Source: an uncultured virus (IMG/VR IMGVR_UViG_3300020047_004730)
Lineage: Duplodnaviria; Heunggongvirae; Uroviricota; Caudoviricetes; Crassvirales
Length of the DNA: 64,000 nucleotides
Strand: one strand, 5' to 3'
IMG/VR virus record: IMGVR_UViG_3300020047_004730
A model generated the notes under the pieces. It had not been told where the DNA came from and searched no databases. It saw only the letters and a program-made list of their open reading frames with translations. This document shows positions 1-64,000 of this stretch, piece by piece (position 1 is the stretch's first letter; the number at the start of each line of letters is the position of its first letter). The translations under genes and the position numbers were made by a program.

Positions 1-433
1 TAAACGACAACTCACGATCAGAAATTTCTGGATCCTGCTCAGTATAAAAATCTCTCAAGGTCTTCATCGGGTCCTCCTTAGAGTAATCCTTCTGAAGCTT
101 AACGAAATCCTCAAATGTTCTGCCAGTGTCTTGCTTGTACTTTAGATATGTCGCCACATCCTCAGGCAAGTCAGCTGGTTTGTTTTGAAGTAACGCCTCG
201 AACTCATCTAATGAGTTCACCTCGATATTTCTTTTGCTCTTAATAAATGAAAGAACGTCTTCTTCTCTTAACTCTGGCATGACTGGTTCTACAGTAGTCT
301 CAACTACTTGCTCTTCCGTCTGCTGGTCTTGATTTTCCTCAAGACTTTTTTCGTGCTGTTCTACCAACTCTTTTTCGATTTCAACGGCTGACTTATCATT
401 TCCGTCTACTACTCGAACTGATTTGAATTCCAT
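1..433 (-). CDS. Probable capsid scaffolding protein, 5' part (runs off the left edge)
   Basis: ATG at 433 gives MEFKSVRVVDGNDKSAVEIEKELVEQHEKSLEENQ...; acidic; downstream of portal; own TAnnTTTG element at 456-463. Confidence 0.6.
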   Translation of the reverse strand, partial: MEFKSVRVVDGNDKSAVEIEKELVEQHEKSLEENQDQQTEEQVVETTVEPVMPELREEDVLSFIKSKRNIEVNSLDEFEALLQNKPADLPEDVATYLKYKQDTGRTFEDFVKLQKDYSKEDPMKTLRDFYTEQDPEISDRELSF

Positions 434-486
434 ATAGATTTAAATTTAATTGTTACAAAATTAACAAAAAGATTGATACGCTTGAT

Positions 487-792
487 TTACGAGCCTTTTA
501 CCCACTTCTTGTTCTTTGGCTGTGCAGTATCTGAAGGACTCCATTTAACTTTATCTGCCCAGTAAGCAGCCGATAGTTTCCCTTTAGCTATATTCTTTGC
601 GTGTCTAGACTTGAATGCTTCTCTTTGTCCTTTCGTTTGGTTAGTCTTAACTCCCTGCTGACCGAAACGAATAGTTTTAATAGTGTCTCCTTCTTTAGCT
701 ACAACAATGTGTGACTTAGTAGGATGACCAGAAGTACGTTTTGGTTTATTAAATCCAGTAACTCCAGCTCTCTCTAGTCTTGAATCCTTCAT
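487..792 (-). CDS. Small basic conserved phage protein
   Basis: ORF track; IRFGQQG...FKSRH...SAAYWA motif typical of aquatic phage proteins. Confidence 0.75.
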   Translation of the reverse strand: MKDSRLERAGVTGFNKPKRTSGHPTKSHIVVAKEGDTIKTIRFGQQGVKTNQTKGQREAFKSRHAKNIAKGKLSAAYWADKVKWSPSDTAQPKNKKWVKGS

Positions 793-935
793 TTCTTCTT
801 AGCTGTTTTTCTTGATCGTTTAAATGCATCTTCTGTTGGAGCACCCTTACTACCTTTCTTACGCATAGTCTCTCCAGACCCCTGTTCTATTCGCTTTTTT
901 TTAGCGTGAATGTTTGCATATAATCCCTTACTCAT
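789..935 (-). CDS. Small basic protein (48 aa)
   Basis: Read manually: MSKGLYANIHAKKKRIEQGSGETMRKKGSKGAPTEDAFKRSRKTAKKK; fills the gap with coupled start/stop. Confidence 0.7.
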   Translation of the reverse strand: MSKGLYANIHAKKKRIEQGSGETMRKKGSKGAPTEDAFKRSRKTAKKK

Positions 936-936
936 A

Positions 937-3384
937 CTACTTCGGCATAAACGACTCTAAATCAAAAGCTCCAGCACCACTTGTAGAAATCAAGTCGTTT
1001 CCAGAACTTTCAAAGTTCTTTGCTGGAAGTCCTTTCTGACGTTGTTCAACTAGCTCAGACTGTTGTGTTGCCTGAATTCCTGTACGCTTGTCTTTTCTAT
1101 CTTCCTTCTCTTTCTCTCTTTTAGATATACCCTCAGTCTCAATGCCTTTAAGCTCCATATTGTAATTGAACTCTATCTGCATTAATTCTTTCTTGAGATT
1201 AACCTCCGCTTGCATGCGTTGAATATCCAACTGTACCTCTGCTTGCTTAAGACTTATCTTACCATCAATCTCCATCTGTGTCTTCTGCATTGACGTTTGT
1301 GCTGCCATCTGCTGAGACTCCATGTTGATCTGTGCCTGCATTTGTTGTTGCTGATCTTCTCTCGCTCTTAAATCCTCTAGCTTGCGACGTCTCTTCATTT
1401 TTAAGAGTTCGTTAGCTAGTTTGATATTCTTTACGTTTCTGATGTCAATAGCATCCTCCAAGTCAATCTGATCTCTCTGAAGTGATATAGCGATATCTCT
1501 CTCAAGCTGCTCCTTCTCTTGCTCGTCAGGTGCTAAGTCAATATAGATACCAAAGTCATACAGATATAAATCCTTAATGTCTTCAATAATCGAAAGATTG
1601 TACTTACCAATCTGCATAGCGAACTGCTCCTTGAAGTCAGCATACTTAAGAATGTCAGCCATCCTTAATGATAGAGCGACAGCAAGTCTTCTCGTCATCA
1701 TTAGACGACCCTCAAGTACGTGGCGAGTTGCTGTATTACTGTTTAATGCTGCTAACTTCTGAACCCCTACTAGTGCGTCTGGATTTGGAGATGATCCGTC
1801 ACGAGCCTCATTAAGACCTGTGACATCACGTATCATATTTAGGTAGTAGTTGTATGCAGTAATTAATGCATTTATTTTTCCTTGACCTGCTCCATGAGTT
1901 AACTCTTGGATTGGCACTCGTGCGTTATTAAATTCGCCATCTCCAGTGTACGACCTACCAACGACAGATCCTGTCTGGAAGAATAGCTTCAATGCTTCGT
2001 TTGGATTGTATTCTAATCCTTTTCCTAAGTCTACGTCTGTAAGTCCATCAGCATCAATGAATACCCCATCTGGAACCATTCTAGATTGAACCTGCTGTAG
2101 CTTAAGGTGTGTCAACTGTATTTGATCCGCAAATGGAATCATTCTCTTAACTAACGAATCAATTTGTCCCTTATACATTCTAGGAGCAAACATCATGTAG
2201 TTCGGCATAGCCTTCTGAGTAGCAGACTTTGGACGAACCATGTTAGACATTAGGTTCCACTTTAACAAGTGATTAGAACCAGCTACCAGTATTCCTTCGT
2301 ACCAGACCTCTTTAGCAATTTCAACAACCCGGAAGTTCTCACTCTCAGCATTAGAGAAAGAGTCATCCTTAAGAATAAGCTTCTTACCGCCTGACTTAGT
2401 TGTTTTTTCCTTGTAGACAAATTTCTTTTCAGTCTTGTAGTTGAAGTACAATAGAGTAACGACTTCATCTAGGAATGCATCATCATATAACTTTCTTGTT
2501 ATATTGTATGCGTCATACCAAGACGTTCCGTACTGCTTTATTTCCTCTAGCTGTTCATCAGTTAGGTTTGGATTTATTTTTCTTAGTTCTGTATAATGTA
2601 CCTGCTTAATCTCTCCGTAGTAATAACAATCAGAAAAATCAGGCTTTTCAGTGTACGACCAAACCATATTGGCTGGATCTACATAATCAACCTTGATACC
2701 CTCTCCCTTTACGAATTCATGCTTTGTCGCTGAGATTCCAATCTCGCATTGGTCCTTGTCACACATCTCCTGAATTAACTTAAAGTCATTCATTTCGAGT
2801 ATGTTGTCAATCGCTATTTCTTCAGCTATCTCAATAGATGGCTTGTATCTTAGTTCCATGTAAAGATTCAACTCCTCGTCTGTCTGAGGTAAATCTTTTG
2901 GATCAACATTAAACGCATCAACGCCAAACTGATCCTTAGTCATCTGAAGAAAATCCTTTGAAACCATATCGGCTTCAATCATGTCTTGAAACATGTTCTT
3001 CTTCTCAGCAGACATTGCGTCTTGAGCTGTAGCTCTAACCTTATATGCTCTGTCTGACATTCCGTTAACAACGATGTCAACAAACTTAGGGATGATAGGT
3101 ACAATCTCCCAGTTAAGGTTAAGGTAAGACAAGTCGCCATCAATAGCAAATTCTGTCTTATACTTACCAATTGGCTGTTCGCCTCTCGCGTAAAGTCTTA
3201 GTCGGTGAAAATCTGCATACTGATCATAGAATCTACAAGATCCTGCAGATCTTCTAAACCACTCTTGTTCAATAGCTTTAGAAACCTTGAGTCCATAAGC
3301 TTTTGATTCCTTTTCAGAATCAGACGCTATATGAGACGGGAATGTTTCCGACGTTAAAATTAGTTCTACTTTGTTGTCGCTCAT
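937..3384 (-). CDS. Portal protein
   Basis: 815 aa directly downstream of TerL; IIPKFVDIVVNGM motif, Gln-rich coiled-coil C-terminal barrel. Confidence 0.85.
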   Translation of the reverse strand: MSDNKVELILTSETFPSHIASDSEKESKAYGLKVSKAIEQEWFRRSAGSCRFYDQYADFHRLRLYARGEQPIGKYKTEFAIDGDLSYLNLNWEIVPIIPKFVDIVVNGMSDRAYKVRATAQDAMSAEKKNMFQDMIEADMVSKDFLQMTKDQFGVDAFNVDPKDLPQTDEELNLYMELRYKPSIEIAEEIAIDNILEMNDFKLIQEMCDKDQCEIGISATKHEFVKGEGIKVDYVDPANMVWSYTEKPDFSDCYYYGEIKQVHYTELRKINPNLTDEQLEEIKQYGTSWYDAYNITRKLYDDAFLDEVVTLLYFNYKTEKKFVYKEKTTKSGGKKLILKDDSFSNAESENFRVVEIAKEVWYEGILVAGSNHLLKWNLMSNMVRPKSATQKAMPNYMMFAPRMYKGQIDSLVKRMIPFADQIQLTHLKLQQVQSRMVPDGVFIDADGLTDVDLGKGLEYNPNEALKLFFQTGSVVGRSYTGDGEFNNARVPIQELTHGAGQGKINALITAYNYYLNMIRDVTGLNEARDGSSPNPDALVGVQKLAALNSNTATRHVLEGRLMMTRRLAVALSLRMADILKYADFKEQFAMQIGKYNLSIIEDIKDLYLYDFGIYIDLAPDEQEKEQLERDIAISLQRDQIDLEDAIDIRNVKNIKLANELLKMKRRRKLEDLRAREDQQQQMQAQINMESQQMAAQTSMQKTQMEIDGKISLKQAEVQLDIQRMQAEVNLKKELMQIEFNYNMELKGIETEGISKREKEKEDRKDKRTGIQATQQSELVEQRQKGLPAKNFESSGNDLISTSGAGAFDLESFMPK

Positions 3385-5582
3385 CTTATTATTTGACTGC
3401 TATGTCCGTCATTCTTGTACCTCGACAAAGATACGGAAATTTTGGACTTCTTAGTTTCTATACGGAATGTGTGTCGTCTTACTCCCATTATTGCAAGTCC
3501 AGAAGATATCGAGGCATCATGCTTTGTACGATTATTTGGATCGAATCTAGCCCAGTCTTCAAGAGTTCTGTTGAAATACATATTACCAATACTGTCAGGA
3601 TTACGGTACTCTCCCTCATTATCAAATCCAACATACTGCTCTATATATGACTCAATTCCAGCTGCGTGTGTTTGTCTTATATCCTCAGAAGAGTTTGGTA
3701 TTCCACCAAGTTCTAGTTCAGTTTTTGATAGTTGCCCTATAGCCCTGTCAGGTCTATTCATAGAGAATCCTCTATACCCCCTATTCTTGAAGTGGTACAG
3801 TAGTCTTGGTTTATTGTTCTCAGCTAGTAACGGCATCCCATAAAACACACAAGCCATGAGCACATCCTCAAAGAATATCTCAGCGGTTGCAGGTCTTGCT
3901 ATGTACTCCAAGAAGAACATGTTTGATGGAATATTTGGGTCCATACTTGATCCCGTAAGTCCATGAAGTGCACCGTTTGATCCACCCCCACCAACAACCC
4001 CAGATATGTCATAAGGGTCACATCCAAATGCGCCATCGTCAGCGTTACCCGGATACTTCTTTCCGTTCTTCACAATCACATTATTCTGAAGTTCTTTCGG
4101 TGGAACCCATGCCATGATGAACCTACCCCTTGCATCAGGAGTCCATACAACCTCACTGTCTATAACTCCACCCTTCCAATGAAAATAACCACGAGTAATT
4201 ACTCTGTCTCTTATCAGGTTGTCGTTGTGATCTATCTGTTGGTAAATCTTTGTCAAATTATATAGAGACTGTTTTGATTCATCCCTGAACGCATGCGATT
4301 CTGTACGTGGGTACTGACGATAGAATTCATTCAGTGCGTCTGGATCATGCTTCAGTGCCTCAACCTCATTATTCCAGTATGACACAACTCCAATCTTTAT
4401 TAAACGATCATCTATACCCATCACTGGCTTTGATGGATCCTCTACTACTGCATGACCGTACTCATCAAGGAATCCCTCAAAGTTATAGTCCATCGGTATA
4501 AACAATGAGTATAATCCACTCTTTGTCTGACCGTTATTATTTCTTTTCTTTGGGTCGCTGTCGTAGTATAGGTCCTTGAAGTTTTGACCTCCCTTTGCTA
4601 GTGCGTTAACGGTTGATCCCATCATACACTTACCAACTACCCTACTACCCAAACGAAGACATGTCTTAGTTACACGCCAGTTATTTAGGATGTTATTCGG
4701 TGCGAGCCATTTTCCTGATTCGTCATGTACTAACATAAGCAGCTTCTGACCATCATAGGAGTTGTCTGCCGTACTTAACCAGTCAATTGTAGTATCTAGA
4801 CCTGTGATGGACTCTTCGTCCTTCTCAGCCATGTTTTTCTTGGTAATCTTTTTTGCTGGAAGTCTAAACGACAGCTCTGACTTCGGTGCGTCCATACCGT
4901 CCTGAACAGGTTTGAAAAAGAATGGATAGTTTCTTACAATAGGAACTACCTTATGTATGAACATCTCCTTGGCATCAGGACCAGTCTTAGATAGTATACC
5001 AAGCTTCGCATCCATCGATATAGTACCAATGTTTGATGTCTCTGATGAAGACATGAACGAGAATCCAGAACGTCTGTTCTTAAGGTAGCACATGCCAAAG
5101 CATCTGTCGTCAGCCTTGCACGCCTCCCAAAATATCCAGAATATTCTATTTGACTCACGGAAGTCTGGAAGTCCGATATCTATCTTGGACCACTGCAGGT
5201 ACATATAGTGGCTACCCGTAATGTATGTAGGGGAACCGTTATTGACAAACCAATGCCCGTCATCCCTCTTCTCAAATTCAGCCTGAATGTAGTCCACCCA
5301 CTTAACCTTAAACTCAGGAGACATTTGATTCCATTCAAATATCGTCTTGATTCTAGAAAGTTCTTTTGGATACTCCTCTGGCTTCCATTTATTCTCTCCC
5401 TTCTTCAGTCCCTTTTGGACTTTTGGAAGACCTATCTTTACGCCATTAATTTCGTATACCTCACCTACAGTACCATCCTTGGATATGACAACCAAGTCAT
5501 ACTTCTCGTCGTATCCATACTTCCACTTCCGGTTCTTAACCTGACTTGGTAAATAATCCTCAAGTACTGCATATAAACTCAT
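3381..5582 (-). CDS. terL: Terminase large subunit
   Basis: Walker A-like KNRRSGFS, Walker B LVHDESGK, coupling GST motif, RNase H-like nuclease motifs GCDPYD and HDASIS. Confidence 0.92.
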   Translation of the reverse strand: MSLYAVLEDYLPSQVKNRKWKYGYDEKYDLVVISKDGTVGEVYEINGVKIGLPKVQKGLKKGENKWKPEEYPKELSRIKTIFEWNQMSPEFKVKWVDYIQAEFEKRDDGHWFVNNGSPTYITGSHYMYLQWSKIDIGLPDFRESNRIFWIFWEACKADDRCFGMCYLKNRRSGFSFMSSSETSNIGTISMDAKLGILSKTGPDAKEMFIHKVVPIVRNYPFFFKPVQDGMDAPKSELSFRLPAKKITKKNMAEKDEESITGLDTTIDWLSTADNSYDGQKLLMLVHDESGKWLAPNNILNNWRVTKTCLRLGSRVVGKCMMGSTVNALAKGGQNFKDLYYDSDPKKRNNNGQTKSGLYSLFIPMDYNFEGFLDEYGHAVVEDPSKPVMGIDDRLIKIGVVSYWNNEVEALKHDPDALNEFYRQYPRTESHAFRDESKQSLYNLTKIYQQIDHNDNLIRDRVITRGYFHWKGGVIDSEVVWTPDARGRFIMAWVPPKELQNNVIVKNGKKYPGNADDGAFGCDPYDISGVVGGGGSNGALHGLTGSSMDPNIPSNMFFLEYIARPATAEIFFEDVLMACVFYGMPLLAENNKPRLLYHFKNRGYRGFSMNRPDRAIGQLSKTELELGGIPNSSEDIRQTHAAGIESYIEQYVGFDNEGEYRNPDSIGNMYFNRTLEDWARFDPNNRTKHDASISSGLAIMGVRRHTFRIETKKSKISVSLSRYKNDGHSSQIIR

Positions 5583-5857
5583 TTCTTCTTGGCTTTATCT
5601 TCAGCAAAAGATACTGGTATCTGCTCCATCTTCTTAGCAATCTCTGCTTGATCAGCACTTGGCTGCTCTGCTTCAATCTTATCAAGTATTACGAGCGCAT
5701 CCTCAAATGCAAGTCTCTTAGCCGCTGCTGCCGTTCGCATCTTATCAGCCGTCAGGTCTCCATCCATTCCAGTAATGATTGGGTCCTTTAGAACTTTAAT
5801 CAGCTCGTTCACCGCAATCATTCCAGCGTCTAATATTTCCGTTCGCTTACTAGACAT
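5579..5857 (-). CDS. Possible terminase small subunit
   Basis: Small helical protein immediately upstream of, and overlapping, terL. Confidence 0.45.
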   Translation of the reverse strand: MSSKRTEILDAGMIAVNELIKVLKDPIITGMDGDLTADKMRTAAAAKRLAFEDALVILDKIEAEQPSADQAEIAKKMEQIPVSFAEDKAKKK

Positions 5858-6408
5858 ATCATACTTGTTTTCATTCTGTATAACTTCTTCCCGTCAATAT
5901 TGAACTCATACTCGCTATCTGGCATGAATGAAATAATCGTTCCGGGTTTAATATCTGACTGCTCAATGTTTGGGTATACCATCACCCCAAACAGTGACAA
6001 CTCGTCACAGTTATTTATAAGTCCCTCTGTATTGTTTGTGTCCTTGATAGGCTCAACAAAGCAGTACGGTGCAATTGCGCTCCACTTTCCACCCGGACAT
6101 CTGTATGCGTACACCTCTGTTGGGTATATCATGTACTTATCATCAAACAAGTGAGATGCAGAGGATTTCTCCCTGCCCTTCATGTCGTGATAAAGTCTGA
6201 ACGTGTTGTGGTGCACAATTATTTCGTCACCTTTTTTGATAGGTCCGTTATAGATAATCGGAATATTTTCGACTACAGCGATACGATTTGTCACCAAGTG
6301 ATCCTCCTGAGAGGATGACGTGACGAATTCTTTACCACCAAGTTCTTTGGTGTTGTCGTACCGCTTTCCGTCTTTTGGCTCTACGATAAAGCAGTGTGGA
6401 GATCTCAT
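5830..6408 (-). CDS. GroES-like co-chaperonin (192 aa, apparently two GroES-like units)
   Basis: FIVEP...IKKGDEIIV and FVEP...IKPGTII...EFNIDGKKLYRM resemble the Cpn10 pattern. Confidence 0.55.
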   Translation of the reverse strand: MRSPHCFIVEPKDGKRYDNTKELGGKEFVTSSSQEDHLVTNRIAVVENIPIIYNGPIKKGDEIIVHHNTFRLYHDMKGREKSSASHLFDDKYMIYPTEVYAYRCPGGKWSAIAPYCFVEPIKDTNNTEGLINNCDELSLFGVMVYPNIEQSDIKPGTIISFMPDSEYEFNIDGKKLYRMKTSMICLVSERKY

Positions 6409-6409
6409 G

Positions 6410-6637
6410 TTAAAAGTCTAGGTTATGCTCAATGGTTACTGGCATGAAGTTGTTGATGGTCTTCCATACGTAAACCTCATTAGATCCGTTCTTAATATAG
6501 ATGTCATACCCATACTCCTCCCTTTCGATATGTTGTATCTGATGGGAGCCTTGCATGATTGTACTCCCAATCTGGAAGTGCATTGCATTCATTGGATCCG
6601 TACCTATAGAAATCTTTCTAATGGCTATTGGTTTCAT
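6410..6637 (-). CDS. Hypothetical protein
   Basis: ORF track; in operon. Confidence 0.7.
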   Translation of the reverse strand: MKPIAIRKISIGTDPMNAMHFQIGSTIMQGSHQIQHIEREEYGYDIYIKNGSNEVYVWKTINNFMPVTIEHNLDF

Positions 6638-6885
6638 GACTTGAATTCTCCAGTATGCATGTCGATCTTAGTATCTTCAGATACCTTGTACTTCTCTACT
6701 AAGTCGTTGTTGAATTTACCCATCCTAGACTCTAATGCCTTGATTGCATCAATTGCTTGAGACTTCATGATTTCAGAGTCAGCGATACGAAGTTTGAATT
6801 CTTGGTAGGCTCTGTTTAAACCTTTCATTTCCTCTAACTCTTCTGGTGTAATCCCTTTAGGATTAAGTTCAATTACTTTTTTCAT
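6634..6885 (-). CDS. Hypothetical coiled-coil protein
   Basis: ORF track; TAnnTTTG element at 6907-6914. Confidence 0.7.
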   Translation of the reverse strand: MKKVIELNPKGITPEELEEMKGLNRAYQEFKLRIADSEIMKSQAIDAIKALESRMGKFNNDLVEKYKVSEDTKIDMHTGEFKS

Positions 6886-7012
6886 TTTGATTTGATTTAT
6901 TTGTCACAAATATAGTCAATAAATGTTACAGTTATAAGAATTTTAATATTTGTATGATAAATTATGCATTAACACTTAAAAAGATAAGTTATGAATGATA
7001 AATCATACAAAA

Positions 7013-7150
7013 CTATCCCTGAGATCTATAAGTCTTCTTGTAGTTCTTGCTTGACTTCAACTTGGAAGTCTTCGACTTACTATGAACACCCGGACGACTG
7101 ATCTTCTTTTTTGCTTTCTTCGCAATTAATGATTGTTCTTTCTTTGCCAT
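7013..7150 (-). CDS. Small Lys-rich protein (45 aa)
   Basis: Read manually: MAKKEQSLIAKKAKKKISRPGVHSKSK...; start overlaps the endolysin stop. Confidence 0.6.
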   Translation of the reverse strand: MAKKEQSLIAKKAKKKISRPGVHSKSKTSKLKSSKNYKKTYRSQG

Positions 7151-7668
7151 TATGCTTCGTTTGTGCTGATAGTTCCTTTAGAATCAAGTGTTACCTTTCG
7201 AACGTTTTCAGGCTGTGATAACTTCCATGATGTACGTCTTGCCTTATGTAGTCTTGACTTTAATATCCTAGTTACGTTCATTGCGTTAGATTGGTTTCCT
7301 CCAAGTACGTGGTAGCAGTCCTTGTCTTCTCCAACATAAAAACCAACGTGTCCTCCTCCATCTCGTTTGAATGTAAGGATGTCACCTAGCATTGGCTCCT
7401 TTGCCTCGGTACCCCACTTCGCCCAGTTAAGCGCCCATAGTGGAGCATCTACTGGCTTTAATCCTGCCTTAAATACAGCATAAGCTACAGCTAGTCCACA
7501 CCAAGGAATCTCATCGGCATTATATACCTTAGATAACCCAAGTTCTTTAGCCCATCCAAGTATTACTGGATTATGTGCCTTACCAACCACCTCTTTAGTA
7601 CCAATAAGCTTTACAGCCTCAACTAATACCTTTGGTGACTTCTCACTCTTTAAAAAATCGTAACTCAT
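7150..7668 (-). CDS. Endolysin, NlpC/P60-CHAP-like peptidase (TIGR02594-like)
   Basis: DEIPWCG, ALNW, GGGHVGFY, LGGNQSN motifs; likely start MSYDFL at 7668. Confidence 0.85.
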   Translation of the reverse strand: MSYDFLKSEKSPKVLVEAVKLIGTKEVVGKAHNPVILGWAKELGLSKVYNADEIPWCGLAVAYAVFKAGLKPVDAPLWALNWAKWGTEAKEPMLGDILTFKRDGGGHVGFYVGEDKDCYHVLGGNQSNAMNVTRILKSRLHKARRTSWKLSQPENVRKVTLDSKGTISTNEA

Positions 7669-8186
7669 GTTCTCTTGATTAAATAAATTGAAATTGCAAG
7701 TGCTACTAGCATTATAACCCATATCATTGGATTCTTCCAGCCTGAACTCTTGTTCTCATACTTGGCTGTCCTAGCGTCTGACTTTGCTTGCTTAGTTTTT
7801 TCTTTTTCTACCTTAACATCTGTCTTCCCTTGTCTTTCAAGGCGTTTGATCTCAAGTTTTAGCATCTTCTCTGCGTGCTTAAGGCTGTCTCGTTCTTGCT
7901 TGTCCATTCTGCGAGTATGCCATCTGTCCTTGTACTCTATCGTAGCTTCAGGACATGGTACAGTCACATCGACATAAATAAGTGAGTCTTTGCCGTCCTT
8001 GCCTTTTACTACCTGAGTAATGGTTACTGTCTTCTCTACAGTGTCTATCTTACCACCATAGTAAACAAACTTATCGTAGTGCTTCTTCTGCTTCTTTGGA
8101 TTTGGAGTAGCGCAGTTTGATAAAAACATAACAATGAATAGGAACAAAGCCAATCCAACTATGTAATATAGAACTCCCCTAATCAT
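7665..8186 (-). CDS. Lipoprotein with C-terminal TM helix, candidate unimolecular spanin
   Basis: Hydrophobic signal ending FLSNC, coiled coil, C-terminal TM PMIWVIMLVALAISIYLI; next to endolysin. Confidence 0.55.
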   Translation of the reverse strand: MIRGVLYYIVGLALFLFIVMFLSNCATPNPKKQKKHYDKFVYYGGKIDTVEKTVTITQVVKGKDGKDSLIYVDVTVPCPEATIEYKDRWHTRRMDKQERDSLKHAEKMLKLEIKRLERQGKTDVKVEKEKTKQAKSDARTAKYENKSSGWKNPMIWVIMLVALAISIYLIKRT

Positions 8187-8223
8187 TTTTTAGGTCCTGA
8201 TATTGTGTATCCGTATCCGTACA

Positions 8224-8475
8224 TTATTTCTCTATTTTTTTAGCTCCAGCATCAATTAACTTGGAACCCATTGCTACTCCAACAAATGTAAGCCATACCT
8301 CCAACTGAAATCCAGAAAGTATGAAATGAATTATTGCAGCAATTACTACAAACACCCATGCCGAAAACATCGTTAACTTCATCCTATCCCACTTCCTAAC
8401 TCCATCTACCTCTTTCTTTAGCGTGTCTCTTGCGATATCAGAAATAAGTGATGATATTTGTTTTGAGAGTGACAT
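8224..8475 (-). CDS. Probable holin (2 TM)
   Basis: Two hydrophobic segments, basic C-terminus, in lysis cassette. Confidence 0.55.
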   Translation of the reverse strand: MSLSKQISSLISDIARDTLKKEVDGVRKWDRMKLTMFSAWVFVVIAAIIHFILSGFQLEVWLTFVGVAMGSKLIDAGAKKIEK

Positions 8476-8476
8476 C

Positions 8477-8719
8477 TTACGATCTCTTAATTTTTCCTAC
8501 TGGGTCCTGTGGTAGTATTGCAAACACTAATTTATGCTCTTCTAAATCTTCATTAATTCCAGTAGATCGCATCTCTGATCTTATTTGATCCTCGTAACAG
8601 TCATAAAGTTTCTCCTCCACTACTGACAGTCTGTTATTAAGCATGAGAGCAACTAGTGCTAAAAGCCCGTGCTTCTTTACTAACTCGTAAACATTCTCTA
8701 CTGTTAGTGCACCCATCAC
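8477..8719 (-). CDS. Small protein with one hydrophobic segment (lysis cassette)
   Basis: ORF track; HGLLALVALML segment. Confidence 0.55.
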   Translation of the reverse strand: MMGALTVENVYELVKKHGLLALVALMLNNRLSVVEEKLYDCYEDQIRSEMRSTGINEDLEEHKLVFAILPQDPVGKIKRS

Positions 8720-8991
8720 AAAATAAGAGATACTGATCCAGATGCAAGATCGATATTAACAAATGTCTTCTGCTTATCGAACGGAGTGATTAATGCTCCT
8801 GCCTTAACTGCTGTAGCTGATGTGGTGATGTAGTCATCCTTGTCGTTTCCACCTGCATCAGTTAATACATTGAATACCGTATCTTGAAGTACGTATATTG
8901 CACTCACTGGGCTTGTATACGCATCGGTATCATTAAGGATTATTGTCCCTGCTGCTGCCGTTAAAATTTCATTCCAAGTTCTTACTGCCAT
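8716..8991 (-). CDS. Hypothetical, possibly virion, protein
   Basis: ORF track; beta-rich. Confidence 0.65.
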   Translation of the reverse strand: MAVRTWNEILTAAAGTIILNDTDAYTSPVSAIYVLQDTVFNVLTDAGGNDKDDYITTSATAVKAGALITPFDKQKTFVNIDLASGSVSLIL

Positions 8992-8994
8992 TTC

Positions 8995-9243
8995 TTAACA
9001 TTTTTTAGCTCCGCCTCTACCTCTATTGGTGCGACGGTGTTCTTTAACTATTGTTCCGTCCTTCTTATGACTCGCATCAATTGGACTTCCTTTTGGTATT
9101 CCTAACTCCCTTCTAGCCTTATTGGCTTCAGCTCTTTTTCTCCTAGCTTCTGGTTTAGCTGCTGCCTTCTTAGATGTCTCTTGATGCTTCTTTCTAGCCT
9201 CAGGATTATCTCTGTAAAACTTAGCTGTCTTTCCCAGTGCCAT
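8995..9243 (-). CDS. Basic protein with degenerate HNH-like motif
   Basis: DASH...NRGR pattern. Confidence 0.45.
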   Translation of the reverse strand: MALGKTAKFYRDNPEARKKHQETSKKAAAKPEARRKRAEANKARRELGIPKGSPIDASHKKDGTIVKEHRRTNRGRGGAKKC

Positions 9244-9430
9244 AAAATATCTTGTTTACCAGAAGATCTGGATCATTTAAATTCTCTTGTCTTTTCGAAC
9301 ATGGTACACAAGGCTGTGCTGGAGTACCGTTCGAAATAGCATTTGCAATATAACTAGCACCAGTGACTTTTGCAACTGCCGCAATAGTATCACCTATACC
9401 CTTGTGCTTTTTTATCAGTCTTATTTGCAT
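9221..9430 (-). CDS. Hypothetical protein with CxxC
   Basis: GIGDTIA...PCVPC; promoter element at 9439-9446. Confidence 0.65.
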   Translation of the reverse strand: MQIRLIKKHKGIGDTIAAVAKVTGASYIANAISNGTPAQPCVPCSKRQENLNDPDLLVNKIFYGTGKDS

Positions 9431-9438
9431 ATCTATTG

Positions 9439-9455
9439 CAAAGATAGTAAATTTG
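9439..9455. promoter_or_regulatory. Back-to-back Bacteroidota -7 promoter elements
   Basis: CAAAGATA (minus-strand TATCTTTG) at 9439-9446 and TAAATTTG (plus strand) at 9448-9455, between divergent genes. Confidence 0.6.
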
Positions 9456-9475
9456 TCTTAATTAATTAAAATCTA

Positions 9476-9955
9476 ATGCGAAAACAAATACAGCGAAACT
9501 ACATACGTAAAGAGCCAAAGAATGACTACCTAAAGTTCTACCGGGTAGTAAGAAGGTTTACATTAATGAAGTACGACCTATCAACTGCCGACCTTGAGAT
9601 GATGATGTACCTATACACGGCTGGACTGTTTACATATCAAGAGTTCAGTGTGTACGCAAGCAACTTCTCATGGGATAAGCATAGGTTCAAGCGTATGAAG
9701 GAAGGTGGTTGGATCCATATGTTCAGAGATAAGGTCGGAGCAGAGTACCGACTGTACGAACTTACACGTCATGGGAGACACATTATTGGAAACATGTACA
9801 AGATGCTGAACTGTGAGATGGAGATACCAATGGCGCTAAAGAATAATCCAGTGGTAGCTAGAAAGAACTATGCCGAGAAAGCCCTAATGATTGGAATAGA
9901 GGAGTTCAATAAGTACGTGCAATCTAAAAACCCTCAGAAAAGAATGGAGTACTGA
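9476..9955 (+). CDS. Winged-helix (MarR-like) DNA-binding protein
   Basis: LSTADLEMMMYL...MKEGGWI...LYELTRHG pattern; lone plus-strand gene in the late region. Confidence 0.6.
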   Translation: MRKQIQRNYIRKEPKNDYLKFYRVVRRFTLMKYDLSTADLEMMMYLYTAGLFTYQEFSVYASNFSWDKHRFKRMKEGGWIHMFRDKVGAEYRLYELTRHGRHIIGNMYKMLNCEMEIPMALKNNPVVARKNYAEKALMIGIEEFNKYVQSKNPQKRMEY

Positions 9956-12900
9956 TTAATTTATAAATACTGATGTTGATGGTCTAACATCTGTTGGAAG
10001 TAATGCCCAGTTAGTTGCATTTGTTAGTACTCCTTTGTATGAATATATTCTTCTACCTAATGATGAATCTATATCTGTTGCATTAACAAATCCTACATTA
10101 ATTGTTGCTCCTTGATCTACTGTAAAAATAGCCTGAGAGGATGTAATACTTGATGACAAAGTTATTGGAAAAGAAAGAGTTCCTTGAGATGTAAAACCAG
10201 CTCTAACTCTGTAAGTTTTTGTAGCAACTAATACTGGATTTCTTGCAACAGTACCTGATGAATTTAAATTAAGGTAGTAAACATCAAATGTTCCATCTGT
10301 ACCACTAAAATTTATTTGTGAATTGTCTATTGTTAAAGCATTTGAAACAACAAGTTGATTGTTTAATATAAGCGATGTAACATTTGTAGGAGTTGTTACA
10401 TTATACCAAACAATACTTCCATCATTCATTGTTGTTCCTGATTGTCTAATATTTAATGTTGATCCAGTTGTTATTACAGTTCCAGCTGTATAAGTAAATA
10501 TTCCTCCTCCAAGATTAGCACTTATGAATGTTAAAGTACCAGCTGTATTTATTGTGAAAGTATTTGAAAAATAACTTGTTGATAGTGATGTCCAAGTACC
10601 TGTTCCAGCATAAATAAAGGTTGTTGTTCCACCATAACTTCCACCACTTGATTGTAAAATGTTACCGTTAACTGTAATACTAAATCCACTCAAAATAGCA
10701 CCCGAAACAGGAGAAATTGTTAAGTCTTGACATACCCAAGCAAAGGGCAAAGTTACTGTACCACCACCACCTAATTCTAAATGTGTGAAGTTTATTGTAT
10801 TTCCTCCTAATATAAAGTTTGTAGTTGGCTGACCATTAATAGTTCCAAAAGTAATTGCGTTAATATTACTTGTTAATGTAGTTGTACTATTAACAAGTAA
10901 TTTATTCCAAGTTTTACCTGAAACATTTAAGGTTGTATTACCTGAAGTTCCTACTGCTACAGTAGCTCCTGTGTCTACAATAGTTCCAGCTGTATATGTA
11001 AATGTTCCAAGTGATTTATAAACTATTCCCGTAATAGTAAGTGTGCCAGCTGTGTTAATTGTTAAATTATTAGCAATATATGAATTAATTGCGCCATTGG
11101 TAGACCAAGTACCTGTGCCTCCATAAATAATATTTGTAGTACCTGAAAGATTATTATTTATAGTAAGATTTTCAGTTATTGTTAATGTATTTGCATTTAT
11201 ATTTGAATTTGAACCTGTTATTGTTAAAGTTTTAAATGTTTGATTTGCTGGCATTGTAAAAGTACCAGATGTACCCATTGTAAGATTAGCATTTGTACTT
11301 ACTAAACTATTTCCTCCTAATGCAAAACTTGTTACGCCATTACCTAAAATTAATGTTCCTGTTAATGTAAGATTACTCCCTAATGTTATTACTGATCCTG
11401 AGGTTATATTTATATTATTCCAAGTTATTCCGTTAGTATTTAAAGTTGTTGCAGTTGCAATTAACAAAGTGTTTCCTGTAGTTATAACAGTTCCTGCAGT
11501 TCTAGTTAGGGTACCTGTATTATAATAAATGTTTGTACTAAGTGTTATCGTTCCAGCAGTATTAATTGTAAGATTATTTCTTAACGAACTTGTACTTACA
11601 GAACTCCAAGTACCTGTACCATTTAATACAATTGTACTAGTACCACTAGCAATATTTCCTGCTAAATCTACAGTTAGATTTCCTCCTACAAAAATAGAAC
11701 TACTATTTAGCGTTACTGCACTATTACTACTTATTAATGATAAATTATTTGCTACTGTTAAATTACTAGTACTTGTAATTGTAGTTGCTCCACTTGTACC
11801 AAAAGATGTAACATTATTCCATATTATTCCATTGGTATTAAGAGTTGTTGTTGTAACGTTTGCTCCACTTCCAATAAATAAAGTACTTCCTGTAGTGACT
11901 ACAGTTCCTGCTGTGTATGTTAATATTCCTTGATAATAATAAATACTACCTGGAATAGTTATTGTACCAGCTGTATTTATAGTTAGATTATTGAGAACAG
12001 GTCCTAATGAAGTAGAAGACCAAGTACCTGTGCCAGTTAATATTAGATTAGTTGTTCCATTTAATCCTTGATTTATATTATTATTACCATTAACTGTAAG
12101 ATTTCCAGTTATTGATAGTTGATTCCCATTCATTTGCCCAGAAAATCCAGAAGTTAAATTTATACACGTTAAATTTGAAGGAACAGTAAATATAGCACTA
12201 GTTCCAAGTGAAATATTCGCATTTGTTGTTATTAAAGTATTGCCTCCTAACGTAAAACTTAATGATGCATTTGTTGTTATAATTAATGTTCCTGTTAATG
12301 TAAGATTACTCCCTAATGTTATTACAACACCACTTGCAGTTATATTTATATTATTCCAAGTTATTCCGTTAGTATTTAAAGTCGTAGATGCTCCAATATT
12401 TAATGTTGATCCGGTTGTTACAACTGTTCCTGCAGTTCTAGTTAATGTTCCTGTGTTATAATAAACATTGGTTCCTAACGTTAAAGTTCCTGCGGTATTA
12501 ATAGTAACATTATTTCTAATAACACCAGTTGAACTATGAGACCATGTTCCAGTTCCGTTAAATCTAAAAGTTGTTGTTCCCGTGTAAATCGCTGTTGTTG
12601 CATGAGTTAAATTTGAATTTATCAATAAGGTGTTACCATTTATTACAGCACCAGTCGTGCTATTTAATGATACATTCCCACTTATCGTCCAGTTATCTGC
12701 TAGTGTAAAAGTTTGTGACGTTCCAGCAAAAGTAAATAATCTTGACCAAGTAACACCTCCTGATGTTAATGTTGCCGTTGCTCCTGCCACTATGCCATTA
12801 GACCCTGCTTGAGTATATAGTCCCGATCCTAAATTTATAGGACCATTTATATTAAGCGGATTATTAAACGTAATTGTATTAATATAACTAGTAAAATTTA

Positions 12901-13054
12901 TACCAACACAAGTTGAGGCAACGTTAACTACAAGTGGACCTGATGTAGCAGTAAATGCTACTGTATCTAATGTAGTACTTGGAACTACTCCTCCAACCCA
13001 TGTTCCAGTAGAATTCCAGTTACCACCAGCATTTGATACAGTTCTTACAGCCAT
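9956..13054 (-). CDS. Tail fibre/spike-like beta-solenoid repeat protein
   Basis: T/N/G-rich; five roughly 160-aa repeats starting GTGTW...NNLTINTAGT. Confidence 0.75.
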   Translation of the reverse strand: MAVRTVSNAGGNWNSTGTWVGGVVPSTTLDTVAFTATSGPLVVNVASTCVGINFTSYINTITFNNPLNINGPINLGSGLYTQAGSNGIVAGATATLTSGGVTWSRLFTFAGTSQTFTLADNWTISGNVSLNSTTGAVINGNTLLINSNLTHATTAIYTGTTTFRFNGTGTWSHSSTGVIRNNVTINTAGTLTLGTNVYYNTGTLTRTAGTVVTTGSTLNIGASTTLNTNGITWNNINITASGVVITLGSNLTLTGTLIITTNASLSFTLGGNTLITTNANISLGTSAIFTVPSNLTCINLTSGFSGQMNGNQLSITGNLTVNGNNNINQGLNGTTNLILTGTGTWSSTSLGPVLNNLTINTAGTITIPGSIYYYQGILTYTAGTVVTTGSTLFIGSGANVTTTTLNTNGIIWNNVTSFGTSGATTITSTSNLTVANNLSLISSNSAVTLNSSSIFVGGNLTVDLAGNIASGTSTIVLNGTGTWSSVSTSSLRNNLTINTAGTITLSTNIYYNTGTLTRTAGTVITTGNTLLIATATTLNTNGITWNNINITSGSVITLGSNLTLTGTLILGNGVTSFALGGNSLVSTNANLTMGTSGTFTMPANQTFKTLTITGSNSNINANTLTITENLTINNNLSGTTNIIYGGTGTWSTNGAINSYIANNLTINTAGTLTITGIVYKSLGTFTYTAGTIVDTGATVAVGTSGNTTLNVSGKTWNKLLVNSTTTLTSNINAITFGTINGQPTTNFILGGNTINFTHLELGGGGTVTLPFAWVCQDLTISPVSGAILSGFSITVNGNILQSSGGSYGGTTTFIYAGTGTWTSLSTSYFSNTFTINTAGTLTFISANLGGGIFTYTAGTVITTGSTLNIRQSGTTMNDGSIVWYNVTTPTNVTSLILNNQLVVSNALTIDNSQINFSGTDGTFDVYYLNLNSSGTVARNPVLVATKTYRVRAGFTSQGTLSFPITLSSSITSSQAIFTVDQGATINVGFVNATDIDSSLGRRIYSYKGVLTNATNWALLPTDVRPSTSVFIN

Positions 13055-13056
13055 TA

Positions 13057-13314
13057 TTAATTATTTAATAGTTCACGTTCTTTAGTTATACCCATATTGT
13101 TAATTCCTAGCTCAATATCTTCTTCAGATTGAGGATTAAAATGGTTAACTTCAACTATTAATACGGTATCACCGATAGTGTACTCAACTTCAGTATTCAC
13201 TAGTTTATATTCAACAATGCTTTCAGTTCCATCAATAGGATCTCCATTCTCATTATATTCATAATAAGTTTGTTGATTACTTGTTTCTTTTCTATTTAAA
13301 ATTTTCCATTTCAT
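13057..13314 (-). CDS. Small tail-fibre-associated protein
   Basis: Between two fibre genes, coupled. Confidence 0.55.
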   Translation of the reverse strand: MKWKILNRKETSNQQTYYEYNENGDPIDGTESIVEYKLVNTEVEYTIGDTVLIVEVNHFNPQSEEDIELGINNMGITKERELLNN

Positions 13315-13316
13315 TA

Positions 13317-14609
13317 TTAAGAAGTTTTAGTTATGAATACAGTCAACCAAGCCTCAGACAGCGTAGATGCTGAGTCAAGATTAATTGCTACTATATCTCC
13401 AGCCGTTACAGCTGTTGTCCAAGTGCTAAGACTTAAGTCAGAATTTATCTGTTGTGAACTAAGCGTTGGCTTTTCAGTTCCAGTTATCGTATTTGCCACT
13501 GTAGGAATAATTCCAGAAGCAGTCTTCCATACATCAAACACACAGCTACCTGACACATCACCAATGACCTGCCATCCTGTTATTGTTCCACTATACGGTA
13601 TAGTAATATAACCAATTATTCCAGTTGTTGATGAATCAGCCACGGCTCCAAAAGAACCCTTATTAATTAAAGTCCCACCCGTTGGAGTAGTGTTCTTCCA
13701 TAAAGAAGTCGCACTCTCGTATGTTAATGTCTGACCATCAGTAGGTGATGAAATAGCTACGTTATGAATCTCTTGGAGTTCATAACCGTTCTGAACACGA
13801 ACGTACAACCTTCCTGCAGATCCATTACTAGCCGTAGTTACAAATCCAAGGTATACCAAGTGATTAGGAGCTGAAGGCTTAACGTTAGTTATTGTTCCAG
13901 CCGTAGCGCCTAGGTACACTGGATCTCCATCTGCCCATGTTGATGTCGGTAATATACTCAGTCCATCCAATAATCCACTTACTACTATAAAACCTTTTTG
14001 ATTGGCAGCTATAGATGTAGACAATACTAACCCTACAGTTTGAGCTGACGTCGAGTCACTAGTATTATATGCAAGCTTTACCCTAAGTCTGTCTCCAGTT
14101 CCACCAAACGCATACACTGGCTGACCCTTTGTTATTGTTACACTGTCTGCGTTCGTTACGTATGCAAGTAATAAATTTGGAGACGTGCCTATAGCCTGAA
14201 ATGTATCTAACGATGAATTATATATACACAACATCTCTGCTCCATCAAGGATGTCTCCACCAATTAGTGGTCCGTCATTGTTTCTGTATAACGTCTTTGC
14301 ACCTAATGAGTTTATATTTAGCGTACACCCTGTAGTGTTCCCATTAGTAAACCTAATAAGGAATGCATCTCCATCACTTAACGATGCTATGCCTGAAATT
14401 GTAACCGCATAAGTGTCTGTGCCAGTAGCTGTACCATGAGGTATACTACCAGCTCCACCACCTCCAGCAGTAGCCCAAGTTCCGTCTCCCCTTAAGAAGT
14501 TAGTTCCATCTGGAGTTCCGCTACCAAGTGACTCAGGATCAATGTAGCTGCCTTTCGGAAGTTTAATTATCTTTCCTAGTACCTGTATTAACGGGCGTAT
14601 TTTAATCAT
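13317..14609 (-). CDS. Tail fibre / virion appendage protein
   Basis: FLRGDGTW motif, TITKGQPVY...GLV module, fibre-type repeat DGQTLTYESATSLWKN. Confidence 0.7.
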   Translation of the reverse strand: MIKIRPLIQVLGKIIKLPKGSYIDPESLGSGTPDGTNFLRGDGTWATAGGGGAGSIPHGTATGTDTYAVTISGIASLSDGDAFLIRFTNGNTTGCTLNINSLGAKTLYRNNDGPLIGGDILDGAEMLCIYNSSLDTFQAIGTSPNLLLAYVTNADSVTITKGQPVYAFGGTGDRLRVKLAYNTSDSTSAQTVGLVLSTSIAANQKGFIVVSGLLDGLSILPTSTWADGDPVYLGATAGTITNVKPSAPNHLVYLGFVTTASNGSAGRLYVRVQNGYELQEIHNVAISSPTDGQTLTYESATSLWKNTTPTGGTLINKGSFGAVADSSTTGIIGYITIPYSGTITGWQVIGDVSGSCVFDVWKTASGIIPTVANTITGTEKPTLSSQQINSDLSLSTWTTAVTAGDIVAINLDSASTLSEAWLTVFITKTS

Positions 14610-14770
14610 TACTTACTCTTTTTTGGAGACTGTCCGTTCATTAATACCATCTTTAAAGCCATAGCCTCATTGATAGATTCCTCACGTTCCTCCATTTTTT
14701 CTCTCATCTTCTTAGCCTCGATCATCATCTGGATGCCAGTCATCGGCTGAATTCTTACCTTACTCTTCAT
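14609..14770 (-). CDS. Hypothetical protein (likely start MKSKVRIQ)
   Basis: TATCTTTG element at 14775-14782 favours the internal ATG at 14770 over the ORF-track start. Confidence 0.55.
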   Translation of the reverse strand: MKSKVRIQPMTGIQMMIEAKKMREKMEEREESINEAMALKMVLMNGQSPKKSK

Positions 14771-14804
14771 TTTACAAAGATACAAAAAATCAATCTCTCT
14801 TACT

Positions 14805-15161
14805 CTATCGAATCTTTGTGAAAATAAATTCAAAAATAACTCCATAAAGTGTTCTGATTGCAATAGTAATAATAAGAGCAAGCCACCAACCTGCAAGCTC
14901 AAAAGTCAAGACAAACATTACCCCGTCAAGACATCTATTTCGTAACCACTTCATTAGGTGCCAGCCGTCAGTTAGGAATACTAGAACAGTTGACGACAGT
15001 GGAAACCTTTCCTTTCGTGGGACCGTTGAGAAGTCCCACTTATTCATCCAACTCAATTGCGGATTCCAGAACTGATTCCTCTTCGTATACCTGAACTGAA
15101 GGAAGTCCATTACCGCCTCAAACACAGCAGACAGTAAAAAAAGTATTATTGACAGTATCAT
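14805..15161 (-). CDS. Membrane protein
   Basis: Hydrophobic; SWMNKW...FLTDGWHL motif. Confidence 0.7.
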   Translation of the reverse strand: MILSIILFLLSAVFEAVMDFLQFRYTKRNQFWNPQLSWMNKWDFSTVPRKERFPLSSTVLVFLTDGWHLMKWLRNRCLDGVMFVLTFELAGWWLALIITIAIRTLYGVIFEFIFTKIR

Positions 15162-15352
15162 TGTATGTGCCTATAGTTTCGATAGTACCAGATAACTCCC
15201 CCTATAAAACCTCCATATGATGCAATGAATGCACCAACAATTGGATATGGCTCATTTAAGTATCCATTAATAATCCAAAATGGAAAAAGGACACACATCG
15301 TAACACTAAATAGTATTTGCAAAATGTGTATAGTATGCCAAAAGTATTTCAT
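15158..15352 (-). CDS. Small membrane protein (2 TM)
   Basis: ORF track; overlaps both neighbours by 4 bp. Confidence 0.6.
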   Translation of the reverse strand: MKYFWHTIHILQILFSVTMCVLFPFWIINGYLNEPYPIVGAFIASYGGFIGGVIWYYRNYRHIQ

Positions 15353-15609
15353 ATTACAGCTGCTACGTTGTTCTCATTTACTATCGTGTACGTCTTACCA
15401 TTAAAGACCACCTCATGACCGTATACCTTGTCATAATAAATCTCGTCACCAAGCTTTATTCCCTCCACTAGATTACCCGGCTGCTCTACAACCTTCGCTC
15501 GCTGGTAACGGATCTCCTCCATGTCCGTCTCCGTAAGCTGAAGACCCGACTTCATTGTCAGGGTCTCGCTTACTTTCTCACACAGTATAAACTTATTATA
15601 GGCTCTCAT
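15349..15609 (-). CDS. groES: Co-chaperonin GroES
   Basis: KSGLQL mobile loop, IKLGDEIYYDK, GKTYTIVNENNV; coupled to groEL. Confidence 0.85.
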   Translation of the reverse strand: MRAYNKFILCEKVSETLTMKSGLQLTETDMEEIRYQRAKVVEQPGNLVEGIKLGDEIYYDKVYGHEVVFNGKTYTIVNENNVAAVI

Positions 15610-17182
15610 TCTCTCTCATATTTACAATTGCTACTTGGCTTGACATGATCGTAGTGGCTACCGATACTGCATTCTTCAGCGCGCTCTTAGTTACCATCGT
15701 CGGATCAATCACTCCCATCTTCTCCATCATCCCGTACTTCTCGTTCTTCACGTCAAACCCGTAACCGAAGTCACCGACCTCCATTATGTTTGAACGTATC
15801 TCACTTGGATGAAGCCCAGCATTTAGCATGATGCGATTGAATGGAGCCGCTAGTGCAGTATAAAAAATGCTCTCAGCAACTAACTTATTCTCATCCGTCT
15901 GTACTGGTCCTCTCTGAGTGTAATACATCAGAGCTGAACCTCCACCCGGAAGTATTCCATCCTGAATGGCTGCACTCACAGCTCGTACCGCATCGTCAAC
16001 ACGGTCGTACAGCTCCTTCGTCTCAATCTCTGACGGTGCGCCAACATGAACAATTCCAACTCCTCCCTCAATGTTTGCTATCCTTGACTCGGTGTCCTTC
16101 TTCTCGGCTAACGTCTTGTCGGACGCCATCTTGCTTTTAAGCTCCTCTAAGCGATTGTTTAGTGGCTCCTGATCTATTTCATCTGAACGGTAGATAACTG
16201 TCCTGTCTGCCGATATAATTACCTTCTTCGCTGTACCTAGTCCGTCCAACGTGATGTTGTGAAGTCCGTCCCCAGTCTCCTCCGAGTAGTACTTCGCCCC
16301 AAGAACAACCTCTAAGTCCTTCATCATCTCCTTCTGACGGTATCCAAAGTTTGGTGGGATCACGTTGACAGCCTTGATTACCCCCTTCATCTTGTTAGCC
16401 GCTAGTGTCGCACGCGCCTGATCAGACATGTTGCCAATTATTAGCAACGACCTGTTCTCACGGATGACTGGACCAAGGATAGACTCAAGGTGTCCACCCA
16501 GCTTCTCGATCGTCATGTCTGTAAGTAGAATCAAAGGATTGTCTAGCTCCGCTACCTCACGCTCTTGGTCCGTGATGAAGTACTCGTTCGCATATCCACG
16601 GTCGAACTTCATCCCGTCAATAATCTCCGTAGTAACGAACGGCTGCTTTCCAATCTCGGCAGTTACAATCTTAACCTTCCCAAACAAATCGGAGATCATC
16701 TTTCCTAGCTCCGGGTCGTTATTGGCTGAAATAGTTGCCACCTGATCTAACTTCTTCTTCGTTACCTTCTTGGACTTCTTGTCTAGAAACTTAATAGCAT
16801 CGTCCGTCAGCGTGTGGATGTGACGAACTACCTGAGTGACGTTATGCTTGTCCGTAAGGTGTGCATCCGCTGCATCTAGCATTCCTTGAAGTATCACAAG
16901 TGCAGTAGTGGTTCCGTCGCCAGCTGCCGTAGCCGTCTGTACTGATGCCTCCCTTGCTATCGTGATGCCCAACTGCTCGGTCGCATCAAACACATTCACC
17001 GCCTTGGCTACCGACACACCGTCCTTGGTGATCGTCTTGCCTCCTACGTGGTGCTCGGACTCCATAATTACTGGACGACCTCCCGGACCCATCGTAGAAG
17101 CAACCGCCTCCGTTAATATTCTGATTCCTTTCTTTAGTTTCTCCTGTCCAGAATCACCTAAGTGTACTTTTTTGACTATCAT
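15596..17182 (-). CDS. groEL: Chaperonin GroEL
   Basis: TMGPGGR, ITKDGVSVAK, AGDGTTTA, GILPGGG, GVIDP motifs. Confidence 0.96.
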   Translation of the reverse strand: MIVKKVHLGDSGQEKLKKGIRILTEAVASTMGPGGRPVIMESEHHVGGKTITKDGVSVAKAVNVFDATEQLGITIAREASVQTATAAGDGTTTALVILQGMLDAADAHLTDKHNVTQVVRHIHTLTDDAIKFLDKKSKKVTKKKLDQVATISANNDPELGKMISDLFGKVKIVTAEIGKQPFVTTEIIDGMKFDRGYANEYFITDQEREVAELDNPLILLTDMTIEKLGGHLESILGPVIRENRSLLIIGNMSDQARATLAANKMKGVIKAVNVIPPNFGYRQKEMMKDLEVVLGAKYYSEETGDGLHNITLDGLGTAKKVIISADRTVIYRSDEIDQEPLNNRLEELKSKMASDKTLAEKKDTESRIANIEGGVGIVHVGAPSEIETKELYDRVDDAVRAVSAAIQDGILPGGGSALMYYTQRGPVQTDENKLVAESIFYTALAAPFNRIMLNAGLHPSEIRSNIMEVGDFGYGFDVKNEKYGMMEKMGVIDPTMVTKSALKNAVSVATTIMSSQVAIVNMRENESL

Positions 17183-17198
17183 TTTATTAGATTTTTAG

Positions 17199-17306
17199 CA
17201 AATATAGTCAAAATATTATATAATCGTGCGTAATAATGCACTTTCTTACGTGAAAAGTACTTAATGAAGGTGAAAAATACTTAATTTGTGCGTCTTATTG
17301 CACTTT
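17199..17306 (-). promoter_or_regulatory. groEL promoter with upstream A-B-B-A repeat array
   Basis: TATATTTG (minus strand) at 17199-17206; GTGCGTnnTAnTGCACTTT at 17226 and 17288; GTGAAAAnTACTTAAT at 17250 and 17270. Confidence 0.55.
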
Positions 17307-17315
17307 TTGTATAAA

Positions 17316-17350
17316 GAAAAGCCCGGAGCATGTATAAATGTCCGGGCTTC
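17316..17350 (-). terminator. Intrinsic terminator
   Basis: AAGCCCGGA...TCCGGGCTT hairpin with upstream A-tract. Confidence 0.7.
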
Positions 17351-17374
17351 TGTATGTTGTTATGCTTTATTTTA

Positions 17375-17854
17375 TTATTTAATGAATGCAATCAATGAAA
17401 TCTGTTCAATCGCTTGCTGAATTGACCCAGATACATAGGATATAGTGACAGGATAAAGATCTCCATTAAAGTCCCAGTTTCCTGATGGTGGGTATTTGTA
17501 TAATGATGGATCATCATCTATTGATGCTATATCATTATCATCTTGATATAGTTTCCATATAGTCTGATCACCATTAATTCTAATAAAATATGTATAATTA
17601 TCTTCAGCAGCCCACTCTGGCTTTCCATTAACTTGTTCTTTTGTTTTTTTAAATAAAAGATTAAGCACTACTATATTTTGGTCATATTGTGTAAAAACAA
17701 AAAAGTCTTCTATTTCTCCGTACTTAGCATTTTCTGATATGTCCTCAATCGTGTATACCTCCTGAAAGGAGTTATTCTGTGATGACTTGTTCTCTGGTAT
17801 AGGTACGTTTGCTGATACCCCTATGAATTGTGTTCCTTCCTCTATTACTGCCAT
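17375..17854 (-). CDS. Hypothetical protein with own promoter and terminator
   Basis: ORF track; TATCTTTG at 17869-17876. Confidence 0.7.
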   Translation of the reverse strand: MAVIEEGTQFIGVSANVPIPENKSSQNNSFQEVYTIEDISENAKYGEIEDFFVFTQYDQNIVVLNLLFKKTKEQVNGKPEWAAEDNYTYFIRINGDQTIWKLYQDDNDIASIDDDPSLYKYPPSGNWDFNGDLYPVTISYVSGSIQQAIEQISLIAFIK

Positions 17855-17884
17855 GATTTATTTTTTAACAAAGATAACAAAAAT

Positions 17885-17908
17885 AAAAGAGACCGATCTC
17901 TCGGTCTC
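17885..17908 (-). terminator. Intrinsic terminator
   Basis: GAGACCGA-TCTC-TCGGTCTC hairpin with A-tract. Confidence 0.65.
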
Positions 17909-17913
17909 AATTC

Positions 17914-18246
17914 TTATAGTTTTTCTATTGATATTTGAGTAACTCTATTTATTACTACTCTTATTAGGTAGTTGTCATCCTCCCAGATCTTAACCACTCC
18001 GTCTATCCTTGTCGGAACCTCTGGGTCGAAGTCGAAGTACTCAACTACCTCTTGGTAGTACCCGTCCATGTCCTCATTTGCTCCTAGTATCCATTTGGTG
18101 TTTTTCTCCTCAGGATCTCTTGATGTGTACCAGATGTTTCTGTCTGTGTCCTTGCTAAAGTTCTTTAGAACTACTGGATTACTAAGTGTCTGAGATTGTG
18201 CAGCGAACGATAGTGTCATCGCTAATAATAAAATTGTTGTCTTCAT
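17914..18246 (-). CDS. Secreted protein (Sec signal peptide)
   Basis: MKTTILLLAMTLSFAAQSQ; Gln near the predicted cleavage site as in Bacteroidota. Confidence 0.7.
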   Translation of the reverse strand: MKTTILLLAMTLSFAAQSQTLSNPVVLKNFSKDTDRNIWYTSRDPEEKNTKWILGANEDMDGYYQEVVEYFDFDPEVPTRIDGVVKIWEDDNYLIRVVINRVTQISIEKL

Positions 18247-18360
18247 GATTGATTGTTTTAAATTATTACTGATTAATTACATTACGAACATATACATAAA
18301 AAAAAAACCGTCCACCAAAAATATGATGAACGGTCAAATAAAATGATAAACGGTAAATTA

Positions 18361-19059
18361 TTATTTCTTTCTACCACTAATAGATAGATACCTATTATTT
18401 CCAGACCCAACCTTCTCAGACCACTTTAAAGCCTTCTTGGTATCCTTTATGTCTTTCTTTACATCGTATCCAGTACTCTTCTTAACGTCTTTTCTTACTG
18501 ACTTAAGGTCTTTAACTTGGTCTTGAAGTTCTTTTGCTCTGTTCATTTTATTCATTCCAGCCTGAGATCCAGTTCCAGATGCGCTTGTAGCTCTGTTGTA
18601 TGCACCAGCCATCTTCTCTTCCTTCTTGAATACCTGCTTGCCAACAATATTCTTTATAGCCGTTCCAATATTTCCAGTTCTACCACCACCCTTAGTTAGC
18701 TTCTTAGTCTTAGAAGCTGGCTCGAACTTAGGCTTCTCAACAGCTTCCTTCTTTGGAGTGGAACTCTTCTGAATTGATTTATCTATAGGCTTAGATACTA
18801 ACTTCTTTGTTGGAAGCTTTGCTGTAATCTCTTCTCTCTTTGGTTTTTCTGGCACCTTCTTGTCATCTAAGCTGTATGCCATTTTACGGTCAGGTACTCC
18901 TTTTCTATAATTATCCAAGTCTCCTTGAGATATCGTGATATCCTTGTCTTTTGGTATGTTATACTCCTTTCTGAATCTTGCCTCTTCTTCAGGTGTCATA
19001 ACTCCAAAATCACTCTTTTTTTTAGGATTTATAGGATCTTTCTTTGTTTGTCTTGCCAT
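18361..19059 (-). CDS. Lys-rich basic protein
   Basis: ORF track; promoter element at 19088-19095. Confidence 0.7.
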   Translation of the reverse strand: MARQTKKDPINPKKKSDFGVMTPEEEARFRKEYNIPKDKDITISQGDLDNYRKGVPDRKMAYSLDDKKVPEKPKREEITAKLPTKKLVSKPIDKSIQKSSTPKKEAVEKPKFEPASKTKKLTKGGGRTGNIGTAIKNIVGKQVFKKEEKMAGAYNRATSASGTGSQAGMNKMNRAKELQDQVKDLKSVRKDVKKSTGYDVKKDIKDTKKALKWSEKVGSGNNRYLSISGRKK

Positions 19060-19101
19060 GATCTATTTTTTAATGTATATACAGGTGCAAAGATACTGAA
19101 A

Positions 19102-19257
19102 TTATCCCTTCATGTGACGCTTACGTACCTTCGGCTCGTACTCAAGACCTGTACTTCTCTCAATTTTCTTCTCTCTTCTCTTCTCCTTTCTCTTCTCCCT
19201 GTCATCTTTTGAAAATGTAGGAGCCAGTGGGTAATCTCTATTGGTGCTTTTTTGCAT
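19102..19257 (-). CDS. Small basic protein (51 aa)
   Basis: Read manually: MQKSTNRDYPLAPTFSKDDREKRKEKRREKK...; promoter element at 19281-19288. Confidence 0.55.
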   Translation of the reverse strand: MQKSTNRDYPLAPTFSKDDREKRKEKRREKKIERSTGLEYEPKVRKRHMKG

Positions 19258-19330
19258 GACCTAATGTTTTAATTATATCGCAAAGATAACGAATTATTGC
19301 ATATCGCGATTAGCGATCACCATATCGCAG

Positions 19331-19640
19331 ACTGACGATAAATGACGATTACTGACGTAAAAGTATCAATTACTGACGTAAAACTCGAAAAACTGACGAT
19401 ACGGATTTTCAAGATGCCCAGTTTTACTGAGTTTCTGACGATACTGACGAAGTGGTCCCCTATTATATTCTAATAATATATATACTACTTACTGTATTTT
19501 TTATTTAAAGAAATCTTAATAGGAGAGTAATCGTCAGTACCGTCAGGAATCCAGCAAAATCAAGGGTTACAGAAGGAGCGCTTCGTCAGTAATTCGTCAG
19601 TATCGTCAGTTTTACGTCATTTTTTAACATTTGACGTCAG
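19331..19640. repeat. Iteron array / putative replication origin 1
   Basis: 7 TGACG copies (19331-19449) face 7 CGTCA copies (19532-19640) across an AT-rich core. Confidence 0.7.
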
Positions 19641-19930
19641 AAAGAATTTTTGAGTTATTGCACGTCTGGAGTGATTGGGTAATATATACATTTCACGCGC
19701 GCCCGTGCGAAAGGAAAGCGTTCGAAAACGGCATGGGGGGGTGCTGAATTTCAGACTTTCGTCCTAACTTTTTACCTTTTTGTCTGCATCCCTTGTGCCT
19801 AGTAGCTATGCGCTGATGCATGCATGTATACGCTGCCTATGTTATGCGTGTGTTGATACTTGATGTATTACTTTAAGTCAGCCAATCTAACTTACTGCAA
19901 TCCATATCGTTACGCATCAATTCATATTCT

Positions 19931-19958
19931 ATTTAACATAATGTATATTATAAGACAG
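19931..19958 (-). other. dif: dif-like XerC/XerD recombination site
   Basis: Minus strand CTGTCTTATAA-TATACA-TTATGTTAAAT; canonical XerD arm and 11-6-11 layout. Confidence 0.8.
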
Positions 19959-20254
19959 TCATCGCTAATGCGCTGATGCACAAGCGTTTATGCATTCATT
20001 ACTTCTTTGAGCCGGTATGCATGCCTTTACTTGGTGCTGTAAGTGATGCTGTCTTGCCTTGATTCAATGCATTAATTTGTCGCTGCCTGACCTGATACTT
20101 TTGCATGCGTTCGTACATGCTGACTGTTTGAATAGCCCCACCAATATCCCTTCCTCCCATTAATTAAATCCTGCACATACGCACGCGCACGCGTAAGGGG
20201 ATGTAATTCATTCATTATCAATGACTTAAGTAATGATGTCAAACTGTTTTGATT

Positions 20255-20309
20255 ATTCGTCGAAGAAATACTATCATTCGTCGAAGAAATAAGGTCATTC
20301 GTCGAATAA
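20255..20309 (+). repeat. Three 21-bp-period direct repeats
   Basis: ATTCGTCGAA at 20255, 20276, 20297. Confidence 0.8.
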
Positions 20310-20333
20310 TTCGAAAATAATTGATAAAAGTCA

Positions 20334-20363
20334 TTGTCAATCAAATCAAATGCACTAGATTTG
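20334..20363 (+). promoter_or_regulatory. Putative major early promoter (Bacteroidota -33/-7)
   Basis: TTG at 20334, 19-bp spacer, TAGATTTG at 20356-20363; heads the plus-strand arm. Confidence 0.6.
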
Positions 20364-20540
20364 TTTCAAGCAAGTCGGGAAAACGTTCTCAGTTTTACTT
20401 AGCTTAAATGACAGCCTTTCAGACGTTACAGTGACGAACTAGTATGCTACATGAGGTGAGAGAAGTACGAAGAGTTAAGGCATGGTACAAGCACAGTCTT
20501 AATGAGTAGTGAGTAACTCAGTCAATCAATATCTAATATC

Positions 20541-20552
20541 GTTCTTTGACAT
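20541..20552 (+). promoter_or_regulatory. boxA-like antitermination element
   Basis: GTTCTTTGACAT resembles rrn boxA (E. coli TGCTCTTTAACA). Confidence 0.5.
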
Positions 20553-20828
20553 ACGAAATTATACAATAGAATACTTCTCGGTATTAAGGAAAGTGAGTAA
20601 TGAAATTACAGTAATTATTTAGACCCTGTGTGATACGTTCTAAAGCGCATCAGATAATCATTTATGAGCCGACAGAGATTTGAGTATAGTGGATTTGGGC
20701 ATTTATTCTAGTCGGGAATAAAAGAATGCTGCAATTATAGACGTCAATTGGAATGGAAATTCGCGAATTGAAATCATTTAAGACATCCGATGAGGGAACG
20801 GGGCTGAAAAGTCTAAGCCAATTCCCTC

Positions 20829-20877
20829 GCTTTTCAGCATGTGTATGCTGACTGATGATTCCTAAAGGATGAAAAGC
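20829..20877 (+). ncRNA. Type III hammerhead ribozyme (core variant)
   Basis: GCU-U-U / UCAGCAU-gugu-AUGCUGA / CUGAUGA / U-UCC-uaaa-GGA-U / GAAA-AGC. Confidence 0.65.
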
Positions 20878-20983
20878 AAACGTAAATATTTAAAACCTAG
20901 AAATTATGGGCATATTAGTTTGTTGGCTGCTAGCAGCAGCTGTAATTTACTTGAAATATTATTTATTAATTAAACTATAAGTT

Positions 20984-21136
20984 ATGGAAACGATATCATC
21001 ATTAAATGAAGACAGATACATTGTAGTTGATGAGTTAGGCTATAATGTAGATGGCGAGCATTATTCATTGCAAGATGCTAAAGCGAGACTATCTGAAATG
21101 GCTGACTATATTACTATCAAAAAATTAGAGTCATGA
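20984..21136 (+). CDS. Small early protein (50 aa)
   Basis: Read manually: METISSLNEDRYIVVDELGY... Confidence 0.55.
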   Translation: METISSLNEDRYIVVDELGYNVDGEHYSLQDAKARLSEMADYITIKKLES

Positions 21137-21279
21137 CAGCAGTTATCACGTTCAAAAATTCACGCAAGGAGTACTACCAAGTTGTGAAGGAATTCAATGA
21201 CATCCGTCACTTGGAGAATTACATCGCCAAGGTAGACGGAAAGCAAGGCGTAAAGTATATAAACTACGAGATAAAGTAA
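21133..21279 (+). CDS. Small early protein (48 aa)
   Basis: Read manually: MTAVITFKNSRKEYYQVV...; ATGA overlap with previous gene. Confidence 0.55.
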   Translation: MTAVITFKNSRKEYYQVVKEFNDIRHLENYIAKVDGKQGVKYINYEIK

Positions 21280-21302
21280 TCAACAATTTAAATTAAGTAA
21301 TC

Positions 21303-21713
21303 ATGAAAAAGTACATTATAGTAGACACCTTCAATGGCGAAGGCTACAGCAACAGCAAGGCAGAAGTAAAGGAATTCGAGTCATTAGATGAGGCTAAGGT
21401 ATATGCATACAATTTGGCTAACGAATTTTGTGGTGACAATGGTAGCTTAGTCCTAACGGAACGTCAAGTTATTTATGGAATCAATCCAATAGATGAGGAC
21501 GAGTATGACAGCTATGGTGCTGTACATTTCGAAGAATTGCCAGACGGAATTGTATCAGTTACAATCAATCCGGACGTGAACGAGTATGCTCTACATGACG
21601 CAGAGTCTGACGCAGAAGTTGTAGAGTACATCAAGTCAGAATCAGAAGACTTTGAGCAATTGGAAGACTGTCATCACCTAGATGACGAGGTAGTTATTTA
21701 TCAAAAACTTTAA
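21303..21713 (+). CDS. Acidic early protein
   Basis: ORF track; very D/E-rich. Confidence 0.75.
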   Translation: MKKYIIVDTFNGEGYSNSKAEVKEFESLDEAKVYAYNLANEFCGDNGSLVLTERQVIYGINPIDEDEYDSYGAVHFEELPDGIVSVTINPDVNEYALHDAESDAEVVEYIKSESEDFEQLEDCHHLDDEVVIYQKL

Positions 21714-21799
21714 GACATGAACGCATCAAACCAAAGATTAATCCTTATAGGATTATCAAGACTAATGAATTTATACATTAACAAATATAATTAAGAAAC

Positions 21800-22045
21800 A
21801 TGAACGGAAAAATCCCAAATGGTATCGGCTTCCAAGCGACAGCCGGTACAATCAGACAGCTAACAATCCGCGAGAGATTGCAGCAAATAGCACTAAGCAA
21901 GCAGGCAGGTGAGCTAAACCACATTGTGTTGGGCAAGCTAACAATACAGCCATCACGCGCTGCTGAGTTAATTAGTTTGTACAGTGATGCAGACCTCATT
22001 AGATTGAAGAGATTATTATTCACGCCACTAGGCATTAAATCGTAG
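21800..22045 (+). CDS. Hypothetical protein
   Basis: ORF track. Confidence 0.6.
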   Translation: MNGKIPNGIGFQATAGTIRQLTIRERLQQIALSKQAGELNHIVLGKLTIQPSRAAELISLYSDADLIRLKRLLFTPLGIKS

Positions 22046-22050
22046 GAGTT

Positions 22051-22335
22051 ATGAATACAGAAATCAAATCAATGGAGTTATATGTTTCGCCAATGAAACA
22101 AAGAAACATAAACAAATTCGGTCAGGTCGGAAATCAGTGTGAGTGCTGTGGAAAACTAATGAAAGATAGCGACTACTTGACCGTTCACATGGGAGTTGAT
22201 TGGATGGCTTACAATGTAGGAACAACTACAGTTGTTGATGAAGTTGAATTCATCACCGGAACCGACGTTGAAAGTCAGGGATGTTTTCCTATTGGAAACG
22301 ATTGTGCAAAAAAGATGAAAGGATTCACATTTTAA
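22051..22335 (+). CDS. Zn-finger-like protein
   Basis: CECCGK...GCFPIGNDC. Confidence 0.7.
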   Translation: MNTEIKSMELYVSPMKQRNINKFGQVGNQCECCGKLMKDSDYLTVHMGVDWMAYNVGTTTVVDEVEFITGTDVESQGCFPIGNDCAKKMKGFTF

Positions 22336-22346
22336 AACTAAACGCC

Positions 22347-22967
22347 ATGTTATTTAACCCAAAAAGAAATTACGGAGAATACAACTACTCTCAAGGAGAG
22401 ATTTACGTTAAGTTTAATGACTGTTTCACGGGCACCATCAGATGCCTTAGAGACTTGTATAGACTATTGAACGAGCCTAGAGAGTCTAAGGACATGCTAG
22501 ATATTACATACGTGTCTAGCAAGGTAGAGGAGGACTTCTTACGGTATGTGATTGAATTGATTCAGTCATACAGAGAGGCTATTGAGAACAAGACATTCAA
22601 GAATTCTTTTGTTCAAGGCTCTACTGACAAGGCAAAGAACGATATGTCCAAGAAGAGATACGAGTGGGCAAAAAAGCATCGTCATGCAGTTGAGTTAGTT
22701 ACCACCTCAGGTGGTGGCTTCATAGTTGGAGATGCTAATGGGAGGTCAGAGGTATTGACTGACATGTTCTTCTTTGATAAGAATTATCCTACCATCAGGG
22801 ACACGCAGAAGGTGTATGACATATGCATTGAGTCAGGGTTAACAGACTTTCAGATTGTGTGGGTATCTGACATCAGGTTTTGGGATACTCACGCAGATAA
22901 GTTTAACGGAGAGTTTCCTGAGCATGGAGACGATGGAACAGACACAATAATATTATCAACATACTAA
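22347..22967 (+). CDS. Hypothetical protein (likely start MLFNPK)
   Basis: ORF track; internal ATG after an A-rich leader. Confidence 0.7.
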   Translation: MLFNPKRNYGEYNYSQGEIYVKFNDCFTGTIRCLRDLYRLLNEPRESKDMLDITYVSSKVEEDFLRYVIELIQSYREAIENKTFKNSFVQGSTDKAKNDMSKKRYEWAKKHRHAVELVTTSGGGFIVGDANGRSEVLTDMFFFDKNYPTIRDTQKVYDICIESGLTDFQIVWVSDIRFWDTHADKFNGEFPEHGDDGTDTIILSTY

Positions 22968-22979
22968 AAACTAAACATT

Positions 22980-23351
22980 ATGAAAAACTTACATGACTTC
23001 GTTGCGTCCATCATTGATAATGGTGGAGCAACATTCAACATCGTGACTGGCACAGCACCAACCACCGGATTTGTGGTATCAGAGAAGGGATTCGAATCCG
23101 TCTTGCCGATCTTTGGAGATGACGTCACCAAGCAGATACTAATACATTCAGCTGTCTCTCTATTTATCGCAGAGAATGGAGTAGAGTTAAACAATCCTAT
23201 AAATTTCTTAGGCGGATGGGTAGAGGGTAGTGACTTGGTATTGGATATCTCAAGGGTATACGATAGCGAGAGCGATGCGCTGCATTTTGCAGTTAAGAAT
23301 GGACAGAGGGCTTACTACCACATTGACAACGATAAAACTACGGAGCTATGA
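22980..23351 (+). CDS. Conserved phage early protein
   Basis: GGATF...GFVVS...LGGW...LDIS...GQRAYY motif. Confidence 0.75.
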   Translation: MKNLHDFVASIIDNGGATFNIVTGTAPTTGFVVSEKGFESVLPIFGDDVTKQILIHSAVSLFIAENGVELNNPINFLGGWVEGSDLVLDISRVYDSESDALHFAVKNGQRAYYHIDNDKTTEL

Positions 23352-23530
23352 ATTTAAGGGAGCTAGACAGCCTTATATCAAGGCTGCAAGAGAATGCAGA
23401 CAGCAATATTGACCTTATCCTCTTCTATAATCAGAAGAGGGTAGAGTTGATTCATCGCCTGTGTGACGAGCTAATATCAATCCTTAAGGATGATTGTGAT
23501 TACAGTAAACAAGTTAATGTAAACAAATAA
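23348..23530 (+). CDS. Hypothetical protein
   Basis: ORF track; ATGA overlap. Confidence 0.6.
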   Translation: MNLRELDSLISRLQENADSNIDLILFYNQKRVELIHRLCDELISILKDDCDYSKQVNVNK

Positions 23531-23541
23531 ATAAATAAACC

Positions 23542-23850
23542 ATGAGAAAAGTAGCATTATTATTAGGATTGACAGTATTATTATTTTCTTGCAAGAAGGA
23601 AGACAAGAAGTGTAACTGTGGTAAAATTACGAACGATAACGTTGAGTTTGACGGTAGTGGAAATGTGTTCTACACGCTGACAATTCAGAACGATTGTTCC
23701 GGTAATTCAGGCAAGTATTACTTTGACTATGATGTCTGGCTAAATGCAAATGTAGGTGAGAATTTTTGTGTGACGAATGTATCGTCATGGATTTTTGAGC
23801 CAACATCACCTACCACGTCACATAGTGTAGACAATAAATCAATCAATTAA
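23542..23850 (+). CDS. Lipoprotein
   Basis: MRKVALLLGLTVLLFS-CKKED lipoprotein signal. Confidence 0.8.
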   Translation: MRKVALLLGLTVLLFSCKKEDKKCNCGKITNDNVEFDGSGNVFYTLTIQNDCSGNSGKYYFDYDVWLNANVGENFCVTNVSSWIFEPTSPTTSHSVDNKSIN

Positions 23851-23852
23851 TT

Positions 23853-24011
23853 ATGTTCGCGCCATTATTTTGGGTAGGATTCACGTTCACGCTGTATCGC
23901 TGCTCTATCTCAAGGTATTCAGCCATTCGTATAATCGGTGTTCCGCTATCGTTCGCAGGAATGATGGTGGGCATGCTGTTTACTCTTAAATGGTATCTAC
24001 TAGGTATTTAA
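23853..24011 (+). CDS. Small membrane protein (52 aa)
   Basis: Read manually: MFAPLFWVGFTFTLYRC... Confidence 0.45.
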   Translation: MFAPLFWVGFTFTLYRCSISRYSAIRIIGVPLSFAGMMVGMLFTLKWYLLGI

Positions 24012-24026
24012 CTAAAACTATAAACT

Positions 24027-24206
24027 ATGGCAGATATAACGATGTGTACGGGTGAGGGATGTCCGTTAGCTAAAACATGCTACCGGCACAATGCACCTTC
24101 TAGTATGATGCAGTCATTCTTTATGGAGGCTCCATATGACAGTGATGAGGAATCATGTCAGTACTATTGGAAGGACAAGGCTGACAGAACTGACGAAGTT
24201 GATTAA
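24027..24206 (+). CDS. Small Cys-rich phage protein (59 aa)
   Basis: Read manually: MADITMCTGEGCPLAKTCYRH...CQYYW. Confidence 0.7.
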   Translation: MADITMCTGEGCPLAKTCYRHNAPSSMMQSFFMEAPYDSDEESCQYYWKDKADRTDEVD

Positions 24207-24397
24207 AAAACTGACGAAGTTCTGACGCAAGGAAGCGCATAAACACTGGTGTTCTGACGTAACTGACGAAGTTACTCTATTAAGATTTCTTTAAACTTTA
24301 ATTAGTAATTACTGTATATATATAGTAATAGGAATCAATTCGTCAGTTACGTCATTCGTCAGTGATAGCGCGACCTAACAAGAAATCAATTCGTCAT
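24181..24397. repeat. Iteron array / putative origin 2, inverted relative to origin 1
   Basis: CTGACG at 24190, 24211, 24222, 24254, 24263; CGTCA at 24341, 24350, 24357, 24392; AT-rich core. Confidence 0.7.
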
Positions 24398-24411
24398 TAA
24401 AAAGAAAAGAT

Positions 24412-24654
24412 ATGAAGGTAACAATAGAGTTCGATGGTATTGAGGAGCAAGAAGAATTGCAGTCAGCCATTGATGGAGGAAAATGGAAGGCATTAGTTTG
24501 GGAGATCGATCAGGAGTTAAGGAAGGTGGTAAAGTATAACAGCAGCATTATTGATGCTAGCAAGCCTGCCAGTCTTGAGGAGGTTGAATTTGCCGATAAG
24601 TTCAGGGAGTTTATTCGGGAGTTAGCAAGTGGCTATGGATTAGTCATTGAATGA
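24412..24654 (+). CDS. Hypothetical protein
   Basis: ORF track. Confidence 0.7.
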   Translation: MKVTIEFDGIEEQEELQSAIDGGKWKALVWEIDQELRKVVKYNSSIIDASKPASLEEVEFADKFREFIRELASGYGLVIE

Positions 24655-24678
24655 TTGTGAACACTTAAAATTAATAAG

Positions 24679-24867
24679 ATGAAAACAGCAGTAGAATGGT
24701 TGGTTGAGAAATTAGATGAGCAAAAATTTATAACTAAATCTCAAATTTATATAGCAGAGAAAATGGAAAAGCAGCAGATAGAAACAGCATTTGAAGAAGG
24801 AATGTTTCACCATACAAGTGGATTATGTCCTGATGAATATTATGAAGAAACCTATAAATCAGAATAA
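24679..24867 (+). CDS. TAVEWL-family small phage protein
   Basis: MKTAVEWL...MEKQQI...YYEETYKSE; paralog at 26858. Confidence 0.75.
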   Translation: MKTAVEWLVEKLDEQKFITKSQIYIAEKMEKQQIETAFEEGMFHHTSGLCPDEYYEETYKSE

Positions 24868-24868
24868 G

Positions 24869-25249
24869 ATGAAACAGATAGTATATAACTCTGTAACTTG
24901 TCAGGAGTGCAGTGAAACAATAGTAAGTTACCATCGTCATGACTATAAGACATGCTCATGTCCAAACGAGGCAATGGTTGATGGCGGTACAGAGTACTTG
25001 AGGTATGGTGCAAAATATATGAATAAAATAAAATTATTTGCAGTATATGATGACGATGACTTTGAGATTGTAAGAGAATATGCCACGAGAGGTAGCAGAG
25101 GTAAGGATGGAGATAAGCCATTATCGTACATCGCGATACGCGATATGGATGATGAATACCTAGAGGCGGTGCTTGAATATGGCGGTGCGGACTGGCATTT
25201 GAATCTTATTAAAAAAGAGATTGAGTATAGAAGAAATGCTAACACTTAA
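24869..25249 (+). CDS. Zn-binding conserved phage protein
   Basis: CQEC...SYHRHDYKTCSC...VDGG; likely start MKQIVY. Confidence 0.75.
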   Translation: MKQIVYNSVTCQECSETIVSYHRHDYKTCSCPNEAMVDGGTEYLRYGAKYMNKIKLFAVYDDDDFEIVREYATRGSRGKDGDKPLSYIAIRDMDDEYLEAVLEYGGADWHLNLIKKEIEYRRNANT

Positions 25250-25259
25250 AAATATTATC

Positions 25260-25433
25260 ATGAACACACAAGGAATTATTTTGCACATGATATCGGTAGT
25301 TGAGGACTACATCTACAAGATGAAGGGAGTTCGTGTATCAATTAATACAATCGCGATAATGATAAGTCAGGACCAGCTGGAAAAACTGATTGATGCGTTC
25401 AATCATGTAAAGAGTGAGGAGTATTATAAATAA
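25260..25433 (+). CDS. Hypothetical protein
   Basis: ORF track, internal ATG. Confidence 0.55.
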   Translation: MNTQGIILHMISVVEDYIYKMKGVRVSINTIAIMISQDQLEKLIDAFNHVKSEEYYK

Positions 25434-25443
25434 ACTAATTAAT

Positions 25444-25557
25444 AGTCAGGTGGCGGAAGGGTAGGGGTGTCTCCCTGCCGTGGTAGACGCTAATTAACAG
25501 ATAGAGGGAATAAAGGAATGGTTATCTCTCATGCATGTTCGAATCATGCCCTGACTA
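25444..25557 (+). ncRNA. tRNA-Leu-like RNA with extra D-loop hairpin and no canonical anticodon arm
   Basis: Acceptor AGTCAGG/CCTGACT + A; T arm GCATG-TTCGAAT-CATGC; D arm GCGGAA...TGGTAGACGC. Confidence 0.75.
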
Positions 25558-25577
25558 CTAATTTAAAACTAATTGAT

Positions 25578-25721
25578 ATGATAAAGTACTTAATTATAGT
25601 TCTGCTGATGAATATTGCAGTTATTTCAGGCATCATGTATTCATTTCAGTACTCAGCGTTTTATGGATTTGGTCTAGTGGTAGTCATTCCAGCATTTACT
25701 TATATAATCAGAAAGGCATGA
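25578..25721 (+). CDS. Small membrane protein
   Basis: MIKYLIIVLLMN...; two hydrophobic segments. Confidence 0.55.
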   Translation: MIKYLIIVLLMNIAVISGIMYSFQYSAFYGFGLVVVIPAFTYIIRKA

Positions 25722-25912
25722 AGACATACATCATTCAGACAAGACTTGGACCTAATGAGTTCTTTATAACGGTCGACACGGCAGACATAGGTTCGGCAAT
25801 AATTCTAGCAGGTGAATACCTCAGTGACTTGGATCCGGACGCAATATTTAACATTTACTCAGTACGTCAGAGCAGTCTGCATGTAGTACTTGAGGATATA
25901 TTTTTGAACTAG
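25718..25912 (+). CDS. Hypothetical protein
   Basis: ORF track. Confidence 0.65.
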   Translation: MKTYIIQTRLGPNEFFITVDTADIGSAIILAGEYLSDLDPDAIFNIYSVRQSSLHVVLEDIFLN

Positions 25913-25914
25913 AC

Positions 25915-26148
25915 ATGGGAATAGAGATAGATAACTATGATGGAGCGTTCGAGGTATTGGACGGTCTATTTAAGGGACGTGTAGTCATCAAGGATTTAGT
26001 AAGTGAGTTAGAGGATACGGTCTTCATTCACGGACCTGAGGCAGTAGATAATCAGGTAGCGAAGCATTTAAATCAGTCAGGATTTCATGTTGTCGGGATT
26101 ATCAGATGTACATCAGAGCGTACAATTATGATTGTGAATAAAAGATAG
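25915..26148 (+). CDS. Hypothetical protein
   Basis: ORF track. Confidence 0.65.
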   Translation: MGIEIDNYDGAFEVLDGLFKGRVVIKDLVSELEDTVFIHGPEAVDNQVAKHLNQSGFHVVGIIRCTSERTIMIVNKR

Positions 26149-26154
26149 GAAGTT

Positions 26155-26361
26155 ATGACAGCAGCAAAGAAGAAAGCGAATGAGTTAGTTGATAGGTATA
26201 TAGAGTACGTTGAAGCCTACTCGTCAGAAGGACAGATTGAGAATGCAAAAGTTTGTGCATTGATCGCAGTAAATGAGATACTACTAATAACTTGGGTAGA
26301 TAGCATTTTGACAGTTCAAGAATTCTGGCAAGAAGTCAAATCAGAAATAAAATCGATATGA
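26155..26361 (+). CDS. Small phage protein (KKKANEL...CALIAV family)
   Basis: ORF track; similar pattern to 28459-28698. Confidence 0.7.
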   Translation: MTAAKKKANELVDRYIEYVEAYSSEGQIENAKVCALIAVNEILLITWVDSILTVQEFWQEVKSEIKSI

Positions 26362-26434
26362 AATCCTAAAACTCGATTCAGTTAATATGTTTTGGGAAGA
26401 TGTTGTTTTTAACACTTAATTAATTTAAAATAAG

Positions 26435-26689
26435 ATGAAAAAATCAGACGAGAAAAGACTTCATTCAGCGATTGAGGATATACTATGGATGGCTGCAAGG
26501 TACGCACATGGAAGGCATACATACGCACCATCTATGGTTAGACGTTCAGTATCAGTATTCAAGGATATATTTCCTGAATTTAAAATAAAGCAAGACCATG
26601 TGATTGAATCTCCATCTGATGATGAAGTACGTGGTACTTCCTTCAGGAGTGACTATTTAGATGACATTTTTAATAATAAAAACCAGTAG
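26435..26689 (+). CDS. Hypothetical protein
   Basis: MAARYAHGRHTYAP motif. Confidence 0.7.
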   Translation: MKKSDEKRLHSAIEDILWMAARYAHGRHTYAPSMVRRSVSVFKDIFPEFKIKQDHVIESPSDDEVRGTSFRSDYLDDIFNNKNQ

Positions 26690-26690
26690 T

Positions 26691-26855
26691 ATGACAGATG
26701 AAGAGAAAAAAGAAGAAGCAAAGAGAAGAGCTGAAATAATTATGAGTTTAAAAGAAGGCTATAAACCAAAAGATGAAAAGAAAATAATAAAAGTCAAAGA
26801 GTTTAATAAAACTCCTAAAAACTATGGTAAGTTATTAACTAAAAAAAAGTGGTGA
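26691..26855 (+). CDS. Small Lys-rich protein
   Basis: ORF track, internal ATG. Confidence 0.5.
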   Translation: MTDEEKKEEAKRRAEIIMSLKEGYKPKDEKKIIKVKEFNKTPKNYGKLLTKKKW

Positions 26856-26857
26856 TT

Positions 26858-27037
26858 ATGACAGCAGTAGAATGGTTAGAAGAAAGATTAGATATTGATT
26901 TAGTCGATAATGGTTTTTATTTTGATAGAGCCAAAGAAATGGAGAAGGAAATAATACGTACAGCATATCTTGATGGTATGGATGGTGAATATAATACATC
27001 AGAACAGTACTACAACGAAACCTTTAAATCAGAATAA
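26858..27037 (+). CDS. TAVEWL-family small phage protein
   Basis: Paralog of 24679-24867. Confidence 0.75.
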   Translation: MTAVEWLEERLDIDLVDNGFYFDRAKEMEKEIIRTAYLDGMDGEYNTSEQYYNETFKSE

Positions 27038-27038
27038 G

Positions 27039-27254
27039 ATGAGAATTTATCAATTAAAAACAGCAAAACAATTTTTAAACTATTTTAAAGATAGCGATTT
27101 AACACAAGAAGAATTAATGCAAATGTACGCAGCAGAAGTTTCAAAAAAATTTGCTGCCGAATGTGTTAATGAAGCACTTGGAAATAAAATGGAAGTATCA
27201 AACTCTTTGCATCACGCAATAGAAGAAAAATACAACTCAATTATCTGGGAATAA
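27039..27254 (+). CDS. Hypothetical protein flanked by 24-bp direct repeats
   Basis: MRIYQLK...; start ATG lies in the repeat. Confidence 0.65.
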   Translation: MRIYQLKTAKQFLNYFKDSDLTQEELMQMYAAEVSKKFAAECVNEALGNKMEVSNSLHHAIEEKYNSIIWE

Positions 27255-27370
27255 CTAAACCTTTAAATCAGAATAAGATGTCATTATTCACAGAAGTTTT
27301 AGTAGATGTATGCTTGATAATATTCATAGTATCTACAATAAGTAAATTAGAATTTTAAAACGTAAATAGT

Positions 27371-27898
27371 ATGAAGTTATACAAATTTAATCCAGACACA
27401 CTGTCATACGAACGTCATAACGCACGTCCGATAAAGATAATGGTCGCCACGTTAGTAGGATTCACTATCTTGATACTAGCATGTCTTCCTAGAGACTATA
27501 CGATCAGTCGTACAGTCATCAATCCAATCAGGACGGTAATAGAGAAGCCAGTCATCAGGAAGGTCATTGGTACTTACTACCACGCAGATGTAGAACAGAC
27601 GGATGCACGTCCGCTAGAGACTGCTGACGGACACATTATAGACTGCTCTAAGCTACGTTCAGGTAAGCTACGGTGGATTGCACTGTCGAGAGACCTTATC
27701 GATCGCCATGGAGGACATTTTAGCTACGGTGATAGGGTATACGTGTACCACCCAGACAAACGTATTCGTGGGTGGTGGGTGCTGCATGACACGATGAACA
27801 AGAGGTTTAAGAATAGGATTGATTTCCTTGTTGACAAAACGGCTGTCTTCCCCGGTAGAACGGAAGGTATATTAATCAGTAAAACTAAATTTGTGTAG
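27371..27898 (+). CDS. Membrane-anchored 3D-domain (MltA/RlpA-like) peptidoglycan hydrolase
   Basis: N-terminal TM; TYYH...QTD..P..TADG, IALSRD, DTMNKR...IDF. Confidence 0.75.
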   Translation: MKLYKFNPDTLSYERHNARPIKIMVATLVGFTILILACLPRDYTISRTVINPIRTVIEKPVIRKVIGTYYHADVEQTDARPLETADGHIIDCSKLRSGKLRWIALSRDLIDRHGGHFSYGDRVYVYHPDKRIRGWWVLHDTMNKRFKNRIDFLVDKTAVFPGRTEGILISKTKFV

Positions 27899-27899
27899 T

Positions 27900-28484
27900 A
27901 TGACCTCAAGAGATTTTTTACGTAGGGAGTTGGGTAGTGACTTACCTAACTCTATGGGAGCAAAGATTTGTGGTCTATTGGATGGGTACTTAAAAGAAAA
28001 AGAAATGGGTAAAGTTGTAAAGGTATCAAAAGGTCCAGCAGGGCATTGGTACGAGAAGAAGGTAGGCAAGTCATTCAGAGTTATTGAATACTCAGAAGAT
28101 CACGATGCCTACCTAGTTGAGCATGACGGACATGTGAACGGTAGGTACATCTATGAGCGTGATTGTGAAGTAGAAAGTGATGGCTTGACTTGGGAAAATG
28201 TGAAGAAGCACATTGAGGCTCAGTATCCTTTAACTCCTAATGATGCGTATATGACAATCGAAAAGGAGAAGGAGTCATTCAGTGTTCCTGAACACTATGA
28301 CAATGAGCACGGAAGTCTTTATTTATTTGCAGAGCAGCATAATCTTAATGCATGGGAATTCGACTGCATAAAAAGATTGGTAAGATGCCGTGAGAAAGGT
28401 CAGTTCAGGGAGGACTTGGAGAAGACTAAGCTAGTTATTGATTTATATCTAAAGGAGTATGACAGAGATACAAAAGAAGGCTAA
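27900..28484 (+). CDS. Protein with C-terminal DUF3310-like domain
   Basis: PEHY...IKRLVR...KG...EDLEK. Confidence 0.65.
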   Translation: MTSRDFLRRELGSDLPNSMGAKICGLLDGYLKEKEMGKVVKVSKGPAGHWYEKKVGKSFRVIEYSEDHDAYLVEHDGHVNGRYIYERDCEVESDGLTWENVKKHIEAQYPLTPNDAYMTIEKEKESFSVPEHYDNEHGSLYLFAEQHNLNAWEFDCIKRLVRCREKGQFREDLEKTKLVIDLYLKEYDRDTKEG

Positions 28485-28698
28485 TGAAATAGCTACAGAG
28501 TTACTAGATGACATTATTCACATGCGATCAAAAAAGATGTCTGATGGATCTAGGATCGAATTACCGACAGCGCTAGTAATAGCAAAGTACATCGCTAATA
28601 AGATAAAGGATGAAGTCAAGCCACCAGTCGCTGAATATTTATGGTCTAGACAGCATGACTTATGGACCGAGGTAGAGAATCAATTAAATGATATATGA
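28459..28698 (+). CDS. Hypothetical protein
   Basis: ORF track. Confidence 0.65.
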   Translation: MTEIQKKANEIATELLDDIIHMRSKKMSDGSRIELPTALVIAKYIANKIKDEVKPPVAEYLWSRQHDLWTEVENQLNDI

Positions 28699-28699
28699 T

Positions 28700-29032
28700 A
28701 TGAAGGCAAATGAATTAAGAATAGGAAATTATATATATTTTGAAGATGAATTATTAAAATTTGATTTTGAAATGGGATGGAACTTTGATTATATTAAACC
28801 AATCCCACTTACAGAAGAATGGTTGTTGAAGTTTGGATTTGTTGATGGTAGTTATTTATACAAGAACTATAAAGTAAAAGCTGGTGACTATTGGAACTCA
28901 GTTAAATTTTATGAAGGCGAATGGTGTTATAATAATGATGATTCAGATGCTGCATGCTACTTTTTAACTACTATTAAATACGTTCACCAACTACAAAACC
29001 TTTACTTTGCACTAACAAACGAAGAGCTATGA
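28700..29032 (+). CDS. MKANELRIGN-family (YopX-like) protein
   Basis: IPLTEEWLLKFGF...YVHQLQNLYFALT; paralog at 36200. Confidence 0.75.
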   Translation: MKANELRIGNYIYFEDELLKFDFEMGWNFDYIKPIPLTEEWLLKFGFVDGSYLYKNYKVKAGDYWNSVKFYEGEWCYNNDDSDAACYFLTTIKYVHQLQNLYFALTNEEL

Positions 29033-29421
29033 AAATACACGAAAAGGTAACAGTAATCATTGGCTCAGGAGGTAGCGGAAAAACTACAGCAGCTAAATGT
29101 ATAGCTAAGGATTATGATGCAGACAAGGTTGTTTGGGTTGACGGAAATTGTTGGAGAATAGATCCTTTCTTTTATGCTAGATGTAATAAAGACACTGAGT
29201 TAGTTATAATTGAAGAACTTAATGATATAAATAATTTATGTAATATTGTTAGCAGCGCTACAGATGGATTATGTGCTGAAAAGGCATACCAAAAGCCATT
29301 CTACATAAATCCAAAGATAGTAGTTACGTGTAGACCTGATATAACATTTAAAGATCTACCAATGGATTCATTGGCTTTTAAAAGAAGGGTAATGATTGTT
29401 GATTGTGATTTACCTTTTTAA
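29029..29421 (+). CDS. Small stand-alone P-loop NTPase (SF3/AAA-like)
   Basis: GSGGSGKT Walker A, VIIEE Walker B, AFKRR arginine-finger-like motif. Confidence 0.7.
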   Translation: MKIHEKVTVIIGSGGSGKTTAAKCIAKDYDADKVVWVDGNCWRIDPFFYARCNKDTELVIIEELNDINNLCNIVSSATDGLCAEKAYQKPFYINPKIVVTCRPDITFKDLPMDSLAFKRRVMIVDCDLPF

Positions 29422-29440
29422 ATAATTAAAATCAATTAAT

Positions 29441-29863
29441 ATGAAGGCATGGCAAGAACTAGAGAGTGATCCGAACGTTAGTCTGTGGTGGTATGGAGAC
29501 GAAAGGAATCCAACATCGTACTACTACATCGATCACGGAGTAAGGATCAGTAAGGACCTAAAGTCAGGACTTATTGAAGTAAAGAATGCGTCACTCGCTG
29601 ATGAGCACTACGTAGAGGTATCAACAGAACAGTACAAGGTATTCGATACCGAAGGCTGGCTTCCGGGATGCTATAGGGTATGCATTGACACATTGAACAG
29701 TAGAATAAACAAAGTTAATTATTTGATATCTCTGGAAAAAAATTCAGACAAAACTGAAGAACTTAAAGACAGATTGAAAAAATTATTAACAAAATTAGAC
29801 AGGTACTTGGAACTGAATGAAAAATTAAGTACTTTTGCAACCACTAAAAAAGTAATTTATTAA
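29441..29863 (+). CDS. Hypothetical protein
   Basis: ORF track. Confidence 0.7.
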   Translation: MKAWQELESDPNVSLWWYGDERNPTSYYYIDHGVRISKDLKSGLIEVKNASLADEHYVEVSTEQYKVFDTEGWLPGCYRVCIDTLNSRINKVNYLISLEKNSDKTEELKDRLKKLLTKLDRYLELNEKLSTFATTKKVIY

Positions 29864-29882
29864 CCCCTAAAATTATAATCAA

Positions 29883-30389
29883 ATGAGTAACTGGCGCAAG
29901 CTGTACGATCAAGCTGGACAACAGCCGTACTTAGGTCACTGGGACCTAGAAATAAATGGGAAGTTCGAACCCAAGGAAGTAATCATCGAGAAGTTTTATG
30001 TTGGAGAGTTCATCACTGCTGGAGGCAAGGAGATGAAGGTGTTTGCCAACATTGTAGGATTCTCTAAGGCGATGGTAGTAAATAAGAAGAACATGAAGAG
30101 ACTAAGTAAGTTCTTCGGTAGTGACTCTTATGATGACTACATCGGAAAGCCAGTAGTTCTTACAGTTGAGAAGGACTTCTCTGCAATGGACAAGGAGATG
30201 GTTGACTGTCTACGTTTCTCAACTAGACCTATCCCAAAGAAAGAACTCCCGTTCATATCAGAGACTGAGTTCGCATCTTCAAAGGAGAAGATTGCAGCTA
30301 ATGGAACTACGATTGATAAGATCAAGTCTATCCGTAGAATTACACCTGAGCAAGAGAAGGAACTATTATCAGTTATACCTAAGGCATGA
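29883..30389 (+). CDS. Putative ssDNA-binding/recombination protein
   Basis: YLGHWDL...NKKN..RL; directly upstream of the exonuclease; promoter element TACTTTTG at 29830. Confidence 0.5.
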   Translation: MSNWRKLYDQAGQQPYLGHWDLEINGKFEPKEVIIEKFYVGEFITAGGKEMKVFANIVGFSKAMVVNKKNMKRLSKFFGSDSYDDYIGKPVVLTVEKDFSAMDKEMVDCLRFSTRPIPKKELPFISETEFASSKEKIAANGTTIDKIKSIRRITPEQEKELLSVIPKA

Positions 30390-31198
30390 TAGAGAACTTA
30401 ATTAAATTCAGAGCAAGCGGTGCAGCACCATTGTTCTCCGGAGATGACGGACTGACTGAAGCACAGCAGAAAAAGTATGACGAACTATCTGAGCGTTCAC
30501 TAGCATCAATCACAGATCCTAAGAAGAAACTTACTGACAACATGAAGGCTGAGTTTGACAAGCTTCACTTGATCAGAACAAACTTAGAGAATGGAGTGGT
30601 TGAGTTAAGCACTGGAGGACGAACGTTCGTTGAGTCTCTAGTAGATCAGGTAGTGTACAAGTACAAGAAGACGTTCGGAAGTAAGGAGACTGAGAAAGGT
30701 AACACTGTTGAGGAGGATGCGATTGCATTCTTAAATGAGTTCTTCATGACTGACCTATTGAAGTCAGAGTCATCACTATCTCATGGATTCTTTCAGGGAC
30801 ATCCTGACCTTGAGGATGAAAACAAGAAGATGATTATTGACATCAAGTGTTCATGGACCAAGGATACGTTTCCAAAACTTCCAGAGCAGATTAGCAACAG
30901 CACGTATGAGTGGCAGTTAAAACTGTACTGCTACATGAAGTCCAAGATGACTGGAGATAATTGGAGCAAGGCTAGGCTGTGCTACGTACTTATGTCTACG
31001 CCTGAAGGATTGGTTCCTGACTGGGAGGGAGATGACCTACACTATGTCGATGACTTAGACCCTGCACTTCGAATTACATACATTGAGTTCGAGTTAACTG
31101 ATGCTGATATCGCCCACATTGAGAGACGTGAGAAGGCAGCAGTGAAATACGCTAAAGAGTATTACAATAAATTAATAACCAAAAATCAAATCAAATGA
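30386..31198 (+). CDS. YqaJ/lambda-exonuclease-like PD-(D/E)xK nuclease
   Basis: FRAS, KGNTVE, GHPD, DIKCSW, YEWQL..YM. Confidence 0.8.
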   Translation: MIENLIKFRASGAAPLFSGDDGLTEAQQKKYDELSERSLASITDPKKKLTDNMKAEFDKLHLIRTNLENGVVELSTGGRTFVESLVDQVVYKYKKTFGSKETEKGNTVEEDAIAFLNEFFMTDLLKSESSLSHGFFQGHPDLEDENKKMIIDIKCSWTKDTFPKLPEQISNSTYEWQLKLYCYMKSKMTGDNWSKARLCYVLMSTPEGLVPDWEGDDLHYVDDLDPALRITYIEFELTDADIAHIERREKAAVKYAKEYYNKLITKNQIK

Positions 31199-31548
31199 GT
31201 TTTAAATTAACAGGAGTAGTAAAGAAGGTTGGAGATACGGTCCAAGTATCTGAGAAGTTTTCAAAGAGAGAGTTAGTGATAACTGACTCATCAACAATGT
31301 ATCCACAAGATATTATGTTTGAGTTTGCTAAGGACAAGACATCACACCTAGATAGTGTAATGGAGGGTCAAGAGGTAGAGGTTTCATTCAATCTTCGTGG
31401 AAGAATGTGGACCAGTCCTCAAGGCGAGGAGAAGTACTTCAACACACTTGACGGATGGCGAGTGGATGTTATCGGAGGATCGACTCAGGCTCAGGCTCAG
31501 GCTCCAACAGTTGGAGATGTAGACGCTGACGGAGATCTTCCGTTCTAA
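31195..31548 (+). CDS. DUF3127-family single-stranded DNA-binding protein
   Basis: FSKRELV, YPQDI, VSFNLRGR.W, YFNTLDGW, acidic DLPF tail. Confidence 0.85.
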   Translation: MSFKLTGVVKKVGDTVQVSEKFSKRELVITDSSTMYPQDIMFEFAKDKTSHLDSVMEGQEVEVSFNLRGRMWTSPQGEEKYFNTLDGWRVDVIGGSTQAQAQAPTVGDVDADGDLPF

Positions 31549-31574
31549 TAATCAATTGAATTTCAAGTAATTAT

Positions 31575-31608
31575 GGCAGGATGCTTCCCGGAATCCTGCC
31601 TTATTTTT
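31575..31608 (+). terminator. Intrinsic terminator
   Basis: GGCAGGAT...ATCCTGCC followed by TTATTTTT. Confidence 0.7.
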
Positions 31609-31620
31609 ATCCGATAAATT

Positions 31621-33993
31621 ATGATAACTATATTCAAAAATTTAAATGAAACGAATAGTCCCTACTACATATCTGTAGAGGGTGCGATCGATCGGATAAG
31701 AAATGGAAAATCCAAAGATCTGTGCGAGCAGATTAGAAATTCTGACTTAGATAAGCCACAACGAAACGAAATAAAGAAAAAGCTACCTGCCGTTTGTTAC
31801 GGAGGAAAATTCAGTAGTCGTTCTATCGCTGGACTTATTGAGTCGTCTGGATTTATGTCAATTGATTTTGATGGGTTTAGTTCACCCACCTCACTTGAGA
31901 CTAAACGTTTTGAGTTAGAAATGGACGATTACACGCACAGCCTATTTACCTCTCCGTCCGGGGATGGTTTAAAGGTCCTTGTGCGAATTCCAATGTGTGA
32001 TGCAAATGAATACAAGCAGTACTTCAAGGCAATCGAACAGTACTATGATTGTGAAGAGTTTGATACAGCATGCAGTGATATCAGTCGGATAACATATGAG
32101 TCATACGATCCTCACGTATTTTCGAACAGTAGCTCGAAGGTATGGACGGGAAAACTTATTGAGCCAGAAAGAGAGCAAAGGAAGGTACTAATACCTACCA
32201 ATGACACGAACAAAATTACGATCGGAATTCTCTCATGGTGGAATAAGAACTATGGCTTGGTATCTGGCGCCCGGAATCACAACATGTACGTACTTGCTCA
32301 GGCACTCAATGAGTATGGTGTCGATAAAGCAGAAGCACTACACACATGCCTACAATTTGTACAGCCAGACTTCACAGAATCAGAGATTAGTAGAACCGTT
32401 GAATCAGCGTATGTAAAGACTGAGATACACGGAACAAAGCAATGGGAAGATAAGGCTACAGTACAGAAAGTTACGGCATTGGTTGCCAACGGTGTAACGC
32501 CTGAAGAGATACGAAAGATCGTGCCCGAAGCCACGGACGATGTGTTAGAAGATATCAAGGTAAGTGAGGTTGAGTTCTGGACAAAGGATCCTAAAACTGG
32601 AGCAGTCAATTTTATTAATCACAAGTACAGAGAGTTCCTTACTGAGAATGGTTTCTTCAAGTATTACGCATCAAAAGAGGGTACGTTCATATTCGTACAC
32701 TTAAGGAATAACGTCATTCGAGAAGTCCTTGATGACCACATTAAAGACTTCGTGTCTGAGTGGATGTTTGAACTCGAAGATAAGTCAGTCTACAACGCAT
32801 ACGTTGGGAACTTGAAATTGCAGAAGGAAGACTTCCTGTCTTTCCTTCCGTCAGTCAATCATAGATTCCTAATGGATGGCGAGAAGGAGTCGTATATTTT
32901 TTACCGCAACTGTGCAGTTAGAGTAACTCCGTCAGGAATTTCTAGAATGTCATACGATGACCTTAACGGTCTGGTATGGGAGAAGTCAATTCTTGATAGG
33001 GACTACAGAGAGATGGACTACAGCGGATGCGACTTTGAGAGATTTATCTACACGATTGCAGGCAGTGAGTCAGATCGTTTTCTTACCATGCGGACCACAC
33101 TTGGTTATATGCTACATCGATACAATGATCCTGCATATAATCCCGTTGTGATTCTAAATGATGAGTCGATTACAGACAAGCCAGAGGGAGGAACTGGAAA
33201 GGGTATATTCGTAAACTCAGTATCAAAGATCAGACGGTCAGTCATTCTGGACGCACAGAAGATTGATCTAAAGGGCAGGTTTACTTACCAGAGGGTATCA
33301 ACTGATACTCAGGTAATATGTTTCAATGATGCTGACAAGGGATTCCACTTCCAGACCTTATTCTCGATGATCACCGACGGTATGTCGATCGAGGTAAAGA
33401 ACAGTAAAGAAATCTTTATTCCGTTCGAGCTTGTGCCAAAGATGATAATTACAACTAACTGGGCGATTAAAGGTGGTGGCAACTCCCACGATAGACGCAG
33501 ATGGGAGGTTGAATTTCATCAGTATTACAATAAGTCACACACTCCAAAGGATGAGCTTGGTAGACGATTGTTTGATGACTGGGATGCGGACGAGTGGTCC
33601 AGATTTGATAGCTTCATGATTTCCAACATGCAATTATTCATGCAGAAGGGACTGAGAGAAGCCAAATTTAAAAACCTAGATAACAGACAGTTGTTTGCCA
33701 AGACCTCACCGGAGTTCTATGAATGGGCTACAGGAACTGACAAGAGTTACTCACTGAAGCCGGGAATTGAATTCCGTGGTGCTGATCTTATGGCTGACTT
33801 TATTTCCCAATATCCTGATTACGGAGCGTTTGGGAAGATGAAGCTGGCACATAGGACATTCTACAATTGGATTAAGGAATTTGCGTTAATCAAGTATGGT
33901 GAACTACCTAGAGAGAAAAAATTAGATATTGGAAAGTCCATTGTCTTTGTCGAACCAATGAAACAATTAAAAATAAATGAATTTGATAAATGA
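31621..33993 (+). CDS. Primase-helicase (BT4734/VirE-N-like primase, PriCT, SF3-like helicase)
   Basis: KKKLP, SIDFD, SPSGDGLK, GARN (PriCT), GGTGKG Walker A, CFND Walker B, ITTN. Confidence 0.85.
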   Translation: MITIFKNLNETNSPYYISVEGAIDRIRNGKSKDLCEQIRNSDLDKPQRNEIKKKLPAVCYGGKFSSRSIAGLIESSGFMSIDFDGFSSPTSLETKRFELEMDDYTHSLFTSPSGDGLKVLVRIPMCDANEYKQYFKAIEQYYDCEEFDTACSDISRITYESYDPHVFSNSSSKVWTGKLIEPEREQRKVLIPTNDTNKITIGILSWWNKNYGLVSGARNHNMYVLAQALNEYGVDKAEALHTCLQFVQPDFTESEISRTVESAYVKTEIHGTKQWEDKATVQKVTALVANGVTPEEIRKIVPEATDDVLEDIKVSEVEFWTKDPKTGAVNFINHKYREFLTENGFFKYYASKEGTFIFVHLRNNVIREVLDDHIKDFVSEWMFELEDKSVYNAYVGNLKLQKEDFLSFLPSVNHRFLMDGEKESYIFYRNCAVRVTPSGISRMSYDDLNGLVWEKSILDRDYREMDYSGCDFERFIYTIAGSESDRFLTMRTTLGYMLHRYNDPAYNPVVILNDESITDKPEGGTGKGIFVNSVSKIRRSVILDAQKIDLKGRFTYQRVSTDTQVICFNDADKGFHFQTLFSMITDGMSIEVKNSKEIFIPFELVPKMIITTNWAIKGGGNSHDRRRWEVEFHQYYNKSHTPKDELGRRLFDDWDADEWSRFDSFMISNMQLFMQKGLREAKFKNLDNRQLFAKTSPEFYEWATGTDKSYSLKPGIEFRGADLMADFISQYPDYGAFGKMKLAHRTFYNWIKEFALIKYGELPREKKLDIGKSIVFVEPMKQLKINEFDK

Positions 33994-34369
33994 ATTTAAG
34001 GGAGTTAAAGACAGCGTAGATGCTGTCGACTTCCTTTACAAGAAGTTTGGAAGTTATAACGGAGGCATGGACTTCGTTGATGCAGTACATAAAGGACTCA
34101 AGAAGACAGGACGTGAATTAGTCTGGTGGTGTGGGATGGTGGACAACTATCACAATCATGATGACTACACGATTGACAGTCTGTTAAGAACTAAGAAACA
34201 CATGAAAAATGTGGCACTTGGATTCTTGAACAGACAGGAGTATGACGACTACCTAACATGGATTGGTAACTGGTCCAAGATGTTGATTGTATGTAACTAC
34301 ATTGATCCTGATCGATGGATTAAGATAGTTGATCCAGTTCGTGAGGAAATGGATTATGATAGTATGTAA
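33977..34369 (+). CDS. Hypothetical protein
   Basis: ORF track. Confidence 0.65.
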   Translation: MNLINEFKGVKDSVDAVDFLYKKFGSYNGGMDFVDAVHKGLKKTGRELVWWCGMVDNYHNHDDYTIDSLLRTKKHMKNVALGFLNRQEYDDYLTWIGNWSKMLIVCNYIDPDRWIKIVDPVREEMDYDSM

Positions 34370-34371
34370 CC

Positions 34372-35598
34372 ATGAAGCAACTAAGAGACTATCAGTTAGA
34401 TATAGCAAACAGAGGGAGCGACATACTCAAAAAACTCAGTTTGCTGTATTTAGCTATGGAAGTTCGTACTGGTAAGACAGCTACGTCAATGAAGATAGCC
34501 GAGATGTATGGAGCCAAGAAGGTGCTGTTTCTCACACGAAAGAAGGCAGTGTCAAGTATACTTGATGACTACAATGATTTCGGATACCAATTCGATATTG
34601 TTGTAACAAACCATGAGTCACTACATAAGTTACAAGAGGCTGACTCGTTTGATGTAATCATCTTTGACGAGGCACACAAGGCTGCAGGACTACCTAAGCC
34701 CGGACAGCTGGCTAAACGCATGAGAGAACGCTTCTTCTTGAAGCCTATCATCATGCTGTCAGGTACTATGTCGCCTGAATCATTCTCTCAGGTATACCAT
34801 CAGTTCTGGATATCAAGTCGTTCACCATGGGTGCACTACCGTAACTTCTACAAGTGGGCGCATGACTACGTGAACATCAGGCAGCGTAAGATAAATAGTT
34901 TGACTATTAATGACTACTCTGCTGGAATTGAGGCTAAGATAATGCATGACATACAGCCGTACATGATAACACATACTCAGGAGCAGTCAGGATTTAAGTC
35001 AAAAATAAATGAGAAGGTACTGTACGTCAAGATGCATCCAATAACCTATAAGATATGCGACAAGTTAATCAAGGACTTAGTATTTGAAGGGGACTCGGAC
35101 GTAATACTTGCCGACACACCTGCCAAACTGATGCAGAAACTGATGCAGCTGTACTCCGGGACATGTAAACTAGAGAGTGGACTTGCTGTATTTATTGACA
35201 AAACAAAGGCTGAATTTATAAGAGAATACTTTGCTGGTAAAAAAATTGGTATATTTTATTGTTTTAAAAAAGAACTTGACTTACTTTTGTCAGTATTCGG
35301 TGATGAGATAACTACAGACCTCCATGAGTTTCAGACTACAGACAAGCATTTTGCAGGTCAGGTAGTCAGCTCAAGGGAGGGTATATCACTCAAGGAAGCC
35401 GACTGTTTGGTGTTCATGAACATACAGCACTCAGCCGTGTCTTACCTTCAAGCAATTGACCGTATGACTACCATGGATAGACTTGAGAATAATGTCTACT
35501 GGATATTTGCCTCTGGGGGGATTGAAGAGAAGATATACAAGGTTGTAAAGTCAAAGAAGAAGTATACAGTTAATATCTTCAAGAAGGATTATAAATGA
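34372..35598 (+). CDS. SF2 (SNF2-like) helicase
   Basis: LRDYQ, RTGKT, DEAH, SGT, EGISL, QAIDR. Confidence 0.85.
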   Translation: MKQLRDYQLDIANRGSDILKKLSLLYLAMEVRTGKTATSMKIAEMYGAKKVLFLTRKKAVSSILDDYNDFGYQFDIVVTNHESLHKLQEADSFDVIIFDEAHKAAGLPKPGQLAKRMRERFFLKPIIMLSGTMSPESFSQVYHQFWISSRSPWVHYRNFYKWAHDYVNIRQRKINSLTINDYSAGIEAKIMHDIQPYMITHTQEQSGFKSKINEKVLYVKMHPITYKICDKLIKDLVFEGDSDVILADTPAKLMQKLMQLYSGTCKLESGLAVFIDKTKAEFIREYFAGKKIGIFYCFKKELDLLLSVFGDEITTDLHEFQTTDKHFAGQVVSSREGISLKEADCLVFMNIQHSAVSYLQAIDRMTTMDRLENNVYWIFASGGIEEKIYKVVKSKKKYTVNIFKKDYK

Positions 35599-35852
35599 GT
35601 GAGTCAAAGATCCAATCAAAACTAATTAACCAGCTAGAGTCAGAGGGTTGCTATGTAATCAAGTTGTCGGTAACAAACAAGACAGGAATACCTGACCTTG
35701 TATGCATAAGACCTTCTGGCATTGCTGAGTTCTATGAGGTTAAACAACCCGGAAAGCAACCGAGAGAGTTGCAGAAATACAGAATGAAAGAACTGTCTAA
35801 GTACGTAAAGTGTTTCGTACATGACGGAGAAACTAAATTATTTAAAGAATAG
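35595..35852 (+). CDS. VRR-NUC nuclease (Holliday junction resolvase-like)
   Basis: ESKIQ, GIPDL, EVK.PG, LQKY. Confidence 0.85.
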   Translation: MSESKIQSKLINQLESEGCYVIKLSVTNKTGIPDLVCIRPSGIAEFYEVKQPGKQPRELQKYRMKELSKYVKCFVHDGETKLFKE

Positions 35853-35857
35853 AAAAT

Positions 35858-36166
35858 ATGACTAAAGAATCGTATGTAAACAGTAAGAAAGAATTGCATG
35901 AAGAGATCAATGCAATCAATAAGAAACTAGCTAATCTTCGCAAGGAATACATTGAGAAATGTGCGCCATGCAATATTGGAGACAGTGTTACGTTAATAAC
36001 GGATGGAGATCGTAAAATAGTAGGTGAAGTAAAGTCTTTCGCTATTTACTTGGATGATATATTTGTTGATTCTATCAAGCCACCTTATGGTACAAACGTA
36101 TACCTGTCAAAACCCCACAAGTCAATAACAGTAAACGAATTAGAAGGAAAAATTTCTAGTTTTTAG
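35858..36166 (+). CDS. Hypothetical protein
   Basis: ORF track. Confidence 0.65.
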   Translation: MTKESYVNSKKELHEEINAINKKLANLRKEYIEKCAPCNIGDSVTLITDGDRKIVGEVKSFAIYLDDIFVDSIKPPYGTNVYLSKPHKSITVNELEGKISSF

Positions 36167-36199
36167 TGAAATATACTGGACATTTTAAAGTAAGTAATT

Positions 36200-36628
36200 A
36201 TGAAAGCAAACCAATTAAGAATAAATAACATAGTTGAAGCGGATGGAATCGTACAGCGCGTATACAGGATATGGCAAAATGGAGCTGAACTTGTAGAACA
36301 AGAGGATGGAGATGATTATTTAGATTACCACGAGAACGATATACATCCAGTAAAGCTAACAGAAGAATGGTTGTTGAAGTTTGGTTTTAAGGAAGTAAAA
36401 AGATATACGCACGATTATGAAGAGAAAATTTATAGTAAAAGTATTATAGTTGGAAGTGAAAATCACTGTGAAACGCTTATTATATCAATGCCTTTTAAAG
36501 TTGGATTTATTGGAGATTATTTCTCTGATGAATGTTACACTTTAAATATAGATATTAATAACGTACATCAACTACAAAATTTGTACTTTGCACTAACCAA
36601 CGAAGAACTATATGAAATCAATAACTAA
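36200..36628 (+). CDS. MKANELRIGN-family (YopX-like) protein
   Basis: Paralog of 28700-29032. Confidence 0.75.
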   Translation: MKANQLRINNIVEADGIVQRVYRIWQNGAELVEQEDGDDYLDYHENDIHPVKLTEEWLLKFGFKEVKRYTHDYEEKIYSKSIIVGSENHCETLIISMPFKVGFIGDYFSDECYTLNIDINNVHQLQNLYFALTNEELYEINN

Positions 36629-36875
36629 AGACAATAAAATATATCCTGAAGTGGAATTTAAATTTGCAATTGTAAATAAAGATTCTCTTCATATTAACTT
36701 TACAACATTTTGTAAATGTAATAATGGAGAAGTGATTGATGTGTCTGAAAGATACATACATAAGCATGAGGATCCTATCAAACTGATACAACTTATAATA
36801 GAGTGTACTAATAGATTTCATCAGATGTGTCAAAAATATATAGAGGAATATGAAAGCAACACTAGCCAATCCTAA
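36612..36875 (+). CDS. Hypothetical protein
   Basis: ORF track. Confidence 0.6.
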   Translation: MKSITKDNKIYPEVEFKFAIVNKDSLHINFTTFCKCNNGEVIDVSERYIHKHEDPIKLIQLIIECTNRFHQMCQKYIEEYESNTSQS

Positions 36876-37080
36876 TGTACAGCTACTAGCTGAGATGTTC
36901 GATCTAAAGGTCCCGAAGATGTATAATATTCTGGTCGATGTATATTCAGTAAGCAACAACGAACTGATAATCAAACATGCAGTAGTGCTTGATGCTGAGT
37001 TTCAGCCAATGCGTGAGGCTAACCTAGGGCGACTGGCTGAACACATGCACGAATGTAATATTGTATTTAAGAAGTTATGA
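36850..37080 (+). CDS. Hypothetical protein
   Basis: ORF track. Confidence 0.65.
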   Translation: MKATLANPNVQLLAEMFDLKVPKMYNILVDVYSVSNNELIIKHAVVLDAEFQPMREANLGRLAEHMHECNIVFKKL

Positions 37081-37328
37081 ACGCCTCGGTATACATAGCA
37101 GACATTGATATTAAACTAATCCCATTAAACAGTAAGTCAAGGCTTCATCCAATACATAAGTTACTAACCAGATACCCGGTAGTGCTGATTGATGATAAGG
37201 ACGTGTACCATGAGATGTTTGTCAAGTCAGTAAATAGAATGTTCAAGGATAGAGAGATGTCGAGATACAGACTCGTATATAAAGTAAGTAATTTAAATTT
37301 TTCAAGTAAATGTCAATGGAGCAACTAA
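37077..37328 (+). CDS. Hypothetical protein
   Basis: ORF track. Confidence 0.65.
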   Translation: MNASVYIADIDIKLIPLNSKSRLHPIHKLLTRYPVVLIDDKDVYHEMFVKSVNRMFKDREMSRYRLVYKVSNLNFSSKCQWSN

Positions 37329-37738
37329 CAGAAAATCAAATCGTAAAAATTCATGAATACTTCAAGCCGCTATATCGTGTACGATTTGGCGACTGGGTGT
37401 CAGAGATGAGACGTCAGGTAGTGGTACAACTAGAAAGTCAAGGAGCATCAATTCCAAGTATAGCTAAGATCATACATGTCGAACGGTCTACCGTATACAA
37501 CTACCTAAAGTGCACACCTAGAAAGGACTGCATGAAGGAGGTAAACAAGTTTTTGTTTGAGTGGATTGATAAGGGTATGTATCCAAAATCTAAGTACGTT
37601 AATAACTCAAAAGAAGGTATCTATTACTTGGACTATGAGTTAAGAACTATCGAAAATATATACATTCCAATCGAAAGAAGCAAAAGATATGGTAGAAAAC
37701 TTGTCTTACAGTTAGATAAATTCATCGACCAACTGTAA
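37310..37738 (+). CDS. HTH DNA-binding protein
   Basis: GASIPSIAKIIHVERSTVYNYL helix-turn-helix. Confidence 0.7.
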   Translation: MSMEQLTENQIVKIHEYFKPLYRVRFGDWVSEMRRQVVVQLESQGASIPSIAKIIHVERSTVYNYLKCTPRKDCMKEVNKFLFEWIDKGMYPKSKYVNNSKEGIYYLDYELRTIENIYIPIERSKRYGRKLVLQLDKFIDQL

Positions 37739-37780
37739 TTTTATTTGGATATTAGTAATCAATGTCTTAGCTTTGCGAGC

Positions 37781-37948
37781 ATGATTCGAAATATACAATG
37801 GGTCAACTCAACTATGGATGAGATTGACGAATATAATCGTGAGCTGTATGAGGCACTATCTGATGGAAGTCAGGACGAGGTGGAGACAGCAATTAAGAAA
37901 CTGAATAAGGTCCTACTGGACATTCGAAAATCAATCAAGGATGAATAA
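37781..37948 (+). CDS. Small helical protein
   Basis: MIRNIQW...; TAGCTTTG element at 37768-37775. Confidence 0.6.
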   Translation: MIRNIQWVNSTMDEIDEYNRELYEALSDGSQDEVETAIKKLNKVLLDIRKSIKDE

Positions 37949-39071
37949 AGAAGTTAAAAAACGAGCCTTAGAGCTGTATGCTTCTGGTATGACCAATAAG
38001 TCTGCCATGGCTAGGATCATATCTGAGGAGTTATCGTTAGAGTACAATGCAGTTAGACATGCCACAAGCCGTTGCATACTAAAGGTAGAGGCTAAAAAAC
38101 ATGACCCAGCTCTAATTGCTGAGTGTGAAAGAGTTGGTATCGATCCGTCAAAGGTTGATGCGTACTGGCACAAGAGCAAGCACTTCAGTTTAAAGGTTAA
38201 GGGAGACAGTAACGAGTTCAGGTATGAAGACTTCCGTGATAACCTGATTGAAGAGATATCTAAATGGAGTCCTAAATACGTAACGATTGAACGCAAGCCA
38301 ATTAAGGATGGTCACTGTTTATTATTTGATCCTGCAGATATCCATATTGGGAAACTTTGCAGCTCGTTTGAGACTGGGGAGGATTACAACCAACAGATAG
38401 CTGTTAAACGAGTTCGTGAAGGTCTTCATGGAATTATTCAGAAGTCTAACGGATGGAATATTGACAAGGTTATATTCGTCGCTGGAAATGATGTACTACA
38501 TACCGACACACCTAGAAGGACCACAACTAGTGGGACCCCTCAAGATACGGACGGAATGTGGTACGATAACTTCGTCATTGCTAAGAAACTAATTGTTGAA
38601 ATCATTGAAACACTGATGACAATAGCTGACGTTGAGGTTGTATATAACCCATCAAATCATGACTACATGTCTGGATTTATGATGATTGACTCAGTTAAGA
38701 GCTGGTTCCGTGAAAGTCAGAACGTTAGTTTCAACACAGATATGTCTCACAGAAAGTATTCCGTTTATGGTAAGAACCTGATTGGAACTACTCACATGGA
38801 TGGCGCCAAGGTTACAGACCTTCCAATGCTTATGGCTCACGAAGCCTCTGAACACTGGCATCACTGTAAGCACCGATTTGTGTTTGGACATCACATACAT
38901 CACAAGAGTAGTAAGGACTACATGTCTGTAAACGTTGAGACTCTTCGTTCTCCAAGTGGCACTGACAGCTGGCACCACCGCCAAGGTTATCAATGGTCAC
39001 CTGTAGCTATTGAGGGATTTGTGTTTCATAAGGAGCACGGTCAGGTAGCTAGATTAACACATATATTTTAA
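37941..39071 (+). CDS. Calcineurin-like metallophosphoesterase with N-terminal HTH
   Basis: DIHIG, GND..H.D, SNHD, THMD, GHHIHH motifs. Confidence 0.8.
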   Translation: MNKEVKKRALELYASGMTNKSAMARIISEELSLEYNAVRHATSRCILKVEAKKHDPALIAECERVGIDPSKVDAYWHKSKHFSLKVKGDSNEFRYEDFRDNLIEEISKWSPKYVTIERKPIKDGHCLLFDPADIHIGKLCSSFETGEDYNQQIAVKRVREGLHGIIQKSNGWNIDKVIFVAGNDVLHTDTPRRTTTSGTPQDTDGMWYDNFVIAKKLIVEIIETLMTIADVEVVYNPSNHDYMSGFMMIDSVKSWFRESQNVSFNTDMSHRKYSVYGKNLIGTTHMDGAKVTDLPMLMAHEASEHWHHCKHRFVFGHHIHHKSSKDYMSVNVETLRSPSGTDSWHHRQGYQWSPVAIEGFVFHKEHGQVARLTHIF

Positions 39072-39318
39072 GTAATCAGATAAATAAAATACAATGAAAT
39101 TACGACAAATTAATATTCATCCTACAGAATGGCTACTACTTCCAAATTGGGATTTTAAGGCTACTCACTACTGTTATGTATCATGGTTATGCGTAACTAT
39201 AGACTTTAAGTATAATTAACACGCCTTAAGTATCGGTTCAGGCACCAAGCGCTTGGTTAAGAAAAGAATCTGATTAGAATGACGAGATATAATCCGAACA
39301 TTACATACTTAAGGAATA

Positions 39319-39350
39319 GAAAGCCCCGGTTTCGATCGGGGCTTTTTCTT
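39319..39350. terminator. Bidirectional terminator between convergent arms
   Basis: AAAGCCCCG...CGGGGCTTTTT. Confidence 0.75.
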
Positions 39351-39354
39351 TACT

Positions 39355-42300
39355 TTATTTTTTCTTTACAATTTCACTAGCTGTCTTTCCTTTTTGTAAT
39401 TCTTCTAAATCCCATACATCAACTTCACCTATCTCTCTTAGTTTAGCGTACTCTTTAGATTGTTTCTCAGTAAGACCTCCATTACTTTCTATATATTCTA
39501 TTTCATTTAATATGTTTTCAGTCTTCATTGTAGTCTTAATAAGTGACAACTTATATGGATCTATTTTATACTGTTTTTTTATCTCATCATACTTGACTTT
39601 TTGATTTTCACTAAGTGTTTCAGTATCCTTTACAATCTTGAACATTCTGTTCGCAATTTGATCCGTTTCCCTTGGACCAATTAAAGTTCCCTCTAGTTTT
39701 AGCAATGCTATAATTTTTAATTTATCTTTAGCTTCATCAGATAAATTTACCTCTTCGTATCCACCACCAGCATATCTTTTTCTTGTGTACTTACCAGTAT
39801 TATATGCCTTAATAATATCAGAAAGTTCTTCTATTTTTGTTAGCTGGATTCCTAACATACCTGATGATTTTTCTTTATCAATAAAGAACTGAAATTGATT
39901 TTCCAACATAAACTTATCTTTTTTAGAAGCAATTTCTTCATCCGTTAAAACATCTTGACCTTTAAATAATTTATTTTTATTTAATTCATCAATGTATTTA
40001 TTGAAGTCTTCATCTGAAGGTGTTCCAATACCAAACATTGGTATCATCTTGTTCATTGTTGATAATGTTAAGTCATCAAGAATTGGAGTAGGTGATATTA
40101 CATCTGTAATAGATGAGGAAAATATAGACTTTTCTAAGTTTGATTTGTACTTTTCAATAACTTTTTCTTCATCTTCATCATCTAATCCAAGTAATCCAGA
40201 TGCCGCGCTAATTATACCGAGTCCCACATAATATCTTATAGAGTTATACGCTGCAAACTCAGCTGTAAATCCTGTAAGTGATCTGATAGCATATAATCTA
40301 TCTTGAAGACTTGTATTTTTGTTTGCTACAACAGATATGTCTGACCAAACTCTATTTCTTTGGTTCATAGAGAAAGTTGCAAATGGAAAGAATACTTGCT
40401 TGATTATTTTAACGTAAGCGTTCTTGCTCTTAAAGAACTGACCTCTCATCTCAGTATCAGAAACATCCATGTTTGCATCAATCATTGATTGAGCATATTT
40501 TAAAGCTTTCTGATTAGGCTTTTTCCAATCTACCTTTATTTTTTGTTGAGCCATTGATTGTCTGTAGTAAGCAGCGAACGCCTGTATTCTAGCAAATCTA
40601 TCTGGGTTAGCTAACAACTGTTTTAATAAGAAAGAGTTCCATTTTTTTAAATAACTTAATGTATATTTATCAATAGCTCCTCCAACTGTAGCAACAATTC
40701 CTGCCTTCTCAAGTTCTTTATCAGCATTTTCAATAGTAGTAAGTGCATCAATACCAACATTAGATATAGGAAGCCCTGAGTCAGCAATCATTTCTAAAAT
40801 TTCCTTATTGAATAAGTCACCGGGTCTCATGTGCTCTCCAGCATTTGCCAACGTATTTACATTTGCAGTTCCCCATTGGTTAACAAACTGTGAGAATCCT
40901 GCTAGAGCACGCGCTGCACCAAATCCACCCACTGCATCAAGGAATGAATTAAAGAAATCCATTTCAGATTTTTCTATGTAGTTCTTTCCTTTTTTAGCAG
41001 ATACATATCCTTGTATCGCACTTACTACAATTCTTCTATCTTCAGCAGTTGGTATAATCTCTGCAAAATTATCTGATTTTAAGAATGCATTTGTATATCT
41101 AATAGCTTCAGCAGTGTATATGTCATTTAATGCAAGCTTGTATGATCTAAACATGTTTCTATCAAAGTCTAGGTCAATATACATGTTTGCAGGTAGCTTA
41201 CTTGGTCTTGTTGTTTCTATTAACACTCCAGCACTGTTTTTGTCTAACGTGTAGTTAGAGTTAAACGACATGAATCCAGAAGAATCTAAATCAAATTCAG
41301 ATGGTATAGATGAATCAAGATTAGTGAATTTATCAGGTGTATAGTTAATGTCATTAGCTAACATTGTGTTATATACCCCAAGTGCAGTATCTTTAAGTTG
41401 AGGATATATTTCTGAGAACATATCCATAACGAAGTCAGCTGCTTCTATGTTAAACTTCTCAGACTTACTAAGAACACCGTCAATATTTATATTGTCATCG
41501 TATAATCCAAGTTTTTTAAATACTTTCTCATACATATCAGCCTTAGCAATTTCTGTAGATGTTCCTGATTTTCTTAATACATCAACTGAATCTTTCAATA
41601 ATTTAAGTCGTTTATTGAATGAATCCTGCTCGTTAGCATTAACATCTCTTCTTCTTAACCATGAAATTACATTTCTTTCGAATATATTCTCAGCACTGTT
41701 AAAGTTCTTAATATTTTTGAATTTTTTAGTGTACTCGTTCTGCTTATCTAAAGACTGTCTTTCTGCTCTGTTTGATCCTTTAACTAAGTTGTTAAATCCA
41801 ATAGCCTCAGAAAAAGCTTGCCCAGCATTTTGTCCTGTAAATAATCTCTTGAACATCATGTTTATGTTTGTAAACTGCTCATTTTGAACACGTCCAATCT
41901 TTTTAGAACCAAGCATTCTTAATGGTCTAGCCTTTCCTTTGAACTCTTTTGCAGCAACAATACCATTATATGTAGCCATTATATCCTTAAGTGATGCGTT
42001 TGATTCATTTGCAAAGTATGTATCAAGTGCATCAAGTATTCTGATAGCCATCTTGTTATCTATAAGATTCAAGTCAACATTAACTGCAGCTTTAACCTCA
42101 GCTAAATCATCATTTGTAACCATTTTCTTATACTCTTCTAACTTATTCTTAAGTTCATTAGCTATCTCGTTCGAGTAATCCTTCTTGTCTTTAAGATTCA
42201 AAAGAACAGTATTCATCTCTTCGATGGTTTTACCTTCAGAGCTTTCTTCAGTTATACGTTCGTATCTATCTCTTAGATTTGACTCTTGCATCTTCAAGTG

Positions 42301-45300
42301 GTTTTCTTGTTCTTCAGCAATGTATTTAGCAATAACATCAATGTCAGCTTCCTTCTTGAATTTTATAATGTCCTTAGTTATTCTAGTTGATTTTACAGAG
42401 TTAAGAACCAGCTCGGCAATCTCGTTGTACTTATTGATATCAACAACCCACTTAGGATTAAGCTCAGTAAACGACTTAGCTACAGATACAAATGGGTTAG
42501 CTTTTCCTTTTAAATTTCGCTTGATAGCCTTTTTAAAGTTAATACCATTGCTAACTCTTTCAATGTAGTCAGCGTTACTTACAACCTTTAACACATAGTC
42601 CATAAATCTATCAACCATTAACTGGTTGTCAAAGTTTGTGTTCTTCAAGGCGTTAATAATAGCAGACATCTGTCTGATATTTATCTTGCCTTTAGTAACC
42701 ATATCTTTTACTTGATCTGCAATAGAAGTAAGTACTTCTTTAACCTGTTTCTTTTTATCTTTAGCGGCTTTAGCTTCTCTCTTTATTATATCAGTAAGAC
42801 CCTTAACGTCGTTAGTAGTGATTGTGATAGGAGCCTTTTTATCTAAAATTTTACCAACACTAGGCGCTGACTTAGTTTTCTTGTCATAATCCTTCATTAA
42901 CTCACGAGCTACTTCTTCACGCAATATATCGTCCTCCATTTTGTAGACAATATTTTCCATGGACTCATTGAAAGCGTTCTCTTCAGTTGCTCCCTCATCA
43001 ATTAGTCTGCTGTACTCTATGTTGAAATCATTCTTAGCATTTTCTTTAGCTATGTATGGAGCTAATGAATTATTTATTTGCTCATCACTGAATCCTTTAT
43101 CTTTAAGATACTTAGTTATAGCCTCATTAGAGAATCCATTCTCTTTACATAGCTTTATTACAGCATTTATGTTGCTAGGCTTCTGTTTTCTAGCTTTAAC
43201 AGCACCGTCAATATTACCAGTTCCAGATACCCACTCAGGCATAAGCCCTACCTTTTGGTCTGCAAACTTCATTATATCGTACACCTTCTCAACAAGCTTA
43301 TTAGCCTGCTCAATTTTTCCCTCCTGACGAAGTGCTCTAGCCTTATCTCTTAATCTGAAAGCCTCTTCATTTACTCCAGAAAAGTTTACATACGAGTTCT
43401 GACCTCTTGTTTCAGATGTCATCGCTCTTCTAGCAAGTGGTGAGTACATTACAGAATGTATCATCCATGCATTCTCTTCACCTATAGGTCCGAAGCTGTT
43501 ACCAAATTTTGCGTGACCAAAGAAGTCATGAACGAATCTGAACACATCGTTTACTAGAAGAGTCTCACCATTCACATCTTTGAACCCACTATCTTTCAAA
43601 AGAGGATTCTCACTTCTTTGTTTTTCAGTTATACCATTGTCTCCAAATCCTGACTCTGTAGAGTATACCTTGAATCTTTTATTCTCCTTCAAGTCTTTTA
43701 TCATGTCCTCACTACTAGAGTAAGGCTCTTCGTTATTGATCTCTACAAAGTATCCATCATTTACAATTTCCTTGTACTGAGCAATAGTCTCCTCAGCCAT
43801 TTTATTATATGCTGCTGCAACTTCTGGGTTTGTAGGATCATCCTTCATCTTTTCAAACTCATCAGATATAGCCTTAGAGTTTTCCTTATCTAGAGATGTA
43901 ACTGGAACAACTTCCTGCATAGTTATTCCGCTCTTTTTAGCATATCTATCAGCAATAGTTGATGCATCCTTTAGAGGTTCGTTAAATAGCTTGTTTCCAG
44001 CAACTGGCTTTTGTTTACGTTTAGTTGTGTTAATTACTTCTTCATTATCTAAACTTGCCTGATCTACACCAGCTGAGTTTTTATCTAAAGACTTAGCATT
44101 GTTATCAGCTAAATATTCAAACCATACTGGCTTACTTATTCCACCAGCTATATTGCTAATTTGAGAATGGGCATCATCTAAAGATATTTCATTATTACTA
44201 TATTTATTCCAAATATCATTTACATTAGACTCATTGCTTTTATTTGATTTAAATGTAGCTTTAAATAATCCTCTTACAGCCTCCCAATTTATACTTTGAA
44301 CTTCTCTAGGTAATAGGTTTAACTCGTTAGCTAGTTCTCTATACGCATCTGCATAGACTGGATAGGTACCAGTCATTCCAGTATTTACGTTTCCAGCTCC
44401 TCCAAAGTTATATAAAACTTGTTTAGATGATCCAGAAAGAGGCAGAAGTAATGCTGCTGCAACGGCATGAGTATCAATAGTTACTGCATTAACATCATTA
44501 GGATTAGATATGTTATTAAAGAAATTTCTAACCTTATGCATATTGCCAAGATTAGATGATATGTTTTTAATAGACCCATCTTGCAATATAGATATTGATT
44601 TTTCTATTGTTGGAAATGCTCCCCATCCACATGCTCCCGGAGTACCATCTTTTTTTCTAACTAATCCATTTACTAATCCATTAGGAGATATATTATTATA
44701 TTCTCTTGGATTATAGACTTCATCAAAAACTCTAATAAAGTAAGCCTTGTCTTTATTGTTTAGTTCAGATAATTTTTTATTTTTTACTCTTGATATTAAT
44801 TCTTGCGAATCTTTAAATAATGGAACTTTATTTTTACCAGTTCCAGATGACGCATTTTTCACATATTCTATCATTTTTGAATCGAATACTGAACTTTGTT
44901 GTTTACTATATATATCTATGACTCTCTCTCCAAGAGATAAGTTTCTAAACCAGTCCATTTGTGGACTAAGCACAGCCATTACACCAGATACTTGTTCTAG
45001 TGAATAATTATATTCAGAAGATATGTTATTACATATTTTATTAGCTCCATCATACCATAACTTAGATATATCTCTTACATCATTTCCAAATGAATTATAT
45101 AACCATTTTAGATTTAACTTGATAGATTCTTTAAAATCTAGTATAACTTTTTTAGCGTCTTCAATATTTTCAACATTTTTTATTTTTGAAATATTATATC
45201 CAGATATTTCTTTAGCTATTTTTATATATTGAGCTTCAGCTCCAGCATCTTTAGAGGCAATATTTTCTAGATCTGATATACTTACAATGTATTTATCATT

Positions 45301-48300
45301 ACTATATGCATCATTAGCTTTAGGTAGTCTAGTTGAAACAATAGGTCCTTCTATAACACTATCTTTTGTTTCCTTTACTATATTTTGTTTCCTATTTTTT
45401 AAATTTTTAATAGAAGATTCAGATGGTTTTTCTAAATTACCATTTTTGTCAGTTACAGATGGTATCACCTTTACATCAGCCTCACTAATAACCTTGCCCT
45501 TAGCTACCTTTCTAGCGATGGTATTAAGCATGTCATACGTCTCGTTTCTATCGAACGGATCTAGTCCAAACATATTAGCTAACTTATCAATCCATCTAGC
45601 AAGCAAATCTTTAATGGATGCAGACATGGAGTTATAGTTTTCTGCTAGAATACCTACTAGTTCAGCTACCTTTTCTTCGTTCTGAATGTTTTCTTCATAG
45701 TTAGATATAAAATCATCTAGCTTCTTTTTAAGAGCTGGATTATTTTCGATCTTAGCTGATATAGCTTGAACCATTCGTTTAGTTACAGCTGCAGCGTTCG
45801 CGTCTGTCTTAACTTTGTTTATCAATATAGCATGAAACACCTCATGAGCTACAGTTCTTCTGTTAGCCTTAGTTACGTTTATATGTATGGTATTTGTCTT
45901 TGGATCAAATACACCTCCAACATCTTCAGTCTTTCCTTCGCCAGTTGCTAATACGAATGATTCATTTGTATCGTGAACGACAAACTTAGTACCCGGTATA
46001 ATTTTAGATATAGCTTTTGCTGCTCTAGCTACTATCTTAGCCATTCGTTTGTCAGGTATAGTGTTTGCTATACGATCAATCTCAATGTCTGATCCTTCTA
46101 ATAACTTACCAATCTCCTCTACCTCCTGCTCTACTGTTTTAGCAGCAGGCTTAACTTCAGTAACAACTTCTTGTTTAGCTACAGTTGGTGTCGCTTTTTC
46201 TACTTTCGTAGTAGTAGCAGTTTTAGTTGCAGGCAACAAAGGAGTTATTTTTGCATCGTACTTATTGTATATTTCGTTATACTTAGCTAAAACATCAGCT
46301 GGCATAGATTCCTTGTTTATCTCACCATCGACTTTGTATTCCTCTATATTAGGTATAGCTTCATTTAACTCTTGCTGTTCTTGAGCTCTTAAAGTTTTTA
46401 CTTTTTCGCTATTGGTAGCCTCCTTGCTTTTAGAAGTCTCCTTAACGTACTTTGTCTCTACTTCTTTGTATACAGTATCAAAGTCAGCTTGCTCTACAGT
46501 TCCAATCTCATTTTCTCTTTGCTTTATAGCTAAATCCATAGCTATGTCACCAGTAAACTTAGCTGTTGTTCCAAATCTATCTGTTACCGTTACAGCCGCA
46601 AGATTACCTGCATCATCAAATTCAAAGTCTCCTTCATTTATCTTCATCGTAGGAGTGTCTAGAACAACAGTTTCACCGTTATCCATTACAGCCTCTGTTC
46701 TGCCTTTGTTTGATTTAAAGGTAGCAGGAACTCCGTTTACTTCTGCTGTTTGTCCTTCGAAGAATTTTTCTGCGCTGATTTTAGCTGTAGCAGCTTGTTT
46801 AGCAACTGGAGCTGTGCCTCTTTGGGTAACAGCGATAGTTTCAGTCTTTGTTCTAAATTCATAGTTGTCTAGTTGTTCTGCTATATTCATTAATTTTTCA
46901 GACAAAGATTTCTTGGTCTGATCAGAATAATTTGCATCGTTATTAATTGATTCTACTTCACTAAATATCGTATCTATAGTTGAATTAATTTCTGAATCGT
47001 TAATGTATTCAGCGTTATTCATCTTAGCCATTACGCTATCTATAGTACCACCTATTCTCTCGTTTGATCCTAGTTCTGAAATATAATTACTTACTTCTTG
47101 TGTTGCCTTAGCACCGAGTTCTTTTACACTTATGCTTTCGACAGCGCTATCGCCAGTATTTGCTTCATTGACCGTGGCTTCCCGTTGGATCCCTTCTCCT
47201 TGCCCGACTTTTTGTTGTCCTTCACTAGTTCCCTGATATTCGACTGTACTACCTTCTGTTGTACCTTCTTGTTGCTGGATGTTGTCTTTTTTATTGGCAT
47301 CTTCTGATATTTGTGTTAGTTTATTGTTTATTTCTGATATTCTAGCTTTTTGTACTGAAACAAGACTCTCATCTTTACCTGAAATTTCATTTTCTAATCT
47401 TTGTTTTTCAGCCAATAACTTAAATGATTCTGTCTTATCAGTTACATTAGCTGGAATCTTATCAAGCAAACCTATAGAAGAATTTAATTCATCTATTTGA
47501 TCTTTAGCTTGCTCTACTGTAATCTGATTATTTAAAATTTTTGTCTTTAAATCATTTTCAAATACAGTTTTTACATTTGGATCATTTATTATTTTCTCTA
47601 ATGTATTTATTTGATTTGCAGTTCTAACTTCCTTAGCAGTACTTATAGCCTGAGTAGTAGAAGACATTATCGTTCCTCCAAGAAGTCCTAGCTTATAGCT
47701 TTCAGACATTCTATCTACTATCTCTGGAAATGAAGGATTTTTAAATACCTCTTGATCTTTCATTTCATTGTATGCATACTTTATCCCAATATCACCTAAT
47801 TCCTGTAAGGCTTCAGTAGACGCTTCAACATTACCTTTAGCTGACAAGCTTATTACTCCCTTTGCAATTAATGCATTCACGTTAGTCTTTACAGCCTTAT
47901 CTACCATTTCTTCAGTAGCATCCTTAGGTAAATCCTTAAATGCTTTTGCCATTATATATGATGTGAGATTAACACCAGCTGGACTCTTAGAAAACCATTT
48001 AGACATACCCAAAGACTCTAGCTTGGAAGATATATATCCATATCCACCACTTAATAATATCTTATCAGCTTCATCTATACCTGCAGTATCTGGGTCTGAA
48101 TTTATTTGATCTTTAAAGTTTAAGTATGAGTTAGCAAACAATCCTAATTGTTGAGGATTTAGAACAGCTTTTTTACCAAGTTGTTTCATTATCTCAATCC
48201 CTCCTTGTCTCCAAAATGATGATGTAGCAACAGATCCAACAGCTCCTCCTATAGGCATAGAAGCTGCAGCACCTATTGATTCAGCCATTCCAGCCAATAC

Positions 48301-49794
48301 TTTTTCAACATCAGATAATTTTGCACTTTTTGTATACTCATCAGACATTATTCCGGGAAGAAGATCTTGCCATGCATCATTTCTTGACACTGACTCATCA
48401 TATATTCTTTTACCATTTATGTCATATGTAGGGGTCTTAGTGTAATCATCGATTTGCTTTAACATCTTAGGAAGGCTTACAAATCCACTAGCAAAACTAG
48501 AAATTATATTACTAGCCATGTCGCCTCTTAATTCTTTTGGAGTTGATGCCTCACCGATAATCTTTTCCATGGAATCATTATTTTCCATTATAGTTTTAGA
48601 TTCATCGACAAGATTATCATATCTTTCCTTTAGCTGTAGCTTATTAGTTTTGTATGACTCATCATTTGTTATTTCATCATATTTTTCTTTAGTTATCTGA
48701 CCTGAAACATATAAATTTTTTAACTCTTCATCTGTCTCTTGTTGTTTTTTCAAGTCATCCTTAAATACAACAGAATTAGATACAAATCTTGTTATATTTT
48801 GTTGTGTATCTTCCCTAACGTCAGTGGCATTTTTCTTACCATACATTGCCATTGCATTATAATTATTTTGCAATGCATATCCTTTTCTGTAAAATTCTTG
48901 TTCTTTTATTTTAGAGTCAGTATCTGAAATTTCTTTTTCTATTTCATATGACGGTCTGCCAGCTGGATTTTTTAATTCATCAACTAGGTATCTTCTTTTT
49001 TCAACTAGATTATTATAGTCTCTAAATTCAAGATTGGATTTTATAAATGACTTAAATATTTCTTTTTCATTTTCTGTTCCATCTAAGTCTATTACGATAT
49101 CTTGAAGAGTTTTTTTGTTCGTTATTTTCAACATGTTACCCATGCCAGCTTCTTCGAAATCAAATAAATCATATCCAATATCTTTAAAGCTTCTAGATAA
49201 TTCATATACAGATTCTTCTTCTGATTTATTAACGTACTTAGATGCAGCTTCTGATATCTTATCTATCTTTTTTCTTTCTACTACAATAGGGTCATCATTC
49301 TCCATTACATTGAATGACTTTTTAAACAAATCTTGAGCTTGTTTTTGATCTACTGTAGCGTTCTTTTTTTCTTTCTGAATATCTGGTGTAGACGTAAATT
49401 TTAATTCAAGATTTTTCTCATAATCTGAATCAAATAATTTTTTAGAATTTTTCTCTAAATTTGAAATTCTTTTATCAACATCTCCTTTATATAGTTTGAT
49501 AAAATTTCCAGATCTATTTGTATCTACAAACCATTCATTGCCCTTCTTTTTGTATACAGAGAACTCATTACCGGGAAATGAATATAATCCTTCAGGCTTT
49601 CCTCCAGAAGAAACCGAAGGCTTTTGCTCCTTCTTGGCTGGAGTAACCGATGAAGTAGGTTTTTGACCTGATGGAGAAAGTGATGCCGTAGGTTCTTTTT
49701 TTTTTACAGCATCTTCACTTGAGTATTTTTCCCAAGGTTTCTTATCTTCTGTTTGTTGAGAATATTTTTCCCAAGGTTTTTTTTCTTCTGACAT
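39355..49794 (-). CDS. Giant polyvalent virion (ejected) protein with metallopeptidase-like and HhH-glycosylase-like modules
   Basis: 3479 aa; HEVFH...EEKVAE; WY...LSPQ.DW..N...KVRNFFNNI...VTIDTHA; FRFVHDFFGH...GEENAW...ETRGQNS. Confidence 0.75.
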   Translation of the reverse strand: MSEEKKPWEKYSQQTEDKKPWEKYSSEDAVKKKEPTASLSPSGQKPTSSVTPAKKEQKPSVSSGGKPEGLYSFPGNEFSVYKKKGNEWFVDTNRSGNFIKLYKGDVDKRISNLEKNSKKLFDSDYEKNLELKFTSTPDIQKEKKNATVDQKQAQDLFKKSFNVMENDDPIVVERKKIDKISEAASKYVNKSEEESVYELSRSFKDIGYDLFDFEEAGMGNMLKITNKKTLQDIVIDLDGTENEKEIFKSFIKSNLEFRDYNNLVEKRRYLVDELKNPAGRPSYEIEKEISDTDSKIKEQEFYRKGYALQNNYNAMAMYGKKNATDVREDTQQNITRFVSNSVVFKDDLKKQQETDEELKNLYVSGQITKEKYDEITNDESYKTNKLQLKERYDNLVDESKTIMENNDSMEKIIGEASTPKELRGDMASNIISSFASGFVSLPKMLKQIDDYTKTPTYDINGKRIYDESVSRNDAWQDLLPGIMSDEYTKSAKLSDVEKVLAGMAESIGAAASMPIGGAVGSVATSSFWRQGGIEIMKQLGKKAVLNPQQLGLFANSYLNFKDQINSDPDTAGIDEADKILLSGGYGYISSKLESLGMSKWFSKSPAGVNLTSYIMAKAFKDLPKDATEEMVDKAVKTNVNALIAKGVISLSAKGNVEASTEALQELGDIGIKYAYNEMKDQEVFKNPSFPEIVDRMSESYKLGLLGGTIMSSTTQAISTAKEVRTANQINTLEKIINDPNVKTVFENDLKTKILNNQITVEQAKDQIDELNSSIGLLDKIPANVTDKTESFKLLAEKQRLENEISGKDESLVSVQKARISEINNKLTQISEDANKKDNIQQQEGTTEGSTVEYQGTSEGQQKVGQGEGIQREATVNEANTGDSAVESISVKELGAKATQEVSNYISELGSNERIGGTIDSVMAKMNNAEYINDSEINSTIDTIFSEVESINNDANYSDQTKKSLSEKLMNIAEQLDNYEFRTKTETIAVTQRGTAPVAKQAATAKISAEKFFEGQTAEVNGVPATFKSNKGRTEAVMDNGETVVLDTPTMKINEGDFEFDDAGNLAAVTVTDRFGTTAKFTGDIAMDLAIKQRENEIGTVEQADFDTVYKEVETKYVKETSKSKEATNSEKVKTLRAQEQQELNEAIPNIEEYKVDGEINKESMPADVLAKYNEIYNKYDAKITPLLPATKTATTTKVEKATPTVAKQEVVTEVKPAAKTVEQEVEEIGKLLEGSDIEIDRIANTIPDKRMAKIVARAAKAISKIIPGTKFVVHDTNESFVLATGEGKTEDVGGVFDPKTNTIHINVTKANRRTVAHEVFHAILINKVKTDANAAAVTKRMVQAISAKIENNPALKKKLDDFISNYEENIQNEEKVAELVGILAENYNSMSASIKDLLARWIDKLANMFGLDPFDRNETYDMLNTIARKVAKGKVISEADVKVIPSVTDKNGNLEKPSESSIKNLKNRKQNIVKETKDSVIEGPIVSTRLPKANDAYSNDKYIVSISDLENIASKDAGAEAQYIKIAKEISGYNISKIKNVENIEDAKKVILDFKESIKLNLKWLYNSFGNDVRDISKLWYDGANKICNNISSEYNYSLEQVSGVMAVLSPQMDWFRNLSLGERVIDIYSKQQSSVFDSKMIEYVKNASSGTGKNKVPLFKDSQELISRVKNKKLSELNNKDKAYFIRVFDEVYNPREYNNISPNGLVNGLVRKKDGTPGACGWGAFPTIEKSISILQDGSIKNISSNLGNMHKVRNFFNNISNPNDVNAVTIDTHAVAAALLLPLSGSSKQVLYNFGGAGNVNTGMTGTYPVYADAYRELANELNLLPREVQSINWEAVRGLFKATFKSNKSNESNVNDIWNKYSNNEISLDDAHSQISNIAGGISKPVWFEYLADNNAKSLDKNSAGVDQASLDNEEVINTTKRKQKPVAGNKLFNEPLKDASTIADRYAKKSGITMQEVVPVTSLDKENSKAISDEFEKMKDDPTNPEVAAAYNKMAEETIAQYKEIVNDGYFVEINNEEPYSSSEDMIKDLKENKRFKVYSTESGFGDNGITEKQRSENPLLKDSGFKDVNGETLLVNDVFRFVHDFFGHAKFGNSFGPIGEENAWMIHSVMYSPLARRAMTSETRGQNSYVNFSGVNEEAFRLRDKARALRQEGKIEQANKLVEKVYDIMKFADQKVGLMPEWVSGTGNIDGAVKARKQKPSNINAVIKLCKENGFSNEAITKYLKDKGFSDEQINNSLAPYIAKENAKNDFNIEYSRLIDEGATEENAFNESMENIVYKMEDDILREEVARELMKDYDKKTKSAPSVGKILDKKAPITITTNDVKGLTDIIKREAKAAKDKKKQVKEVLTSIADQVKDMVTKGKINIRQMSAIINALKNTNFDNQLMVDRFMDYVLKVVSNADYIERVSNGINFKKAIKRNLKGKANPFVSVAKSFTELNPKWVVDINKYNEIAELVLNSVKSTRITKDIIKFKKEADIDVIAKYIAEEQENHLKMQESNLRDRYERITEESSEGKTIEEMNTVLLNLKDKKDYSNEIANELKNKLEEYKKMVTNDDLAEVKAAVNVDLNLIDNKMAIRILDALDTYFANESNASLKDIMATYNGIVAAKEFKGKARPLRMLGSKKIGRVQNEQFTNINMMFKRLFTGQNAGQAFSEAIGFNNLVKGSNRAERQSLDKQNEYTKKFKNIKNFNSAENIFERNVISWLRRRDVNANEQDSFNKRLKLLKDSVDVLRKSGTSTEIAKADMYEKVFKKLGLYDDNINIDGVLSKSEKFNIEAADFVMDMFSEIYPQLKDTALGVYNTMLANDINYTPDKFTNLDSSIPSEFDLDSSGFMSFNSNYTLDKNSAGVLIETTRPSKLPANMYIDLDFDRNMFRSYKLALNDIYTAEAIRYTNAFLKSDNFAEIIPTAEDRRIVVSAIQGYVSAKKGKNYIEKSEMDFFNSFLDAVGGFGAARALAGFSQFVNQWGTANVNTLANAGEHMRPGDLFNKEILEMIADSGLPISNVGIDALTTIENADKELEKAGIVATVGGAIDKYTLSYLKKWNSFLLKQLLANPDRFARIQAFAAYYRQSMAQQKIKVDWKKPNQKALKYAQSMIDANMDVSDTEMRGQFFKSKNAYVKIIKQVFFPFATFSMNQRNRVWSDISVVANKNTSLQDRLYAIRSLTGFTAEFAAYNSIRYYVGLGIISAASGLLGLDDEDEEKVIEKYKSNLEKSIFSSSITDVISPTPILDDLTLSTMNKMIPMFGIGTPSDEDFNKYIDELNKNKLFKGQDVLTDEEIASKKDKFMLENQFQFFIDKEKSSGMLGIQLTKIEELSDIIKAYNTGKYTRKRYAGGGYEEVNLSDEAKDKLKIIALLKLEGTLIGPRETDQIANRMFKIVKDTETLSENQKVKYDEIKKQYKIDPYKLSLIKTTMKTENILNEIEYIESNGGLTEKQSKEYAKLREIGEVDVWDLEELQKGKTASEIVKKK

Positions 49795-49797
49795 AGA

Positions 49798-51360
49798 TTA
49801 ATTTTTTTTCCAATTTTTCTTATCTGCAGGATCTCCACCTAGAAATGTATATCCTTCTACCGAATCACCCTTTTTAGGTGTTTTACCGCCTGTACTTGTT
49901 TCTCCTGTATTCGTATTCGTGCTGCCTCCCGGTTTGTAGTAGTAATCACCGTAAAGTTTCTTGTAATCATCTTTTCCTTTATGATACAATGGAACATTAC
50001 CTTTCACGTTTTTCAAGTACTGAGTCATTCCATCAGGACTGTATATTCTTACTTTTTGATTAGCAGGCTTAATTTTACCATTACCAACGTCTATTTTTTC
50101 ATCAATTACAACATAAGGATTTCCATCTTTGTCTTTATACCAGTTGAATGTATAGTTGTCAGTATCGAATCCTGCAAAATTTCCTTTAGAAAGAGCGTCA
50201 GCTGATGCCGTATATGCGTTAATAGCTACTTTCTGGTCGTCAGTACCTCCACCTCCACCACTGCTTGAATACGGCTGAGGTGCACTAGCTTGAATCTTAG
50301 TTTCAATCTGGTAGTCAATCTCTTTAGCAACTCTCTCTTTAGCTGCAGTCAGTTGATCGTTCGTAAGTACTGGAATCATTTCTCCAGCTGCATTCTTTTC
50401 AAACTTAATAAATGACATTTCAATTTTCTTCTTGTCATCATCAGTAAATTTCTTTCCTGCTGCTTCGTATTCAGCCTTTGCTTTAGATAGCTCCTTAGAT
50501 AGCATTGCATCTTTTTCGCTATCTTTTGAGTAGTAGTTTGCTGAATTAATAACGCCATTATCAACTAGTATACTAAGTGCTGACTTTGGGTTTGACGTTA
50601 CTGCATTAGCAACATTTATCTGCATGAACTTATAATCATCTTGATTTTTAATGCTTGAAACTGTTTTTTCACCACCTCTACCAAGCATAGTCCATTCATC
50701 TACACTCTTCCAGTTTCCAATAGCTCCATCAACAACTGAGCCAATGTCTACTCGATTTATCTGAAGGTTTTCTGGACGAGCAAAGTCACGGTAATCAATA
50801 AGTTCACCTACTGGATTTCCTGATGCGTCTGTCTCTTGTAAGTACATAGATCCATCATTACCCAATACCATCTTCTTGTTATTCAAGTCAGCCATCTTAA
50901 GGTATTCATTCATGTAGAATGACTCTCCGTCAGATGCTGCAACTACTCCATTAGCATCTGGAGTAAGTCTGTCTTGATAAAGCTTGAATCTTTCATCAGC
51001 TGTCTTTGCTTGGTCAGCAAAATTACTCCAGTATTCCTGTGCGTTTGCAAGAGTCTTCTTATAATCTGCAGTTGATATTTCTCTATTGTATAGCTTCTTC
51101 TTTAAATCAAGAGCCATCTTCTTGTACTTATCAGCTCCATCAATAACGAAGTTCGTTAGCGTCTGCTTTTCAAGATTTAATGGTTTGTTTAATTTAGTAA
51201 GCGTATCTGAATATTGAGTTTCAATTTCTTCAATTGCCTTATCCCTATTCTTACCTATCTGAGATACTTCAGCTCCTAACTTAGAGGTTAGTGCAGCCCA
51301 ATCTACATTGGATCCACGATCTCTATATTCTATATTTTGTAGTGTACTTTGTCCTGCCAT
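49798..51360 (-). CDS. Probable internal virion/ejection protein
   Basis: Helical 520 aa between a pilot-like gene and the giant gene; C-terminal GYTFLGGDPADKKNW. Confidence 0.6.
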   Translation of the reverse strand: MAGQSTLQNIEYRDRGSNVDWAALTSKLGAEVSQIGKNRDKAIEEIETQYSDTLTKLNKPLNLEKQTLTNFVIDGADKYKKMALDLKKKLYNREISTADYKKTLANAQEYWSNFADQAKTADERFKLYQDRLTPDANGVVAASDGESFYMNEYLKMADLNNKKMVLGNDGSMYLQETDASGNPVGELIDYRDFARPENLQINRVDIGSVVDGAIGNWKSVDEWTMLGRGGEKTVSSIKNQDDYKFMQINVANAVTSNPKSALSILVDNGVINSANYYSKDSEKDAMLSKELSKAKAEYEAAGKKFTDDDKKKIEMSFIKFEKNAAGEMIPVLTNDQLTAAKERVAKEIDYQIETKIQASAPQPYSSSGGGGGTDDQKVAINAYTASADALSKGNFAGFDTDNYTFNWYKDKDGNPYVVIDEKIDVGNGKIKPANQKVRIYSPDGMTQYLKNVKGNVPLYHKGKDDYKKLYGDYYYKPGGSTNTNTGETSTGGKTPKKGDSVEGYTFLGGDPADKKNWKKN

Positions 51361-51374
51361 AATATATCTATAAC

Positions 51375-52121
51375 TTAGTTATATCCACCTAATCCAGCAG
51401 GTGCTCCTGCATTCCATAAATAATCTCCAGCTAGATTGCTTGCACCCACTACAGGCGCTCCATAGTTAGATGTTACACTTCCAGAGTAATTAGCTACTGG
51501 ATTACTGTATGCTTTCTTAAATGATTTGCGTGAAATATTAGATTCATCCTTATCTTTCTTATACTTATATCTTCCTGTTGCTGGGTCAAAGTCTCCAGCT
51601 GCTGCTCCAATACCTGCTGCTGCAGCTCCTACCATTCCAGAAATTGCGTCATTCCTATTTGCTGAAGCTGTATTGAATTGAGTATTGGCTTGACCTATCT
51701 CATATCCTGCAGCTTCTTCTTGACGTCTTACTGCATCCTGACCAATTCTTGATTGCTCATTAGCCTTCAATAAGTCAGTCTGTGCATTAATTTCTCCTTG
51801 CTGTTGTGCAGCCTGAAGATTTGCCTCTTGTCCTGCCTGAACTAAGTTGGTTACACCCCCAATAGCTCCCTCAGCTCCGGTCTGAGATAGTGCATCAACT
51901 CCTTGAGACATAGCTCTTTGAGTTCTATCAAATTGTAATGATGAAATATCTGGTGCTTGCAATGAAGCTAGAGCATTCTGCTCTGTAATATTTTTGTATC
52001 CTTGAAGTGCTGCATTTGATTTTGCTTGAGCTTCTTTCATACGTCTGCCCTCTTGGACAGCCTGAATAGCACTCATGCCTAAACCTGCTAAAGATACACC
52101 TGCTGAAATAAGTCCGAACAT
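51375..52121 (-). CDS. Probable ejection/pilot protein
   Basis: Gly/Ala-rich hydrophobic N-terminus, Q/A-rich coiled coil. Confidence 0.6.
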   Translation of the reverse strand: MFGLISAGVSLAGLGMSAIQAVQEGRRMKEAQAKSNAALQGYKNITEQNALASLQAPDISSLQFDRTQRAMSQGVDALSQTGAEGAIGGVTNLVQAGQEANLQAAQQQGEINAQTDLLKANEQSRIGQDAVRRQEEAAGYEIGQANTQFNTASANRNDAISGMVGAAAAGIGAAAGDFDPATGRYKYKKDKDESNISRKSFKKAYSNPVANYSGSVTSNYGAPVVGASNLAGDYLWNAGAPAGLGGYN

Positions 52122-52163
52122 AGTGAAGATTTTAACGCAAAGATAGTTAAATTTACCTTATCA

Positions 52164-52889
52164 TTAAGGATTTGACTTAAAAACATTTGAACTGATTTCA
52201 AATATCTCTACCTCGTCTTCTGAACTATTGGTTATTGTTACCTCCATCCATGCGCCACGAGCACCAAAACTCTCAGCCTGACTGGCTTTAACGTACACGA
52301 TCAAGTCAGAAGATGCTGGTGCGCTGATTTCCGACACGAGAGTTATGGACTGAGCGTCATGTGAGGCTACCATTCCAACTAAAATTAGTGCGCCACCAAC
52401 TACCTTGTAGATTGCATCTCCCTGACTGATCGATGTACCAATATTAAAGTCAAAAGAAATTACAGGATTAGAGTATGAATCAACCTCCCCAATTCCTTGA
52501 GTTGATAATGCCCTATTGTCCCCGTCTCCAGAGTTACGTCTTATAAAGGCAAACCAATGTCCTTCCTTTTGAACGAACCAATCCTTATCAATTATTCCAG
52601 TATTTAAGTCTGTTGTTGCTGATAAATCCCAAACGTCGTTACTCTCCAATGAGATAGTCTTGAACATCTTAAGTGTTGTCGGCTCTTGATTAAAGAGCAT
52701 TGTTATAGAAGAGTCATACTTAATATCGTAAAACTCATTTCTAGTAGAATTAGAATCGTGCTTGTAAAGGCTTCCATCCTTCCATGTGTAGAATGTATTA
52801 TTCATTCCAGTCATCCAGTCAGGAATAAAGGACCAAAAAGAGGTCCAGCCATTACCCGTTGGTGAATATGATATAGTCTTATCTGCCAT
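52164..52889 (-). CDS. Tail muzzle/stabilization protein, separated C-terminal part
   Basis: TISYS...GWTSFWSFIPD...FYTWKDGSLYKH...KMFKTISLE...KEG.WF pattern. Confidence 0.6.
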   Translation of the reverse strand: MADKTISYSPTGNGWTSFWSFIPDWMTGMNNTFYTWKDGSLYKHDSNSTRNEFYDIKYDSSITMLFNQEPTTLKMFKTISLESNDVWDLSATTDLNTGIIDKDWFVQKEGHWFAFIRRNSGDGDNRALSTQGIGEVDSYSNPVISFDFNIGTSISQGDAIYKVVGGALILVGMVASHDAQSITLVSEISAPASSDLIVYVKASQAESFGARGAWMEVTITNSSEDEVEIFEISSNVFKSNP

Positions 52890-52902
52890 AATGCAAAGAT
52901 AG

Positions 52903-53820
52903 TTAAATTAAACAAGTATCAACCGACTGAACTAAGTCAAAGTATTTCTTCGAGCAGTGTTCATCCGAAAGCTCTAGCTCAATTCCATACGGTAGCTTGT
53001 CAATATAATCAGCCTTAAAGAACATTCCCCTATTTGGACCAGACACCCCAGCATTATGGAAGAACGCATGTTCGTCCCATCTGTCAGTATGGCATGTAGC
53101 CCAGCTAAAGTTAAATTCTTTCGGACATACTGTCTTGTATCCATTCTTCCATGCAGTCCAAAGTTCAGCCCACATTGATGCCGTCCATATCTGTATTCCG
53201 TACTGATGCCCCTCTGGCTTGATGTGAGCGACTTTCTTTAGAAGTTGGTATAGATTTACTGAATGAGCGTTTACCTCCCTCCAGTAGTCCTTATTTACGT
53301 TCTTCATTAACTTCTGTGCGCCACCTGAATTCTTCTCGTTAGACTCAACTAACGAACGATTGATTCCTATGGTCTGGCACATCATGTCAAGTACTGCCGA
53401 ACCTTTGCTTTTAATATACTCCGATCCGATGTAACTTACCGTATCACTGAAGTACCAAATGTCGTCCTGCAGGAATGGAGTGAAGTCGAAATATTTTGTG
53501 AATAAGAAGTCTGCATCATGGAAAAACAAGGCGCACTCAGATAAGTATGGGTGCAGTTCGAAGTGTTTATATAAAATTGCACTCTGCATGGCTGGTGCGT
53601 ATTCACAATCATAATACTCGTATACGTGAATTTCCACGTCAGGGAATGCTTGTTTTAACACCGTCCATGACTTATCAACTCCAGAGCTTGACGTGTACCC
53701 TCCAAGTACAATAATATCTTCTGGATTATATCCCAGTCGAATGAACTGGGTTAAATATACCTCAACCTGCCAAGCATAATACTGAGTGGCAGGTTGAGCG
53801 CTAATTAGTTTTAACTGCAT
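52903..53820 (-). CDS. GT-A glycosyltransferase resembling HPAT/SGT peptide O-glycosyltransferases
   Basis: YYAWQ near the N-terminus, YAP, FFHDADFLF (DxD), WTASMWA, C-terminal FFHNAG. Confidence 0.7.
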   Translation of the reverse strand: MQLKLISAQPATQYYAWQVEVYLTQFIRLGYNPEDIIVLGGYTSSSGVDKSWTVLKQAFPDVEIHVYEYYDCEYAPAMQSAILYKHFELHPYLSECALFFHDADFLFTKYFDFTPFLQDDIWYFSDTVSYIGSEYIKSKGSAVLDMMCQTIGINRSLVESNEKNSGGAQKLMKNVNKDYWREVNAHSVNLYQLLKKVAHIKPEGHQYGIQIWTASMWAELWTAWKNGYKTVCPKEFNFSWATCHTDRWDEHAFFHNAGVSGPNRGMFFKADYIDKLPYGIELELSDEHCSKKYFDLVQSVDTCLI

Positions 53821-56684
53821 GTGTAAGATACTTCAGTCCATACATCTCCGTCCCATTGTTCGGATACAGTTTGAGTTAATTTTTGATACCATCCAGCATC
53901 CGCTTTTGCGCTACCGTCTGCTTTTTTAAATATGTTATTCCCAGCTACTCCCATTGGTCCATCTATCCAGTATTCAGATATTGTACCATTACAAGACAAT
54001 ACTCCAGTAGTTCCGTATCTAAGAAGCATCCTAGTTAGTGGCGCTGCAGTAGTTGTGGTGGTTGTAGTAGTAGTTGTACTTGTTGTGGTTGTACTTGTAG
54101 TGGTGGTAGTTGTCGTAGTTGTTATTCCTTGACAGTCAACACAGTTATCAAAAGTAAACAAAATTGTTGATATTGCAGGTCCAGATCCAGCGTATGAGTT
54201 TATTGTATAACAGGTTCCATTTACTGCCTTTACTACAGTTCCTAACGGTAGCTGTAATAATGCCTGTTCGCTAATAATAACTGATGGAGAAGCAGTTCCG
54301 CATGCCGTACAGTTATAGAACCAAGTTGGTAACGTAGTAGTAGTTGTAGTAGTTGTCGCTGAACAATTAACCACAGCTAATACCTGACCAAGCAGTCCAA
54401 TTTGTATTACTATCCCAGTAGATACCTTGTACCACTTTGACAGTCCATTAAACGTAATAGTTCCACCAGCATCTGTAAACACAAAGTCTGAAACAGTAGG
54501 AACAGCTCCAGCTCCGTTATGATATCTAGTAGTCCAAGGAGCAGCTCCGTTATCGCAAGCTAGAGATGATGACACAAATGCATCGGCATCAATACTGAAT
54601 GCTGTTATTGGAGTTGCTGTAGTTGTTGTGGTAGTTGTAGTTGTTGTAGTAACACTCAAACAAGTGTCGCAGTCAGCATACGTAACTACTGGATGCTCAA
54701 TCGATAGGTATGGGAATGTAGCTGTAGTTACAGATGTAATCGTCCAACAGTTACCGTCATCCGTCTTTACAATATCTGACACAATTACTCCTGATGTAGT
54801 CGCATCAAAAAGAACAGCCGATACAGTTGGATCAACACAAGATGTACCCACAAAGTAATCACCTGTAGGTAATGTAGTTGTAGTTGTAGTAGTGGTTGTA
54901 GTTGTAGTTGTAGTTGTTGATGTAGGACACTCGTTCTTACTGCAAACCTTACCTAACTCGTTTAGTTTTATAGAGTATGTCGCAGGGTCAATGCTGTACC
55001 AAACCCCTCCACCCATAAATGGCTCTAGTCCCTTATCGTCCTTGAATACGTGATCTCCTTCTGTCGGAACGTATCCAGCTCCATCGTGATACATTATTGA
55101 GTAAAGTGGAGAACTCAAAACGCATGCAGCATCCCCAGTATCAGCGAAGTTCTCTACGTCAATAAGGAATGGCTTCAGTTGGATATCAGTACCTACCGTT
55201 ACAGTAAGTGACTTAACCACTGAGTCACCAAAACAGTTAGATGCCTGAACGTCAAACATAAATGTACAGCTGTCTGTAGGAGTTCCTGAAATACTTCCCG
55301 TATCGCTTAATGTTATCCCTGCAGGAAGTATGTCAGCCTGAGAAGGTCCAACAAGTGTCTGCGCTCCCGGTCCTCCTATAACTGCAGGTGTTGATGAGGA
55401 AGAAATTAAAGACGTAGTGTTTGCACTTACGGTTACCTTCTTCGCTTGATTGTCACATGATGTGTAACTAAATATTGTTCCAGTATCTCCACCCGTTAGC
55501 TCGTATGTATTACATGTTGCATTTACTATACTCCACGATGTAGGATTTCCAGTTGCTAATAATTGAATGTTAACATTTCTTCCAACCAGAAGTGATAAGT
55601 CTTCTTGATGTATAAACGGTGGAGCAAACTCATTGCAGTCACACCCCCCATTAGCAAATACAGCTCCGTCGGATGCCACCCCAATATACGTACCTCCAGA
55701 AACAGGCGGTACAAGTAATGACGTTACTGATGTCTGGTAGTAAGCACCACCACCATCGAATAATACGTACTCTCCATTCTCTAATCTATAAATCCTATCT
55801 CCCGTTGTTGGAAGTAATCCAGCTCCGTCATGATAGTATAACTCGTCAGCTACTTGAGAACAAACATTAGCTAGTGTTCCAACAGCTGAGTCTATATAAA
55901 AAGAAGTTAACGTAGGATCTATTCTCTCTAAGAAGAATGATGTGTTGGTAGATATAGTTGTAGCATATACATTAGATACCCCAGTAGATAGGTGCTTACT
56001 GAATCTTAATTGTCCAGTTCCGTTATTTACTAATCCATTATATGGAGCCACTAGTCCTATGTCTTCTGGACTTATACCGTCAGCAATTAGTGCTAGATAG
56101 TTAGCATTAGAATTCAATCCTACATACTTAGTGTCTGCTACTATTACGCCATTCCATTCTATCTGAACTCTAGTTGGCTTGTCAGGGATCACATAATCAA
56201 TTCCAGCTCTACCTAAATCAGTTCCAAAGTCGCAATCAATAATTCTTTCTGATCCTGCACCTAGGTAAGATACAACTCCGCTATCTAAATTATCTGAGTA
56301 GTCCCATATAACATACAAGAACGGGAGATCATCAGGATTTAAAAATACAAATGTACCCTCATATCTTCCTCCATCCGTAGCACTATACACCACTGGTATC
56401 TCTGTAGCGTTTGATACTATCTCAGATCTATCTGAAGGACCATACTGAATATCAGACACTAGGTAGTACACCTTGTTGTTTAATCCCGGTTGTAGCTTCT
56501 GATTTATTTTATTTGATCCATTTCCAGCAATTATATATACCGTATCACCATTTGCAGGCATATAATCTATACCACCTATGCCGTTTCTAGAGTCAAACAA
56601 AGATACGCCAGAGTCAGACAGATTGATTCTATCTATTTGATAGTAAGTGACTCCATCAGGAGAGTATGATTGATTTGATTGCAT
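53811..56684 (-). CDS. Mucin-like virion appendage protein with four poly-Thr tracts, Ig-like and Cys-rich domains
   Basis: Poly-Thr linkers; He_PIG-like LPAGITLSDTGSISGTPT; repeated YH.GAG..P...D modules. Confidence 0.75.
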   Translation of the reverse strand: MQSNQSYSPDGVTYYQIDRINLSDSGVSLFDSRNGIGGIDYMPANGDTVYIIAGNGSNKINQKLQPGLNNKVYYLVSDIQYGPSDRSEIVSNATEIPVVYSATDGGRYEGTFVFLNPDDLPFLYVIWDYSDNLDSGVVSYLGAGSERIIDCDFGTDLGRAGIDYVIPDKPTRVQIEWNGVIVADTKYVGLNSNANYLALIADGISPEDIGLVAPYNGLVNNGTGQLRFSKHLSTGVSNVYATTISTNTSFFLERIDPTLTSFYIDSAVGTLANVCSQVADELYYHDGAGLLPTTGDRIYRLENGEYVLFDGGGAYYQTSVTSLLVPPVSGGTYIGVASDGAVFANGGCDCNEFAPPFIHQEDLSLLVGRNVNIQLLATGNPTSWSIVNATCNTYELTGGDTGTIFSYTSCDNQAKKVTVSANTTSLISSSSTPAVIGGPGAQTLVGPSQADILPAGITLSDTGSISGTPTDSCTFMFDVQASNCFGDSVVKSLTVTVGTDIQLKPFLIDVENFADTGDAACVLSSPLYSIMYHDGAGYVPTEGDHVFKDDKGLEPFMGGGVWYSIDPATYSIKLNELGKVCSKNECPTSTTTTTTTTTTTTTTTLPTGDYFVGTSCVDPTVSAVLFDATTSGVIVSDIVKTDDGNCWTITSVTTATFPYLSIEHPVVTYADCDTCLSVTTTTTTTTTTTATPITAFSIDADAFVSSSLACDNGAAPWTTRYHNGAGAVPTVSDFVFTDAGGTITFNGLSKWYKVSTGIVIQIGLLGQVLAVVNCSATTTTTTTTLPTWFYNCTACGTASPSVIISEQALLQLPLGTVVKAVNGTCYTINSYAGSGPAISTILFTFDNCVDCQGITTTTTTTTTSTTTTSTTTTTTTTTTAAPLTRMLLRYGTTGVLSCNGTISEYWIDGPMGVAGNNIFKKADGSAKADAGWYQKLTQTVSEQWDGDVWTEVSYTCS

Positions 56685-56687
56685 ATT

Positions 56688-59600
56688 TTATTTTTTAGGT
56701 GTTTCAGCGTTTAGTACTAGTGTTATTATCGTTCCCTTTCTACCTCTAGCTTGAGTTAGAATAAACGATTCAGTTAATCCGTCACAGTATGTAACTCTAA
56801 GCTCTACCTCTCTATTTATTGAAGTATTATTTACAGCCACTTCTCCATAGATATTTTGAGATCCAGATCCAGATGTTGCGAAGTTACCTATCCAGTTAGT
56901 TCCAAATCCAATATTTACAGCTGTTATTGTCCAAGGAGAGTCAGTATTTATAGAGAATAGTAGGTATCCTAAATTATCTTTTGGTACGCTTAATGAGTTT
57001 CTACTTATCGAAAGTCTACAAGGTATAGATCTTTGAGAGTTGTTGCTAATCATGTACACATGATTGAATGGATCGTACGCACCTAACTTCTGAGTGAATG
57101 GATTGTCTCTCATCAAGTCTCTGAAGTAATCTCTCATCCCTAAAGACGATACCTCAACCATTGTATCTCCCTCCATTTGAAGTACCACACCGTTTCTAGG
57201 ATCTGCAAACCACATTAAGTCACCCCATGTAGCAAATGACTCTGGCGCATTACTTATCCCATACTCATACTGCATTGGTATTTGATTTCCAAGAACTTCT
57301 GGTATAGATGCTACCTGTCCTCCTCCAACTGAGTCAAACAATACGTTCTTACCGTACAGTACTCTTGAAACCTTTTTCTCTTGAAATACTCTAAGGTCTG
57401 TATCTCTTGCATGAAGTTTTTGAATGCTTGCGAATTCTCTATCTAAGTACTTGAAGTTAGCAAGACTTAAATTAAATTCATTCAGTCTGTTATACTGTGT
57501 GTTCTCATTGTATATTCCACTGTAGCAAATTGATGCATCATTTCTGATTTTCTTGTAGTTGTCAATTACCGTAGTGGCTCTTGGAGAGTATTCAATAGTT
57601 GTTTGATTGAAGTCATCATAAATACGGTCAGACTCCAATCCATTTCCCCATGCCCAAGCATTATAGTCACAGTTTGGATTAGCTGGAGTATTTAACTCAA
57701 TTACAGCTGCTTGATTAGATGATACAGACTGATCTTCATTTGATGATCCTGACAATATAACAGGTCCTGCAGCTACTGATCCAGTCCATGTCTTGTCTAT
57801 TATCATTTGATATCTATCTCTTGTTTGTAATACCTCATAGTCAGTACCTGCAACAGTTACTATATCACCTACAGTAAAGTAATGAGGTCTAGACCTATCA
57901 GATAATCTTAGTCTTGTTTTTGCTGCTAATCCAGCATATCCTAATGATGAAACATCAAACTTCCAAGTTACAATATGGTTTCCATTCTGATCTATTGGAT
58001 ACGTCTGAGATAACTCATGAAAAATGTCAGCGTCTGTATTTTTTGGTGATGTCTCGCAAAGTAGAGGAGTATCAGTTTGTGCTATTGAGAACCTAACTAC
58101 TATCTTATTTTCATCATTATCATCGTAACCAAATCCTTGTATAATCATATAAACAGGAGCTTGTACTCCACCTGAAGATATTCCTTGAGATATTACAAGT
58201 TGTGTATTTCCATCATTTGATGCATTAGAAGTAAATGGTGTAAATCCCCTTCTAAATGTAACTCCTCTTGAATTTGGTACATTTACACCATTAGTGTCGT
58301 ACTGATCAAACTCAAGATACGCTCCAGATTCAACAAACCATTCCTCTATATTTTCGTAGTATGAGCTAGAAGGTAGAAATTGCTGTATTGGTGCTTGTGC
58401 TACAGAGTTAAGAGAATCCTCAACTATCTGAAGTCTTATGACTGCTCCCGGTTGAATAGGATCTGTAAATCCTGCATTTACAATTGCTCCACCTCCATAT
58501 TGTCCCGGACTATATAATAAACTTTGAGATGGTAAACCAACTCCTCCAAAATAATTACCAGTAAGATTACCATTGCCTCTTACATTTATTTTCCAAACAT
58601 CTCCAGATGTATAGTTAGATTGTGTAAATAAAATACTCACATACGGTAATCCATCTCTATTAATTGTAACTGCAGATCCTTGAACTATGTTTGCTGCAGC
58701 AGACCATGGACCTGATCCATCTAATGATCTAGTATAACGAAATTGATTGTTATTTAATATCTCTATGGTAAATCTTGTATCTACAGCATATAAATTAAGA
58801 GGTGTCGAACTTACTAATTGTAATCCACTAGAGTCCCCATCACCATAATGTATAGGCTGTTCAACAGTTGCAAACCTACCTACTACTGGATATAATACAG
58901 CTCCAGCTCCCCATCCCGTAGACTCAATAGTTACATTTGTAATAGCTGACGGAGAGAATTGAGATAGTGAGTCAACCTTTATTTTAAAATATACACCCGG
59001 TATAGATCCAGATACAATTGCTCCAGCATTCTTTGACTCTAGCTCTAGTATCTTGTATTTCTTGTTTGACTGAGTTGGTCCATTAGGGTCTGATTTAAAT
59101 ATAATGTATTCACCAACCTTTACCTTGTCTACGTCTGAGTCATTAATCAAGAAGTATCGATATGCTCCACTTACATAGTAAAGTATTGGAAATACATTAT
59201 ATATCTTACTCTGACCTTGCTTTACTGCTATTCTATAGTTTGTCGCCCAACATGGAGCCGTGTGATTAATTCTTAGAAGCAACTGATTAGCCGAAGTTGA
59301 ATTTGCTGGCGGTATATAGATAGAGTTAGTGTCACATGTAAGTGCAGTAGTAAGTCGTCCATACTCATCAGAATACAACAAGGCAAACTCAAGATCTCTA
59401 TCCGATCTCCAAGTAGACATTGGGTTAAGAACTGTAGGTAATAGTGTAGGTTGTTTTATACCCAATGTAAAGTTGATATTTATATTATCACCATTACAAT
59501 CAATTATATCTCTAAACTGCTCGTAGTTTCCATACGCTAGTCTATTACCTATTACGTCTTGAGCCTTTGCTAGTAATGGAACATTATCAAATAGTCTAGT

Positions 59601-60584
59601 CACCTGATCTGTAGGTAGTGCTGCTAAAACTCTGTTATTCTTGAACGTAACAGTTACAGAGTCACCTGTCTGACTAAATCCCGGTAGGTTATCTTTTTCG
59701 TATGTCTCTACAATACCAACGTTCAAGCTTCTAGTGTCTCTAACTACTAATTGAATAGCCTTCACAAACTCGTTACCAGTCTCAAATGAAACCCGGCATG
59801 AGTTGTAAATATTTGTCATTGACTTATTGTTTCCTACCCCGTAGTCAAAATTATATTCATCAGGCATGAATGACACTGCTGAGAATGGAGATAGTGAGCT
59901 GTACTGATTATCTAAGTATAGGTATCTATATGCAAAATAAAGGAATTTCTCCTCCATGTTGTTTGCCTCTGGATCAGATGAATCCAAGAACGGATCAATA
60001 TGAGGTGCATACATTGGAGGATTAAGGATCACGTCAATGTCTTTATCAATTCGTGCATCATCAATGTTATACCCACCGATACCGTTAGCTCCTGCCTTTA
60101 CTCTTTTTATGTTTATTCTTCGTGGAGGGTTATAGTCGTCAGTCCAATACAAGAACGTATTCCCGTCTGGACCAATAATGTGATTTACTCCAGTGATTAA
60201 GTATTCCTTCTTAAAATTAAGTTTTGATGGAGTTGATTCGTTTGCCTTGTTTGACTGTAACACACGAACGGTTGTGCCTGTGTTCTCGTCGTACTCATAG
60301 ATTCCATCAAAGAAGTCTCCAGCAACAAACCAGTACAATAAACCTCCAGCCTCATACGTCACAGATCCAATCGTTCTAGCGTCTGTTGCGTTTCTACCTG
60401 ATACAGCAGCTATGTTTGCCGCTATTGTATTTCCTATTGAGTTCTGTGCAGCTCCTACATTTGATCCGGTAGATGTCTCTACAGTTATGTTTTGGGCATC
60501 TCTGTATTGACCTTGAGGCACAAGTCGCTCATCAAGGTCTTTGTTCATTACTCCTTGTATAAATGTATTCTTAAGTTCTGCCAT
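56688..60584 (-). CDS. Tail muzzle/stabilization protein (N-terminal part) with C-terminal BACON-like domain
   Basis: MNKDLDERLVP.GQYRDA.N, LYWTD..NPPR.IN, FAYRY, GNRLAYGNY, YGIS..PESFA. Confidence 0.75.
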   Translation of the reverse strand: MAELKNTFIQGVMNKDLDERLVPQGQYRDAQNITVETSTGSNVGAAQNSIGNTIAANIAAVSGRNATDARTIGSVTYEAGGLLYWFVAGDFFDGIYEYDENTGTTVRVLQSNKANESTPSKLNFKKEYLITGVNHIIGPDGNTFLYWTDDYNPPRRINIKRVKAGANGIGGYNIDDARIDKDIDVILNPPMYAPHIDPFLDSSDPEANNMEEKFLYFAYRYLYLDNQYSSLSPFSAVSFMPDEYNFDYGVGNNKSMTNIYNSCRVSFETGNEFVKAIQLVVRDTRSLNVGIVETYEKDNLPGFSQTGDSVTVTFKNNRVLAALPTDQVTRLFDNVPLLAKAQDVIGNRLAYGNYEQFRDIIDCNGDNININFTLGIKQPTLLPTVLNPMSTWRSDRDLEFALLYSDEYGRLTTALTCDTNSIYIPPANSTSANQLLLRINHTAPCWATNYRIAVKQGQSKIYNVFPILYYVSGAYRYFLINDSDVDKVKVGEYIIFKSDPNGPTQSNKKYKILELESKNAGAIVSGSIPGVYFKIKVDSLSQFSPSAITNVTIESTGWGAGAVLYPVVGRFATVEQPIHYGDGDSSGLQLVSSTPLNLYAVDTRFTIEILNNNQFRYTRSLDGSGPWSAAANIVQGSAVTINRDGLPYVSILFTQSNYTSGDVWKINVRGNGNLTGNYFGGVGLPSQSLLYSPGQYGGGAIVNAGFTDPIQPGAVIRLQIVEDSLNSVAQAPIQQFLPSSSYYENIEEWFVESGAYLEFDQYDTNGVNVPNSRGVTFRRGFTPFTSNASNDGNTQLVISQGISSGGVQAPVYMIIQGFGYDDNDENKIVVRFSIAQTDTPLLCETSPKNTDADIFHELSQTYPIDQNGNHIVTWKFDVSSLGYAGLAAKTRLRLSDRSRPHYFTVGDIVTVAGTDYEVLQTRDRYQMIIDKTWTGSVAAGPVILSGSSNEDQSVSSNQAAVIELNTPANPNCDYNAWAWGNGLESDRIYDDFNQTTIEYSPRATTVIDNYKKIRNDASICYSGIYNENTQYNRLNEFNLSLANFKYLDREFASIQKLHARDTDLRVFQEKKVSRVLYGKNVLFDSVGGGQVASIPEVLGNQIPMQYEYGISNAPESFATWGDLMWFADPRNGVVLQMEGDTMVEVSSLGMRDYFRDLMRDNPFTQKLGAYDPFNHVYMISNNSQRSIPCRLSISRNSLSVPKDNLGYLLFSINTDSPWTITAVNIGFGTNWIGNFATSGSGSQNIYGEVAVNNTSINREVELRVTYCDGLTESFILTQARGRKGTIITLVLNAETPKK

Positions 60585-61462
60585 TACTTGATTTGTTTGT
60601 TTTGTCCTCTCATTATCATCAACAAGTTGCCAGCCTTGATGTTACTTAGTCTAAGCTTTAGGTTTCTAAGTAGTGATGATTTTTTATCTCTAGCCCGTCG
60701 AACTATGTACTCTTGTATATTAACCTTGCTGTCAAGTATGCACCAAGTAATGTATGCGTACACGTACTTCTCAGCCATCTTATGGATTCTAACTTCTGAA
60801 TCGTCTACCTCTAATCCATCAGATATGTACTCAAGAACAACTCTTTGACCTGTAATATTATTTGCAAAGTCTATAACCCCTGACCGTTTGTTGATTGTGA
60901 AAGTTCCGTTGACATTCGCTCTGTCTGTCTCAAGTCCAAAACGACCGCCAGCTTGCCCGTCGAAGTACCAATTACCACCGAAACACCAGCCCATGCAATT
61001 GTTATAGACTCCGGGTCCAGAGTATAGAGACTGGTCAAGACGTCTGATGTCAAGCTCGGACTCACCCGTAATAACATTACCATTTATATTAAATGTTAGA
61101 TCATTGTTAGCGTCTTGAACGTATGCAGGAGTTGATATTCTAGATAAACTCTCTGACATAGGTAACAGTACGCCATTAATCTCTAGTGATAACTTAACAT
61201 AGTTTACGTAGTCATGTGGTAGTATCATCTTTAAGTCACTCCCAACTATATACTCTATGGACTTTGCCTCTCTTGACGTATCAAAGCTCATCTCTTTGAC
61301 CGCTTCCTTTGCATAAAACAATGCCTTGTATCTTCTTATATTGCTAATCAACTGATCATCCCCAACGTTAATTAACATGTAGTTGTTAACTAACTCGTCA
61401 AGAGTAACATACTGATAACTTCCCCAGTTAGCTGAATTTTGATAGTACTGCTGATCTGTCAT
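60584..61462 (-). CDS. Tail ring/adaptor protein
   Basis: LPHDYVNYVKLS, VLEYISDG motifs; position. Confidence 0.65.
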   Translation of the reverse strand: MTDQQYYQNSANWGSYQYVTLDELVNNYMLINVGDDQLISNIRRYKALFYAKEAVKEMSFDTSREAKSIEYIVGSDLKMILPHDYVNYVKLSLEINGVLLPMSESLSRISTPAYVQDANNDLTFNINGNVITGESELDIRRLDQSLYSGPGVYNNCMGWCFGGNWYFDGQAGGRFGLETDRANVNGTFTINKRSGVIDFANNITGQRVVLEYISDGLEVDDSEVRIHKMAEKYVYAYITWCILDSKVNIQEYIVRRARDKKSSLLRNLKLRLSNIKAGNLLMIMRGQNKQIK

Positions 61463-61465
61463 CTA

Positions 61466-62215
61466 TTATGATTTTTGTTGATTGTCATTAACCTCTTCTG
61501 CCTGCATTAATTGAACTACGTCAGCCTCTTGTATAGATACTCCAGCTAACTTACAAATCCCAACTACTAACCTAGGTGCATCCGTGTATGGAAGCTCAAA
61601 GTCTTGGAAGTCACTTGCTGATTGATTAAATACTGGTGCACCATCAGAAAGTATTGTATTGTACGTCCACTTAGGATCAAGTGGGTATCTCAAGTAGTTA
61701 ATAGTAACGTTTGCCGTTATTGACACTGGATAAACTTGTATGCCTTGAATGTCTGCTCCTGTAGCATACTCATTAAGTACATATACTGGGTATGTATTCG
61801 TAGGCGCAACCATACTTGATGAAAGCAAGTTTAGTATTTTAACTGGACTCACCTTCTCAATTTCTACAGTATTATTATACGTAAGTCTAATAATCTTGTA
61901 TGGCTTCGCTTCTAATGGCTGTGCTGGATTATCTCCCGGTACATAGAACCTATCTGATGTATTGTTATAAACAAGCACGTCTTCAATCAAGAACTTATCC
62001 ATTATCTCATGAAGTAATTCTGGAATGTCTGAGTATCCAGAGTTATGCATTCTAGCATTCTGCTTGTTGATTGCATTGCTATAGTCGTACATGTACTGAC
62101 CAAATAAATCCAACTGAGTATGTCTTGCAAACAAGTTGAATTCCTCTGGTGTAATGTATCCACGATTGTCTTTACTTACTATCGCTAAGACCGTATTTCT
62201 GATAGTATTAATCAT
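61466..62215 (-). CDS. Tail ring/adaptor protein
   Basis: NRGYITPEEFN, YLRYP..PKW, DFELP motifs; position. Confidence 0.65.
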   Translation of the reverse strand: MINTIRNTVLAIVSKDNRGYITPEEFNLFARHTQLDLFGQYMYDYSNAINKQNARMHNSGYSDIPELLHEIMDKFLIEDVLVYNNTSDRFYVPGDNPAQPLEAKPYKIIRLTYNNTVEIEKVSPVKILNLLSSSMVAPTNTYPVYVLNEYATGADIQGIQVYPVSITANVTINYLRYPLDPKWTYNTILSDGAPVFNQSASDFQDFELPYTDAPRLVVGICKLAGVSIQEADVVQLMQAEEVNDNQQKS

Positions 62216-62229
62216 AATGCAAAGATAGT

Positions 62230-62258
62230 AAAAAAGGGCACTCGATATGAATGCCCTT
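62230..62258 (-). terminator. Intrinsic terminator next to promoter element 62220-62227
   Basis: AAAAAAGGGCA...TGCCCTT. Confidence 0.6.
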
Positions 62259-62278
62259 AGTTTTGGTGAATGAGGTAA

Positions 62279-62782
62279 TTAAGACAGTGGACCTGTAACT
62301 AAAATTACGTCTGTATTCAATGTTGATAAAACCTCTCCAGCTCTTTTACCAGAATGAATTTCTGATAATAAGTTATTGATAGAGTCTACTACATATTCTG
62401 AATTCGCGTCAGACTTATGAGTGAGTGTAAGCGTGTCCATTGCTGCTTGAGCATGATTGTATTTAATCACTGTATTATATGCATCAGTTCTTGATGTGTA
62501 CATAATATTCTCAGCGCTAAACATTCTGTCCGTATAAGCGTCTCCAGCATAAATAGTGTAAGCTGTAAGCGTAGGAACTCCTCCTCCATCTACAGACAAT
62601 ACAGTATTGCTATCTACTTCTAATACAGTATATACAATCCCTGCTGCTACAACAATATCTCCTGCACTTACTGTAGCTAGGAAGTTTTGTCCAGCTTCAG
62701 TAAGTTTGTTATCAGTACCGGCAGAAGTGGTACCAGAATCTACTGATGTATTGTAGAGTCTTGTTTTTATGAATCTTGCCAT
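62279..62782 (-). CDS. Probable virion protein (paralog of 62793-63080)
   Basis: Shared FSAENI...YNH.Q...D..T.TH.SDA. Confidence 0.7.
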   Translation of the reverse strand: MARFIKTRLYNTSVDSGTTSAGTDNKLTEAGQNFLATVSAGDIVVAAGIVYTVLEVDSNTVLSVDGGGVPTLTAYTIYAGDAYTDRMFSAENIMYTSRTDAYNTVIKYNHAQAAMDTLTLTHKSDANSEYVVDSINNLLSEIHSGKRAGEVLSTLNTDVILVTGPLS

Positions 62783-62792
62783 GTCTTACTTA

Positions 62793-63080
62793 TTAAGAAA
62801 ATACAACTCCTGAAATAGCAACTGGTAATGTAACATCAATAATTACATCTGGACGATTTTTATTTCCATGTGCTGCAATAATTGCGTCGTTAAATAAACC
62901 TACAACCTTATCAGTAGCTGCATCTGAAGCATGAGTGAACGTTGCCACATCAAGACCAGATTGCTGATGGTTATAAGTAATAACAGTTGTCGTAGCTGCT
63001 GTACGTTCTGTTGTAATGATGTTCTCTGCTGAGAAAATACGCTCTGTACCGTTTACGGTAATGTTTAAGAATTTTGCCAT
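62793..63080 (-). CDS. Probable virion protein (likely start MAKFLNI)
   Basis: Promoter element at 63113-63120 lies inside the longer ORF-track call. Confidence 0.7.
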   Translation of the reverse strand: MAKFLNITVNGTERIFSAENIITTERTAATTTVITYNHQQSGLDVATFTHASDAATDKVVGLFNDAIIAAHGNKNRPDVIIDVTLPVAISGVVFS

Positions 63081-63123
63081 AGTCAAACCTTTTATGGGGT
63101 TAATAATAGGTACAAAGATAAAC

Positions 63124-63148
63124 AAAAAAGCCGACAGTTAAGTCGGCT
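63124..63148 (-). terminator. Intrinsic terminator
   Basis: AAAAAAGCCGAC-AGTTAA-GTCGGCT. Confidence 0.65.
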
Positions 63149-63154
63149 CTTATA

Positions 63155-63892
63155 TTAGTCTTCGTATTGTACCTGAAGGTATTTATAGAAATCAATTCCA
63201 TCGTCCGTCTGAAGGAAAGCAGATAATGCCGAAGCAGCTGATTCTCCTAATGGAACTGTCATTAATTTTTTCTTATTGTCTTTTAGGTTGTAGTAGATAT
63301 CTCTATCTCCATTTCGAAGTCCAACATATCCATCTCTGATTGCACGAGTTGCGATATCGTCTAACTCTAGGTCTGGATCATTTATTAAATCCATTAAATC
63401 GGTAGGATATTGTTCTGCAATCTTCATTACCTCCCACTTTAATTCATTTGGTGATAATTTATCCGTATTTATCTCTTTAAATATACGTATAATTGAAGAC
63501 ATCTTTTCAATAGACAAATCTCTAGCTATTATTTTAGCATCTAATATTGCATTTTCTCTATCAAAGTTTTCTTCTGCTTCTTTTTCAGGATCCCATTCCT
63601 CAAACAAATTACCATTTTGAGGATGACTTCTAAGAAAATTAATTAGCGTATGCTCAGTATCTCTAACTTTTAATACACCGTCTTCAAATATGATTGGTTC
63701 AAGTATGATGTTCTCATCTTGATCATCAACAAAAATAGACTCTTGATTGCTTGCGTATCGCATACTACGATTCTTTTTTTTCTTCTCATCGTAATAAAGA
63801 AGTCTTTTTGTTGGCATGTCTCTCGATTGAAGAATAAAAGACACGGGTGATTTTTTTCCTTTTAAAAGGAAAATAGTTTCTGATTTTTTCAT
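63155..63892 (-). CDS. Conserved protein downstream of the major capsid gene
   Basis: RYASNQES.F.DDQ...I.FEDG.L.V...FL..HP.N. Confidence 0.7.
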   Translation of the reverse strand: MKKSETIFLLKGKKSPVSFILQSRDMPTKRLLYYDEKKKKNRSMRYASNQESIFVDDQDENIILEPIIFEDGVLKVRDTEHTLINFLRSHPQNGNLFEEWDPEKEAEENFDRENAILDAKIIARDLSIEKMSSIIRIFKEINTDKLSPNELKWEVMKIAEQYPTDLMDLINDPDLELDDIATRAIRDGYVGLRNGDRDIYYNLKDNKKKLMTVPLGESAASALSAFLQTDDGIDFYKYLQVQYED

Positions 63893-63957
63893 TTGATATA
63901 GATTTGAATTAAATTAAAAGAAAGGGGAGAGAACTCGTCCCTCCCCATTCGGGTTTC

Positions 63958-64000
63958 TTATTTAAATAAGAAGAAATTGTTTGCACCAAGAGTACAAAGT
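63958..64000 (-). CDS. Major capsid protein, C-terminal tip (partial)
   Basis: ...LCTLGANNFFLFK*, followed by a hairpin at about 63923-63946; recalled as an MCP C-terminus of this phage type. Confidence 0.55.
   Translation of the reverse strand, partial: LCTLGANNFFLFK

What the first reader, a model, noticed from the sequence alone, without database searches (positions are those of the whole stretch)
19931..19958. dif (XerC/XerD) site in a tailed phage with no recognisable integrase
Minus strand reads CTGTCTTATAA TATACA TTATGTTAAAT. The right arm is identical to the E. coli XerD arm TTATGTTAAAT, with a 6-bp spacer and a divergent XerC arm, about 300 bp from an origin-like element. Known IMEX elements (CTX, TLC, gonococcal island) hijack XerCD, and plasmids use Xer sites to resolve dimers. 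Inference: this phage either integrates at host dif or resolves circular multimers during theta or plasmid-like replication (carrier state).
Basis: partly seen in the sequence, partly recalled or inferred. Interest (0 to 1): 0.8.

Follow-up and report, generated by a model that had tools for sequence, protein, structure and literature searches.

The report
Host dif site in crAss-like phage
A roughly 66-kb freshwater phage related to the crAss group, with no recombinase gene of its own, carries a conserved copy of its probable host group's chromosome dimer-resolution (dif) site, so it most likely borrows the host's XerC/XerD enzymes to recombine its own DNA.

Summary
The 28-mer at 19931-19958 (minus strand) is there as written. 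Its XerD arm equals E. coli's, but that 11-mer alone is not significant.

Evidence that the site is real:
- The whole site fits the dif consensus of Bacteroidota: 1 hit in the window, 0 of 100 shuffles.
- Its inner 22 bases occur exactly in 39 of 185,579 species genomes. By record title, 32 of these are Bacteroidota. One genome matches 27 of 28.
- The match was single-copy in every genome checked.
- The centre TATACA is rare in Flavobacteriales (2 of 132 matches). It is common in one family (8 of 23), labelled Schleiferiaceae/Cryomorphaceae, which is the likely host group.

Conservation in relatives:
- Three near-identical relatives keep the site 28/28.
- A diverged relative (G408) keeps it at the same place, with arms 21/22 identical, centre 2/6 and flanks 35%.
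- Nine more distant relatives lack it.

No integrase was found, and no integrated copy or phage-host junction.

The site is very probably a working Xer site. Whether it resolves or closes phage circles, or integrates at the host dif, stays open. This scan has noted dif-type sites in lytic tailed phages before, on other DNA.

The parts
19931..19958 (-). 28-bp dif-type site: XerC-type arm CTGTCTTATAA (19958-19948), 6-bp centre TATACA (19947-19942), XerD-type arm TTATGTTAAAT (19941-19931)
   Evidence: Sequence. Consensus test (1 hit, 0 of 100 shuffles). The exact 22-mer is in 39 species genomes. The site is 28/28 in G001, G002/L006 and L154. In G408 the arms are 21/22 and the centre 2/6.
19258..20983 (.). 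Non-coding region of about 1.7 kb between the leftward (virion, chaperonin) and rightward (early, replication) gene blocks. It is the GC-skew minimum of the window and holds all the elements below.
   Evidence: ORF list and skew. The only sizeable ORF near the site (19999-20160, minus strand, 53 aa) loses its starts and gains a stop in L006.
19330..19645 (.). Iteron-like CTGACG repeats, direct at 19330-19451 and inverted at 19526-19645, around an AT-rich stretch.
   Evidence: families D1, D5, D9-D11; inverted pairs I1-I9. Function is inferred only.
19669..19781 (-). Conserved block on the XerD-arm side (AAAAAGTTAGGACGAAAGTCTGAAA ... CACCCCCCC ... TATATATTACCC). It is alignable even in G408, and a similar block follows the site in L223.
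   Evidence: Function unknown; it could be a promoter or an accessory sequence.
20252..20310 (.). TTCGTCGAA repeats (two 21-nt direct units and an inverted copy) on the XerC-arm side, conserved in G408.
   Evidence: (D4, I19).

Best explanation
The 28-mer is a genuine copy of the host-type chromosome dimer-resolution site (dif) and is kept by selection. The phage has no recombinase of its own. Host XerC binds the CTGTCTTATAA arm and host XerD binds the TTATGTTAAAT arm, and they exchange strands across the 6-bp centre. I commit to recombination between copies of the site on the phage's own DNA. This turns dimers or multimers of the circular replicating genome, or a terminally repeated linear genome, into unit circles, as dif does for chromosomes and dif-bearing plasmids and as Cre-lox does for phage P1. 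The position beside an iteron-type origin-like element fits a plasmid-like maintenance module and a non-lytic carrier state. Shown: the sequence, its fit to the host-clade dif, its conservation pattern, the absence of a phage recombinase, and the presence of XerD in candidate hosts. Inferred: binding, catalysis, the circular episomal state and the benefit to the phage. The confidence given is for this specific mechanism. That the site is a working Xer substrate of some kind I put at about 0.8.
For: (1) The site fits the Bacteroidota dif consensus: 1 hit in the window and 0 of 100 shuffles (reference sites from PMC3025954 supplementary file 2). (2) The exact inner 22-mer is in 39 of 185,579 species genomes. 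By record title 32 are Bacteroidota and 14 of those are Flavobacteriales, Schleiferiaceae or Cryomorphaceae. One genome (L033) matches 27/28. (3) Those genomic sites behave like dif. They are single copy at up to 3 mismatches in 5 of 5 genomes with 0 control hits. Of the 130 Flavobacteriales genomes (of 401 searched) that match TATAA-N6-TTATGTTAAAT, 128 have one copy, against 11 reversed-pattern control hits. All 23 matching genomes of 121 in the family have one copy. (4) All 5 candidate host genomes encode a XerD above the TIGR02225 cut-off, plus a second Xer-like paralogue. (5) Conservation: the site is 28/28 in G001, G002/L006 and L154. In G408 it is syntenic and in the same orientation, with arms 21/22, centre 2/6 and flanks 247/698 (35%). 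The chance that at least 4 of 5 changes fall in the 6 centre positions is 0.0034. L223, a relative whose GroEL is 44% identical, also has the site about 930 nt upstream of GroEL. (6) No recombinase was found. (7) Every copy seen is a free phage contig. Contigs bridging the site with phage on both sides occur in independent runs (X3 record 21, X17 record 10). (8) Sites with two canonical copies per genome, as stable integration of a perfect-dif element would give, are rare: 2 of 130, 0 of 23 and 0 of 5 genomes. (9) Distant relatives sit as separate phage-sized contigs in bacterial assemblies: G077 C65 at 59.7 kb, and G511 C16 and C23.
Against: No experiment or read-level evidence shows Xer action on this DNA. 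Concatemers are the normal packaging substrate of tailed phages, so monomerisation is not obviously useful in a lytic cycle. No partition, repressor or plasmid-replication gene was recognised. Recombination between the phage's own copies does not need the host's centre. Yet the phage has a rare host-lineage centre (TATACA), and unrelated phage contigs share the same centre variants. That fits exchange with the host dif better. Nine more distant relatives that cover the region or are at least 90% complete lack the site, so it is not essential to this phage type: G407, G414, G419, G420, G422, G423, G428, G430, G435. The site lies at a GC-skew minimum rather than a terminus-like maximum. The physical genome ends are unknown.
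Confidence: 0.4

Rival explanations
1. IMEX-like lysogeny. The site is an attP. Host XerC/XerD recombine it with the chromosomal dif, so the 66-kb phage integrates, perhaps reversibly, without an integrase. The known parallels are CTX/VGJ/TLC vibriophages, the microviruses of Bacteroidetes and the PhiCjT23-like prophages of Flavobacterium.
For: The centre and both arms equal a rare, lineage-specific host dif variant. TATACA is 2 of 132 matches in the order sample but 8 of 23 in one family. Identity to a genome site reaches 27/28. The same two full sites recur in unrelated viral contigs that share nothing else: TATACA in about 5 further flank contexts, and TTAGTA, the centre of G408, in at least 5 further contexts. 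Repeated exchange with a host dif would produce exactly that. The phage has no recombinase. Xer-dependent integration of small viruses is reported for this phylum: passages read in PMC3091885 and PMC9719478.
Against: No integrated relative was found. Terminase relatives occur in 2 of 401 Flavobacteriales genomes and in 1 of 157 genomes of the candidate family, all on phage-only contigs without a dif-like site. The one metagenome contig found with the XerD arm plus phage flank has phage on both sides. No hybrid junction could be shown in the laid contigs. No repressor or lysogeny gene was recognised. Two perfect dif sites flanking a prophage should be excised by FtsK-activated XerCD (established for E. 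coli, recalled). Genomes with two canonical sites are rare.
Confidence: 0.25
2. Ring closure at the genome ends. The site lies in the phage's terminal repeat, and XerC/XerD join the two end copies to circularise the injected linear DNA. This is the role ascribed to Cre-lox for P1 cyclisation, and the role earlier notes of this scan proposed for rV5-like and CR3-like lytic phages.
For: The site sits in the largest non-coding stretch, at the junction of the two transcription blocks. The G001 contig ends about 740-930 nt away. Earlier notes e1-309443 and e1-5864169 report dif copies inside end repeats of lytic phages (unchecked here). This is a sub-case of the best explanation, counted apart.
Against: Nothing here locates the physical ends. 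The end repeat of G002 as classed by IMG/VR maps by my estimate inside structural genes near window 53-55 kb, which looks like an assembly overlap of a circular map. Contig ends at the site are equally explained by assembly graphs branching at a sequence shared between genomes.
Confidence: 0.12
3. Not a recombination site in the phage. It could be a chance or hitch-hiked AT-rich palindrome, a promoter element, or a docking or decoy site that binds Xer proteins without strand exchange.
For: The 11-mer arm alone is at chance level. The minus strand contains a TATAAT hexamer. The scan covers very many windows, so rare look-alikes will turn up. Nine relatives do without the site.
Against: No shuffle reaches the consensus match (0 of 100). 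The arms are 21/22 conserved against 35% identity in the flanks of G408, with changes concentrated in the centre. The phylum of the matching dif variant agrees with the phylum of the hosts of the phage's nearest cultured relatives. The site lacks the TTTG motifs of Bacteroidota promoters (consensus recalled, not tested).
Confidence: 0.12

Closest known systems
Chromosomal dif of Bacteroidota, as predicted by Kono et al. 2011 (PMC3025954), for example Cytophaga hutchinsonii, Robiginitalea biformata and Flavobacteriaceae bacterium 3519-10
   Same: Same 11+6+11 architecture. The XerD arm is identical, and the XerC arm fits TTGTnnTATAA at 8 of 9 specified positions. Identity is 24/28 to the C. hutchinsonii and R. 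biformata sites (my count). The inner 22 bases equal single-copy sites in 39 species genomes.
   Different: It sits on a 66-kb phage genome, at a GC-skew minimum beside an origin-like repeat cluster, and not at a chromosome terminus.
IMEX elements: CTX, VGJ and TLC phages of Vibrio; microvirus proviruses of Bacteroidales (PMC3091885); PhiCjT23-like ssDNA prophages of Flavobacterium (PMC9719478); dif-type double jelly-roll vibriophages (PMC12715192)
   Same: A virus without a recombinase that carries a dif look-alike of its host, in two cases within the same phylum.
   Different: Those are small non-tailed viruses (about 4-10 kb for the ssDNA ones) found integrated and flanked by dif-like sites. 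This is a 66-kb tailed crAss-like phage. Every copy seen is free, no junction was found, and the site is a full canonical dif rather than a degenerate attP.
Plasmid multimer-resolution sites cer (ColE1) and psi (pSC101), and dif-bearing plasmids (recalled knowledge)
   Same: A Xer core site next to a replication origin on an extrachromosomal circle, using host XerC/XerD only.
   Different: cer and psi need about 180-200 bp of accessory sequence bound by PepA with ArgR or ArcA, and cer has an 8-bp centre. Here the centre is 6 bp and of chromosomal type. No accessory proteins or sequences can be assigned, and a plasmid state is not shown.
Cre-lox of phage P1 (recalled knowledge)
   Same: A tailed phage using site-specific recombination on its own DNA for cyclisation and dimer resolution of a plasmid prophage. 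This is the closest functional analogue of the best explanation.
   Different: P1 encodes its own recombinase and its own site. This phage encodes none and copies the host's site.

Membership tests
dif-type XerC/XerD recombination site | Two 11-bp arms in imperfect inverted repeat around a 6-bp centre | tested here: met
   CTGTCTTATAA / TATACA / TTATGTTAAAT. The inner TTATAA...TTATGT halves are inverted.
dif-type XerC/XerD recombination site | Sequence fits the dif of the host clade | tested here: met
   (0 of 100 shuffles). (exact 22-mer in 39 genomes, 32 of them Bacteroidota by title; best match 27/28). (the centre is typical of one Flavobacteriales family).
dif-type XerC/XerD recombination site | Arms conserved while the centre is free to change between lineages | tested here: met
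   G408 has arms 21/22, centre 2/6 and flanks 35%. Host genomes show the same pattern (at least 8 centre types on constant arms).
dif-type XerC/XerD recombination site | Bound and recombined by XerC and XerD | not testable with these tools
   Only the presence of XerD and a paralogue in 5 of 5 candidate host genomes was shown.
dif-type XerC/XerD recombination site | Chromosomal dif: at the replication terminus, where GC skew switches, with converging FtsK-orienting motifs | tested here: not met
   the site is at the cumulative-skew minimum, where genes diverge. It is therefore not a chromosomal dif in context. FtsK-orienting motifs were not analysed.
IMEX (integrative mobile element exploiting Xer) | No recombinase of its own, with a dif-like attP | tested here: met
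IMEX (integrative mobile element exploiting Xer) | Found integrated at the host dif, flanked by two dif-like sites | tested here: inconclusive
   Not found in 401 order-level and 157 family-level genomes searched with the terminase, in one metagenome scan, or in contigs of 4 runs. Raw reads were not available and the true host is unknown.
Plasmid Xer resolution site (cer/psi type) | Accessory sequences on the XerC side bound by PepA with ArgR or ArcA; FtsK-independent | not testable with these tools
   About 40 nt next to the XerC arm are conserved only among the three close relatives and not in G408. No motif could be assigned.
Plasmid Xer resolution site (cer/psi type) | Carried by a stably replicating circular episome | not tested
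   The genome assembles as a circle. Whether it persists as a plasmid is unknown.

The most novel reading that the evidence does not exclude
Carrying an exact copy of the host's dif is a recurrent, undescribed strategy of tailed phages of Bacteroidota, crAss-like ones included. Through host XerC/XerD they recombine with the host chromosome and with each other. That would give integrase-free, reversible lysogeny or a plasmid-like carrier state, and would make the site a hot spot for module exchange. It would offer a concrete mechanism for the long-puzzling persistence of crAss-like phages without lysogeny genes.
Probability: 0.3. Interest if true: 0.85.

Novelty: new variant of a known kind. 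Interest (0 to 1): 0.66.

Why it matters
Exploitation of the host Xer system by viruses is established for small non-tailed phages and for plasmids. In my three literature searches and in the papers I read passages of, I found no description of a dif-type site in a crAss-like or other tailed phage. This was not an exhaustive search. Here the site is conserved in a clade of widespread freshwater and estuarine phages: 20 runs from 11 studies hold 22-37% of the region's sampled words. The site also points to a host family, because its centre sequence is lineage-specific. That makes dif mimicry a possible host-prediction marker for uncultured phages. The same full sites recur in unrelated large viral contigs, so this may be a general way for phages to do without an integrase or resolvase. 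It gives a simple, testable handle (delete the 28-mer; assay XerCD) on how phages without lysogeny genes persist in their hosts.

Tried and rejected
- Near and distant DNA searches of GenBank phages with the region found nothing.
- A 61-nt query around the site gave only marginal hits at E of 0.003 to 10. These included known Xer-type small phages and a 21/22 match in Rheinheimera Barba phages at E=2, which is at chance level. The Barba paper has no occurrence of Xer, integrase or lysogeny words.
- Rfam found nothing above threshold in 18500-21500, and there are no tRNAs.
- A coding explanation for the region was rejected. The 53-aa ORF at 19999-20160 is not conserved in L006.
- Integration was looked for in four ways without a positive. 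This is not evidence against integration, because the host is unknown and only contigs were available, not raw reads.
- In one search many short contigs stop at 19925-19927 or 19956-19958. Other, more abundant contigs (for example X3 record 22, depth 104 against 19 for the phage) share only 19925-19958, with unrelated flanks on both sides. I take this as the same core in other replicons of the sample. It does not show junctions or genome ends.
- IMG/VR 'provirus' records with the commonest Flavobacteriales dif core near one end and no PF00589 looked like integrase-less dif prophages. G530, the one of the five that I annotated, turned out to be a Mu-like transposable prophage with its own DDE transposase, so I dropped these records as support.
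- A search for partition, repressor or replication-initiator genes near the site found none.
- Earlier-findings look-ups by place and by sequence returned nothing.

Full report
WHAT IS THERE

It lies in a non-coding stretch of about 1.7 kb (19258-20983). From this stretch genes run leftward on the minus strand and rightward on the plus strand. It is also the cumulative GC-skew minimum of the window.

The stretch holds three other elements:
- CTGACG repeats, direct at 19330-19451 and inverted at 19526-19645, around an AT-rich core. They end 286 nt from the site.
- A conserved block at 19669-19781.
- TTCGTCGAA repeats at 20252-20310.

The only sizeable ORF near the site (19999-20160, minus strand) loses its start codons and gains a stop in a 90%-identical relative, so the region is not coding. 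Rfam gives nothing above threshold.

THE GENOME

The window is most of a phage genome of about 66 kb.
- The virus record G001 (54,979 bp) is the same phage. It maps to window 20695-1 and 64000-31922, so the map is circular with about 2 kb outside the window.
- Pfam and PHROG scans identify a portal, a large terminase, crAss-type muzzle proteins (PF25731, PF25729), a 3,479-aa protein, a BT4734-type primase, helicases, exonucleases, an SSB and a phage GroEL/GroES pair.
- No recombinase, repressor or partition family was found in the 82 ORFs scanned.
- PF00589 is absent in six-frame searches at E<=1 of G001 and of the complete relative G002 (63,828 bp), while all 14 control genomes respond.
- By the primase, the nearest GenBank phages are an uncultured freshwater phage (42% identity) and Flavobacterium podophages. 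31 of 35 matching records are phages of Flavobacteriia or other Bacteroidota.

IS THE SITE MORE THAN CHANCE?

The XerD arm is identical to that of E. coli dif (PMC3025954, supplementary file 2). As an 11-mer it is not significant: at up to 1 mismatch there are 5 matches against 4.5 expected.

The right reference is the Bacteroidota dif. The same table lists, for non-Bacteroidales Bacteroidetes, sites of the form TTGTnnTATAA TTTATA TTATGTTAAAT lying within a few degrees of the GC-skew shift. By my count the phage site is 24/28 identical to those of Cytophaga hutchinsonii and Robiginitalea biformata. Searching that consensus at up to 3 mismatches gives one hit in the window, this site, and none in 100 shuffles.

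THE SAME SITE IN BACTERIAL GENOMES

- The inner 22 bases (TATAA, centre and XerD arm) occur exactly in 39 of 185,579 species genomes, once per locus.
- By record title, 32 are Bacteroidota. Of these, 14 are Flavobacteriales, Schleiferiaceae or Cryomorphaceae. The other 7 are scattered.
- The outer XerC arm there is mostly TTGAAT or TTGTTA. One Bacteroidota genome (L033) has TTGTCT, which is 27/28 to the phage.
- In five of these genomes the 22-mer is single copy even at 3 mismatches, with no hit for the reversed control.
- All five encode a XerD above the TIGR02225 cut-off, plus a second Xer-like paralogue.

In an even sample of 401 Flavobacteriales genomes, TATAA-N6-TTATGTTAAAT matches 130 genomes, 128 of them once, against 11 reversed-control hits. 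By my count of the listing the centres are:

| Centre | Matches (of 132) |
|---|---|
| TTTATA | 61 |
| TTAATA | 45 |
| TATATA | 7 |
| TTATTA | 5 |
| TTTACA | 3 |
| TATACA | 2 |
| other | 9 |

In the family of the two TATACA genomes, 23 of 121 genomes match, all once, with 0 control hits. There TATACA is 8 of 23. The arms are therefore constant across the order while the centre marks lineages, and the phage carries the centre of one family. That family is the best host guess. Weak extra support: one of its 157 genomes holds two phage contigs distantly related to this phage.

CONSERVATION IN RELATIVES

- Three close relatives at about 90-92% identity keep the site 28/28: G001, G002/L006 and the metagenome contig L154. 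At that distance this says little.
- The informative case is G408 (50.6 kb; terminase 81% and GroEL 57% identical). Its site is at the same place and in the same orientation, between the TTCGACGAA repeats and the conserved block. It reads CTGTCCTATAA TTAGTA TTATGTTAAAT.
- Against the window, the arms are 21/22 identical, the centre 2/6 and the aligned flanks 247/698, or 35%. The chance that at least 4 of the 5 changes fall in the centre is 0.0034.
- L223, a fragment whose GroEL is 44% identical, has the TTAGTA form of the site about 930 nt upstream of GroEL, followed by a similar C-rich/TATATA block.
- Among the 32 related records of about 20 kb or more that I scanned, only G001, G002 and G408 have a hit at 1 mismatch. 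One 3-mismatch hit is matched by 2 control hits. The other 48 shorter contigs were not scanned.
- Eight relatives at least 90% complete (terminase 63-66%) lack the site. So does G407, which covers the region.
- G409 and G410 do not reach the region.
- Four relatives binned with bacterial genomes also lack it.

The site therefore belongs to a sub-clade and is dispensable for the phage type as a whole.

LOOKING FOR INTEGRATION

- Terminase relatives were found in 2 of 401 Flavobacteriales genomes and in 1 of 157 genomes of the candidate family. All are on phage-only contigs.
- A metagenome scan with the XerD arm plus phage flank returned one contig, with phage on both sides.
- Twenty runs from 11 studies (freshwater, lake, estuary and runoff, plus one marine RNA library) hold 22-37% of the region's sampled words.
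- In the contigs of four runs, phage contigs bridge the site. Many short contigs stop at its edges. Other, more abundant contigs share only 19925-19958, with unrelated flanks on both sides. This shows the same core in other replicons of those samples. It does not show junctions. Only contigs were available, not raw reads.

THE SAME SITES IN OTHER VIRAL CONTIGS

- The TATACA 22-mer is in 11 further IMG/VR contigs, in about five flank contexts. Four of these carry tailed-phage packaging genes within about 1 kb: Terminase_3 in L048 and L050, Terminase_6 in L055, and a Mu-type portal in L049.
- The TTAGTA 22-mer of G408 is in 12 further contigs of 5-70 kb, in at least five flank contexts. They share only about 29-31 nt with G408.
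- Four of the five large ones tested lack PF00589, but these four are only 27-84% complete. The fifth is 91% complete and has a hit.
- The commonest Flavobacteriales core is in 50 viral contigs. The five 'provirus' records tested there share the dif position near one end. G530, the one I annotated, is a Mu-like prophage with its own transposase and a host dif near one end, so these records do not count as Xer users.

HOW IT MOST LIKELY WORKS

Shown:
- The site has the full dif architecture.
- It fits the host clade.
- It has the conservation signature of a protein-bound, centre-free recombination site.
- The phage has no recombinase.
- Candidate hosts have XerC/D-type genes.

Inferred: host XerC and XerD act on it.

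I commit to recombination between the phage's own copies, meaning dimer or multimer resolution, or ring closure, of a circular replicon. My reasons:
- Every copy seen is free.
- The site is a perfect chromosomal-type dif beside an origin-like repeat cluster.
- No lysogeny genes are seen.
- Genomes with two canonical sites are rare.

The main rival is IMEX-like integration. Its best argument is that the phage centre equals a rare host-lineage centre and that unrelated phages share the same two full sites. Exchange with the host dif would explain this.

A third reading came from earlier notes of this scan on rV5-like and CR3-like lytic phages (not checked here). It places the site in a terminal repeat used for cyclisation. 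The physical ends are unknown here.

COMPARISON WITH WHAT IS KNOWN

In sequence the site is a member of the dif-type Xer sites of Bacteroidota. In context it is not a chromosomal dif. It shares with IMEX elements the absence of a recombinase and the host-like site. The defining integrated state was looked for and not found, so I do not file it as an IMEX. Functionally it resembles plasmid Xer sites and P1 Cre-lox.

Papers read:
- PMC3025954: passages and supplementary table 2.
- PMC3091885, PMC9719478, PMC12715192, PMC6715854 and PMC7077304: passages found by term search only.

Searches returned no paper on a Xer site in a crAss-like or other tailed phage. I saw the other listed titles only as search listings.

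VERDICT

This is a real, selected host-dif copy in an integrase-less crAss-like phage clade. It is a new variant of a known kind. The mechanism stays open between recombination of the phage's own DNA and integration at the host dif.

Noticed in passing
L005:1-800 (relative; homology to window 19059-17860 begins at L005 742): In this relative, whose DNA is 98% identical over the 232-aa gene region, the DNA upstream of that gene is not the window's non-coding region. It holds an ORF with HUH Rep-type motifs as I read them from the translation (no family scan was run), preceded by TTGTGACAA repeats. This suggests a swapped replication module. The contig ends there.
   Followed up: partly
window 20826-20880 (+): Weak match to the type III hammerhead ribozyme (RF00008, 25.9 bits against a gathering score of 48.5, E=0.016). 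It lies in a stretch that varies by indels among relatives (joints at 20406-20888).
   Followed up: no
window 15596-17182 (-), 15349-15609 (-), 5830-6408 (-): The phage encodes a GroEL-type chaperonin (PF00118, E 1e-46), a Cpn10 (PF00166) and a second GroES-like protein (phrog_13932).
   Followed up: no
L048, L049, L050, L055 (IMG/VR contigs with the TATACA core); L216-L228 (TTAGTA core): Unrelated viral contigs carry the same full dif-type sites. Several of the TATACA-core contigs look like tailed phages, with the site 50-800 nt from the large terminase or portal genes. Three contigs end within 6 nt of the site.
   Followed up: partly
L155:1490-1525 (Rheinheimera phage Barba1A, MK719701.1 around 30436-30457): A cultured 80-kb myovirus has ATAACCTATAA GATACA TTATGTTAAAT in a 1.25-kb gene-free stretch with TACTGTAT repeats. 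Its genomics paper never mentions lysogeny or integrase, and a later paper calls it lytic. The BLAST hit has E=2, so it may be chance. The phage paper does not mention Xer.
   Followed up: partly
G530 (L213-L215), with G531-G534: G530 is a Mu-like provirus with a host-type dif core about 580 nt from one end of the record. Its head-gene block is inverted relative to its tail-gene block around the repressor/transposase region. G531-G534 have the core at the same distance from one end but were not annotated. G530 and G533 have a second site with an exact XerD arm, in inverted orientation, near the other end.
   Followed up: partly
window 11279-11581 and 12209-12517: A repeat of about 310 nt at 79% identity lies inside the 1,032-aa ORF (9956-13054, minus strand), which has no family match.
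   Followed up: no
window 19669-19781 (-): A non-coding block (AAAAAGTTAGGACGAAAGTCTGAAA ... CACCCCCCC ... TATATATTACCC) stays recognisable in G408, and a similar C-rich/TATATA block follows the site in L223, although the DNA between it and the site is unalignable. It always lies on the XerD-arm side.
   Followed up: partly
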